The notes below the pieces were generated by a model. That model had not been told where the DNA came from. It saw nothing but the letters and a program-made list of their open reading frames with translations, and did not search any database. Source: Zygnema circumcarinatum SAG 698-1b (taxonomy: Eukaryota; Plantae; Zygnematophyceae). Taken from it: 64,000 nucleotides of DNA. The stretch covers positions 1,674,001 to 1,738,000 of the forward strand of contig CM074804.1 in the NCBI GenBank assembly GCA_037447605.1, written 5' to 3'. The position numbers were made by a program, and so were the translations under genes. Below are positions 1-64,000 of this stretch, piece after piece (the first letter of the stretch is position 1; every line of letters begins with the position of its first letter).

Positions 1-1
1 C

Positions 2-97
2 TTTGGCGCATCCTTAAGGGCCTGGTCGACAAATTTCAGGCGGCCAATGATAGAGCAGAGTTTGATGTTCGACCAATCACAAACAGCCATTTGGCGC
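2..97. promoter_or_regulatory. Two E2F-type TTTGGCGC sites (2-9, 90-97) with nearby CCAAT boxes; probable promoter region
   Basis: Exact TTTGGCGC matches. CCAAT occurs in GGCCAATGA (~41-49) and GACCAATCA (71-79). The target gene is unknown and may lie outside the window. Confidence 0.35.
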
Positions 98-854
98 TCT
101 GAGAGCCAGGAAAAAGATTTTTGGCCGACCCGCAGTAAGCTGTCGCGCAGTGGGCCCTCGCCACCTGGCGGGGGGGACTTCGATTATGCCAGCCAGATCC
201 TTTGTCGTCTTGTGCCAAAATGTCGGCACCGGTCATCTTAAAAAAAACAACGAAGAAGATAATTTCACAGAGTCAGAAAAAACGTTTTCTTTATTCTGCC
301 CGCGGTCCGATATAAATCTCCCAAACTGACGCACAAAAGGCCACTCATCAATTTGCGGTCAGCATTCACAAAATTCCCAAACATTATTTCCCTTTCCCTT
401 AACACCTTAGAATTTATTCGCACCTAAACAAAAAGAAATAGAACTTCGGGCAGGAGGAAACCTTTCATGGGGGGCAAAAAACCGTCCCTTCTATTTCCAC
501 ATTTGGACAGCCGCCAGCTGCGCGCCGCCCTCTGCGCGCCGCCAATTTAGTGCCGCAAAGACCCCAAACGGACTCGTTCGTCGAGCCCGGTCGCTCTCCC
601 ATTTCCCCCCGCTTCCTCTTCCTCTCTCCTCGCTGACTTTCCCGCTCCCTCTCCCTCTCTCTCTGTCTATCTCTCTCTCCCCATCTTCCTCTTCTTCTCC
701 CTCTCTCTCCCTATCGCTCTCTCTCTCTCTCTCTCGCGTTTCTTTCGCTGCCACTCCGCCGTCCCTCCCACCCCTTTCTCCGCGACATCTCCCTCTCCCC
801 CCCTCTCTCCCCCTCTCTCCCTCTCCCCCTCTCCCTCTCTCTCGTCCCCGCGCC

Positions 855-1911
<1,057 letters not shown>

Positions 1912-2545
1912 CATATAAATTTATTTTTCAGATTTCTAATAGATTATAGTTTGAAAGGGATTGGATTTGGGGGCATTTGTTGTGTGAGTGGGAGGGAGGG
2001 CCCTGATTGGTTTGTTTCAGATATATAGATTTTATTCGATCAGATTTTAAAATGTACTCGGGCGAGGAGCGTGGGCAGCATCTGAAGTTTTTTCGTCGTG
2101 GTTTTGGACTTCAGATGGTACATTTTAAAATCACAAATTGAATTCGTAGGCGTCAGATCGCAGGGCATTTATTTAGAGGCGTTTTTTTGTGGGCAGGCTT
2201 TTGTCGCACTCGGCCGGGTCTGTCCAAGCATTGCAGTCTATGATTCTGGCTGTACCCATTTTTTGTTGTTCGAGGGAACATGAGCATGGAAGAGTTACGA
2301 TCCAATGTTCGAATCTGCGCTTGACAATGCAATGTGATGCATTGCTTCTTTTTGTTTCCATTTTTACCTTTTTGCAATCATTGAATCAATCGTCAAATTC
2401 GTCTTCTTCATTCAAACGGTTGTTGTGAGCAGTGGCGGGTCCACGCGTGTCTTAAGGGGGGGAGGCCCTTCATCAAGTTTTGAGAAGCTGTACGCCTTTG
2501 AAGGTTGATTAAGTGAAAGCACACTGAAATTTAAGAGCACAGATT

Positions 2546-3012
2546 TGCACAAGTTGGACCATTGGATCGGCACCTAGTGGATGGCAATGGTTGAACGATC
2601 CGACGGTCCGCAACCATTGGATCCAATGGTTCGGAATCATTGCAATGGTTGGCTGGCGAGATCCAATGATTGGCAACCATTGGCAATGGCTGGCTGGCTC
2701 GCGATTCAATGGCTCACAACTTTGGCAATGGCTGGCTGGCCCGCGATTCAATGGCTCACAACCATTGGCAATGGCTGGCTGGTCCGCGATTCAATGGCTC
2801 ACAACTTTGGCAATGGCTGGCTGGCCCGCGATTCAATGGCTCACAACCATTGGCAATGGCTGGCTGGTCCGCGAGTCAATGGCTCACAACCATTGGCAAT
2901 GGTTGGCTGGACAGCGATCCAGTGGCTCTCAACCATTGGCAATGGTTGGCTGGCCCGCGATCCGATCGTTCACAACCATTGCAACGGTTGATCCAATGGT
3001 CCGACCCGTGCA
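2546..3012. repeat. 42/43-bp minisatellite (7 units, 2674-2972) enclosed by ~23-bp imperfect inverted repeats; possible non-autonomous DNA transposon
   Basis: Unit CAACCATTGGCAATGGCTGGCTGGCCCGCGATTCAATGGCTCA. Left TGCACAAGTTGGACCATTGGATC (2546-2568) matches the reverse complement of GATCCAATGGTCCGACCCGTGCA (2990-3012) at 20 of 23 positions. Confidence 0.85.
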
Positions 3013-4019
3013 GTTGTGACAGTTCTGCGGGGAATTTGAGACACTTGTGAACGCGGCTTGTGGCTGTTGACATTGATGGTTTGAAGGGATGAGTTCCAAC
3101 CTCAATGTACGGCATGTGAGAGGGAACACTCAGTATGAATGATGATGGGGGTGGAAGAACGGGACATGCATGCATGTGCATGTACGGTCGTGGCCGGGCG
3201 TGCTCGTTGTGAAAACTCCTCGAGCTGTCTGGTTCAGGAAGACGAGCCAAACTTCTGCAGAAAAATACAGGCTAAGAAAATGCGGTTTTCGGGTGGAATC
3301 AGGTTCCATGCACCTGGACCGGATATTGTGGAAATATTCACTGTTCGCCTTGTGAAAAATCGCTGATGCTTTTAGGCGATTAATATGCTCCGCAATGTGC
3401 ACTATTTCGAATTATGAAAGCCGGAAAATAATTTTATGGCCATCCCGGGACAGGTTGGCAGAGCTAACTTCTCATTCACAAAAGGTTCTTTTTATTTTAC
3501 TTCAGGAAATATCTCGCATATAGACCCTAACTTTAAAGAATGGAAACTTCGTCTCACCGGCCGAAGCACGAGACCCTTTTTGATAAGTTTAGTCAAAAGG
3601 GGTATAACAGGTGTGAATGTAACTTTAACGGAACAAACCATTGATTTTGAACTATGGTTTTGTCCCTCATGGACAGCTTACGCTCTCACAAGACAATCAA
3701 TCGAAGCCAAGGCAATCAACTGCCAATCGGCCGACCAATTAAGCTCAAGCTTTATCTTCCATCAAAGTCAAAACTTTAAGGAAAGTCAGGAGATGGAGCG
3801 AGAGAGGGAGGGAAGGAGGGAGGGAAGGAGGGAGGGAAGGAGGGAGGGAGGGAGAGAGGGAAGGAAAAGGAGAGGGAGGAGGCAAGAGTTTCAATCTTTC
3901 TACAGTGTACAGGTAGTCATGGCCTCTCTCAGCCTATTGATCAGGCTCACCCTCTCTACCCTAAACAAGACTTTGAATTCCGACATCAGTTTCTCCGACA
4001 TCACCGACTCCTACATCCC

Positions 4020-6453
4020 CTACGATTTCGTGAGCTGCAACATAAAAAACTGGTCATCAAAAGTCAACCCTGTCGCAGTATGGCCCTGCTGCTCTCCATC
4101 CACCATTCCTCCAAAAACAAGTACTGCACAACCCCCTCCTAATGCGCAAGCTCCATGGTAAGACCTCCGACTGGGAGTCTCTCCCTCACAGCTCACAAGC
4201 CTCCAAAGCTGCCCTCTCTCTCTCCTTCCTCCTCCCTCTCCTCCCCTCTCTCCTTCCCTCTCCTTCCCCCTCATTCTCCCATCCTCACTCCCTCCAGCTG
4301 TCTCTCTTCCATGTATCTCCCCCTCATCCATGGCCACCTCTCCCACTTCTCTCTCACCAATCTTCGGCTCTCCCTCGCCTTCCCCTCCCACTATCTCCGG
4401 AACCACTTGCAAATCGCCGTTGTGTGGAAGTTCAACATCCGGAACTGCGAAGCCTCCATCAACCTCCTCCTCCAACGGAACCCTAATTCTCCCTCTCGCC
4501 ACCGGTTTCAAAGCGTTCACACTATGCGAACGGGCTTCCTGCTGCGGATCAAGTACCCAAACATCTGATTTCCTCCCTCTCCTCCCATCCTCCCCCCCAA
4601 AAATCAAGACTCTCCCTCCCAAAATTGAAGTTGCAGAATGTCCTGCTCGAGGTCCTGGACAGTGCAAACACTGCTCCTCTGTGTGAGGAGAGTGAGAGGC
4701 CTCCACTCTCACCCACGAGGGTTCAGAGCCACTCTCTCCCAGCTCTAAAACCCACACATCACTCAAAACCTCTAGTTTCGCTCCTCTCCCTCCGTACAAG
4801 ACGAGTCGGTCATCTCCTACCCATGTGAGGGAGTGCCCTGAACGCGGCTGTGGCGAATTAGCTGTCGCCAGCTGTCGCCACGTGAGTGGCTCTTCCGTGA
4901 GGTCCAACATCCACGTGTCACCCAATCGTACGGCTCCATCTCCAATGCCTCCAAAAACGACAACCTTCAACCCTCCCGCATATGAAGCTGCATGGGCCCC
5001 TCTAGGGACAGGGGAGTCGATGACAGGGAGACGGCTCCATGTGGCAGTTCCGTTCCGTTCCGTTCTGTTGTGGTCAACAGTAAACAGCCATGTTTCGTTC
5101 GATCTCACCCCAAAATCATTTATACCTCCAAAGATTAAAAGAGAATTTCCGACTACTGTGCAGCTTTGTTGGAACCTTCCTGCAGGCTGATCCTGAGTCA
5201 CTGCTTCCTGCCATTCTAACCCTAATTTTGAGCCACCTGGCAGCAGGAGGTGGGCCGGATTTGCAAGCCACGTGTCATCAAGATGACGACCTGCCGAGAG
5301 AGCATCGAGGGACTGAAAATTAGGGGAAAGAAAAAATGCAAAAATGTGAAACAATAAAGGGTTAAAAAATAGGCCATGATCGTTTGTTTACAGGGTGTAA
5401 ACTTTTGCAGATTTTGGGGATATTGCAGATTTGAAAAAGAAAGCAAAATGAAGGAGATTGCAACTATGTATGCGAGCACATGAACCCTGAAGATATCCTG
5501 AACACTAAAATTATAGGATAAGACGTGGAGTCCAGATTTTCTTCAAGATTTTGTGAAGAAACTTGTTAGCTGCTTAAGGTAAAGGTCTAAGATCCTAATG
5601 AGAACTAGCCCTCCACTGCCAACAGATAACATAGTTGTGTTCTCTCTCCCTTTCTCTTTCCCTCTATTCCCTCTACTCTTCGCCTCTACCTCTGCCTCTG
5701 CCTCTGCCTCCCCCTTTTCACTTCCCCCCTGTCACACTCACTCCCTCTCACTCCATCCCAACACCCCCTCGCCCCTTCTCCCCCCTTCCCCCTTCCCCTA
5801 CATCCCTGCTCCCTCTCCAACCACTCTCCCTTCCCCCCCTTCCCTTCCCTTCCCTCCACTCCCCTCCTCCCCTTCCCCCTCCCTTCTCTCCCCCTTCCTC
5901 CCCCTCTCTCTTCCATTCCCCCTTCCTCTCCCCCCCCTTCCTCTCCCCCCCTTCCTCTCCCTCCCCCTCCTTTCCCTCTCTCTCCCTCCCTCCCCTCCCT
6001 CTCTCCCTACCCTCTTCTCCTCCTCCCCCTCTCTCTCCCTCCCTCCCGCCCACCTCCATGGCAGCCTCCCCCAAAAACCGCCAGCCGCCCATCCACCACC
6101 GCCATGGAGTGCGATGCCCGCGCCCTGGGCGCATCAGCTGGCTGATCCACGCGGCGCCACGTGGCGCCATCTAGCGCCGCCACGTCCTTGTACAGCCCCG
6201 CCCACCCCCTGCGCCGCCACGTGGCTTCCGGAACCTCATCGCAGAGTGGGCCCCACTGTCTGCGGCAGACGGCGCTCCAGACGCCGTCTGACGTGGCCAG
6301 GCGTCTGTACAGACGACACGTGGCAGCAAAAGAGGCCACGGAGGAGGGCGGGAGGAACTGCAAAATGAGTGCCACGTGTTCAGCTTCCAGCGACTCGAGG
6401 GAGGGCCCCTGGCGGGACGGGGGGGGGGCTTTGGAGGAAGAGAGGGAGCCCAT
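4020..6453 (-). CDS. F-box/kelch-repeat protein, At1g51550-like
   Basis: Exon 1 (6453-6054) encodes an F-box (ILQFLPPSSVASFAATCRLYRRLATSDGVW) and ends FGGGCHG. Exon 2 (5290-4020) starts GRHLDDTW and carries successive kelch repeats (FGG...DTW, PRSGHS, PRAGHSA, RRSYHGAC). The phase-1 intron joins correctly. Confidence 0.92.
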
Positions 6454-7085
6454 GCTGAGAGGGGACTACGAGGGTTCAGGGACTTGGGGGCGTTGGGGGT
6501 TTACGGGACATGGCGGAGGAAGATGGGGAAACCCTAAAATGGGCGGGGGGGACGGGGAGGGGGAGTGCCACGTGGCTGTTCCTAGGGTTCAAATAGATTT
6601 GGGTTTTTTTTCTTTTTCTGGGGTGGGGGGAAAGTGAGAGTTGCAAACCAAAAAACCCAGATTCCGAAAGCCCCCAAATCCCGAAATCAACTTGTAAGCC
6701 CAAAACACACAAATCCCGAAAGCCCCAAAACACAAAATCCTTCAAGCCTGGCTCCTGTGAAGCCCGAGATAGAGAGAGAGAGAGTGCGAGAGAGAAAGTG
6801 GGAGAGAGAGAGTGGGAGAGAGAGAGGGAGAGAGAGTGAGAGCGAGAGAGAGAGAGAGAGAGTGGTAGAGAGGGGGAGGAGAGAGAGAGAGAGAGGGAGA
6901 GAGTGGGAGAGGGAGAGACGAAGAGCGGGAGAGAAAAAGAGAGCGGGTCCGAGGGAGCCAAAAGGACTTTTGAAAGTCCGACACTGTCCATTCAGGCACA
7001 GTGTACGGTCCGTACAGAGTCCCGTATCATATATCCAGGCCTCCTCAAATAGGGGATTTGGCCTAATATATGGAATGTACCCTAA

Positions 7086-8032
7086 GGGTAGTGATATTTC
7101 CACCCCTTTTTTGGATCCAAACACCCCTTCCCGGCCGGGCAGATTTCAAAAGGGATTAAAAACAGAAAATGCTTTTTTCACACCTTTTTGGAATCGATAC
7201 CCACCTTCTTCCGTCGGCTGATTTTATTTTTGCTAACCAAGGAAAATGATACCCCGTAACCGCATTTTGAATACTGTATCCCGCCTCCCTGAATTTTTTT
7301 TTTGAGGGAAAGAAATATCTGCCTGCCCGAATCCGCTCGTAGCGGAAGATCCGTCCGCCACGAGATCGTTCGCGGGTGTCCGTCCTTCACACGTGCGTGT
7401 CAATCGCATCTGTCGATTTCCCTCGCAGATCGCACCACTGCAGATCACCGTTCGATCTGCAGCCGGGCTCGATCTTAGCAAATGGAAAGCGCCCACGAGT
7501 CCCGTCAAAGCCAAACCGCAGGTGCGAGTGCGCGCGTCCCTCGGCCCGAGATCTCGTCATTGTTATCTCCAAACCAATCAACATCTGCCACGTGTTACCT
7601 TTTTGACGTGGAAAATTTTGATTGGTCTGAAATCTCAATGTACGAAATTTTGGGTTCCTCAAGTTGCGACCTTACGACATTTGTACGGACACACTTTTGA
7701 GAGGACTTTGGCGGGATACGTGGGCACGTGCCATGCGCTGTGACCGAGCCCGGCTGCAGATCAAATAGTGATCTGCCGTGTGGCGATCTGCGAGGGAATC
7801 AACGGCTGCGATTGCCCGCACGCGTGAAAAAAAATTCAGGTAGGCGGCATATTCAAATGGGGTGACGGGTTATCATTTTCCTTGTTTCGCAGAAATAAAA
7901 TCTGCCGATGGAGGGTGGTATCGATTCCAAAAAGGTGTGAAAAAAGCATTTTCCATTTTTAATCCGTTTTGAAATCTGCCCGGCCGGGAAGGGGTGTTTG
8001 GATCCAAAAAAGGGGTGGAAATTTCACTACCC
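7086..8032. mobile_element. 947-bp non-autonomous foldback element with long TIRs and an 8-bp TSD (Mutator-like inferred)
   Basis: Left arm 7086-~7470 (GGGTAGTGATATTTCCACCCC...) is the reverse complement of right arm ~7745-8032 (...GGGGTGGAAATTTCACTACCC). TACCCTAA flanks both ends (7078-7085 and 8033-8040). No transposase ORF. Confidence 0.9.
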
Positions 8033-8124
8033 TACCCTAAATTGGGTTTGGATAAACCCGTAAATAAGGCATGTACGGACGATACATATGTACGGATATG
8101 TACGGATGGTGTTTTTTTTTAGTA

Positions 8125-8615
8125 CAGTCTAATCACGTTATAGTGACCGTGTCGGTCCCCACTCCCCACATGTTTGTGTCACTATACCGGTAATGACCCG
8201 TTTGTCATTTCACATTTATAGTAACAATGCTATTAGATATGTTTTTGCGGTATGTCCGTACGCCTTTGATACCGTACATTGTACTTTTTGGGCAGTCGTC
8301 ACGTGGGTAGGTGTGTACGAACCCTAGTGAGAATATGTACGGACAAGTTGATATGTACGGTCAAGTCGATATCTGACGGTATTAGTCGATAATATGTACG
8401 GTCATAATATATTTGTAACGCATATTCCAATACGTGGGTGGATAATATCGGCATTTTGAACATATAGTAACAATTAGGGCTTTTCAGCGTCGTTATATCC
8501 GTAGTGGCGTCACTACTGGCGCAGGATCTGCAGTGGTGCAATTCCGTTCCCGGAAAAAAAGTCAGTATATCCATGCTGTTCTTATAAAAAGTGTCACTAT
8601 AACGTGATTAGACTG
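8125..8615. mobile_element. 491-bp MITE, Tc1/mariner-pogo type
   Basis: Perfect 23-bp TIRs CAGTCTAATCACGTTATAGTGAC (8125-8147) and GTCACTATAACGTGATTAGACTG (8593-8615), flanked by TA on both sides. A CAGT start plus TA TSD is typical of Tc1/pogo. Confidence 0.9.
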
Positions 8616-8757
8616 TAATTTGAAGCAGTTTGAAAGTTGTCGTCTTGTGGAGCCTCGAAGCAGTGAGAGCTGCAGCGAAAGAGGACGGACATTTTTATTT
8701 CATTTGCAATTTTAGTTCCTATTTCAGTTTCTTTTTGTGGCTAAAACCCTAAACCCT

Positions 8758-9161
8758 GCACCCTGAACTTTAAACCCTAAACCCAGATGTAGCCATGGCC
8801 GCACGCCTCCCCCGCCATGGCCGCCTCCTCGGCCTCGACGTGGGCGAGCGCGTGGTGGGAGTGGCCCTCTCCGACACGTGTCAGCGCCTCGCGTCTCCTC
8901 TCTGGTGCGTTCACAAGTGTGAATAAGAAGGAAGGAGCTGAAGTCCGTACAGTAGAGCCGCACCCTGAACTTTAAACCCTAAACCCAGATGTAGCCATGG
9001 CCGCACGCCTCCCCCGCCATGGCCGCCTCCTCGGCCTCGACGTGGGCGAGCGCGTGGTGGGAGTGGCCCTCTCCGACACGTGTCAGCGCCTCGCGTCTCC
9101 TCTCTGGTGCGTTCACAAGTGTGAATAAGAAGGAAGGAGCTGAAGTCCGTACAGTAGAGCC
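8758..9161. repeat. Exact 202-bp tandem duplication containing the first recognisable YqgF coding exon
   Basis: 8758-8959 and 8960-9161 appear identical on reading. Confidence 0.95.
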
Positions 9162-11207
9162 ATGGATGGAGGCTTCGAGAGGCATCAACTTAGGGTTTTT
9201 GTGACTTTAGGGTTTCTGAAAATTTAGGGTTCCTTTGGTTCCGTTACAGATGATAGGGTTTGTGGGATACACAGATTCTCTTGTTCATTTTTTCCGTTTT
9301 TTATTCCTTTTTTCGAATCTCTTTTCTCCGATTAAAATTCGTTCATTTGTACATTTTACTGTTTTTTTTGCAGCGTTCTCTTTCGGTCGACTACGAGCAT
9401 CCCCATTTTTGAGCAGCTCGTATGGCCGTTCACTCTAACCCTCAATGTGTCTTTATGCCCTTCTCCAGTCTTACCCTAATCTTCTCTCTGATACCAGCAT
9501 TCATTTTGACCGGAGACACTTTTTGCAAAAATTATTATATATTCGAATGCAGTTCGAGTATCCACCTTACACTTCAACCCTAATCCTAACTCTCCTATTT
9601 AGAACTTGATTCCAACACTATTAAACATTGTTCAACTGTAACTCAAGTCCTAACCCTAATTCTTTACCAGCTTCACCAGCTTATGACCCTAACATAATCT
9701 TACCTCGACTGCTACACTTGAGCCTTAACTTTACTCTTACCTTAAAAAAACATTTCACATCAGCACCTTTCTCACTTCAAGTTATTGCCAATATCAAAGC
9801 GACATTACAGCCAACTCTAACTCTAACCCTAACTTTAACCCTAATTGTAACTCAGATTCAACTCCTTCCTCTCCTTGTAACCCTAACCCTTAACATTTCC
9901 CTAAAGTTAATTATAAAAGTCAGCCCTTATTCAGCTTTATCACTTAATTCAAGTTGACCCTAACATTAACATAAAACATCAGCAAACTCTATGTAAGTCT
10001 GAAATGATTCTAAAACGGTTTTTCATATCAATTTGGCACTAGTATGAAAAGTTGAACATCCTTTCCTTTTTGTATTTGAACAGGTGCAGGAATTTGGAGT
10101 GGTGGGACTTGTTGTGGGCGACCCGGTCGATTTCTCAGGAAAATCCAACAATATGGTGGATCATCAACTGAACTGAAACTGAATTTGTGGTTCCATGTCC
10201 AATTCAGTGGTTAAACATGGAAAAGCGGTCAAACCTTGACTCTGGGTTTTATTTTATTTTTCAAAGAAAAGCGCCTGGAATTCTGTAATTAGCTTATAAA
10301 GGTTGGTAAATAACGGAGGAAACGCTGGTGTTGCTGGCAGTTCTACATATTTTTTTCTTAGCTTCTTTCATTTTCTTATTTCTTCTGTGCTATATTTGTA
10401 ACGGGTCCATGTGGAAAATTTTCAGATCCGAGAGTTTTTGTCCGAGCTCGGAAACGGACCCCATGTCAAAAATCTTCCGTATGTGTTGTGGAATGAGCGG
10501 CTTTCAACTGCAGTGAGCGGCCAACCTCTTCCCTCCCTCTCCCTCTCCCTCTCCCTCTCCCTCTCCCTCTCCCNNNNNNNNNNCCCTCTCCCTCTCCCTC
10601 TCCCTTCCTTCTATCCTGCTCTTCTCCAACGTCTCCATCCGTTTCTTTCTCTCTCCTTGCCCCAATTCTGCTCCTCCCGCCCTCTTCCCCCTCTCCCCCT
10701 CTCGTCTTCCCCTTCCCCTTGCCCCTTCCTGTCTTTCTTCTACTCCCTCTGTCTCATTCCCCCCCCCTCTCTCTCGCTCCCCAACCTCCGCCTCCCTATC
10801 TCCCACTTCCCTCCCCCTCCCCTCCCCCTCTCTCTCCCTCTCCCACCCCCTCCCCTCCCAGGCTGCCCGCAGCACGCTGGAGGCCCTGGACCCCTCCCCG
10901 AGCGCGTATCGCCGCAAACTCATCGCGGACAAAATGTCCGCCGTCGCCATTCTGCAGGCGCGGCCTCTTTTTCTCTTGCTCTTCTTGTGTTTGCAGTTCA
11001 AGAAATAAAGTGGAAAATGAAGTTAGAACCTGGAAAAAAATGGTAAAAGAGTCGAAATACGGCGTCTCTGAGTTGTTATTGTTGGCAAAATTCGGCACTC
11101 GGTCCCAAGTAAATGATGAACAGTTTGGGTTTATGGGTTGACGCTTTCAGGGCTGCCTCGACGCCGGGGCGCGGAATGGCCGAGGAGGGGCCGTCAACAA
11201 ACCCTAA
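8997..11207 (+). CDS. YqgF/RuvX-family nuclease (pre-16S rRNA nuclease / Holliday-junction-resolvase-like), At1g12244-like
   Basis: Exons are 8997-9106 (or the duplicate 8795-8904; RLLGLDVGERVVGVALSD), 9374-9419, 10084-10155 (GLVVGDP), 10426-10512 (LWNERLST), 10862-10957 (DKMSAVAILQ) and 11151-11207 (GCLD...*). The catalytic D...DER/NER...D motifs of YqgF are present. The true start codon and a possible microexon are uncertain. Confidence 0.88.
9577..9968. repeat. Degenerate CCCTAA (TTAGGG-type) hexamer-rich tract in a YqgF intron
   Basis: For example CTCTAA CTCTAA CCCTAA CTTTAA CCCTAA TTGTAA at ~9815-9850, plus several further AACCCTAA copies. Confidence 0.6.
10574..10583. other. Assembly gap (10 N); other gaps at 14396-14405 and 16160-16169
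   Basis: N runs inside CT/GA tracts. Confidence 0.99.
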
Positions 11208-12674
11208 TTCTTTCACCCTTTTTCGTTCCTAATTTAATTACTTTCTTTTCTTTGTGCCATAACTTGAAGTGTTTTCTTTTGCTTCAGCTCAGCAAATAAC
11301 TCTTCGATTTTAGCTTCAGTTGCTTCCATGGCTTATTTGACCGTTCCAGCCTAGCCTACGCCACCCTCCTGTACGATCGAGACCATTCATTTTGGGATTA
11401 TTTTAATTTTTTAGTAACCTGTATGGAATCGGAATTTGCAATTTAGGGGGGGGGGTGGAGGGGGGGATTATAGTTTTATACATGCACAAAAATCTGGGGA
11501 TTGCCGAGATGCAAATTTTTTGCACCTGGCTGGAACACTTTACCATTCTGGACCTGTCGTTTTGCAGATTTTTTTTAGTACGGATCAGAGCGTACTTCGA
11601 CTTGTTTTCCTTTCTTTCTCTTTGAAAATTTTTCATGTAACTCTTGTGGTTCTGGCAGTTCTCTTGGGTTTTGAGGGTTTCGTAACGTTGTTTGGAAGCA
11701 GATGTTTCCTGAATTGGATTTCATAACGACGAGGAATGGAAAAGAGCGGGTGCTGGCAGAAGGTCGCCCGTCCTTATCCCTTAAGAACGACTTTTTCTTT
11801 GCAAGACAGAGGAGAGGCAGGGAGGGAGGACGAGAGAGCATTGAGTGCAAGTCGAACAAAAGTCAAGTCTCAACTTTTGATGAACGTCCTCCAAATTCCT
11901 TTAGTGGCTGCATGGGATCACTGTGAGTTGGAGGAGCGGAGGGAGAGAGGGTAGGGAAATTGGCAAGCAACCAAACAAGGCAAGAGGGGAGGCAGACTGA
12001 TCTTAGCTCCATTGAAACAACATAGGTAACACGGTGCAGAATTCCGCGTTCATGCATTACACGCAAACACACCCTCAGCGCAACTTTTCATCAAATAAAT
12101 ATCTCGTCAGAAAGGTCGCACATTATTCCTTGAATCTGACAGATCACCCTTCTCTCCAGCTCCTACATAGCAGCCCTACCCCAACCCTCCCCTCCATCAT
12201 GCACCAAACACATACTAACCATTCTCAGTATCCCTACAACTATCAAATTTAGTGAAGATGTTTAGCGGTCTCACTCTCCCTCTCTCTTCCTCTCACTCCC
12301 GTGCTCCCTAGTACCTTTCCATAGTATCCCTATCCCACTAACCCCACTCCCGCCCTCTAAAGTAGAAAATGCCAAAAACCCTATACACCCATGCAACCTC
12401 ATTCACAATCTCCCTCTCTCTGAATCCCATCTCCTACCCATCCCTCCGAACAGTTCACTCCCCCCCCCCTACCCCCCTAATCAGTTTCTCCCCTAACTTC
12501 CCCATACTCCAAGGCATTCACTCAAAAGGTCACTGTGAGAACCAACGCCTCCACCCAATGAAGTCGCAGCGGTTCAATTCCTCCACTCCGTAAAGTTTCC
12601 AATAGAGACCAGCTATTGCCCTCCCTCGCCCCTTTCCCTATACCCTCTCTCTCCCTTCCCGCAGAATTTCGGGT

Positions 12675-14233
12675 TTAGAGGTCGCTCTGCGGCCTGAAGT
12701 ATTGCACTGTGTTCTCGATCATCGATTGGAACGCGAGGAAGTCCTCGCGCATGCGCACATTGTAGCGGTACACGTCAGCAAGGTGGAGGGAGAGATCCTG
12801 CCACGTCACCTCATCGTCGTCGTCCACATACTCCTCCAAGCCTGCTCCCACCCCCCCTCTCACCCCATGAGAGGCAAAACAACTCCTCTCTCTCTCTCTC
12901 TCTCTCTCCCTCCTCTTTCTCACCCCATAAGAGACGTAATATGCTCACAGTCTCTCACCAGGTGAGAGGAGGAACAAACTCTCTTTCTCCCTCCATCTCT
13001 CACCCCATAAGAGACGGAAGATCCTCTCTCTTACTCTCTCGCTCCCTCTCCCTCACTTTCTCATCCCATGAGAGACGGAGCACACGTACTCTCCCTCTCT
13101 CACCTCACGAAAGGCAAAACAAACACCCCAATCTCTCTCCCACTCTCACGAAATGAGAGAAAGATCACACTTTCTCTCTTTCCCTCTCTCACCCCATAAG
13201 AAGCGGGAATTTTTCGGGAGGGCGTGCACATGCTTTAGGGGGAAAAGCGATGCATTCCTTTTAGGGATGAAAGATATTTCAGGGTTCAGGACATGAGCGT
13301 TTTTTGGGTTTCGGTAACAAAATTCAAGATTTTTCAGGTTTTAAAGTTTCAGTATTCAAAGTTTCAGACTTTAGGGCTTTGGCTTAATCGTTTTAGAGTT
13401 TGAAGGTAATTCAGAGTTTAAGGATTTTAAGGCCATTCGGGTTCCAAGAACTTCTGCAGTTGTCGAGATCTCCTTCACAAAATCTAAGCCTCAGAAAACA
13501 TCTAAACGCAACATTAAAAAAAAAAAAAACTACATTCACATTTGAAATTCTCACCACTCCTTACGAGTTGCCGATATTTATTTCGAAAAATTAGAGATTT
13601 TATGGTTTATTGTAACTGAAAACTCACATGGAGCCGCCGGCAAGTAGTCGTCATATGTGAGCCACGAGGGCTTCCGGAGTTTCCGTACGAGCATCCCCTG
13701 ATAGGCCGTGTTGCTGCCGTACTTGGAGTAGCTCGCGGACTTTCGCCGTTTCTTTGCGGCGGGTTCGTCAACGGAATCCCGTTCAGTTTTCGCAGAACGG
13801 CTCCGTAGCGTGTCACGGAAAATGGGAGCACTGAATATCCGAGGGACGTGGGCTGAGCCGAAAGGCACGTGGGGCATTCTGCCGATCTGCAAGGGAGGGG
13901 GCGGGAAATGGGATTAGGGTTGGGGAGAGGGGAGAGGGAGGGAGAGGGGGGGAAGGGAGAGGGGGAAGGGGAGGAAGGCGAGGGAGGAGGGAAAGGGAAG
14001 ATGGCGAGAGGGAGAGGGGGAAGGAAAGGGGGAGGGAGGGGGCGAGGTCGACAGAGAGGGAGGGAGAGGGAGAGGGAGAGGGAGGGTACTGTATGTGCTG
14101 CCGCAGAGAGTGAGGAGGCGGCGTCTTGCATGATGTTGTTCCCGCGCTGCATGAAGCCGGAGAACCCATGCCGCATCGCCGCATCCGGACGCAGGTCCCG
14201 CCCGGAGGCACTTCGATCCTCCAGATCGGTAGC
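12675..14233 (-). other. Second copy of the last three exons of the At5g16520-like gene (inside the duplication)
   Basis: Same exons as 16003-14445, shifted by 1770 bp. Confidence 0.75.
12857..13202. repeat. Array of 8 short palindromes CTCTCA-N5-TGAGAG (second copy at 14627-14972)
   Basis: Units start at 12857, 12917, 12952, 12997, 13058, 13097, 13143 and 13186. Three are perfect 6-bp stems, with loops CCCCA, CCAGG and CGAAA. Confidence 0.75.
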
Positions 14234-14444
14234 CTGTGGGGGGGGGAAGAGAGAAGGGAGAAGAGAGAAGAGGAGATCGAGAGAGAGGGAGAGGGAGAGA
14301 GAGGGAGAGAGAGGGACAGAGAGGGAGAGAGAGAGGGAGAGAGAGGGAGGGAGGGAGAGAGAGAGAGAGGGAGAGAGAGGGAGCGAGAGAGAGAGNNNNN
14401 NNNNNCCCTATACCCTCTCTCTCCCTTCCCGCAGAATTTCGGGT

Positions 14445-16169
14445 TTAGAGGTCGCTCTGCGGCCTGAAGTATTGCACTGTGTTCTCGATCATCGATTGGA
14501 ACGCGAGGAAGTCCTCGCGCATGCGCACATTGTAGCGGTACACGTCAGCAAGGTGGAGGGAGAGATCCTGCCACGTCACCTCATCGTCGTCGTCCACATA
14601 CTCCTCCAAGCCTGCTCCCACCCCCCCTCTCACCCCATGAGAGGCAAAACAACTCCTCTCTCTCTCTCTCTCTCTCTCCCTCCTCTTTCTCACCCCATAA
14701 GAGACGTAATATGCTCACAGTCTCTCACCAGGTGAGAGGAGGAACAAACTCTCTTTCTCCCTCCATCTCTCACCCCATAAGAGACGGAAGATCCTCTCTC
14801 TTACTCTCTCGCTCCCTCTCCCTCACTTTCTCATCCCATGAGAGACGGAGCACACGTACTCTCCCTCTCTCACCTCACGAAAGGCAAAACAAACACCCCA
14901 ATCTCTCTCCCACTCTCACGAAATGAGAGAAAGATCACACTTTCTCTCTTTCCCTCTCTCACCCCATAAGAAGCGGGAATTTTTCGGGAGGGCGTGCACA
15001 TGCTTTAGGGGGAAAAGCGATGCATTCCTTTTAGGGATGAAAGATATTTCAGGGTTCAGGACATGAGCGTTTTTTGGGTTTCGGTAACAAAATTCAAGAT
15101 TTTTCAGGTTTTAAAGTTTCAGTATTCAAAGTTTCAGACTTTAGGGCTTTGGCTTAATCGTTTTAGAGTTTGAAGGTAATTCAGAGTTTAAGGATTTTAA
15201 GGCCATTCGGGTTCCAAGAACTTCTGCAGTTGTCGAGATCTCCTTCACAAAATCTAAGCCTCAGAAAACATCTAAACGCAACATTAAAAAAAAAAAAAAC
15301 TACATTCACATTTGAAATTCTCACCACTCCTTACGAGTTGCCGATATTTATTTCGAAAAATTAGAGATTTTATGGTTTATTGTAACTGAAAACTCACATG
15401 GAGCCGCCGGCAAGTAGTCGTCATATGTGAGCCACGAGGGCTTCCGGAGTTTCCGTACGAGCATCCCCTGATAGGCCGTGTTGCTGCCGTACTTGGAGTA
15501 GCTCGCGGACTTTCGCCGTTTCTTTGCGGCGGGTTCGTCAACGGAATCCCGTTCAGTTTTCGCAGAACGGCTCCGTAGCGTGTCACGGAAAATGGGAGCA
15601 CTGAATATCCGAGGGACGTGGGCTGAGCCGAAAGGCACGTGGGGCATTCTGCCGATCTGCAAGGGAGGGGGCGGGAAATGGGATTAGGGTTGGGGAGAGG
15701 GGAGAGGGAGGGAGAGGGGGGGAAGGGAGAGGGGGAAGGGGAGGAAGGCGAGGGAGGAGGGAAAGGGAAGATGGCGAGAGGGAGAGGGGGAAGGAAAGGG
15801 GGAGGGAGGGGGCGAGGTCGACAGAGAGGGAGGGAGAGGGAGAGGGAGAGGGAGGGTACTGTATGTGCTGCCGCAGAGAGTGAGGAGGCGGCGTCTTGCA
15901 TGATGTTGTTCCCGCGCTGCATGAAGCCGGAGAACCCATGCCGCATCGCCGCATCCGGACGCAGGTCCCGCCCGGAGGCACTTCGATCCTCCAGATCGGT
16001 AGCCTGTGGGGGGGGGAAGAGAGAAGGGAGAAGAGAGAAGAGGAGATCGAGAGAGAGGGAGAGGGAGAGAGAGGGAGAGAGAGGGACAGAGAGGGAGAGA
16101 GAGAGGGAGAGAGAGGGAGGGAGGGAGAGAGAGAGAGAGGGAGAGAGAGGGAGCGAGAGNNNNNNNNNN

Positions 16170-16205
<36 letters not shown>

Positions 16206-16354
16206 GAGAGACAGAGAGAGAGAGAGAGATGTGTTATGGACATAGGATTTGGGCTACGGTCAATAGGCAGTCGTCAGGCACTTTAAGCAGATAAAGGTCG
16301 ACACTGCCAAGAAATTCACAGCTAGGAACACCTCAATAACCCCAAAGGCAGAGT

Positions 16355-16391
<37 letters not shown>

Positions 16392-19300
16392 TCCTTCATC
16401 ACTCCTCTCAACACAACTTGGCCCCTTCCCTCCGTCCCTCATCGTCCAGCGTCCCCTCTCTCCCTCGCTGTTCAAAGCTCCGTCACCACTTCTGCTCCTC
16501 CCCCGTTTCCTCCTCTCTCACCCTCCCTCCCCCTCCCTCTCTCACTCTTCCTCCCTCCCCGTCACCACCCTCTACTCCTCCCCCCGTTTCCTCCTCTCGC
16601 ACACTCCCTCCACCTCCCTCTCTCCCTCTTCCTCCCTCCCCGTCACCACCCTCTACTCCTCCCCCCGTTTCCTCCTCTCCCACCTCCCACACCCCCATCT
16701 CTCTCCCTCTTCCTCCCTCGCCCACTCCCTCCCCACCTTAATCCCTCTCGGTCTCGCTCCCCCTCGCCCGTTCCCAGGCCTCTCCCCCTCCACCACCCTC
16801 ACCCTCTCCCTCCCCTCCCTTCCCCTTCCCTCCCTCTCTCTCCCTCCTCCTCCCTCCCCTTTCCCCTACCCCTTACTTCCCCACCCCCCACCATCCCTCC
16901 CTCTATGCCCTCTCCCTTGCCACCTCCCTCCCCCTCTCCCGCCCACCTTCGTCCTTGTGTTGGGCGCACTCTCGGAGCGCTTCATCTCAGGTAACGGCAC
17001 CACCGCCTTCTCCGCCGTCCCAGTGGGCCCCGCCTCGTGGTGCCCCGTTCCATGCAGTGCCGCCGTTCCGGCCTGCACGACGGCGGCCGCGGCGGCATGT
17101 GCCCCGTGCGCTGCGGCCGCCCCTGCGCCGGCGACGGCGTGGACTGCGCGAGGAAGGAAGCCGCGGCGCCGCCTCTCTTCGTCTCCCATAAGGGGGTCTG
17201 CCTCGTCGGGGGTTAAGGGAGTCTCCGCCTGCGGGAGTGGGAGGGAGAGGGAGGGGGAGAGGGAGGGGGAGAGGGAGGGGGAGAGGGAGGGGGAGAGGGA
17301 GGGGGAGAGGGAGGGGGAGAGGGAGAGGGAGAGGGAGAGGGAGCTTAGAACAAGAGGGTATGAAATTGAGGGAGTCTCCTTTAGGAGGGGGTGGGAGAGG
17401 GTTCAGGGGCGTGAGTTCTATGCACAACTCACGGAGGCTGCCTTCTGTGTGGGAGCCGCCGCGAGTTCAATGTCCGCCCGCTCCTCCTGCACTAACCCCG
17501 CAAAACTCACTTCAAAACTCTAGTTTTTTTATTTTATAAACCCGACATTACAGAACCCTAAAATGTCCGCAAGACGCAACTCGAACCCGTTCAGAAAAAC
17601 CCTCCCTGAAACTCGAAAACCCCATTCTCGAAGTCCAATAAAATCGAATCAAGTCAAAATCCTTCAAAACGGGAAGCAACACCTCAAACTCAACCTCCTA
17701 ATAGAACACATACGCATCTACAACATCATCACCGAATCCACAACATACTCCTCTCCCTCACCTTCACATCACCGAGATCCCCTTCTCCTAAAGCATCACT
17801 CTCGCCATATGGCTCATCCCTCTGTCGGTTTCCTCTTCTTCTAAGGAACCCACTGAAGTAGCCCTCCTTCTTCTTTCCCTCCAGCTTCTCTCTCTCCCTC
17901 TTCGCCAGCTCCGCCAGCATCTCCCGCTGCTCCGCATCCCACTTCTCTTTCTGCTCCTTCCAGTGCTTCAGGAGGAGATAGGTACGCATGATGGCTCGGA
18001 GCTGCGGGGAGGGAGAGGGGGGGAGAGAGGGAGAGGGAGAGGGACAGGGAGAGGGAGGGGGAGAGGGAGAAAGGTAAGAGTCGATTACCTTCAGGGTTTT
18101 AAAAGACATTGAAGTTTTTAGGGCTTCTTAAGTTTTGCAGCTTGAGGATTTCAGTGTTCTCAAATTCTAGGGTTATCGGATTTCGACGTTTTGCAAACTA
18201 ATGGGGTTCCAAGTTTTAGGGTGGGAGAGGGAGAGGGAGAGGGGGAGGAGGGAGGGAGAGGGAGAGAGGGAAGGAGACGGAGTGAAAATGTGAGAGGGTG
18301 CGGGAGAGAGAGAAAGGGGGAAGGAGAGAGAGAGGCAAAGGCAGAACGGCGGCAGGATGGGAGAGGGTCGAACTGGTGTGGAGGGGAAAGGGGAGATAGA
18401 GGGAGTGAGAGACACCTTCTTCCAAAGGGAGCGTCTCCGTGCGACCCTGTGGGCCATAACGAGGAGCTTTTCGTCGTATGCCAACATGCGCACTCGGATC
18501 TCAACCTGCAAACAATACAGGCCCAAGTATGGAGTTCTCGTTTATTTCTACTTTTGCTGAAAGGCCAAATTAGCGCTCACTGTGGAGTAATCCACGCACA
18601 ATGCTTGACAAGAAAACGTGCAAAAATGAGAATTATCTTCCACTTTCCATACCTCCCCCCCTTTTTTTTTTTTTTTTTCGTTTTTAGTATTTGGAAGGAG
18701 GTTGTAACCTGCAGCTGAAGGAGGTAGAAGAGGCTGATGCCCAACATGTACAATCCTCCAATCTGCGATAAAAAACTCACTGCAGAAGCAAAACACCAGG
18801 CATCAGTCAGGGGGGCTAGGAGGAGGATTGGTGGGAGAGGGAGAGAGGAGGGCGAGGAAGGGAGGGAGAGTTGACGAGAGGAGAAGGCGAGGAAGGAGGG
18901 ACTATTTTCTCCTCTCCTAGGAAACAGAAGAGAAAAGCTGAGGGGAGAGGAGACGGCAGTAAAGAGGTAAGGAGAGGAGAAGAGACGGGGACAGGAGATG
19001 AGAGAGGAGGGAGTAGAGTGGGGAGAAGTGAGGAGAGGAGAAACGAGAGAAAGGAGAGAGAAGGGAGAATTGAGGAGAAAGGTGAACAGGCTCAGAAAGA
19101 AGAGCTCCAAACCCAACCTTCACTCAACAAGCGAAAGCACCAACTCCTCACTGCTTGAGAGAACCAACGCCAACCCCGCCAGCCCTAAAACTCTCAAACC
19201 CACGCATATCAACCCTCAGCATCTCTCTCGCTCTCTCCCCCCCTCCCCTCCCCCCATCCCTCTCTCCTCTCCTCTATCCCCTCTCCCCTCTCGCCCCTCG

Positions 19301-21914
19301 CCCATCCCCTCGCCCCTCCCACTCCCCCTCCCCCTCCCCCTCCCCCTCCCTCTCCCTCTCCCTCTCCCTCTACCTCTCCCCATCTCTCTCGCTCCCCCTC
19401 CCCTTACCTCTCTCTATCTCTCTCCCTCTCCCTCCCTCTTTATCTTCTCCCAAGATCCGAATCGTGAAGCGATTTCTTACAAATGTCACCCAGCGAGTTT
19501 GAACTTTTCGTTGTTTCGACGATATATTCGGAGTTGATATTGACTACCACCGTTATCTTCAGCGTGTCGTTAGGGTTTGCAATGGAAGCCATAACTTCCG
19601 TCGTATTGGTGAGGAGAGTTCCCTCAAGAAATTGCCGAAAAGTCGTCTGCAAAATCCTCGTATCGTCTTGATCTGTCAAATACCTCGGAATAAGTAGCCA
19701 CTCCAAAATATTATTTAATGGCCCGCGATATACTCCCTCAGGATTCGTTGCTCCACTAGCTATCGATTCTACATTTCCCTCACTTGTTCTCATAGTAAAT
19801 TCCACTCCCGTCGCTAAAGCAGGGCGCCCAGGCTTATTGATAAAGTCAAAGGTGACGTAGAAGTAGTCCACTGGGAAGCTACAATCGTTGCAACTGACTG
19901 TCAGCTTTGGACCTTTATCTGTGTCTTCACATTGGTGAGTTACTCCGGCATCATCTAAACTGAACGGCCGTTCTATGAGAATGCTATCTGCCACTGTTTC
20001 TGAAATGCTGTATTGGCTGCAATCCATGCCACTAACAACAGTGAATTCCCACAAAATGTCGTTTTGAAACTGAGAAATGCTTCGTCCAAGGTTTGCAACC
20101 AAACTCTGAACAACAGGTTGTTTCACAGCAAACTGCGCATAGGTCAACCTGCAGAGAAAAGTATCCACAAGGAAGCGCACAACTAACAATATTTAAGAAA
20201 AAATTGTCTTAATGTACGGTAGTAGTTAGAATGTGGGTTGTTAGGGAATTGGGGTGCTATTAGGGTCTTTAAGATTGCGGAATTATTTGAAAAATGTACG
20301 AGAATCACGAATACAAAAGCGTTGGTTTTGAATTTCTATGTGTGTACGTTTATCGTAATTTTTGCATAGAACATGGGCATGCTGAATAGGAAGCCTCAAA
20401 AGGGACGTGACAGCGCCTTAAATTTCACTCCCCTCCCAAAAACCTTAAAAACCCTAAAAATCCCCAATCCTCGCCCTCTAGGTCCTCTCCCTTCATTCTC
20501 CCGTCTTCCCCCTGCCTCACAAATCGACTTCAAAGCTCCTTGGATCCCTACAATTCTTAAGGTACTCAATGAAATTTTCTACTTTGAAATCGTCGGGCCC
20601 AACAGTTTTCTTACCTTCTGAAGGTTTCACTGAGGTCCAGATGTAAACCGAAGTGAAGGCTACCAGCTTCAAGTTTGAAATTGATTTTTAACTTATTGAT
20701 TTTAAAATTTCCATTACTACAGTACAATGTTCCCACTCACCCCGACAAAGTTCCGACAGTGAAAATGTAACTCGCCACGGAGCAGATTCCCCCGAGCTCC
20801 GTGCGCCGCTTGATCAACACTTTTTGCTCATCCTGCGAGGAAAAATTCAAAATGCGGATGTAGATGAAATCAGACTCAACCACTTGAGGGGCTTTAACAT
20901 TTAGAACTGAATAATACCCCACTCCCTAGGTCCCCTTTTTTCACTCCCCCACACCTCACGTTCTCTCTCTTTGTCTGTCACTCTCTCCCCCTCGCCTTTC
21001 CACAATCCCAGTCCTCTCAATCTTCCCATCCCTCCACACCTTTTCCCCATCGTTCCAAACACTCCTGTCCTTTCTCGCCCCCCCCCTCTCCCCTCTCCCC
21101 ACTCCACTCTCTTCCTCTCTCCCTCTCTCCCTTTCTCCCTCTCCCCTCTCCCTTCGCCCCTCGGCCCTCTCCCCTCACCCCTCTCCCCTCTCCCCCTCCC
21201 TCTTCCCTCTCCCCCGCTCTCTCGCTCTCTCTCCGCTTTCCCCCCCCCCCCGTCCCGGCCCCCTCCCTCTCCCTCTCTCACCAGCCAGTGCTTGCTGTGG
21301 TGTGGTGTGGTGGAGTGTGGTGTGTAATGTGTGGTAGGTTTTTAGGGTTTCCCCCCCTCTCCCCTCTCCCCCGTCCTCCCTCTCCTTCCCTCTCCCTCTC
21401 TCACCAGCCAGTGCTTCCTGTGGTAGCGCCTGTCAAGCCGGCTGAGCTCCCAGCGCAGGACGAAGCGCCATCCCCCCCCGGGCGTGTTCCCGTCCCCCAA
21501 CGGAATCACGCGCACTGCGCAGGCGAAGGCGAGCCACACGAAGATGAGGACGATGGTGACCAAGAAGAAGATGGTCTGCGAGCCCTGCTTCTTCACGAAC
21601 GTGAAGTCCTTGATGTTGTACGGCTTGAAGCTCGTCTCGTACAGCTCCTCAACATCTTGTCCCGTAGCGTTCTTGAGGAAAAAATCGTGGCATGTTCCGT
21701 TACGGTAGTACTGAGAAACGGTACAAATGCATGTGCCTTGACCTTCAACGACGATGTATTCAGCGCCGGAGGGGCAAACGAGGGAGGGAGGAGGGGAAAG
21801 TGAGGGGGGAGGGGAGAGGGAGGGGGGAGCACGCTGCGCGAAGGCGGAGGGAGAGTGGGAGAGGGTGAGGGAGAGGGTGAGAACAAGGAGGAGGGAGAGA
21901 ATGGAGGACCCCAT
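14445..21914 (-). CDS. Plant multi-pass membrane protein, At5g16520-like, with an N-terminal signal peptide and Cys-rich extension
   Basis: Exons are 21914-21405, 20832-20741, 20148-19481, 18779-18709, 18505-18416, 18001-17762, 17519-17433, 17228-16947, 16003-15860, 15656-15398 and 14611-14445, and they join in frame. Motifs LGDG...RW.LSRLD...HWL-DEQKVLIKRRTELGG, SFLSQIGGLY and VYRYNVRMREDFLAFQSM match my recollection of this family. Confidence 0.8.
16480..16700. repeat. ~81-bp CT-rich minisatellite (~2.7 copies), intronic
   Basis: CCCCGTTTCCTCCTCTC recurs with CGTTT at 16504, 16585 and 16666. Confidence 0.7.
17236..17342. repeat. (GAGGGG/GAGGGA)n hexamer tract with G-quadruplex/H-DNA potential
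   Basis: Uninterrupted purine tract with regularly spaced G runs. Confidence 0.85.
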
Positions 21915-22329
21915 GGCTAATGGGAGAGGGAGAGAGGGAGAGAGCAGGGGGCTCACATCCTATGGAGTTTACGGGACAGGTCCGGCATGAGGGAGAGAGA
22001 GTGGGAGAGAGCGGGCAGGAGAGGGCAAGATCTCGAGGGCCTCCGCAAACCCTAAAACGGAAGGGAGCCGCACGTGTCGTCCTCTGCTAGCCGTTGGCAG
22101 TCATCCAGACAGGGCCGTACGTAATTCGTACAGTTTCCCTTTGACCATTCACATTGAACCGACCACTCACGTCGTTTTGTACCGTTTTGTCTTTTGTGCC
22201 ACTTGGCGGCCACTGCGACTTGGGAATTCGGAATGCTGACGATAATTGTACCAGAAGTGACGCCATTAAGGCTGTGATTGGTCCGTTCGACGTGTCAGCG
22301 GACAGCGCCTGGCCGTACGGGACAGCATG

Positions 22330-22460
22330 TCAGGATGTCAGGCATGTCAGATGGCATGGCATTGCATGGCATGGCATGACATGTGCCAGAGTGCCAGTGT
22401 GGCACATGAACATGGCGCATGGGATGGCGAAACATGGTGAAGTGCGGGGCATGGCATGGT
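22330..22460. repeat. Degenerate (GGCAT)n pentamer tract
   Basis: GGCATGGCATTGCATGGCATGGCATG... between the PFK5 3' end and the promoter of the membrane-protein gene. Confidence 0.6.
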
Positions 22461-23006
22461 TCGACCAGAGACCATGAGTAAAGCTTTAGCTTGCCCTTTT
22501 AACGAATCAACGTTGACTTGCTGAAGAGTAAAGCCAGCACATGTTAAATATAATTCCCAGTTGCTGTTCACACTATGGGCCTCATGAGTCTGCTTCACTC
22601 GGAGAGGACGCACACACGCCTGCTCCAAATACGCTATGGAGAACACTTTTAAAATAAGTGCAATGAATTTTTTCTTTGACTTACAATACAATGTATCACC
22701 ATAACCGCTTTAAGTTAATGAGTACCCCTTTTTCTAACAATTATTAGTTTCCTCTCGTCCGCTCCCCCTTCCCTCTCCTTCCTTTCTCTTTTTGCCCTTC
22801 GCGCTTAGCTCCTGCCTCTCCACATGGAAACTCGCTCCGGTTCAGCGGATGTTCAAGTCTTATTATTGATCCATGCAGCCATCTTCTCCGCCATTCAGAC
22901 GGCGCTGGAGAAGAAATCGCGCTTTTCCGAAGGAGAAAATAACGAACGACACATGCTGAATAGCCCAGAGAAGGCTATAAAAAAAATTTCATCCTTTTGA
23001 AGTCTT

Positions 23007-26000
23007 TCAAGCGAAGTCTGGTTGACCAGTGGCGGCTAAGCACCGATGCCACATTCGCCCATTTGGATCGACATTGCGGGCGTATCTGATGACTTCAGGG
23101 ATGGGAATATACACATAGTGAGTGTTCACAAGGCCTACAGTGATGCCGGAATATCCTGCAAAGGCTCCATGGACCTGCGGAGGGAGAGAGAGCGCATATT
23201 CCCCATCAAATAAGGACAAGAAAAAGGGACAGCCACGATTTAGTAATCTTCTAATTCTCAATGAAGCTGTGAAGTGAAAGCATTGTGTGAGAGGAGGCGG
23301 AGGGAGGAAAGGGGGGAGAGAATCGAGGAGAGATGCGAGAGTGCAGATCCTTGTTCAATAAACAAAGCAAACGTGAACCCCCATGCTTATGTCCCCTCCA
23401 AAGTTGTAAAGCGATGGGGAGGACAGATGACGAAGGGGAGAATAGAGGAGAAAATGGAGTGGAGAAGAGAGGAGAGGAGAGGAGAGGAAGGGAAAGGCGA
23501 GAGTGCATACCTCATCAACTAAACATGATAGAATTTAACCCCCCATGATTATGTAACTCTCAAAATATGCAACAAGCCGTGAGGTGAAATGGGAGGCCTT
23601 AAGATGGCGGAGGAGAGAGGAGATAAAGAGAAGACAAGAAGAGAGTGGATATCCGATAGGAAGAGGGGATAATGGGGGTTCGAACTAGGCCTTCGTTCAA
23701 TGCGTGAAGACCTTAAGGGAGCAAATTACGGACAGAGGGAGAGGAGTGGGAGAGAGACTTACAGCGTTCTGACCAAGGACAGCACACACGATGCTGTCTG
23801 ATGCGTTGGCCCGGCAGGCTCGGATCATATAAGTGGGGTCAATGTACTTCGCATCGGCAGGGAGGTTCTTTTCCTTGAAATGCTTACGGACCTTCACCAC
23901 AAAGCACCCACAACGAAACCAAAGCCATCAAATCATTGAAATTACAAGTGGAAGTCATCCCAGAGTTTGGATAGATGAGGGGGATAAGAGGACATGTCAT
24001 GATACAGAAGCTGGCAATGCACCCAAAGTGAAAAATCGAGGCTCGTAGTAATAAGCGATTTGCTTGAAGGACCTGACATCCAGATCTTCTAGGTTTGACC
24101 TATGACCCATACAACCACCATCACACAAAGGAAGCCTGTCCTCCGGCGGCTACCATTCTAACCGTTCATACGGCTACTACGTTCCCCAATACCTCTACTG
24201 TCCCTATCACCCGTATCCTCTCCATCATCCTCACGATCACCAGCCCGACCTCTGCCATCTATATGTGCATGTTCTCCCCAAACTCGCCTAAACCAGACAT
24301 AAAAAATAACCCCCATCGCTCTGTTATACCACCTTAGCCAGTTTCAGTTGACTAACCTTTTTCAACAAATGTACGCCGATATCCGCCAAGACGGGATTTC
24401 CGGAAGCATCGGTGCCACCCTCTCCTGCCAAAAGGTCCTGATTCCCCAAATAGATACATAAAAAAAAGCATTACAATTTCCGCCCTAGTACCTACTACTC
24501 TCCTCCCCCTCGCCCTAGTTTCCCCCTCATAACCCTAATTATATTCCTAGTCTTTCACTCACAAACGAAGACTTCAAGAACCATAAAGGAAACGGAAGAA
24601 CAAAGACCGAAAACTTTCTCAATTAAGCTATTCGTACCCTACAGTTCGCTGTTTCAACCTTGGTATGTTATGAATGTGAAAGGGCCCACCTGACCGGCTC
24701 CTTCAGCAACGCAGATCATGGCATGGCCCTTTCGCTCAAGCAGATACTCGAGGTGCTGCAGCACTCCGTTAGGCCCGTCGATAGAAAAGGGTACCTAAAA
24801 AAAAGGAAAAAAAAAAAAAAGAATCCACCATTAAATCGTGAAGTTCTGCTCCTCCTCAAAAAGAGAAACAGACCCATGAAGTCCTTCAAGTAGTCTTCAA
24901 ATGGGAGAAGCGGACTAGCCACTGATTTCCCCTGATGTTCACAGAAAGCAGCCGGGACGATTGACCAGTGAAGCCTTCAAGTCAAACTTAGCTTTCACCG
25001 GCGAACTAGGGAAACACTTATTGTATTGCTTACGCATTTCGAAACCAGAACCAGTTGCAATGTAGCTGAAATTAATGAAATCTCGAGTGAGAGGCTGTCG
25101 GAGGACTGAATATTGTCAGCTCACAAGATGGTGTGAGAAACAAGCACACACGAGAAAAAAGAACGGAGCATATTTTTGGGAAAAATGGCACCTCGGGAAT
25201 TAGACAAACGTCCACTTGTCCTGAGGCCAAGCTGGCATGCATTGCGATGAAGCCGCTCTGCCGTCCCATTAACTTCACAATGCCAATGCCATGGTAGGCA
25301 CTCTGCGCCTGCATGGCGAAAAGGACCCACCTGGCTAGCGTAATCAAAATGCAGGGGACTCAAGTGCTGAAAAGCATCGTAAAATTCTGATATTTAAAAT
25401 AGGTACTCAGCATATTCAAAATAAAGTACTTACTCAATCATGGATACCTGATATCAACAGTTAATTACACGACTTTAAAGCAGCGTTGCGGCTGCAGGGG
25501 AGTCTATTGAAAAAAAAAAAGGTTCAAGGTAGAACGTCCGCTTCAGGAAAAGCAGAATCGCGCTGGTAAGCTTGACCTCAAACCCTGAACTCCCTAAGAA
25601 CATAAATTAAAATTTGATACTGATCTACTTGCTCTCGTCGCTGGTTTTAGGGGCTGGCTTCCATGTTGCAGTTCTGCTCAAATTTCAACTCAGGCTCACC
25701 TCAACGGAGGCAGCATGGATTGCACGCTGTGCCTCCTCTACCGCCGTGTCAAAACCGAATGTTTTATCCAACAGCAAAATATCGTTGTCAATGGTCTTTG
25801 GCACCCCAACAACTGCTAATTTCATTTTTCGCTTAACAGCCTGCAAGATATTTGGCCCCATTCACCACTTGAATCAGCACCATACTCACACTTATACATC
25901 AACAGTAGCTACATCCACATCGATGTTGGTAGTAACACTAACATCATAGTTGATGACCTACATCATTCTGCAAGACGTGGTATGATAAGCACTCACTTCT

Positions 26001-28493
26001 TGATGGATGGCATCCGCACCCGCATGAGTGCCATTGCCTCCAATAACAAACAACATATTGATTCCTCGCGCCTGCATACAAAGTTTCACAAATTTTCCCT
26101 CCCCACGTCATCCTGAGAGCCCCACCACCAACTGCAAAGGAACTGAGAAATTCAGGATTTTAAGTGAGCAAATCTATCAAACCCTATATATTATTGCAAA
26201 GGCGCTCCTTGCATTGCGGCATCTTTACCTCCAAACTATCCACAATGTCACTTGTTTTACTCCCACCCCGTGAAACGCCGAGAAGAGAGCCTCCCATAAG
26301 GTGAACGTTAGCAACCATGTTTCTTGAAAGCTGCAACCATGGATTCCCAGAAAGAAATGGAGCCGCTTTAGCAGTCCCCTAAAACCAAGGATTGAATAAA
26401 ATAACAGTCTTTAGCATGGAAATAGACACACTTTACGACAGAAATGGTATGAGCTACTGGAATCTAGTTAGGCTATATGTTTAGAAGAAAGGTTGATGTA
26501 CTACAACCTAGCGTGGAACAGCAACCCTGACTTCCTTTATCGAATCTCACCTCTATGGGAGGAAACGCGTCATCAAAGAAGCCTCGGTAGCCATATCGAA
26601 TGCCGGAAATGCTTCGAACGCCGTAAGAATCGAGAGTCATCACAATCTGCTTCCCCAATTCATGAGTGTTTCGTGATGTCAGGTCAAAAACATATTAAGA
26701 CAAAGGCAGAAACAGTGCAAGAAAACCAAAAAACAAGGGGAATTTGACCGAAACACTCACTTGGCGAATGACATCATTCAGTCCTGGGCAGAGTCCACCA
26801 CACGTCACAATCGCCGCCTTCACAGTCTGTGGGTTGAAGTAAATACGAGGACGAGGACCCGCTCTCACTAACCTGGAATCCAGCAAAGGTTGGGTAGCCG
26901 AACGTAAAAATTTAAAGCTTCGATATAAGCTTTTCACACTTCTCTCTAATCATAAAAGTCGAATAGAACAACTCTGTTCTTCACACTTTGCGCGCTCTCT
27001 CTCGCCCTCTCTCAAAACCCCTCCCCACGGCCCCCCTCCTCCTTCAACGACCCCGTGATTCTCCTCTCCCCCTTTCCTGCCCTCCGTTTCCACTCTCACA
27101 CACATCTTCTGATTCTATTTCTCCTCCGCCCCTCTCTCTCTCCCCCACCGCTTCCTCTTCCTTTTCCCCTCTCCCTCCCCCTCCCCCCCCCCTTCAACTT
27201 TGCAGCTGGACACAGACCAGTGATGGTAGAAGTTGCAGTCATCCGCACATTCAGCGCCCGCAGTGGCGGGATGGGAGTACTTGATCACCTGTTCGTTCAC
27301 CGCACAGCAAACAAACATTCATTAAAGTGAATTAATCAAGCCATGCAGAGAGCTTATGATCTGCACTACCGCATTCACCGGGAACGACCAACAGCTCGTC
27401 AACAGAATAATTGGAGAAAAAACAGTTTTCTTTAATAACTTTTAACCAACAGAACTATCCCACAGATATAAACTTCTCTACTCCAGAAAAAGTGTACCTT
27501 CACAGTTTAAGCTGCTGTCAGACAATACCTCGGAAGCACACACATTGTAGAGACATAAATCCACAATACGACAGCCTTCCTTATTCGTCAAGACAAAAAA
27601 AAAAACGGGAGAGAATTATAAGCCATGCATTCTGATCTTAAGACTAAGAAATTAACACTTTGAATCATGGTTATGAATGTACGAATGTTGATCGACTACC
27701 TTGAGAAGCACTTTATCGTTGTCGTGCACAAAAAGGGAGCTGGTTCCCAGCTCTTGCAGCTCTGGATCGGCTATCCTTCCATTACTCCTTACGGGCAGGG
27801 GACAGCTGCTCAAAAACAAACACAAAAAAAGAAAAGTTACAGCTGTCATAAGCAACTGCATGACCGATCCTTATAACCAACTGTGATGATTAACAGGAAG
27901 GATTACCTGATCTCGAGAATTCAAAGGAGATGAGCGAAAAAAATATTAAAAAAAAAAACGTGATTCTGTCAATGCCCACACTGCAACACTAGTTCCAATT
28001 GAAGTCAAAAGTTCCAGTTGTAGTTGACAAGTCCTGACATGGCAAATAAGGAACCTCACCTTGTTTTTGTGCAGAAATTGGACATGAGAGGGTCCTCTTG
28101 AGGGAACAGATCCGTGACATGCGGCAGCCAATAGCGCTTGCGCAGATCCGCCTCGATGGGGTCGTCGATCATCTCCAAATACTCCTCCAGCGTCACGCGG
28201 TCCAAACTGCTGCTGCCAGCCACCGCCATGGACGGCTCGCCTCTCCTTCCCTTGAAGGAGGGAGAGGGAGAGCTAAGGAGTGAGATTCTCTTCAAGGCTC
28301 TCCTCTCCTGCCGACTGGCTCCTGCACTCACGCTCTTGCAGATGCTGGAGCGTTGGAGACCAGCGAACTGCTGGAAGGGAGCGTGCGGAGGAGGAGAAAG
28401 GTGGCAAGAGGTAGCCATGGCGCCGGCGCTGGACTCTGATGGGAGATCGGACGACCAAGAGAGGGTCTGAGAAGGGGCAAGCGGAGCCGCCAT
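23007..28493 (-). CDS. PFK5: ATP-dependent 6-phosphofructokinase, plastid PFK5-type (multi-exon; start at 28493 or 28418)
   Basis: Ser-rich transit-peptide-like first exon, followed by [85 protein letters not shown] and [16 protein letters not shown]. Confidence 0.93.
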
Positions 28494-28818
28494 GGATTCA
28501 AGCTCCGAGAGAAAGATTGGATGGGGGGAGAAACTGCAACAGGGACAGGGGCTCCACTGCCCCCTCTACTGAAGCATCGCCAATGGAGACGCACCACGTA
28601 GGCAATATTTTACACGTGGCAAATATTCATTGGAAGATGCTCGAACTAAGAAAAAAGGCCCCAATGGGGTTTGTGAGTTTTTCGCACATGCCAAGAACGG
28701 GTGCGATTGGATGTAGGTCCACATGGCGAGCTCTCATTGGAGCCCACTGAAAATGGGAGCATGTCATTGGCGGACGAAGCGCGCAGGGCCGAGTCGCAGG
28801 GAGGGCGGCCGCGGCGGC

Positions 28819-28831
28819 TTCCCGCGCCAAA
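28819..28831. promoter_or_regulatory. Overlapping double E2F site TTCCCGCGCCAAA in the PFK5/SRAP divergent promoter
   Basis: TTCCCGC on the + strand overlaps TTTGGCGC on the - strand, ~640 bp upstream of the SRAP ATG. Confidence 0.55.
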
Positions 28832-29467
28832 GGGAGGAGATATTTTCGGCAGACCGAAAGGGAAGTTCAGGGCAAAGGAAACTTTTCAACAATTCGCAGT
28901 TCAGCGAACAAAATGATACACTTTTGAAAATACCATATGGGATCGTGGGATCGGAACGTTTCTTTCTTTTTTACTTTCTGTTTTCTAACTAAATATTAAA
29001 TAAATCGGGCAGTCACAGAAAACTTTCAGAGTCGGCGCTCCCTCGCCGACAGTGGCGAGAATCTTCAGCGCGTGTTGCGCAGGTCGCCACGTGGAGGAAT
29101 GCACGTACGGTCACCGACCTAGGAGCATTGAACACCTGTCATTTAGACGCCACGTGGACGGTACTTTGTCTGTTCCGACAGATATTTGTCTGCCACAATC
29201 GCTCTGTACGGATGGGTACCGTACACTAACAATACCAGTATATTGTATAAACGATACGATACGATGCGTATCGATGCGCAGAGCCTCTCCCTTTTCTCCC
29301 TCCTGCTTGGCTGTCTTCCTTCCTCTCGCACTGGAGCAGTGTGCTGCGTGCTGCGGGAGGCAAGGAAGGAGCCTCCTTTTGTGGAGGAGGAGGAGGAGGC
29401 AACCTAGGCTCCGAGTACGTTAGGGCTGGCTGGCAGGGTGTAGGGCTTTGGAGGCAGCGGGGACGGC

Positions 29468-31061
29468 ATGTGCGGGCGGCAGCGGTGCACGCTGGGGCCC
29501 GACAGCGTGTTCAGGGCCGCGCGAGTGCACACGCGACGCTGGAACGACCAGCAGAGGTTGGTTGGTCGACCCGGCTGTAGCGCCTCGTTTTACTGCTGTA
29601 GCTGTTCCTGCTTTTCTAGTTGACGTTCTGCTGCCTTAGCTGTTGTGTAGCTCTAATTCTCCTTTTTAAGTATTGTCCTACTGCTGTAGCTTCACGCCCT
29701 ACGGCTGTAGCAGCTCTCCTTGCTACAGGCCCTGCTTGAGCTGCAGTAGCTTCTATTGAAACTTTGCGACTTATTTTGCTTCAGCGTGCGACTTGACACT
29801 CTTTCTTCCTCCCTCCCATTCTCCCTCCCCCTCGCTCTCTCCAGTTACCGGCCCTCTTATAACGTGGCACCTGGCTCCTACACCCCCGTAGTCAGAATGG
29901 TGAATGGAGGGGAGGGAGGGGGAGGGAGCGGAACGGGAGGAGGGAAAGAGAGGGCAGTCCAGTCTATGAAGTGGGGCTTGGTTCCGAGCTTCACTAAGAA
30001 GTCCGAAAAACCCGACCACTATCGCATGGTGAGTTTTGGACTTTGAAATATCTTTGCAAATGTTGAAAGCGAATAGTAACATCATTGTGCATGATGTTGA
30101 TTTCATTAAAATTGTCATAGTATTTTGCCATGCGTAGTTGCCGGCACTTTTCTCAAATCCTTTTTGCTGGCGAAAGCATAGAGTAGGAGTGGACTGTAAA
30201 ACTTACTCCTTCCTCCCTCTCGCACCCTAGAAGGAGAACAGGGAAGCAAAAAGGCTTTGAGTTCCGTTGAACCTTGTTGTTTTATGAGAATATTATTGCC
30301 CCTTAAGTGAAATGTTAATGTCCATATGCTCCTTGTATGATGTTTTGTGTCCTGCAAGAGCAGGTAAAGCAGGGGGTTGGGTTCTGCAGTTCAACGCTCG
30401 CTCGGAGTCTGTGCTGGAAAAGGCTTCTTTTCGGAGGCTGATTCCGCGGAACCGCTGCCTTGCTTTAGCAGAGGGGTGAGGACTTTGAAACCCTAAAATC
30501 CCTCATGTCTTAATGTCACTTTTTTTCCTTGTCCCTTCAAGTTTTGAAAGTATCTGTGTAATTGGTATAGTTGAAGAAGATAGAACATAGTATGGTAGAA
30601 GACGATAGTATGGTCCTGAAAATGTTGATCGTTCTTGCAAACCCTAATAAAACTAAGGATGTTTAAGTTATGAAGTCCTTACCAACAAATCTTCACTGAA
30701 GCCACCCACCTTGTGCAGCAATGTCTTGAGCCGTTTTCACCCATATCAGTTTATGAAGTTTCTGTCAAATATTTACAAAACTTTGTTGAAAACAATTAGA
30801 TTGATGACTGATATGATGGTAGCAATCTATTAGGAGGCAATGTTATAAGTTGAACAAAGTTTAAATCATAAGATTGTTGAATGTGGGGTTCATGTAGCAG
30901 CTTCTTTGAGTGGAAAAAGGATGGCAGTAAGAGACAGCCATATTACATTCACTTAGCAAATGGGGAGCCATTTGTATTCGCAGCTCTTTATGACCGATGG
31001 GAAGATGAGCAAGGTACCCCCTCCCTCTTTCTCTTCATCTCTCTCGTCCTCTCTCTCTCTC

Positions 31062-31105
<44 letters not shown>

Positions 31106-33171
31106 CAATCTCTTCTATCACAATATATGTTCCTTCACATTTGCTCGTTTAATGTAAGCCAATACCTCTTCTCAAGGTGTGATCTCTTTTGAATCACTCC
31201 GCTTATCATGCGGAGACTCTAAACAGCCCATCATCTGGTGACATGGAGTTTGGTTTCAGTAGTATGATTCTGTTTTCCGTGCTGTGAAACTGCAGGGAAT
31301 TCAATGTACAGTTACACAATTTTGACAACCAGAGTGTGCAAGCGCTTGGAATGGCTTCATGGTGGGGCCCACCCTTCCCCTACCCCCACCATCCATGCAC
31401 TGTCCATGTGTTCACATGCTGCTATCGTTGTTGTCGAATGTTTCATGTGCTTTGTGTGTTTTATTTGAATTTTGTAGGCTTAGTGTTTTGTATGCTTTGA
31501 TATGTTGATGCGACTTGTGCTTCGTTGATGCTGTCCAGCATGTGTCATGGATGGCAACTTTATGTTGGTGTCGTTTGTACGTTGATGTTTGAATGAGATG
31601 CATTGTGGGTAAGTAAAATATGAATCTTAAAATTGATGTTGTGGTGGCGTGATGTTGTTGATGATTTTGTGCATATCTTGTTATGATTTTGTTGATGTTT
31701 ATGCATATGTTAATGTGTATGTTGACGTAAACTGTTGGGGTGCAGATCGCATGCCGGTGCTGTTGAGGGACGAGGAGGCAGCGAGGGCGTGGTTGGAGGG
31801 GGACCTCAGTGCGGAGGACATTGGGAGGCTCTCACAGCCCTACGAGCAGCCGGACCTGGTGAAAGAAGTCCCATTGATAACATAGGGGAGAACGACATTT
31901 GTGATTGTTATACTAGCAAGGAGTGAACAGTTGATTCGTCCTTCTGTGACAGTAGTCCATGAAGGTGTAGGATGATGCATGATGCATAGGAGGCAATCAG
32001 ACAGTTGCAGTTTTTGTTGGGTGGCACTGAGAAGGAATGATGGGAAGGGTGTGGTCTGGGGGTCAGGTGTGGCATGCAGTCACTCCTGCCATGGGAAAGC
32101 CTTCGTTTGATGGGCCTGAGTGTGTTGCAGAGGTAAGTGATGTCGTTTGCGGTGACACATACTCTCTATCTTTCTCTCACTCTGTCTCTCCGCCCTTCTC
32201 CCCCCTCCCCTCTTTCCCCCTCTTTCGCCCTTTCTCTCTTCCTTTATCTCTCTCTCTCTCTCTCTATACACATCTGTACGAGCAGCAGCAGATTGACACA
32301 GGCATTAGTGCTCGAAATTTTGCAGCTGAAAACGAAGGAGGTGAAAACGAGTGCCATTGCGAATCTGTTTAAGAAGAGAAAGCAGGAAACGGGAGAGGAG
32401 GCAGCTGGGTGTCTCCCAGAATCCCCTCTTACTGGGCCCAATAAGGAGGCCCTGGAAAGTGATGTGGAAGATGTTGAAAGAGGGGATGCTGGAACAACAC
32501 AGGTGAAGAGTCAGGAGGTGGGAGATGACTCGATTAAAGAGGATTTGTGTGAGATGGATGGGGAGATGAAGGAGAGCATGCTTGAGAGTAGGAAGGCAGG
32601 AGGTACGACTAACATTATCAAGGAAGAGGCGGGAGAGGAGTTTGGGCGAGTTTCCTTCATCAAGGAAGAGGAGGATGGAAGCGTCCCCTTCGTGAAGGAA
32701 GAGAAGGGAGAGCAGGATGGAAGAGAGGAAGACCGTTTGGGAGATTATCCATGTACAGGAGAGGATCCGCTTAACGGGAGCAGTGCAGGAGGGAGTGAAA
32801 GTGGGGTTCAGGGCCAAGGAGGAGAGGGAGTGAAGTTAGAGCCTGATGAGAGAGGAGAGGGAGGGATGGAGCAGGAAAAGCCTGGAAGTCCCTCTCTTCA
32901 AGGGGCAGTTAAGCAGGAGAAGGTGAAGGAGGAGGTTCCGGAATCAGGGTTCTGTAGTAAGGAGATACGAACTTCCGTTGCACAAAACGGAACGGAGATA
33001 GGAAAGAAACGACAATGGGCAGATGGCGGAACGGCTGACATGGAAAGGAAGCAGGTTCGGAGAGGAGGGGGGCCTGCTGGAGGGGGGGGTAAAGGGAGGA
33101 CGCCTTTGAAAGGGAAGGCGGGAGACACTGAGAAACAGCAAACGCTACTGTCTTTTTTCCAAAAAAAATGA
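29468..33171 (+). CDS. HMCES: SRAP-domain abasic-site processing protein (HMCES/YedK-like) with an acidic tail and C-terminal PIP box
   Basis: Starts MCGR (catalytic Cys2) and contains YRPSYNVAPG, MKWGLVPSF, FNARSE, EGFFEW and HDRMP. The final exon ends KQQTLLSFFQKK* at 33171. Confidence 0.93.
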
Positions 33172-33940
33172 ATAAATTGAAAAAGCGCAAGAGAATTGCG
33201 ACGTCTCAAAGTGAGGAGGTATATTTTATCGTAAAATTGAATGTCCTTGTATAGCTTTAATTTCGTACGGCTTCAAGAGAAACGAGAGTCTCTCGACTTG
33301 ACACAGGCGACCTCTCCTACACACACCACTCCCTCTCACACACGCAGACTCTCTCTCCCCCCCCCCCCTCGATGCCTCTCCTACCTCTCCCTCTTTCCTT
33401 CCACCGCTCTTTGTCTCTCTTCAGTCTGCTCTGTCCTCTCCACCTTCTCCCTCCCACTCCTCCGCCATCCGTCTCTTGGCGCTGTCTCTCTCACTCCCAC
33501 TCTCCCTCCCTTCCCTGTTCACTCTCCTTCTCTCCCTCCCTCCGTTGTTCTCTCTCCTACTCGTCTTCACTCACAAAGGCATTTACGAAGAAATGAAGCT
33601 GTCCATTCAAGTCCAAGCAACTCGTTATTTAAATGGTTTAAACCATCCATAGACCAGAAACTTGCTTAATGGCGCGACAAACCAAAGTTAACTTTACGTT
33701 AAAATGTAGTGAAGTTACCTCGATGTCAAGCCATCATCTTGGAAGCAAGCAATCAATAAGTTCCGCCTCAAACCTAACAAAAGAATCTTTTCTACACTAT
33801 ACACATGAATGTCAGTAAAAAATGCGATTCGTTTTCCGATCCGTTCTCTTCTGTGCTTTTGTTCAGTTCCACTGGAAATCTACACATGTAGTCAATGTAA
33901 TGGGAACCACTTGGACAACTATGGGAGTGTCATTCACAGT

Positions 33941-34815
33941 CTATACACTTGTAGGGGGATCTGAAGTAGAGACGGGAGGTGTAGCAGGAGGAGAGGATGG
34001 TCGCAGGGGCGGTTCAGATGCAGAGCCCTGTGCCGCTAGGGCTTCCTTGGCAGCTTTCAGCAGAGCAGCCTGAGCCCTCTCCTTCACCTCCTCCTGCAGA
34101 ACGAGGCACATACAAAAGACTCAGTAATAGAAAAAGGCCTCAAAGTTGAAAACTTAGTAACTGACTAACTGACCGAAGGGAGTCCTGTCACGAATGTCCC
34201 TACTCACACTCTCTCCACGTGTACTCTCCACTTGTTCTCTCCCCTCCCCATCTCCCCCCTCCCCCGCTCTATCCTCCCCCCCTGTTCCCACCCTCTCTTC
34301 CTTCCCCCTCTCTCCCTTCTTTCCTGTCCCCTCTCCACTCTCCCCTCCCCTCACTAGCCTTCTTAATCTCTAATCCACAACTCTCTATCCCCCCTTGCTA
34401 TTTAGCTCACCCACTCTCTACCCTCTTTCTCTCATCCCTTCCGTCTCTCGACTCATAAGTATCCTTCTAGCCTACATCAACTAATGAAAAAAAATATTTT
34501 TATTTTCTATTTTTTTACAGCTAAGTTTTCCCCGACCTGAAAACCCCTGAAAACCCAATAATTACAACACCAGAAAGCCCTACTATCCAGAAAACCCCAA
34601 GCACCAGAAAGCCCGGAACATTTTGCAAACCCTGGTATGTATATTTATATATAGAATACTTTTCTTCTCTCTCTCATTCTCTCTCTCTCGCTCTCTCACT
34701 CTGCTCCTCCCTCCCGCCCGCTCGTCCCACCCCCTTCCCAACCTCTCCCCCCTTTACCCCCCTCCCTCCCCTCCCTCCCTCCATCCTCCCTCCCATTTTC
34801 TCGCTCTCCTCTCTC

Positions 34816-34850
<35 letters not shown>

Positions 34851-35480
34851 ACTCTCAAGACTGTACCTGGAACTGGCGAGTCTGCTCCTTCTGCTCCGCC
34901 TGGCGCTGACTCACTTCACTGATGAACTCGCCCACAGCTCGTCCCAAACGCTCGTTCAAAATCTCCGCCAGAGCTCGTCCCAGAAAGAATGCATCTAAAA
35001 TTGCTTTGCTCGTGGGATCTTCTGGCAAAAAAAAAATTAAAAAAATAAATAAATAAAAACGAATGGGGTGTCAGTTTCCTGCCGGATCAGCTAAGCATAT
35101 GAACTTCTTAACGGAATTGTCCAGAAGTTGGAGATATCGGAGTGTCTCAAATGAGTTGCGTATTCTGAACTTCAGTTCTCAAGGGCTCTCTGATATTTAA
35201 AGCCTTTTCATTCCGGGTTCCTGGGGCTTCTACGGTTTTCTGAAGTATTGGAGGTTCCGGGTGTTCCGTCCCTCTTCTCACCCTCCGGTTGTTTCCCACC
35301 CCCGTATTTTGCAGAAACCTTCAATCCATGGCGATTTCGCTGGGCCATAGAAGCCCTCCTCCCAGTTAAGGAAGCTTCATGAACCCTGGAAACCCTCCCT
35401 GAACCCCCAAGCTCCCTCTCCCCCCTCGCGAGAAAAGGAGACGGCTTCAGAGTGGCGGAGCAGCCTACGCAGAAGGACAT
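33941..35480 (-). CDS. Small plastid-targeted protein, At4g13200-like
   Basis: Exons 35480-35282, 35021-34867 and 34093-33941 (not present as a single ORF in the track) join in frame. The core reads SKAILDAFFLGRALAEILNERLGRAVGEFISEVSQRQAEQKEQTRQFQEEVKERA. Confidence 0.85.
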
Positions 35481-36363
35481 GGCGCCGGGAGGAGTGAGAG
35501 AAAGGGGGAGGAGAGGGAGGGGAGGGGAGGGAGAGCGAGTGTGAGAGAGGGGAGGGAGAGCGATGGAGCAGAGAGGGTCGTGGGAAGCAAATGGATGTTG
35601 AAGGGCCGGAACGCATTGACCTTAACCCTATGTCCCTTACCACCAATCACATTCTGCCACGTCAGAAAAATGGTGTTCGTGGCAGACCCTGATTGGCTTT
35701 CAACTCTCTTAGAGCCGTGTTGTTGTTGGGCCACGACGCAAAGTTCAAGTTCCCTCGTGGTTCCTACCCCATGGTGCCTTTGGCCAGAGCACATTTCATG
35801 CCATGGCCATCCTCGCGAGGTCAGGGCCAAGCGCGTCCCCCTGCGACTGACTGCGCGGCGATGCAAAACTGCGAACCAAACTGCAGACTCACCGTTGGGA
35901 GCAATTCTCGGCCTCGCAGATAGACGAGTAAACTCTTCAATTTGCGGTGCGATACATGAAGTATCGGCCCCGCTCATCCTCTAAACCAGTCGATATGCGC
36001 TCTGGACTTGGGAGCTTCTAGAGAGTAGGTAGTTCCCGCGAGCAGGGAAACAGCAATCGGCCATATTTGAAGGTGGCGAGTCCCCCTATAGAAGATTCTG
36101 GAGGGAGGTGGGCTTTGATCGGAGGAGTGGGTCGGACTGAGAGCGGTGCCTTTCCCTCTTCTCTCCCACCAGTCACGGCCCTCACAGCTCTCTTTAGCAG
36201 CTGGTACAGAGACTTAAATCCTTAGTTTGCATTTGGAACTCATTTCCTAATTGTATGACATCAGTTTTGGATCTCTTCATTCTAGTTTGAACCGTAACCT
36301 TAATTTCTGATCCTTCAACCTATTTTCTAACCCTTAAATCTAGCGTTTAACCAGTAAACCTAA

Positions 36364-39300
36364 ATGGCGACCGAGTTGGAGGCGAAGGCGAATGCCAAAT
36401 TTGTGGAGGAAGACTTTGAGGCGGCTATAGAGCTGTACACTCAGGCGCTGCAGCTAAACCCTAATAATGCAAACCTCTATGTCAGCAGAGCAGCTGCATA
36501 TACGAAAATAGATAACTTCACAGGTAAATTGTGCTAATATTAGTTAATAGTTTTGCCTGAATGGCATGTATGCCTGGGTATATGATGCATATGTATGTAT
36601 GTCATGCAGGCCTCCGTTTTTATAATGTTTTGAAGTTGTCAAGGGGTTTGAGTCGTTATATGTTTGGAAAGTTTCAAAAGAATTCGGGATGTGCGTTCTT
36701 TAAATTTTGAGTTTAGAGTTTGCTGAGATTTAAGAGAATTCTTGGGGCCTTAGATAATGGGCCTTTGTGAGCTTAGAAAAATAAAACAAATCTTGCAAGC
36801 CTTTCATTTTCTATTTCATTTGAAGTGCAGATGCGGTTTCGGACTCGAACAAAGCGATTGAGCTGCAGCCCACTTTATCAAAGGCCTTTTTACGCAAGGG
36901 GTACAGCTCTATTCTAAATTTAGATAGCCATTTCATTCCCTATTGTGGTTCTCACATTTGCCCATTTCAGCTGGTCTTCCCTTTTCTGGTTTCTAAGAAA
37001 TCAGAATTTAGCGATTCCTGAATTACCGCTGCCTCCCTCATTTCTTCACTGGATTTTTGTTTTCCTTTTTCTTTTTTATTTGCACCTTTCAGCATTGCGT
37101 GCTTTTCACTGGAGGAGTATCAGACCGCCCTCGTAGCCTTTAGGAATGGGGCGGAGCTGGAGAGGGAAAATCCGCAGTTCAAAAAGTGGATTCGGAAATG
37201 TCAAGCAGAGATTGAAGGTTTGTGCACATGCATGTCGGAAAGGGAGGGACAGTAGGGAGAGGGAAGGGGAGTGATGGGGGAGGAAACGAGGGGATGAGAG
37301 GGAGAGGGGGACGAGGAGGGAGAGGGAGAGGAAGGAGAGAGGGGACGTGGAAGGAGGGAGAGAGGGAGAGGGGGGCACATAAGAGGAGAGAGAGGAGTGT
37401 TGGGGAGAAGAGAAAGAGGCAACGGCCGGGGTCAATGGGGCAGGGGGGGGAACCAAGGGGGCATAGAGAGAGATAGAGAGAGAGATATGCGAGCGGAAGA
37501 GAAGGGGGTGGCAAAAGGGGACGGCGAAAGAGAGAAAGAGAGTGAGAAAGACAGAGAGAGAAAGGGGCAGGAGACTGAAAAGCAAGAGGGGAAATGTGGG
37601 GGCCGAGGGAAGGCGAAAAGCTGTGATTAGCGAGAGAGCAAGTGGGGAAAGGGAAGGTGAAGAGGGTGAGGAGGACCAAACTAGGTAGGAAGTGGCGAGA
37701 GCGAGAGTGAGGGCACAGAGAGAAAGTGGAAAAGGGAGAGAGAGGGGCAGGGAGGGAAGGGAAAACAGGAGTGTTTGATACTTTCTTCAGGGATTCGTCC
37801 TTCTGTGCAGATGAAGGCGGTTCTTTAGAGGAGCAAAATCCCTCACCCATTGCTCCCAAACCTACCGATGCAGAAGGAGCCATAGCTGCACCTCCCACTC
37901 CCACAGCTCCAGTAGAGCCTCCCCCAGCTCCCACCCCCCCAGCTCCACCCAAATTCAGGTAAAGCATAACCGGTCTAACCCGGTTGTGAGCTCGGTGATA
38001 ACGCTTGTTTCTTGTTTGCACTTTTTAATGATTTTGTTTAATTTTTTTTTTGATCCCCTTGCTCACCCTTCCTATTTCGTCAGCCACTTTCTCCCGATCG
38101 CGCTTTCCTTTCTGTCTCGTTGTTTTGCTCTCCCTCCTCTCGCTAATTTTCTCTCTCCCTGCTTGCCCTTTCTCCCCCCTCCCCATCCAGCCGCTTGTTC
38201 CCACTAACCCGCCCCTCTCTCTCTCTCTACCTCTGCCCTCTGCCTTGCTTTCACTCTTTCCCTCTCTCCCTCTCAGCATTGATCACAAAATATGCACCAT
38301 TGTTGCACTGCTGCTGGAAGGAAGTAGATTGTTACAGAAACCACGTGGTTACAAAAGTTGGGACAGTTTAGTTCAAAAAAAATCCCTAGTCATGCTGGTT
38401 GGTAAAAAATGGTTATTGGGGCAGACATGAGTGGTATCAGACACAGGAAGACGTAGTCGTGACGGTTTTTGCGAAAAATGTGGATCCAAATAATTTGGAT
38501 CTGGAATTCGGTGAGCAAATTGTGAGTTTTTTTTCACGCCTTGTCTTTCTCTCTCTCTCTTTCTCTCTCTCGCTCTCTCTCTCTTTCCCCTCACCTGCTC
38601 CCGCCCCCCCACTCTCTCTCTCTTCGTTTCTCTTATTTCCGATCCCAACCATAATCTCTGCCCCCCGGCTGGCCCTATGTCCAGTTCTTCTCTCACCTCC
38701 CACTCTTCCTCTCTCAACTCTCTCACTCGCTCTCCCTTGCGTTTCTCATCGTCTCTCCCTCCGCCCTCTCTCTTTATTCTGTCCCTCTTTCGCCCCCCTG
38801 CCTCTCCCCTTACTCCCTCCTCTGTCCCTGTACGGATCGGAACAAACCTACCTGACATTCCTTAGCCCAGTCCCAAGTTTTTATCCCCTTCTCCCTTTCT
38901 TAATTATTTATTAATTCTTAATTATTTCTTTCTTTTTTCTTTTGGGTTCGGGCAGTTGAGTGTAGTTATTAGCCTGCCCAACGAGGAACAGTACATTTTG
39001 CAGCTCCGCCTGTTCGGGAAGGTAATTGTTTTCACCATGTCTTTCTCTAATTCTTTGAATTCCTCTTCCAGCTGCAGTTTCAGTTTCAGTTCCATCTCGT
39101 CTCAGTTTCAATCGCAGTTTCAGTTCAACGCCCACTTTGAGAAAAGCATTGTGACGCACTTAACTTTCTTTCTTAGCTTGATTTGACTTGACTTGACTTG
39201 GCTTGGCATGACGTATTGACATGACTCTACTTAACTTCACTTAAATTTTTTTCATTTTTCTACAATTCAGATTGTCCCTGAAAAATGTCGCCACTCTGTA

Positions 39301-40329
39301 TTAAAAACCAAAGTAGAGATTCGACTGAGGAAAGCCGCAGCCATTCAGTGGGCCGGTCTTGAATTCAGCGCCAAAAAAGGAGCGGTTCAGCCTCTTAACT
39401 TTTCAGACGGTGAGTTTTTGCATTGTAGGGTTCGGGGTTTTGGGTGTTTGGTTTAGTATTAAGGTGTGCATCTAATGCTTTGCCTTTGATTAAGTAGGTT
39501 TCGTCTTGTATGGGCTAGGACTTTATAACGACGTTTTTGTTTTTTTTTTTTGTTTATATATATTTTCTTAAATTTCCAGGAAGGGCAGAGGCTGTGACAA
39601 GTCGGTATCCGACTTCAAGCAGAAAGAACGATGTCGATTGGGACAAGCTGGAGGCGGAGGTGAAGAAGGAGGTGAGCGCATGCCTTGAAATGAAACGAGA
39701 GAAAGTGGAGAGAGAGGGAGAGAGGGAGAGGGTGAGGGAGAGGGGAAGATGGGGACGAGAGGGAGGGGAGCGAGAGACAGATGTGAATTACGACGGTCTA
39801 ACGTTCCTTCATTTCCCTCTCTCTCTTCCTCCGTCCCCCCCCGCAGGAGAAGGACGAGAAGCTGGACGGAGAGGCCGGTCTGAACAAACTCTTTCAGGAC
39901 ATCTACAAAAACGCAGATGAGGACACTCGCCGGGCCATGAACAAGTCCTTTGTATGTCTCTCTTTCTCTCTTTCTCTCTTTCTTTCCCTCGCCCTCGCGC
40001 TCTCCCTCTCCCTTTTCTTCTCCCTGTCCCTCTCCGTCTCACCGTCTCGCCTTCTCCCCTTCTCCTCGTCTCCCTTTTTCCCCTTCGCCCCTTCTCCCCT
40101 TCTCCTCCTCCCTCACTCCCTCGCTCCCTGTCTCTCCCCTTCCTTCCCCCACCCTTCTCTTGCATTCTCTCCTCTCTCTCTTGCATTGTTTTAATTTTAT
40201 ATAATTTTTCTTATATAATTTTTCAACATGGTGGTTCCCGCACAGGTGGAATCAAAAGGCACAGTTTTGTCCACCAATTGGAAGGACATCGGAGTGAAGC
40301 ATGTGGATCCGCACCCGCCATCGCAATGA
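36364..40329 (+). CDS. SGT1: SGT1 HSP90 co-chaperone (TPR, CS and SGS domains)
   Basis: [28 protein letters not shown] (TPR), RHEWYQT (CS) and [12 protein letters not shown]...[39 protein letters not shown] (SGS). The 3' end is somewhat uncertain. Confidence 0.93.
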
Positions 40330-40792
40330 GTGTTTCATTCTGAATTTAGGGTTCAGGCGTCCCCCCGGAAACGTGGATTGAAGTGTATAGTCTTTTGTTG
40401 GAGATGAGATTTTTAGTTCGTGTAGGAGGTAAGGGAAGATGGAAGCCTGTGTTTTCTATCGTAAATCCTCTGTCTCCCCCCTCTCCCACTCTCTCCGTGG
40501 TTTACCGCTGTCGCTTTAATCATTGCATATGAATTAAAAATCTACAAAAGCACGTCCACTTTTTTAAGGAACACAATGACAATTCCAAAATTGAAGCATT
40601 TACAAAATCCTAGAAGCTCTAGAAAATCCAAATCCCAACTTTGGGAGGTTTTCAACTAAGTGAGAGGATAGATGCCCTGTCTGGTTGAAGATTGGGTACT
40701 GAATTACTTGGAACTTCCTCCCAAAAAGAAGGGGCGTTGAAGTTCTAAGTCCATGGATCAAGATCAACCGTCGATCAGTGGATCTTGACAAA

Positions 40793-43268
40793 TCAACCAA
40801 CTGAAGTTTGAATCAATGGTGGTCCTTCCAAAGCGTCGGCATCTTCCCGTGGAGTTTGATGGAACAGCAGCTGCATGGAAATGAGATGTCATACAGGAAA
40901 TAGATACTCCTTAGGAATCGCAAAAGCGCAAACCCCAAGATAAACCTGTGAAAAAAAAAATAACTTTGAAATCTAAAAAAACAAGAGATCTTTCATATCC
41001 TAAAAATACTAAAAGCCCAAACGACTTGAACGACTATCTGATCCGTGAAAGCCATTGCATGAGCAGCCACACGATTTCCTTACAACACCGTAGAAATGAA
41101 GGCTTGAAAGTCAGCTTGTTATCGGGAGAAGGGGCGAGGGAAAGTGGGAAAGAATGGGCGTGCGAGAGAGCCGAGAAAGAAAGAGAGAACCACACTCCAT
41201 CCTGATCAAATACGGCAATCGCGCAGTTCCCTTACCTTGGTCAGTGTGTGAGAGAGGATTCCTATTGGTCCAAACATGAGGCAAAGAACCAGCGAATGGC
41301 GAGTCTCCAACTTGTGCTGCAACCCATCCAAAAAGACCTGCCTGCCCGCCGCAACAAAAACCAGTCACGCTTCAGAACAGAGGAGAAATACCCAAGCATG
41401 ATTACTTTTGAGGAGAGTGCGAAGAAGGAGAGGAAGGGGGAAGAAAAAGGGCAAGGGAGAGTTGGAAAAAGGAGAAACGCAAAGAGAGAGCGAGAGCGAG
41501 AGAGTGAGAGGGGGAGCGGGAGAGAGAGAGAGAGAGATCATTGAGAAGCTGTTCAGAGAAGCTGTTGGTTTCTACCTCGCAGCAAACAGATCGACCGCCA
41601 AAAGATGAATCCAAGCAGAGGCGACGGTCAGCGTGCTGGAAAACATTCTCGTAATTCCGGGCAGCTGGGCAGATGAAAAAAGGAAAGTCCCATTTTCATG
41701 AGCAGGTTGAAGTCAGAATCGTTTAGATGCAGACATAATGCAGATCGCATTTTTAGCTCATACTCATAGCTGTAAAAATGCTAAAGTTTTCATTAGAATA
41801 CATTAAAGTCAATTCAAAAGTTACTTTAGTTATGGGTACCTTTCAAGTTTATTTGAGGGCCTTAAAGTTTTAACCGTACCTCGGGCAGCCAGTACTTGCT
41901 GGAAAACATAAGAGGGAGAGTCTCCGGAGTCCAAGAGAGAGAGAGGAGGTAGAGGTAGAGAGAGCCCAAAACAATGTACGGGATGGAGCTCTCAGCAAAC
42001 CTGCGAGTCTGGAACATGGAACGATGTACACGTCAGAAGATGAGAGAGCAAGAGAGGGAGAGAACGAAGAAGAGCGACAGAGAGAGAGAGAGAGAATTGG
42101 GGAGAAAAGGAAAGAAAGAGAAGTTGGTGCGGGAGTTGGAGAGGCGACGAAGTGAAGTGAGGGAGACTATGGAAAGGTGACGAGGTGGAGAGAAGGGAGT
42201 GCAAATGCGGGCGAAAAGGGTTGAGAGAGAAAGTGAAGAGGGAGGCGAGACCTGCTTAAATTAATAAACCCATTATGCATTAACATCCTTCACCTAAACA
42301 TTCGTGACTTTTGTAACATTCAAATAAATTCGTGCTAGTTCATGTGTTGACATATTTAGACTGGTGTAAAGTTCAAGCTTAAAGGTTAAAGATCAATAAC
42401 TAACGACTAAAAGAGTAAAGCGCGATAGTATGAAAGCCTTTTTGGAATTCTCACCATCGGCCAATGGGGAGCAAATATCATTGTGGTGTAGAGCGGCATC
42501 ACAAAGGCAGTTGCGAATGTGAACAGAGCCGCCGCTACTTGCGCACTCGCTGAAACTAAAGGGACTGAAAAGTCAAAGATAACTCGACATTCAAATAAAT
42601 AATTCAGAGGTCGTTTTTATCCCCTTCCTCCATCCTCCCCACCGCCAAAAAAAAAAAAAAAAAAGGGGAGTGGGGGAGACCGGGGGAGGAGTGGTATTTC
42701 TATGTATCTCTGAAGCCTTAATTCTGGAAGGCTTTTAGTTCAAAAACAACCCACTCAAGAAAATGAAAAAAAAAAAAGGAAACAAGACAGAAAAAATGAA
42801 AGAACATTAAGGGGCCCCCAAAAAATGGGAATTCTGCAATTCCTATCACTTTTCGCTCCCCTCCCCCTCCCACCCTGTTTTTTTTTTTTTTTTTTTTTTG
42901 AATTAACTTTTTGAAAGGATACGGCTGGCGCTCACAGCTCCGATTTTCCTACTTCCCTCCCGCATTCCGTGTGACCCTCCATTCCGTTTCAGCGTCGTTA
43001 AGCCTAACCCAAAGAAGGTCCTTCGCCGTAAAACTTGAATACTGCCCCTTGAGGAACCTTCCTGGAAGGAGCGAATAGCCCAGCTGCTCTTCAGTGGGGG
43101 GGGAGCGGACGGCTGGCGTTGCTGTCGAGAGAGCAGCCATGGCTGCTGGCGTGGGAGGGAGGGAGAGAGTAGAGAGAAAGGCGAGAGAGGACAGTGAGGA
43201 AGGTGGGGACCAGAGAGAGTTTTGGAAGCCATGGCCGAGCATGACTGCAGCTTCACTATGTCAGCCAT
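40793..43268 (-). CDS. ABA4: ABA4 / DUF4281 neoxanthin-synthesis membrane protein, plastid-targeted
   Basis: Exon 1 (43268 or 43232 to 42923) is transit-peptide-like. Later exons give [78 protein letters not shown] and [18 protein letters not shown]. The last exon is 40870-40793. Confidence 0.92.
42550..42922 (-). other. Candidate U12-type (minor) GT-AG intron, first intron of ABA4
   Basis: The donor reads GTATCCTTT (42922-42914), an exact U12 5' consensus in the required phase 1. A branch-point-like ATCTTTGAC lies at 42580-42572. Confidence 0.6.
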
Positions 43269-43491
43269 GGCTATACCCACGAAGGAAGAGGAGCGGCAAC
43301 CAGCAAGAGAGAGAGATAGAGAGAGAGCTCTATGCAGCAAACGACGAGTTTATCAACTCTTTCAAGCAGAATTCAGCAGCATGGCTCGGCTCCGGCAGCC
43401 ATGGCTGCCACCTGGCGAAGCTCAGCTCAGCTGACAGCTTGCATGGAGCTCCGCCTAGGCGGCCATGGCTTTCAGAATGTAGAGAAGGGGG

Positions 43492-43764
43492 CACGTGGCG
43501 AAATACGGCAGACCTATGCTGGCCTATAAGAGGCTTCCCCGTTGATCCAATCTCTCCCTCCAAAAGTCGACCCAATGTGGAGACGAGGGCGAGCCCAACA
43601 AAAACCAAAAAGATCAGTTTCCTCCAAACCGCGCTCGCCCTCGCCAATCGCAGCTCGAAAGTGGCGGAGGCGCGGTGGGAGGAGGCGAAAGATAGAGGGG
43701 ATCGGGGGGGAGGGGGGGAGGGCGCCACGTAGCAGGTAGGAGGGCCACGGGGACGACACGTGGC
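43492..43764. promoter_or_regulatory. Three G-box/ABRE cores (ACGTGGC) upstream of ABA4
   Basis: GCACGTGGC (43491-43499), GCCACGT (43724-43730) and GACACGTGGC (43755-43764). Confidence 0.45.
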
Positions 43765-44800
43765 GACGCGCATTGCCCGCGTGGAGTGACCGTCCAGCTC
43801 GCAGGGCTGCTTGTATCGGATGGGCTGTGCGATATATCGGGGCATAGGGTCGATGTTAATGGGCACCTCCGTCACGTAAGGTGACAGAATCCGTTGCCCG
43901 TTTTATCCTGTAGTTGCTGCTTCTGCTACTGCTCTTTTTGTCCTTTTCTGGCTTCTCTAAGACCACCATTTGAATTTGTCTAGTTGATTTTGGTAGATCA
44001 TTTGTGAAGGGCCATGGCTTTTTTGGCAAATTTTTAATGACACTCGCATTAACACACACTAGTTAACGAATTAATTATTCAATTAACAGACATTGAAACA
44101 CTCAGACTCCTATGGAGGACCGTTTGGTCAGGCCATGGCGAAAATCTTCAAGACTATGGCGGCTGAGTATTGCTGCATTAGTGTGGGAGAAAGGGGTGTT
44201 TCGCAACTAAGGCTATTCTTAACCGTACAAGAATCTGTCAATTTTGGTTAGATTTGCTTTATCACGTGAGGCAATTATTTGACTAACGATAAATACATGA
44301 AATGTTGGAAGAGAACCTTTTAGGTTGATCTGCATGCCGAGTACGAAGAAAAAAAGTAGACTGCATGGGAGGGGGAAGGGAGGGTGAGAGGGGGGGCGGA
44401 GGGGGGAGGTGGAAGGTGCTTCTATGATCGGGAGTAAGGGGGTTCGAAGAAAATCGACACACCACACAACTTCATCAGAAGGGTGGACCTGCACACAAGT
44501 TGCCACATGGCACGGCCTCGAAACCGTCCCAAAGTTGCAAAGTTGTTGTTTTTCTCCGTCTTACAATAGCAGTGACAAAAACTAATAACAAATTTGCAAT
44601 GTGAAGCGTACAGTGGATGATTTTGACCGAATTTTTATTACGTGAGTCCACAAACAGCCATACAAAAACAGACAACGAGAAGGATATTGACTGGTAGGCC
44701 TCCCATTCACCCAAAGTAATGTAAATCTAATTCCCCAAAACCCAGCAGTCCCATAGACCCTGAACCCCTAAACCCCTCAGCTTCACTCCTTCCCTTCCCC

Positions 44801-47800
44801 TTACACATCCCCAGACCTCATCTCGCTGGGCCCCTCGCCACGCCTAACAAAATGAGCTTCAAAGTCTATCTTCCCTTGCCCCCCCAAAGGTTGTGCCGAG
44901 CTTTCACATACATTATGTACAGAAGTAGAAGCAGAGGATCTGAATTGGCCTAGACCCCTATCCTGATCCAGACCTGGAGCAGGAGGAGGGGCTGGACCTG
45001 CCTGAGGAGGGACCATGAAGTTAGGAAGATGCATGGGACCCTGAGCTTGTCCTGCATGGAATGCTTGAGCTGCCTGCTCAGCCGCCTTCTCGTTCTCCAT
45101 CTCCTCCAACACTTCATTCCACGCCGCCTTCTTCTCCTCCTCACTGAGCTTCTCCTCGTCCAGCTCTTGTAGCAGATGCCCGTGCTCATGGTGGCGCACG
45201 ATCCACCTGAGCCAATGCAGGGGAGAGAGAGGAAAAATGGAAAGGTTTATTGAAGGGTATGGGAGACGGGAGCAGGCAGAGAGAGTAGTTGGAAAAAAGT
45301 TGGCGAAATGCGATAAGTCTAGCGCCGTTCTGGAAAGTATGGAAACAAAAAAAGGCAGGTGAACGAGTTCGATTCCGAAATGAGCGAGGCAAGGAATTCC
45401 GAGGGAGAAGGAGAGGAGTAGGAGAGGGAGTAAAGGGAGGAGGTTGGGAGTGAGAGAAAGAGAGAAGAGAAAGTTTAGGAAATACTCACTTTGGTCTGTG
45501 CTTCAGAAGCAGCCTTTTCAGGACAACGTCCTTTGGTGGCTTTCCATCGGGTATTATGAAGCCTCGAGCTCCCCAACTTGAATTTCTCTCCCATACGTTG
45601 GGAGTGTCCTTGCCTTCATCCTCTGCCTGCCCGCCAACTGTTACAGAAGGAGGTCCGTTCCCAGTGTCACCTGTTTCTCCAGTCCTCTTTATGCCTTCAT
45701 CTGGGTCACCACTATGACAAAGCGGGGTTGTGAATTTTTTAAGCACAGATTCCGGAACGATTTCTGTTAAGCTTCCGCCCTTGTTGCTATGTGTCTCTGA
45801 AACATGTTGCAGGTCTCCACTGCTCTCTCCAACTGCCTCTCCCGCAGATGGGCAGCTCCGTTGAGGAGGAGCGTCGGTCTCCCGAAAAGGTGACAGATTT
45901 TCCCAATCCAACTCGTCGAACTGAAAGTCGTCACCATCCTCATCCAAGTGAAACAAGACTTCAAGATCGGCATTTGTGAAGTGCCGGGCCACGTGATGGG
46001 AGTCAACTACCCTTGCTGCTAGGCCTTCCTTGCTCACCTGCATGCACGGAGGACGAAGGGAATTGACAGAGGGTAATTAACGGAGATGGTAAACATGTCA
46101 ATCAGGTAATGTAGTAAAAGGGTAAACCGGTAACCTACCTACCGCTCCGGTCCCGCTTCTACCTCCCGCTCTTTCTCTCTTTCTATGTCATGTAAAGCCG
46201 AACCGGGAATTCAACGAGCAAACAAAGTCAAGCACGATGAGGTAATGGAACTCAATAAACGACCAGCACGACTATCAAACATTGGAACAGTTTGTTAAAA
46301 TTAAGAACGAAGGGCAGTGGCTACAGGATACAAAAGCGTACCTGTCGATGATAGACCTTCTCCTCTATCGTCCCATAAGATACCAAGCGATAAGCAACGA
46401 CTTCTTTTGTTTGCCCAAACCTGCCATGAGCAATGCCATTCACGTGGTTTACGCCATCACATAAGAAAAGCATCTGTACACATAGAAAGTTTGACGAATC
46501 TTCACGCTTTACCCTCTCTCTTCTCTATAGAAGAAGAGACGGGAGAGTAAAGCTGGCTAAGGAAGGCGGAAGGAAGAGAGTAGGGAAAGGAGGGAGGATG
46601 GGAGGCCAAGGAGGGAGGGCAGAGAGGTTACAAACCTCCAGACTCTGTAGACAGCTTGCAGGTCATGAGTAGGGTTCCATCCTCCATCCATGAGTACAAC
46701 ACGGTTTGCTGCAGTAAGGTTGATGCCCACCCCCCCTGCCCTTGTGGAGATGAGCATACACGTCACAGTCGCATTCCTTGGATCATTGAAGCGATCCACC
46801 AGCTTTTGCCTCTTCCTTGAAGGTACAGTGCCGTCAATCCTGCGGAGATGCGGGTGACGAAATGTAGAATGGAAATTGAGAATTGACAAGAAGGAGCCGA
46901 GGAAAAACTTCAAAGCGATAATATGGCTTTGATACACGCCCTCTTCACGAAAAAATTCTCAGGTAATTCTAACAGCAATGAGAATGCATCTGAAAACAAC
47001 GAGGGCACTGCTATTGTTTCGTGAGATCTTACCTGTAATATTCGTGGTTTTTTCTCCATCCCTGCTTCCCTTCGTTGGTAAAAGTTGAGAGGAAATCTTC
47101 GATCATGTTAAGTGTGTGAAGGCTGTGGCTGAAAATCAACACTTTTTCCGCTGCTTTAGTGGTCTGCTCCAGAATGTCCATGAGAACGACCATTTTCCCC
47201 GAATGTCGTAAGTGACAGCCAGGTTGTGCAGCTAGTATCTTCTCCCACCAGTTCTGCGTAATCTGGGAGGACAGTGAGAAAGAGAGTGAGAGCAAGGAAA
47301 GGAGAGCGTTGAAAACTCACCTGCCGATCATATGCTATGTTCATGATTGGCTCCAAAAACGTCACTGTGAATCACTGTGAACAAAGCAACATACCTCTGA
47401 GCTCTTCTTGATAAACTGAGGTGTAACATCTACGGGATTGAGGCCAGCTTGTCCCTGAAGGACTTCATCCATATCATTTTCTGTAGAGCCCAATAGAGAC
47501 AGAAACATAGGGTTACATGTTTCAATTAGCTAATGGAACAGCCTTGTCCTGGCAGTTGCCAAAATGGTGGTAGAAAGGTAGCAAGGTAGACAGCTGATAC
47601 CAGACTTTGCGAGTCAGTCGAGTTTTCACGGGAGATTACCCTGTAGGTTTTTACAGCTATCATATATACTTGATGGCTTGATGGCTTTTTGGGCATGTCT
47701 TTTGCCACCGACACTGCATGTGCAAGGAACGAACCGAGAGTACAGTACCTGGCTTGTCCCCATCATTCTCTGACGAGCTCTTTTGATCTGCTTCATTCCC

Positions 47801-50800
47801 TCCATCCTCAACAGGCTCCTGCTTTTGACTTCTACGAAGCAGGTCCGGATGGTTGCAGATCTGCATATCACATACACCCCTCAGTATTTTCGACCAAGGC
47901 TCAGGCGTGAAAAAACAAAGGGTGATATGACCAGAGTTGATGATGTACTCCGAAAACGCCTTTCAAAATGACAGGATTAGTATTTGCACTCGCATGATTC
48001 TGACTTATGCAATGTCAACCTCCAGAGCATGGAGAATACAAAAGTAAGAACGTTAGGTAGAAGAGGGGAACGAAACGTAAGGAAAAAAAGGTACAGATAT
48101 CCTCACCTTGATAGCTTCTGAATAAACTGTCATGACGTCCACTCCAGCGCCCGATCTAGTAGTTGACTGCCTTACTTTCTTCCAAAACTGATTATAAAGC
48201 ACCCTCTGTAAAGGACTCAATCGTACGGCCACCACATAGACGTGCTTCGCCGGAAGAAACTTCTCCAAAAAATTGCTGCCCCTCCTTTGAACGAACCCAC
48301 GGAGTTGCTGGCTGAGGGCGTAAATGCGTCTCTTCATTCTTTGTGCATCCTTTCGGTCTGCATCTCTCTGCTGGCCTCGCTTTATAGGATTTTCATACCT
48401 GTGAATGCAAAGAAGCGCAAACGTACCAGATGAATCGATATCTATTACTTTTGCTAGTAACCAAGTCGAATGAGCCGTTTCATTTAACCCTGACAGGGTT
48501 TAAAACCTAAAACCTCCTACGCGTGGATGTCAAGCCTTACTTACATAGTGGGAATTGTTTAATAGCTTCTGAAAACATTTCAATCATTTCGAACCACTTG
48601 CAGGTGTATCAATGGTACGACTTCTAATGAGTACAACTGCAACGCTCTCCCCTCTCGTTTCTCCTCACCATCTTGCCCTCCCTGTTCCGATCGTCCTACC
48701 ATACCTCCAGTTCTCTATGACTTTCTTCTTCACTACTCTCATATCCTGGCCTCTCTAATCTCCCTTACTGGAAATGCTCAATAACTAGGTAGCTAACACA
48801 AGGCTCAATAATGGTGAACGGGAACAGCAAGCCAGTGAGGCTAGTTCAGAGCATTTTCATGAAATCAGTCACATCACTCACCTGTTTCTGAACTCCTTCA
48901 GACTACCAAGATGTCCTCTCCTAACAAAATCCACCATCTGCAACGGAACCAAGGGAGGGAATTTAAAACACAAAGGTTGGCTATAAATTTTAAGAAATCC
49001 CCGGAATAAGAGAAACCCAAACAATCGAAATAGATCCTGGTAGCTCTTAAATTAAACGTTTGGAATACTCACGCAGAAGTACTCGGTCAGGTTGTTCTGA
49101 AGTGGCGAGCCGGTTAACGCAATCTTTCTTTTTGTGCTTACATCTCCTAATGCCTTGGTGATTTGAGCTTGTGGGTTCTTGATCAAGTGGGCCTCATCGC
49201 AAATCAGAAGGCTTGGACCAGGATCCTGCACACAATGTACAATCCATGCTCCTACGTTTTCAGATCCACACAAGTACAAGCGTCAATGCGTGTCCTATGC
49301 TAAGGTCCGATACAGAGCCCTCCTGTCTCATCTCCCCTCTCCCCTTCCAAGCAGCATCACATGCATCTATCCCAAACTTAATATCTTGAACAGAAAACGG
49401 GGATGATGAGGGGAACAAGTAATTTGAACGGACTAACATGGACCAGAATGAACCAAGCACTACATCACAACTGATTAGAACAATTCCTGAACGGTTCCTG
49501 ACCTGACGATTCCTAGAACAACATATTGCCAGTCTAGCTCAGTCTCAAACACTCACGAGCAAAATCTGTCATTGCCAATAACCATAGCTCATATGAAACA
49601 TCCTGACACTCTTTCCACTCCTTCCATTCAGGATAATTATACCAAATTACAAAATGCAAGCACAGTTAGCTAAGGAGATATACCACAAGCGTCTTCCAAA
49701 AAGAATCCCTTGCTTTTCTCTCCTTTAGTATCTTCCCAGTCGACAAATTTAAGAATGTGGTGTAACCCATTAGAAAGACTCCACCATCGTTGTGCCATTT
49801 CTCTGCATGCGCTGCTAAATCCTCTTCACACCTGAAAGCATGAAAAGATCAACACAAAAATTAGTTCAACAAATCACAGTTGTTAGACAACAGGGCAAAA
49901 AGAAATTGTCAAAGCACGACTTCAAAACTCGATCACACGACCCGATCCTTAAATTACCTCTTGATATCTTCCAGCATGTAAACATGGATGGCTTTCTTCA
50001 GTCCTGACTGCCACTTCTGAAACTCGTTCTTCCAATTGAAAAGAACGTTGGCGGGTACAACAATCAGCACAGTCTTCAGCTCCAACACCGCGTGATTGAG
50101 GACAGTGTGGAGAAATGCAACCACCTGAAAAGGCCAGACAGATATAGACTGAGAAAGGACAAAATCTATTTTTTCTTAATAAAAGGAAAGCCTTCATATT
50201 TTCATTCTTACATGAGTCACAAGAGGAGCTCATGCCGATGTTCATTGCCTGAGTATTCCGATTTCCATACTGGGATGATGATCACGAACAGTAAACAGCC
50301 AAAGTTGATCCAACCGATGAGGTATATAAGGGTCCGTAGGGGGCCTAAACCAGTGGAAATCTTGCCTGTAATGTCTTTCCCAGACCCATACAATGTGCAA
50401 GGATGCAGCCGACTCCTTCGTCTCCATCCTTTACTTTTTGCACCGATTCAATGCAGTTGTTCCACATGAATCGAATACCTTCAACCTGAAACCAAATAGA
50501 AATATTGAAGAATCATTGTAGAAGTTCAACAAGTAATGTCTTTGAGCGCATTAAAATCGCCATTACAAAAAAAAATACAGGTCGAGCAGTGCGCCTGAAA
50601 GCTCAGTGATTTGAAATATGAATCACAAAAAGAATTATCTGAACATGATGATCTACATACCCCTTTTTTTTCTTTTTTAAAGATTGCTCTCCCTATGCCC
50701 TTGTGAATGCATAAAACTTGGTTTGCAGCAAACCTGATGACGCTTCAGCTGCTTCGAGAGCTGGGGATCGATTCTGATGCGGTCTTCATTATCGTCTCGA

Positions 50801-53800
50801 GCCTTGTTGATGGAGATTCCCTTCTGCGGATCGTCTTCTTCCTCGTCATACCCTTCTACTGAACCGTCACCCTGAACTGAGGGATTCCACTTCCTTTTCC
50901 TCGCTCTAATCGCACGCTCTGCTGCCTTGGCTGTGCGTAAAGCGATTCTCTCTTGTCGTTCCTGCCGGACACAAAGAAAAACCGACAAGCAGATAGATAT
51001 TCAAGTCAGAGACCTCCATTAATATGAACATGCACGAAGAAAACTTTTCATACGGAGTAAATATGCCCCCTCTCACCTGCATAGATTTATATTTCAGAGG
51101 AACAACTTAAGGGCAATAGAAACAAGGGCGAAAGGTAGGTGGTGTACCTCTTCCAGCGACTGTTTCAACTGCACCTCCTGACTCTGATCCATTATTTTCC
51201 TCAGCTTCTTCTTGTTCGACCTGTCATGCTCACAAGGTCTTGCTCCTAGCATTAGAACAGATATCCGGCCACCATCTAGTTTCAGAACATGCACAAGCCA
51301 TGGAGTGGAGATCAAAGAATCCTCGAAAGCCAACTAATTTCCAGTATAGGACAACATGTAAGTCGTGCATTCGTTGTCCGAGGTCAGCATATCAGTCAAA
51401 ATCACACATACATGTCTAGCCAGGACGACATAGAGGGTAAGGTGCTCACTTGTGAGAGACGTTCTCTTCATTCTCATCTTGCTCTAACAAAGTTTTCCGC
51501 TCCTCTGCCATCCTGTAGCTCATTTGAAGCGTAGACAACGTATCTGTACTGCATAGGTAGCATTTCCAAAGTGGCTTCTCTGCTATTGCCAGCTCCTTCA
51601 AGCCAAAGTTTCTCTTCATGCATTGTACACAAAAAACGAAATTGCAAGGCTTTTCCGAGTTATCACAAAGAACGAGAGTTTTGCTTTGGGCACACCATCG
51701 ACATTCTTCTTCAACTCCGGCCACATCCTGAATAAACAGTCCAGAAAAGAGGAGGGAAAGTTTTAAGTCATGGATCAGCTTGAAGGTAGCAGGGGGTAAA
51801 CTCGCCTAGACTATTGAAATATAATAGACACACAAGGAATGACAAGGAACAATATAAAAGTTTCCATTAAAGTATTAATTGTCCTCCGAGGCTGTACCTT
51901 TGTGAATTCATTGGCTGCATATCGGGCCAAACACATAGGACAGATCGATACACCAAGTAGAGGATGTTTTCTGATATCTGCAAGCTTTTGCGATTCTCCA
52001 CAAGCTGTGCATAAAAACTTCTCCTGTCCAAGTCCCAATACAAGCACAGGCACCTTACAAGAATAAGTTGGATTCGTGACACAATTTGCAGCAGACATAA
52101 GCGCCAATGCAATGCTTGTTGGTTTAATCCAAACTTAAGTCATTACAACGTGAATGCAAATAGCCATCCAGCAGACACAGACATCAAAACTTATGACTAG
52201 CTCAATCTGATAGGTATTGCTTCTGATGCATGCAACGCTTTATCTGAGTCTTGGAAACGTGAAATGAGAGACTTCGCACAAAATGCAAAAGTAAAATGAA
52301 ACAGGAAAGCATAAGGAGCAATGTTACCTCTTCCAAAGCCCGCTTTGGATGTAACTTCTCACTAGGCGTCTTGTCGGACAGCGATTTCCTCGCCCTCCTC
52401 CTCTGCCTGCCAGATTCACAAAAACGGATAACACAAATACTTACAAATGTACACCGCCCAAAACTACACATCTATCTAGCTGAAATAAGACTGTGATGAA
52501 CTATGTAATCATATTTTTGAATGGGTTGAAAAACCGAAATCAAAAAAATATGTCGGACACTCCTACTTAGGCCTTGAAAACACTCAAACAGAAGTTGTAA
52601 TCCAGCTTAATGGTGTGAACTCACGGGCCGGTTAGCTTCCTTGACTCCCCATTCCACTCCACAAGTTTTTTCTGCACTTCTTCTGCCTCTTTGTAGCGTG
52701 ATCGAAGGGAGCTTATTGCAGCCGGATTGCAGACAAAGCACTGCCAATGATCTTCAAAAATGTCTTTCAATGCTTCCTTTCCGAAATTCCGAATAACACA
52801 TTCTTCACAGAAAACTTTACTGCAGGTCTTCTCAAAAGTATCACATATGATGACACTCCCACCCAGCGCGCACCATCTGCAGTCATCTTCGACTCCAAAC
52901 TCATCCTGCAACAGACACGAAGCGTAACATTATACAATTGCCAGCCTTTGAGGAGGCCAGACAGAGTATTGGTCCAGACAAGAAATTGGAAATCGTAGTT
53001 ACCTATTAAACTTAAATCTAGGTTCTTTACATCAAGAACTGGCAATTTTCTCTACATTGACTTCTCTCCAACTTTTGTTTGATTTTCATGACCAAATCGA
53101 TTAGAGAATGTAGAGTTCCCGCTGAGTCTCACCTTCTTGAACTGGTCCTTGTTATATCGATTCACGCACGAGCGACAGACCAGCACTTCAAGCAAAGGAT
53201 GCTTGTGAATATGTAGAGCTGACAGAAATTTTCCGCACGCAGTACACATGAAGTCCTCGGCTTTAGGTGCTTCCAGCCCCTCTTGGGGCCGCCCAGGTCC
53301 AGCGTCATGTGTGCAGTCCTGGCTGCTACTGCAAGTTTGCTTTGATACGTCATGATCTGGTGAGGCAATTGACCGAAAAAGGATCTCTGTTGTAGGATCC
53401 ATGTCAACCTCTTTTTCACCATCACTATTCAACTCAACTACCTTCTGTGCAGCTGCATTTGCTGCAAACTTTGGAGTCTGATCTCTTTGTATAATCCGTC
53501 TAGATCTACGCAAACTTTGTTGGCTATCATCAGAAAAGATGGCAAGTTCACGACCTGACGGGTTTTCCGGGGTGCACTCTTCACTGTTCTTCTTACTTTC
53601 TTGATATTTTGCTGCCCGTAGATATTCGTTTGCAAGCTCTTCCTTTTCTATACATCCTCGACAGTTTCCTCCCATCTTCTCTATGGAGACTCGCAGTAGT
53701 GAAACAGGAGTGTTCATCAGAACAGAGAAAAAATCATCAGGAATATCCATGGACTGCCCTGTCGACTGAGGACTGGATGGAGTGGGTCTCAAATTCTCTC

Positions 53801-56800
53801 CGTCGATCATAACTTCCTTATTCACTCGCTCCTGAAGGAGAACGTCAATCTGACCTTCTTCCTTTTCAAGAATTCCAATGTTTCCTCTCTCAAGGGTCTC
53901 CTCATTTTCCTCGCGCTTGATTTCTGGTTCGGGCATATCCTGCCGGTTAACATTCTCATCTTTCCGATTGGAATTAGTCAACTTGACTTCCTCGAAATTC
54001 TGGTCTTCTTTTCTCATAACATCCTGGATATTACTACACGGGTTATCAGATCGACAGATATCAGCCAAATTCTTGACTTCCTCCGCATCTTTTTTTTGTC
54101 CTCTGTCTTCTAGATCGCCCAACTGCATTGGTAACTCAAGGGAATCTACCTTCATGGTGAGGGTTTGGCCGACTACCTTTGCAGATTCCTCTGCTACTTC
54201 AATCATCTCAGTTCTTAGAACACCCTCTGAAATATCTTCAGAGTGAAGGGTGACAAAAGTTTCTTGTGCTGCAGAAGCTAGTGCTATGGTTTTATGAATC
54301 GCTTTATCTCTCGGTTCAGATTTTTTTGCATGGGCCCGTAGGAATTCATCAACAAGGTCTGGCTTCTCTATGCATCCTTTCAAGTTCCCTCCCATTTTCA
54401 AGATTGAGCTCCGCAGCATTGGGACAGAAGACTTCATTAGCACAGAGTGAATGTCTTCGGGGAGCTTCATAGCCGGCACTTCCTGTTCTAAAACCGATAA
54501 CATTGGTCTCAGTTCCTCTTCCCCAGTCCTGATGCTCTGCTTTTCCAAATTTTCTTCAGAGTGAGCTTTGCTATTCTTGGCCTTGTCAATTGTTATCTGC
54601 TCAGAAAGCTCCTCTGCCTCCATGGTCAAAGTTTCGTCCTTTCCTCCCTCGTTCACCGTTGGTCCAATCATGGAACACTGATGACTGGAAGGCTCCTGTA
54701 TACTAGGAGAAATCTCAGTCGCAGGCGTTTTCCCAGAGGCTTTCGACTTAATCATCTCGTGAGAAGAGGAAATTTGAGAGGAATTGCTAGATGTATCACC
54801 AGACTGGCCAATGTCATCGTGATTTTTGAATCCCTTTACATCCCCCGCTTCTCCCTCCATGTTAGCACACTGCCCTGGTACAGAAGGTTTGCAGGAATCT
54901 CTTTCCGTTGCTGGCATTTGAACAGCTTCCTTAAAGCAATCGTAGTTTTCCTTTCCTGCACTGCTATTTGAAAAAACCTTAGAAAATTCTGCAGGACAGG
55001 CACTCATATCCAATGGCGCTGCAGGTGGAATTGCAGATCTTCTCACGTTTAGTGGCAGATTGTCTTCAATATCCGAGTCAATGATGATAAGATCAGCTAC
55101 GAACGTGCCGCATGGCCCTCCTTGTTTCTCCTCCAGTTCCTGTAGACGCTCCTCCCGTTGCCTCTCCTCTGCATTCTCTGAAAGCCACTCTTGTTCTTTC
55201 TCTTCCTTATGAAAAGGCACCTCCCTTAACTTTCCTCCCACTTGCTTTTCCTCGTCCGTATGTAAAGGCTCCTCTACTCGAATTTCCCTTCCGTTTTGTA
55301 AACGCTCATTTTCGACATTTCCGCTCAATTCAATCGTGCTCCCGTGGATGGCCATTTCTGCTTCTGCAGAAAGTGGAGCATTTGCGTTTGCCTCCACAGC
55401 ATTCGGCACTACATGATGGCCTAAGCCCCTTTGACTCGTATTTTCTGGATAATGGTCATCCAGACCTTGTCTCAGAGCCCCGTCAACAAGCGCATCATGG
55501 TGTTCAACTTCCTGTTGAACGTCAAATGAGGGCGTCAAAACTCGGCCATGAAGATCAGGATTCTGCTCCAAACCTTGAGCCTTGGTCACAAAAGTCGTGA
55601 GTACCTGCATGCAAAAAACTTAAAATCTTAAAAAAGATAGGCAACCCCCACTTGCGATCGTAATAAACAGTACGAACTCCGCACTGAATCCGAGATATCA
55701 AAGCACAAGGTATCACTTCGCCTTCAATCAGCCTGAAACTTTGATGGATTTCATCTGATTTCATTTCATTTTTTATTGATTGCCTTCACTATGCATTATC
55801 AAACTCCTGTCTCCCGTAGCAATGCACCACTTTAAGGGCCTCGAAGATACAGATTTGTGATACAAGATTCAGCGCCAAAACGAGCAACTTCACCTTTTTC
55901 CTCGATGATGGTCGCACTTGAGTCCCTTCCATAGATCCAAGGGCTTGCGATGCTGGCTCGCAGTTCATGCGTTTTCTCTTCTGCTGCCTTCTTACCTTCT
56001 TCTCTTCCATTGCTCGATCTTGGTTCTCGCCCACCTTTTCAACAGTAAAATGGAATCAAAGCATTATACAACGAAAGTCCAGAAACCAATGAACGAAGTG
56101 GTAATAGGGAGTAAGGGAGGATGTGCAAGAACAGAGGGAGCTCAACAATGCCCTACATACAAATCACGACAGAGGCTAAGGATCGGGAATTCCAAACGCA
56201 GGGTGCAGCAACGAGAGGGAAGGTAACTGCGGCGAAAGGAAATCGAGGGAGGAAGGTTTAGAACGTGAAGAATAGAAGGTGAAGAACACAGCGAGAGTCC
56301 TCAATGCGTTACGCGAGGTAGCAAATGAGAATCACTTTTCATCTCTCAACAACATGAAACTCACCTTCTGAACATTGCTCCGCCGTTTTCGTTTTTTTTC
56401 CAGTTCCCTTTCCTTCTTGACAGCCCGTTTATATTGCCAAGGCTGTATGTTTTTGGGGCACAAGGCTGTGTCCAAGTCTTCGAGTTCATCAATTTCCTGT
56501 AAACATGATCAGGTATTAATTTCAGCACAATTCCGCCATAGGAATTTAGCCTCAGGCTGTTTACATCAGATCTGTTTTATCGTCATAAGACGGAGATGCC
56601 ATGAAACCAAAAATGGGTTTGCTATGTGGCATGTCACCTCTGCAGCTACGCAACCATGTTTTTAATTACCTTCAACTTACCAGACACTTCTTCCGTTTCT
56701 TGCCAGTGTGTGGCTGATCAGTTTCAGAAAGATCAGAGTCATCATCGGATTCAGAGTCAGAATCTGCAGCATTTTCATCCAACTTCCTGCACGAGCTCCG

Positions 56801-59388
56801 GAATGTTGAGTGAATACACAATATTTGGGAAGACGCTGCCAGAGACAAAATTATTGTCGCAAACAGGAAACATGCGTCAAGTTAATCATCTACTCAGCCC
56901 ATCCTCAGAAGTTGTTGTTTCGGCTCTAGCCTTATCTACAATTGGGCTCCTAGCACGAACAACAAAGTAAGGGACACAAAATTAGAAACACCTGTCAGAA
57001 GCTATCCGAGTCGGTCGACAATGAGTCATTTCGAGCTCTGCTTCAAGTTTCCAATCCGCAGTTCCAGTAGGACAGCCTGCCCAATGCGCACGGGTTTTCC
57101 ATGTTTCTGTTTGACAAGTTGCAGCAATCTGCGACTCCATCGTCTTATATACTTGGGCGAGATCGATCCCTTCGCTGTCAAGCTTCTCCTGCGACAGAAT
57201 CACAAAGAAAATGAGGAACTTGCCAAGACGATGACTTTACAACTGGTTTCAAGAGGACGACAGAAAAAGAAAAAACTCTGCTTGAGGCGCTCGCTTCGCT
57301 CGTCAGTTCCACGCTCACGATCGTTGAAAACAATTTCATTTCCAACCACGAACACCACACACCGCACGTAGCCTTAAGAATCTGGTCAAAATCTAGTCAT
57401 CGTTAACAAAAGATTAATACTCATTATCTATCAAAGAGTTTTGAAAGATGACAAGCGTAGATTGATATTGGCTACACATTGAACACAAGCAGAGTACTCA
57501 TGAGCACGTTAGGACGGATAAAAGAACATGTACGAAAGCAGGTGGCAAAGTTCACGACAAGATTTTTGTCTCAATGACTTTATTAATGAAAGTAAATAGG
57601 AAAGCCTAAGATGCTGATGGCGTGAACAAAAAGAATCACCAAGAACAATGCAACTTTACAAGCTCTTCGCACAGTCAAATCAACCACAATGGGGCTTCAG
57701 CCTCACTTTCACATGTAGTCAGGGGTTAAGTCTATACCAAAAGACTGCAGATCTTCCGTTGAAGAAAATCGTGTCTTCTTCGCCAGTTCTCCACGAGTGT
57801 CTCCATTTCCATTTCAACTTTCACATCCAGCTGCAGGTTGAGCATAAAGCTTTCACAAACTCAGAAGACATGCTGATTTATGTGAACTCTACACTGGATT
57901 CACTCCAATAAAAATGCACGAGTTACACCTGAAGGAAGAATCCCCTGAAAACATTGAAGTTGACTTGAAGTTTGAAGTTAAAATTGACCGAAATATACTC
58001 AGACTAACTGAGGCTGTGCTTGTGTTCATACCGCTCTTTTGCTGACGCTTGCGGAGAGTTCTTCCGTAACTTCCTTTCTAACTGTTTCTAAAGTCTCCTC
58101 TTCCAGTGCCTCTTCAGCCTCTGCTGCCTGAGACAAGTAAAAAGCCAAAGGAGGAAGTCAATCTTGTCAATGTTTCAGTGCCCTCCAAAGTCCAAACATC
58201 TAACAATGATTCACAGATACAGGCACCACTTGAAAGCATCCCACCCTATACTGTAGCTTGCTGCTACTTGATTTACAAAGATCAAATGGAGCAGCTCAAT
58301 GGAAAGTCCTTCAACAACTGAAAATGGAAAGTTCTCTGGTAGAGCAACCAGGTTCACCTTCAGGACAGCCTTAGTGGTCTTCGGTTTTGTGAACTAAATA
58401 CTGAAGACTTTTAATGAGTTACATTGAAACATGCATTCTTACTCACATCTCCTTCCAAGAAGCCCAAAGCGTCCAAAAGTAAACCTATCTCGTCATCGGT
58501 AAGCGTCTCTTCTTTCTCCAAAATGTTTTGAATGACTACGTTGTTTTCTAGATCCTGAATCCAAGACATAAAAGTTGCAAGTTAGATGTTCCGATCAATG
58601 TTTTCTAGAAAGTAGCCGGCTTTTAACAGCAGAAGTAAAAGAGACCTTGAATACTGACGAGATAGTGTGTCCCCCACAAAGTGTAAGAAAATAGATGCTG
58701 TGCAATCCTTAAGTAGTGAACGTTTCAGCAATATCATACCATTGAACATGGAACAAACTAAGAGTCATGGAAAGAGAACAGCATCTACCTCGTCACTTTC
58801 GATGTCGATGTCGTCACCAACATCATCGCTATCACTTGAACTGTTTGTTTCTTCATCCTGACTGCGAATGTTAGCACTGCTGCTTGGCTGCTGTTGCAAA
58901 CCCAGCACTGTTGCAGTTTCCGACCCAGGATTGGCAATTGCAGATTGTTGTCTGTCAGGCCCAGGACAAAGTGAATCTGTTCCAGTCCTCTCGAAGACGT
59001 CAGTATCTTCCGCCCCCAGTTTCGCTGTGGCATTACATTCTGTCGGTTCGATTCGCTTTTTTATCTCATTTTGCGTCGAAAATGACTCCATATTCTCCTC
59101 ATTGTTCTCGACTCGCATGCTTCCTTCCATGATATCCTCCATATTCAGCTCTTTAAAGTATATAGGAAACTTGCTGGACTCGTACCATCAGCATACGCAT
59201 TGATCATTGACTGAGGTCTTGCTTAAATATGCAACAGCTCTGCCTGCGAAAACGTCGACACTTCGCAATTCAAAACAAATAACCTGACAGGAACAACACC
59301 ATACAAAGATATCTTGTTATTCATGTCCAAGAACTTTGCTATCGGGCCATGCATATTGACCTCTTTCGCACTTGCGAAACTCGTCCAT
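44801..59388 (-). CDS. ATRX: ATRX/CHR20-like SNF2 chromatin remodeller with two ADD domains (many exons; both termini approximate)
   Basis: The plant-ATRX N-terminal motifs [11 protein letters not shown]...EELS and [11 protein letters not shown]...[11 protein letters not shown] are present, followed by two ADD zinc fingers. SNF2 motifs include [72 protein letters not shown] and [13 protein letters not shown] putative start ATG at 59388 splices in frame into the exon at ~59151. Confidence 0.93.
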
Positions 59389-61377
59389 GGACGTGTCTGT
59401 AATCATTGAAAGCTTGTAAGACGCTTATAATATCTCGGCCTAACGTATGTCCACTTTTTCGGTAATGAACATATTGAACATGCACTTACACTTTCAGCTC
59501 AGTACAAAGCTTTGGTCCGATGTTGCCGTACATAAGAAAAGGGCGAAAGTCAAGTTGCAAACTTCTGAAGCTTGAGACAACTTTCGCGACGGAGTATCCT
59601 TTGTTTTCCAAACTAAAGGCTCCTGGAATCACGACACAAGACGACCAAAGGAAGGATTGCCAGTAGCTCGAAGTATTTGCTCAACTATCCTAAACAGCAC
59701 TAGTACTGACAGGCGGTGTCTTGCGTTACTCCATTTCATCATGAAATTCGCAAATTTTACTGTATTGTGCGTTTATCTTCGTCAGTAAGCCATAACATAG
59801 CTATCCAGTCAGGTGACTGATAGCATACTTTGCCAGCGGGAACAAGCATCTATGCAGAACCTACGTAGTGAGACCTAACTATTAAAATCTGCTTTAAAAG
59901 GAGCAAATTACTACTCCGCTATCAAATTTCGAATACATAAGAGTGTTTTTCAAATAAAAAACATTCTTATAACGTCCAACTGTCACTAGTTTCGGGGAGC
60001 ATTTCAGGGATCGTGAGCATCACTGTGTAAGCGTTGGTTTGAGTTTTGCCTTCTTTATATCGGCTCCCTGGCACAGAAAATTCCTTCCCTTTCGTACTTA
60101 CTTACAACGTGGTTGAAGGGTCTGACAGGGCATTTCAAGTGCTTACACGAAAGGAAGAAAAAGGTGAAGGATGGAGCTGCTTGCATTGTGACTATCGTAA
60201 TAAAGAAACTACCCGAAAAACAGGCCAGGTTCTAGAGAAATACCAGTCAGCAGCTGGAATCGACACGTTAAGCCCCTTATTGAAGGAATTCGCGTCGAAT
60301 TTCAGCTCCCATCGATATAAAGTGCTTTTAAAGCAGGCATCAGTCAGAGTGTAGTGATAATCTCCATAGTGGGCAAAGCACGACGAATGCACAAATGCAA
60401 GCATTCCTGTCACCTGCTTTTTTTCGTAGCCATGGAGGGAGTTGTCACAGACAAAAAACTTTCTTTAATCAAGTCCAAATTCTCTCCAGATAGGCTCCAA
60501 CCACCCTTTCAAGAGTCCAGAGCAGGGCTACCGGTACGGCTCACAGAATTTTGACCAGTTTTGTAATTTTTTTTGTCGCGAACTCCGAGTTTTTTTGGTG
60601 CCCCACTTTTTTGCCCGTCAATTTCTGTTTGCGCACCAAACCATTTGAATATTCAAATTTCGACGTGAGAGCTTTTTGACGCGCGGGCTTTTGTGGGAGC
60701 CCAAAAATTTTAGGGTTCCGCCGGTTTTCCGAATTGAAAAAAAGAAAAATTGGATTTTGCAACTCGAAGGTACTTAAGCGATCGCACATACCGCACATAT
60801 CGACATGAGCCTTCAATATACCTCGTTACTCCCTATATTATTTCGATACGATGTGTGGCCGCGAGGGAAATCCATCAGCTCCAGTTACGTAACGTCGGCA
60901 TTTCCATGGTTTCAAGCAGCCGTACGAATGTACGGCTCCAGGCGTATGAATTTCCAAATTTGAAGCGCGCAGGTTCCCGCGTTCTGCCTCCCTCCCTCGG
61001 CCTCGACACCTCGGGCCGTTCCTGCGACCGAGAAAGAAAGCAAGCAAGCAGCCTCTCGCGTCCTGCGGGGAGGGAGAGAGAGAGGGAGGGAGGGGCCTTG
61101 GCGAGAGCCTGAAACCTCAGTAGCAGCATCAAAGGGAGCCGTCCAACTACAAATTTGACCAATTCAATTTTTTTACCACTCAAAATTCTGCTTTTTTCTC
61201 AAAGCAGGCGCATTGAAGCTGCTATAGTAGTGCTCCAGCTCCGCCAACGAGGCCTACAGTAAGCGAGCAGTCTGCAAAAGTCCCCTTACATCGTTCTTGC
61301 AGTTGTTCTTAATTTTTAGCTTTTTCCTTCTTTTGCAGAAGCTAACACCCGTGTGCGTCTTGGATAATTCGCAGGAG

Positions 61378-63438
61378 ATGGAGTCCGTTCCACGAGCTAC
61401 TGGCTGCTTCAAATGCGGCTTAACTGGCCACTGGTCGCGAGACTGTACCTCTCAGAAGACTCCCTCCCTCTCAACTCCTGAAGACCTTAAGCGTTCCAGC
61501 CGTCCATTTGACAAATTTTCATCTACTCATACAACACAATCCAAAAGTCCACAGCTTACAAAGTCTTCGCCTGCAGAACCGCCTCCGAAAGAGAGTCTGC
61601 GAAGAAAGAGGCCAAAGCTGACACCGGAGTTGCTGCTATCAGAGAATGGATTGGAGTTTATCCAGAAGACGTTCCCAAAAAGTGTGATGATCAAAGGGAA
61701 GGGGCACGAGGTATTGATATATTTGCTACTGGGGGGAACTGGAGAGGGAGAGAAGGAGGAGCAGGGAGAGGTTCGATTTCGTAGTATGAGCAATGCTTGA
61801 GCTGTTGAATAATTTCTTGCAGTTTTTGCTGTCTCAATAATGCATGTTTGCATGACCTTTTTTTCTTAGAATGTTTTTGTTCTTTGGTGTGTTCATGGAT
61901 TTGTCAACACCAGCTCGGAGACCTTCGGAGGCTTCTGGAGGCATACATGCATTGGCACACCCGTCTGTTTCCTTTGTTGACTTTCCCGGAATTTATTCAA
62001 AGAGTGGAGATTGTTGGAGCAAACAGGCGTGTCAGGGTGAGCTTAAAAAAAGCGACATGCTAAGTGTGGAAATACATCAAGGGTACCTGCTAAGACATGA
62101 TGCAATGAAAACTCTCAACCCTCACTGGATCCCTGCTCTAAGGGTGGTTCTCTATTGAAATTCCCTATTAAGTAAGCCAATCACGGTTTGCCACGTTTGC
62201 ATGTTTTTTGACGAGACTGGCTGTTATTGGTCCAGTCTAGCGACAGTACGCTCAATAGATTCCCACCCTAATTGCCACTGCCTTCGCTTCTAGTCAACGC
62301 ACACCCCATCGTCAATAGTGCGGCAATGTGGTCTGTATTGAGAGGCAGAAATCTTCCTGTATCCTAATGACCAATGAAACAAACTTAGATTGGACAGATT
62401 TGTGAATAGCCGCTTCTCTCAAAGTAGCAAATGTGAATATCAGCAGCAACTTTTGGAATTTACATGTTCATGTCTACTGCTGATAGCTGACTGTGAGAAG
62501 AAAGAAACAAAAGCTTGTTCTGTCAACAAGAGGTCGACAACTTTAACTTTCTAGTCATTGGAAACCTGCCATTGACATCCATATTCTGTGTCTTGTGCAG
62601 GATGCAGTGAGAGGCTTGCGCGACAACGTTGATACAAGAAACAATGATGCAAATGCTCCGATTCTTGATGAAAACGCTCTCTTGAATCGTCCAGATGGTG
62701 AGACTCGAGCACCCCTAACAACCATAACCGCTTAGAGATCAACAAACATCTGTCATCATCATCGTGACTTGAATGGTTTGAGCATAAACAATCTCCATGG
62801 CACTATTTTCCGCCTCGTAATGATGGTCAGGAGCTTTGTGCAGATGCATTGGCATGCCATTAGCTGGTTTAGAAGTCACGAATGGAGTAGATAAATGGTT
62901 TAAGGCGACTAACTGGTGGGGCCTTCTTCGGCAGGTTGCGAAACGGCGGAGGTTCATGAAAAGGCAGGAAAGTCTTACAGTGTTCATTATGATGATGACG
63001 ATGGTCGTGATTTCTCCGATCATGGACTGAATGATGTCTCGAATGATCTTTTGGAAGAGACCATCCGTCAGTCGACTGATGAGGTGATTTTATTACAGTC
63101 CTCCCCTATTTATCCATTGCTTAGTTACTTTAACAAAGCTGAGGGCTCGCCTGTGCAATTCTGTGAATGTTTGTAAGCGAGTTGCTGAATAGACTCATCC
63201 ATAGTTTTATAGTTTTAAAAAAGGTTATGTATGTCATTGCTCTATGCAGGGCTCTCATTCAGGAACTGCCCAAACAGCTGGCAATTCTGGGAAGGTCCGT
63301 TCATCATCAACGGCAGAAGAAAAGGTTTTGACCACGGAACAATTGGAACGCATGGAAGCAAACAGGAAGTTGGCATTGGAACGAGCAAGAAATCGAATTT
63401 CAGCTTCCAAAACATTAGGCGATCAATGTGGTCACTGA
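61378..63438 (+). CDS. TIPIN: TIPIN/Swi3/Csm3 replication-fork protection protein with an N-terminal CCHC zinc knuckle
   Basis: GCFKCGLTGHWSRDC knuckle; RPKLTPELLLSENGL...GKGHE|LGDLRRLLEAYMHWHTRLFP (Swi3 domain); C-terminal TEQLERMEANRKLALERA. Exons are 61378-61710, 61914-62036, 62601-62697, 62934-63083 and 63250-63438. Confidence 0.9.
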
Positions 63439-64000
63439 TGCGGTCGAACTTTCTGTGCCAAAAACGCTCGACCTTCCATAAACTTAAATGTGACATCACA
63501 ATGTTGACGCTTTAATTCAAACTGCAACTGATTCATGGAGCCGAAAAGTGAAAGACTACCTTCCTCGATGAGAGGGAGCGAAAACGAGAGGGTGTTGGGC
63601 GTCGGGAAAGGAACCATTGAGATGGAATGGATAGCAGGTATGCAGGAAAAAGTAAGTACATCAATTTGTGAATTAAGTAAGCAGTTTTTTCAGTATAAGT
63701 TAAGCTGGAGGCCCAGTGCTGGTGGAAGCTGAAAGGTCGTCCACCAGTTGGGCGATGATCTGAGTGGGGGGAGGGGGGGGCTCATCCAGCCCCAGTTCAG
63801 TGATGCAGCTCCGGATATGGAAAATGGTGTTACTCCGACGCTGAAAGCGCTCTGTATACTCCTGAGGAAGTGATGAAAACCCCAAAACGTAGGATTAAGG
63901 GATGATGTCGTAAATATATGTAATGTTATGTTTGGTGATGTCACGTGAATGGAATGTCATGTTATGGTGTTGAAATGCCAGGAAATAGATCAATCTTTGA

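Follow-up and report, generated by a model that had tools for sequence, protein, structure and literature searches.

The targeting of ATRX to chromatin depends largely on a single ADD domain, which in the usual architecture lies N-terminal to the ATPase. In the human protein (PDB 2JM1, 3QL9, 3QLA, 4W5A), this domain has two fingers, the first GATA-like (C4) and the second PHD-like (C4C4), followed by a long C-terminal helix; 12 cysteines are its zinc ligands. The roles of its H3K4me0/H3K9me3 read-out residues have been described, and its one pocket serves several partners (PMC12900699). Human and Arabidopsis ATRX are known to act in H3.3 deposition or heterochromatin (PMC12607251). In Drosophila, two separate genes, dADD1 and dXNP, encode the ADD and the helicase (PMC4249797, PMC10671109, PMC12607251).

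We describe here a gene of Zygnema circumcarinatum that departs from this architecture by having two ADD modules in series, each with the order of elements and the 12 cysteines of the single human module. The Drosophila case shows that the coupling of ADD and SNF2 motor is evolutionarily plastic; whereas the Drosophila ADD has split off as a gene of its own, the Zygnema ADD has been doubled inside one gene.

Identity and layout of the gene

The window, i.e. the whole stretch of 64,000 nucleotides that was analyzed and to which all positions refer, carries the gene on its minus strand (Table 1). The best full-length matches were the proteins of Riccia and Ceratopteris annotated as 'ATP-dependent helicase ATRX'. 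When Pfam was applied exon by exon, SNF2-rel_dom (up to 44.9 bits) and Helicase_C (55.8 bits) were recognized, and 12 colinear blastx blocks, running from 57197 to 44891, were obtained against Marchantia, Sphagnum and Diphasiastrum. Because SNF2 and Helicase_C exons lie downstream of the ADDs and the gene is colinear with the ATRX of Riccia, Marchantia, Sphagnum, Diphasiastrum and Ceratopteris, it is assigned, on sequence grounds, as the ATRX/CHR20 orthologue of this streptophyte (green-lineage) alga.

The comparison with land-plant ATRX / CHROMATIN REMODELING 20 (Riccia KAL2624343.1, Marchantia Mp_5g21000, Sphagnum, Physcomitrium, Selaginella, Ceratopteris and angiosperms) revealed a common, colinear series in which an N-terminal conserved block precedes the ADD, and the ADD is followed by a basic segment (RRNIR..LALEK), the ERQER segment, and then SNF2 and Helicase_C. 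The large acidic exon contains two SAP-like repeats, a weak ARMET_C match and, at residues 785-826, a Pfam ADD_ATRX match; its 3' end is the GATA-like finger of ADD-1. In Sphagnum ATRX, the homologue of the exon starting with ERQER comes after the only ADD cassette. Both ADD-1 and ADD-2 map onto the single ADD of the Riccia, Marchantia, Sphagnum, Diphasiastrum and Ceratopteris proteins. The second ADD is a difference in copy number, and gives no ground for excluding the gene from the ATRX / CHR20 family.

Table 1. Features of the Zygnema two-ADD gene, with positions in the window.
Feature	Position	Strand	Evidence
Large acidic ATRX exon, 2.47 kb, about 824 codons	53133..55604	minus	open frame; contig cover 53132-55606 gap-free
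ADD-1 GATA-like C4 finger (CTAC..19 residues..CRSC)	53133..53258	minus	PF17981; aligns with human ATRX ADD
ADD-1 GATA/PHD intron, GT..AG, phase 0, 227 nt	52906..53132	minus	joint 52904>53132 (cut +1), 4/4 runs
ADD-1 PHD-like C4C4 finger and C-terminal helix, 281 nt, ends phase 2	52625..52905	minus	PDB 2JM1 match; AF2; Foldseek
Short basic exon 1, 79 nt, phase 2 to 0, ends ..ALEE	52328..52406	minus	joints 52405>52624, 52022>52327
ADD-2 GATA-like C4 finger exon, 126 nt, phase 0 to 0	51898..52023	minus	PF17981; aligns with human ATRX ADD
ADD-2 GATA/PHD intron, GT..AG, phase 0, 170 nt	51728..51897	minus	joint 51726>51897, four runs
ADD-2 PHD-like C4C4 finger and C-terminal helix, 278 nt, ends phase 2	51450..51727	minus	PDB 2JM1 match; AF2; Foldseek
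Short basic exon 2, 73 nt, phase 2 to 0, ends ..SLEE	51148..51220	minus	joints 51218>51448, 50960>51147
Exon starting ERQER..	50734..50961	minus	translation; Sphagnum protein and gene; joints
SNF2 ATPase and Helicase_C exons	44891..50485	minus	Pfam on single exons; blastx colinearity with plant ATRX; contigs tie ADD-2 PHD exon to these exons

Sequence and predicted fold of ADD-1 and ADD-2

A preliminary description of this locus had proposed two complete ADD domains in tandem, and the sequence, the Pfam profiles and the matches to PDB 2JM1 agree on this point: one complete module is encoded at 53258-52625 (ADD-1) and another at 52023-51450 (ADD-2). In both modules, a phase-0 intron separates the GATA-like C4 finger from the PHD-like C4C4 finger, to which a long helix is attached. 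All 12 zinc-binding cysteines are kept in each copy, as had been proposed, when the two are aligned to each other and to the ligands of the human ATRX ADD; the eight cysteines of the PHD half occupy invariant columns of a 54-sequence alignment. The ADD-1 GATA finger, whose first Cys codon lies at 53246 and whose exon ends at 53133, is homologous to the ADD-2 GATA exon. The spacing within this finger is 19 residues in both copies, as in land-plant ATRX, and 22 in the human domain.

With the Pfam ADD_ATRX model (PF17981), for which the curated cut-off is 25.7 bits, the GATA exons scored 43.3 bits (ADD-1) and 30.4 bits (ADD-2). The PHD exons were matched by phmmer to the human ATRX ADD structure 2JM1 in the PDB with E values of 3.6e-14 (ADD-1) and 1.6e-11 (ADD-2). 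Agreement of this order is well outside what chance would produce. Pfam covers the PHD half by a single model, PF21255, which is built on DNMT3; its scores of 21.6 and 24.8 lie below its cut-off of 27. In order to examine the fold, the PHD exons were modeled by AF2, each as a separate chain, with pLDDT values of 87.8 for ADD-1 and 88.7 for ADD-2. For each model, the top eight Foldseek hits were all human ATRX ADD structures, the superposition giving an rmsd of 1.2-1.5 Å for the ADD-1 PHD half and of 1.2-2.0 Å over both PHD halves. An ATRX-like fold is accordingly the one predicted by these models for the PHD half.

The two copies share 48% identity in the GATA exon and 38% in the PHD exon, and they recover each other by reciprocal tblastn within the window (1e-19 for the PHD exons, 3e-10 for the GATA exons). 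The same search revealed neither a third ADD copy nor a local paralogue of the 3' part of the gene in the window. Scored with a land-plant ADD HMM, ADD-1 reached 42.9+82.8 bits and ADD-2 34.1+67.8 bits, and the branch lengths in a PHD-exon domain tree were 0.89 and 2.21, respectively. ADD-1 is the copy nearer to the land-plant consensus, and ADD-2 the faster-diverging one.

Origin of the second ADD

The two GATA/PHD introns split the same aligned K and D in phase 0, a coincidence already pointed out in the preliminary description and attributed there to the duplication of an exon pair. The duplication stands, but its unit comprises three exons: the GATA exon part, the PHD exon and a short basic exon, with a coding length of 486 nt in the first cassette and 477 nt in the second, both phase 0 to 0. 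Short basic exon 1, the linker between ADD-1 and ADD-2, can be aligned to the land-plant ATRX segment RRNIR..LALEK. Short basic exon 2, which also aligns with land-plant ATRX, is a paralogue of the linker exon, the observed score being reached by 35 of 5000 shuffles. As the cassette is in phase 0 at both ends and its length is a multiple of three, the reading frame was kept upon duplication.

Genomic contigs of Sphagnum ATRX present the same K|D phase-0 intron (L004, 9792-10000), and in them, too, the PHD exon is followed by a short basic one. The positions of the GATA/PHD introns are therefore ancestral, which means that the shared intron reflects a duplication at the DNA level in which old introns were kept, and is not a feature made by the duplication. 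No DNA-level repeat is left between the two cassettes; for this reason, and in view of the 38-48% identity, the copies are considered to be old, in line with the earlier proposal of an ancient event after which both diverged copies were retained. Taken together, these features indicate that the extra ADD probably arose by an old in-frame tandem duplication of a three-exon genomic cassette.

A further trait is common to ADD-1 and ADD-2: a four-residue insert between two zinc ligands, giving C-x6-C with EK where human ATRX has C-x2-C. This insert is absent from every land-plant and animal ADD examined. Its use as a unique marker was nevertheless rejected: loops of x4 to x9 also occur in unrelated protist ADDs, and the C-x6-C loop is consequently informative within streptophytes only.

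The insert bears on the age of the event relative to the alga/land-plant split. Had the duplication preceded this split, ancestral streptophytes would already have carried two ADDs, and land plants would have lost one cassette. The PHD exons of the two copies, at 38% identity, are indeed as distant from each other as from land-plant and animal ADDs (35-51%), and the PHD-exon tree does not group the copies with support (48/0). However, they are sisters in the best tree, the same EK insert is found in both copies and in no land-plant ADD, and with one ADD in all the land-plant lineages sampled, both a loss on their stem and the removal of the insert would be needed. An origin before the split is thus judged unlikely.

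Expression of both ADDs

The spliced contigs of four public runs from two studies, taken as RNA on the strength of their intron-less, GT..AG-bounded contigs, contain all eight predicted junctions. The two-ADD ATRX gene is expressed, and every junction that places both ADDs in one mRNA was seen. One contig of 3672 nt (X4 record 15) runs from the big exon through the PHD exon of ADD-1 and the linker into the GATA exon of ADD-2, which a second contig (X2 record 6) likewise joins to the linker and ADD-1. In contig records 1, 5 and 13, the ADD-2 PHD exon is joined to SNF2 exons. The view that both exon pairs belong to one cDNA is borne out for all junctions, and on one contig from ADD-1 through the ADD-2 GATA exon, but no single contig among the four runs extends across both ADDs and the helicase. 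An assembly artefact was considered and rejected, since the two copies share no more than 38-48% identity and the cassettes are bridged by transcripts.

Tandemly duplicated exons are often mutually exclusive, and the two cassettes could be used alternatively, so that the main protein would contain a single ADD picked from two variants. Their lengths (486 and 477 nt) and phase 0 at both ends would make in-frame skipping possible. Furthermore, the contigs break within the ADD-2 PHD exon at 51606-51635, where the depth jumps from 12-54 to 37-112; this points to some heterogeneity of the transcripts and could correspond to an additional form, perhaps one that encodes the helicase part alone. On the other hand, the contigs of the four runs join the ADD-1 PHD exon to the linker and the latter to the ADD-2 GATA exon, as well as the ADD-2 GATA exon to the ADD-2 PHD exon, these constitutive joints being present at the full depth of the contigs. 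No exon- or cassette-skipping joint was listed in the spliced contigs of these runs, which show presence rather than absence, so that minor skipping isoforms may exist. Alternative use of the cassettes is considered very unlikely, and the joint presence of both ADDs in the mRNA is retained in what follows.

Counterparts of the human histone-binding pocket residues

Several residues of the human pocket are found in both copies: His189 and Tyr204 are kept, and the positions of Asp212, Asp217 and Glu218, which belong to the acidic loop (207-218), are acidic. Others distinguish the copies. Glu252 is kept in ADD-2 and replaced by Ala in ADD-1, whereas Asp207 is kept in ADD-1 but changed to Asn in ADD-2; the motifs RYNKD..EDDC (ADD-1) and RYAAN..EEEC (ADD-2) differ as previously described. 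In ADD-2, a near-invariant Gly-Gly (at least 90% conserved) located before the peptide-binding strand is changed to Ser-Lys. Finally, Tyr203, which stacks on K9me3 in the human domain, is Arg in both copies, a position that is also variable across land plants. The H3K4me0/H3K9me3 reading attributed to the ATRX ADD in the preliminary description applies to human ATRX, the only one for which it is shown, and the Tyr203 to Arg change concerns both Zygnema copies (PMC12900699). Given this change and the missing Gly-Gly, histone binding by ADD-2 may be altered or lost.

ADD-2 could even be preserved in structure while its function is shifted or decaying. It would then no longer read the H3 tail and would either bind another partner, as the human ADD does with macroH2A and CHD4, or serve as a spacer only. 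Such a course is suggested by its longer branch (2.21 against 0.89), its lower land-plant ADD profile score, the Ser-Lys in place of Gly-Gly, the Asp207 to Asn change and the precedent of a single human pocket with several partners (PMC12900699). Nevertheless, ADD-2 has kept the acidic D..EE loop as well as the 12 cysteines, His189, Tyr204 and Glu252; its frame is open, its exon is expressed and its predicted fold is confident (pLDDT 88.7) and ATRX-like; an unconstrained copy diverged to this extent would be expected to be without its zinc ligands. This fate of ADD-2 is rated as rather unlikely.

Occurrence of two ADDs in other proteins

In order to establish how common the two-ADD layout is, 121 land-plant ATRX clusters, from liverworts to angiosperms, were examined, and none of them contains two ADDs: 108 have exactly one GATA and one PHD part, the other 13 being partial or without any. 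These clusters have at most one ADD each, whereas the cassette formed by the ADD and the basic exon is present twice in Zygnema, each time with the four-residue insert. The helicase search for orthologues covered the best 120 of 4410 matches, which were dominated by land plants. As to other streptophyte-algal orthologues, a word-indexed search with the Riccia ADD region matched liverworts only, and the big exon of the window gave no match in the length range covered. Of two metagenome scans for relatives, the first returned none and the second only Sphagnum and a moss-like contig, while a representative all-against-all protein search gave no match at E<=1e-30.

No description of a two-ADD ATRX was found in the literature, in agreement with the preliminary description; the layout does have counterparts outside ATRX. 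Diverged double ADDs exist in a few protist or metagenome proteins, none of which, unlike Zygnema ATRX, contains an SNF2 domain: the stand-alone protein P0100 (335 aa), the P0015/P0060/P0093 family, P0002 and P0001, a kinase fusion from Picozoa SAG22. Each has two GATA+PHD modules per polypeptide, as in Zygnema, and the inter-module spacing of P0100 (164 aa) compares with 162 aa in the algal protein. In the tree, the domains of each protein or family group with one another, so these proteins are products of independent duplications. The double ADDs of Nematostella EDO44497.1 and of P0005 are exact repeats, which suggests artefacts of the gene model or of the assembly.

Proposed function and significance

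The explanation that we favor, and hold to be likely, is that the old duplication of the GATA, PHD/helix and short basic exons, with the frame kept, gave rise to one mRNA encoding two complete ADDs in series, upstream of an SNF2 ATPase. Both copies kept the three-zinc scaffold, ADD-2 diverging faster than ADD-1. We infer that each ADD would bind the H3 N-terminal tail through its conserved acidic loop and PHD groove. With a basic linker of about 26 residues between them, the two ADDs would increase the avidity for nucleosomes by engaging both H3 tails or neighbouring nucleosomes; alternatively, ADD-1 and ADD-2 may have split specificities. In either case, the remodeller would be anchored to the chromatin on which it acts.

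A more specific version of the latter possibility is speculative and, in our opinion, improbable. ADD-1 would go on reading the unmodified H3 tail, as the ancestral domain did, whereas ADD-2, with its Ser-Lys at the groove entry and its own pocket residues, would read another mark, a histone variant or a non-histone partner, which would make ATRX a bivalent, two-signal reader. If this were true, bivalent engagement would need two signals, present on one nucleosome or on neighbouring nucleosomes, and the gene would represent a natural experiment in multivalent remodeller targeting near the origin of land plants.

In-frame duplication of exon cassettes is a common route to domain gain. The two-ADD layout appears to be undescribed for ATRX, the event that produced it is ordinary, and the known working of the ADD and of ATRX is unchanged by this finding. 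Duplication of the ADD is recurrent and independent in several eukaryotic lineages. Within streptophytes, the cassette duplication and the shared four-residue insert may provide a dated marker for the evolution of chromatin readers, and the doubled, diverged and expressed ADD pair of an alga closely related to land plants offers a ready-made test of multivalency and pocket variation in the targeting of a remodeller.

Two ADD modules in one ATRX gene

The minus-strand gene contains two ADD modules, ADD-1 and ADD-2, each composed of a GATA-like finger and a PHD-like finger, and their layout between 51450 and 53258 agrees with the one first described. In a pairwise alignment, all 12 cysteines were present in both modules, the zinc-binding core was free of gaps, and identity amounted to 48% for the GATA part and 38% for the PHD part. 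When searched within the window, the two modules matched each other (E values of 3e-10 for the GATA part and 1e-19 for the PHD part) and no further ADD-like sequence was matched.

Exons of the two ADD modules and the splice joints observed in contigs
Feature	Position	Strand	Characteristics
ADD-1 GATA-like finger	end of 2.47-kb exon 53133-55604	minus	CTAC, 19 residues, CRSC, then ..FKK
ADD-1 intron	53132-52906	minus	GT..AG, phase 0
ADD-1 PHD exon	52905-52625	minus	DEFG..CRWC..C-x6-C..C-x2-C..C-x2-C and long helix
Linker exon	52328-52406	minus	short basic exon
ADD-2 GATA exon	52023-51898	minus	ends ..FTK; layout as ADD-1
ADD-2 intron	51897-51728	minus	phase 0, after ..FTK
ADD-2 PHD exon	51727-51450	minus	layout as ADD-1
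Observed joints	53132/52905, 52625/52406, 52328/52023, 51898/51727, 51450/51220, 51148/50961 and two in the helicase part	minus	contigs

The identification of the gene as ATRX was borne out by the exons downstream of both ADDs, which encode SNF2-related and Helicase_C domains, and by blastx against the ATRX proteins of Marchantia, Sphagnum and Diphasiastrum, in which twelve blocks between 57197 and 44891 were colinear. In each of these orthologues, ADD-1 and ADD-2 both mapped onto one and the same ADD. The top full-length matches were proteins named ATRX from Riccia fluitans and Ceratopteris richardii, in keeping with a streptophyte origin of the sequence.

The big exon also carries, at 53611-54443, a SAP-like repeat of about 45 residues (..VLM..L..SI.KMGGN..GCIEK..L..E.LRA) in two copies, one of which weakly matches Pfam ARMET_C (21.5 bits versus a cut-off of 23.5). 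This pair is a second internal duplication within the ATRX gene.

Domain identity and predicted fold

With the Pfam ADD_ATRX model, the GATA exons scored 43.3 (ADD-1) and 30.4 bits (ADD-2), both above the curated cut-off of 25.7. The PHD exons scored 21.6 and 24.8 bits, slightly below the cut-off of 27, with the sole Pfam model for the PHD half of ADD domains, which is built on DNMT3. Both PHD exons matched the solved human ATRX ADD (E values of 3.6e-14 for ADD-1 and 1.6e-11 for ADD-2), DNMT3A, 3B and 3L ranking behind. Each PHD exon was then folded singly with a 54-sequence alignment, giving mean pLDDT values of 87.8 (ADD-1) and 88.7 (ADD-2) for models of the PHD half. For both models, the top eight Foldseek matches in the PDB were human ATRX ADD crystal structures, superposed with an rmsd of 1.2-2.0 Å over 69-81 columns, and DNMT3 ADDs came next.

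Expression and splicing

Between 51200 and 55700, about 0.70-0.73 of the sampled words were present in five public runs, which by estimate is roughly the exonic share of this region. To follow splicing, contigs of four public runs from two studies (X1-X4) were placed on 50000-55900. They lacked the introns, and every one of the eight joints fell at a predicted GT..AG boundary. A 3672-nt contig of X4 (record 15) begins in 5' sequence beyond the placed stretch, reads across the big exon, then across the ADD-1 PHD and linker exons, and reaches the ADD-2 GATA exon; record 6 of X2 follows the same path. The joint between the ADD-2 GATA and PHD exons was found in all four runs (the shorter side being 121 nt in X3). 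The ADD-2 PHD exon was in turn joined to the SNF2 exons by contigs of 1.9-3.5 kb, no one contig of the four runs spanning both ADDs and the helicase part. Among these contigs, which drop rare variants so that minor isoforms are possible, no cassette-skipping joint was observed.

In X1, X2 and X4, contigs break at 51606-51635, within the ADD-2 PHD exon, with a 30-nt overlap, and across the four runs the mean depth rises downstream of this point from 12-54 to 37-112. Such a pattern could be produced by 3' bias combined with a variant branch, or by an internal start whose transcript would encode the helicase without ADDs. Another possible source is a further copy of the gene's 3' part elsewhere in the genome, none being found within the window.

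In X2 and X3, contigs of low depth at 52409-52651 (3.4-3.8 versus 26-54) cross the intron that separates the ADD-1 PHD exon from the linker exon, one of them with an additional A at 52541; unspliced pre-mRNA or traces of DNA are their probable source.

The duplicated unit and its age

The PHD exons measure 281 nt (ADD-1) and 278 nt (ADD-2), and each terminates in phase 2 ahead of a short exon (79 and 73 nt, phase 2 to 0) with a basic start and ..LEE before the donor. The similarity of these two short exons exceeded that of 4965 of 5000 shuffles, and both align with the RRNIR..LALEK segment of land-plant ATRX, located 3' of the ADD. The ancestral intron positions were read from genomic sequence of the Sphagnum ATRX gene, apparently complete, on two peat-bog metagenome contigs from JGI (L004, Ga0116229_10000495, and L005, Ga0209208_10002329), which are 94-100% identical to the S. 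magellanicum ATRX protein in most blocks. There the architecture is present once, in the order GATA part, phase-0 intron splitting K and D (L004, 9792-10000), PHD exon, short basic exon ending in ..LALEK, then ERQER... In the window, the ERQER.. segment follows the second cassette only.

From the likeness of the short exons, the single Sphagnum cassette and the position of ERQER.., it was concluded that the duplicated unit is a cassette of three exons, with 486 coding nt in the first copy and 477 in the second. As it begins and ends in phase 0, its tandem duplication in the genome preserved the reading frame. The phase-0 intron at the same position in both ADDs had been taken as a sign that an exon pair was duplicated. 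The shared position stands; the unit comprises three exons, and the intron is ancestral, as in Sphagnum, and not made by the duplication. Since no DNA-level similarity is left between the two cassettes, the event is old, as also proposed initially and in line with the 38-48% protein identity.

A profile built on twelve land-plant ADDs scored 42.9+82.8 bits for ADD-1 and 34.1+67.8 bits for ADD-2. In a tree of PHD halves, the branch of ADD-2 is 2.21 versus 0.89 for ADD-1, and the two are sisters without support (48/0). Both copies have the plant-type GATA spacing of 19 residues (22 in animals) and an insert of four residues between a pair of zinc ligands (CD-TFEK-TC and CD-NSEK-PC), at a site that reads C-x2-C in all land-plant and animal ADDs examined. 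Longer loops at this site also occur in unrelated protist ADDs, and the insert is therefore informative within streptophytes only. Within that group, this sequence character speaks for a duplication that took place in the algal lineage once it had separated from land plants.

Distribution of double ADDs

Among 121 land-plant ATRX/CHR20 clusters covering liverworts, mosses, lycophytes, ferns, gymnosperms and angiosperms, 108 have exactly one of each part (GATA and PHD), 13 have a partial ADD or none, and none has two. In a recent review of ATRX (PMC12607251), proteins likewise have a single ADD each, or, in Drosophila, there is a split into two genes. Our literature search for two or tandem ADDs yielded nothing relevant.

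A profile search of 1.84 billion representative proteins returned 631 ADD-type proteins, and two PHD-type stretches were counted locally in 9 of the best 150. Diverged, genuine double ADDs were found in P0100, P0002 and the P0015/P0060/P0093 family, all unnamed and all devoid of an SNF2 domain. In the tree, these doublets pair inside their own protein or family, and therefore the ADD was duplicated several times independently. In the P0015/P0060/P0093 family, first domains cluster together, as do second domains, which indicates an older duplication common to the family.

P0100 (L001:2809-3816, a Logan contig of SRR27556032) is a stand-alone protein of 335 aa with two diverged full ADDs 164 residues apart; its contig is eukaryotic and intron-poor, with an adjoining kinase gene. 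P0015 (on contig L002), P0060 and P0093 are 685-958 aa long, with two ADD modules.

Three of the nine doublets have the look of artefacts or of repeats that arose very recently. P0003 (Nematostella vectensis EDO44497.1) has an exact 283-residue repeat at an offset of 466, ADD included, and P0005 an exact internal repeat including the ADD; both are probably gene-model or assembly artefacts. The units of a doublet from a Picozoa single-cell assembly are near-identical. In addition, P0058/P0306 (JGI/IMG), a eukaryote-type ADD/PHD finger protein, bears the source name 'virulence-associated protein VapD', which looks like a mis-annotation.

Residues that read histone H3 in human ATRX

The human ATRX ADD reads H3 via Tyr203, which stacks on K9me3, Tyr204, His189, Glu252 and an acidic loop (207-218), and macroH2A and CHD4 bind the same pocket (PMC12900699). 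When these residues were mapped by HMMER alignments, Tyr204 and His189 were retained in both ADD-1 and ADD-2, and the positions of Asp212, Asp217 and Glu218 were acidic in both, whereas Tyr203 was replaced by Arg in both. The copies differ at Asp207 (Asp in ADD-1, Asn in ADD-2) and Glu252 (Ala in ADD-1, Glu in ADD-2), and ADD-2 has Ser-Lys in place of a Gly-Gly (at least 90% conserved) ahead of the peptide-pairing strand. Land plants, too, have various residues at the position of Tyr203 (His, Phe, Ala, Gln, Cys), and K9me3 reading should therefore not be assumed for plant ATRX.

The best reading of this double-ADD ATRX is that both modules would be folded zinc domains whose conserved acidic loop and groove would bind H3 tails; together, they may raise avidity or have split specificity.
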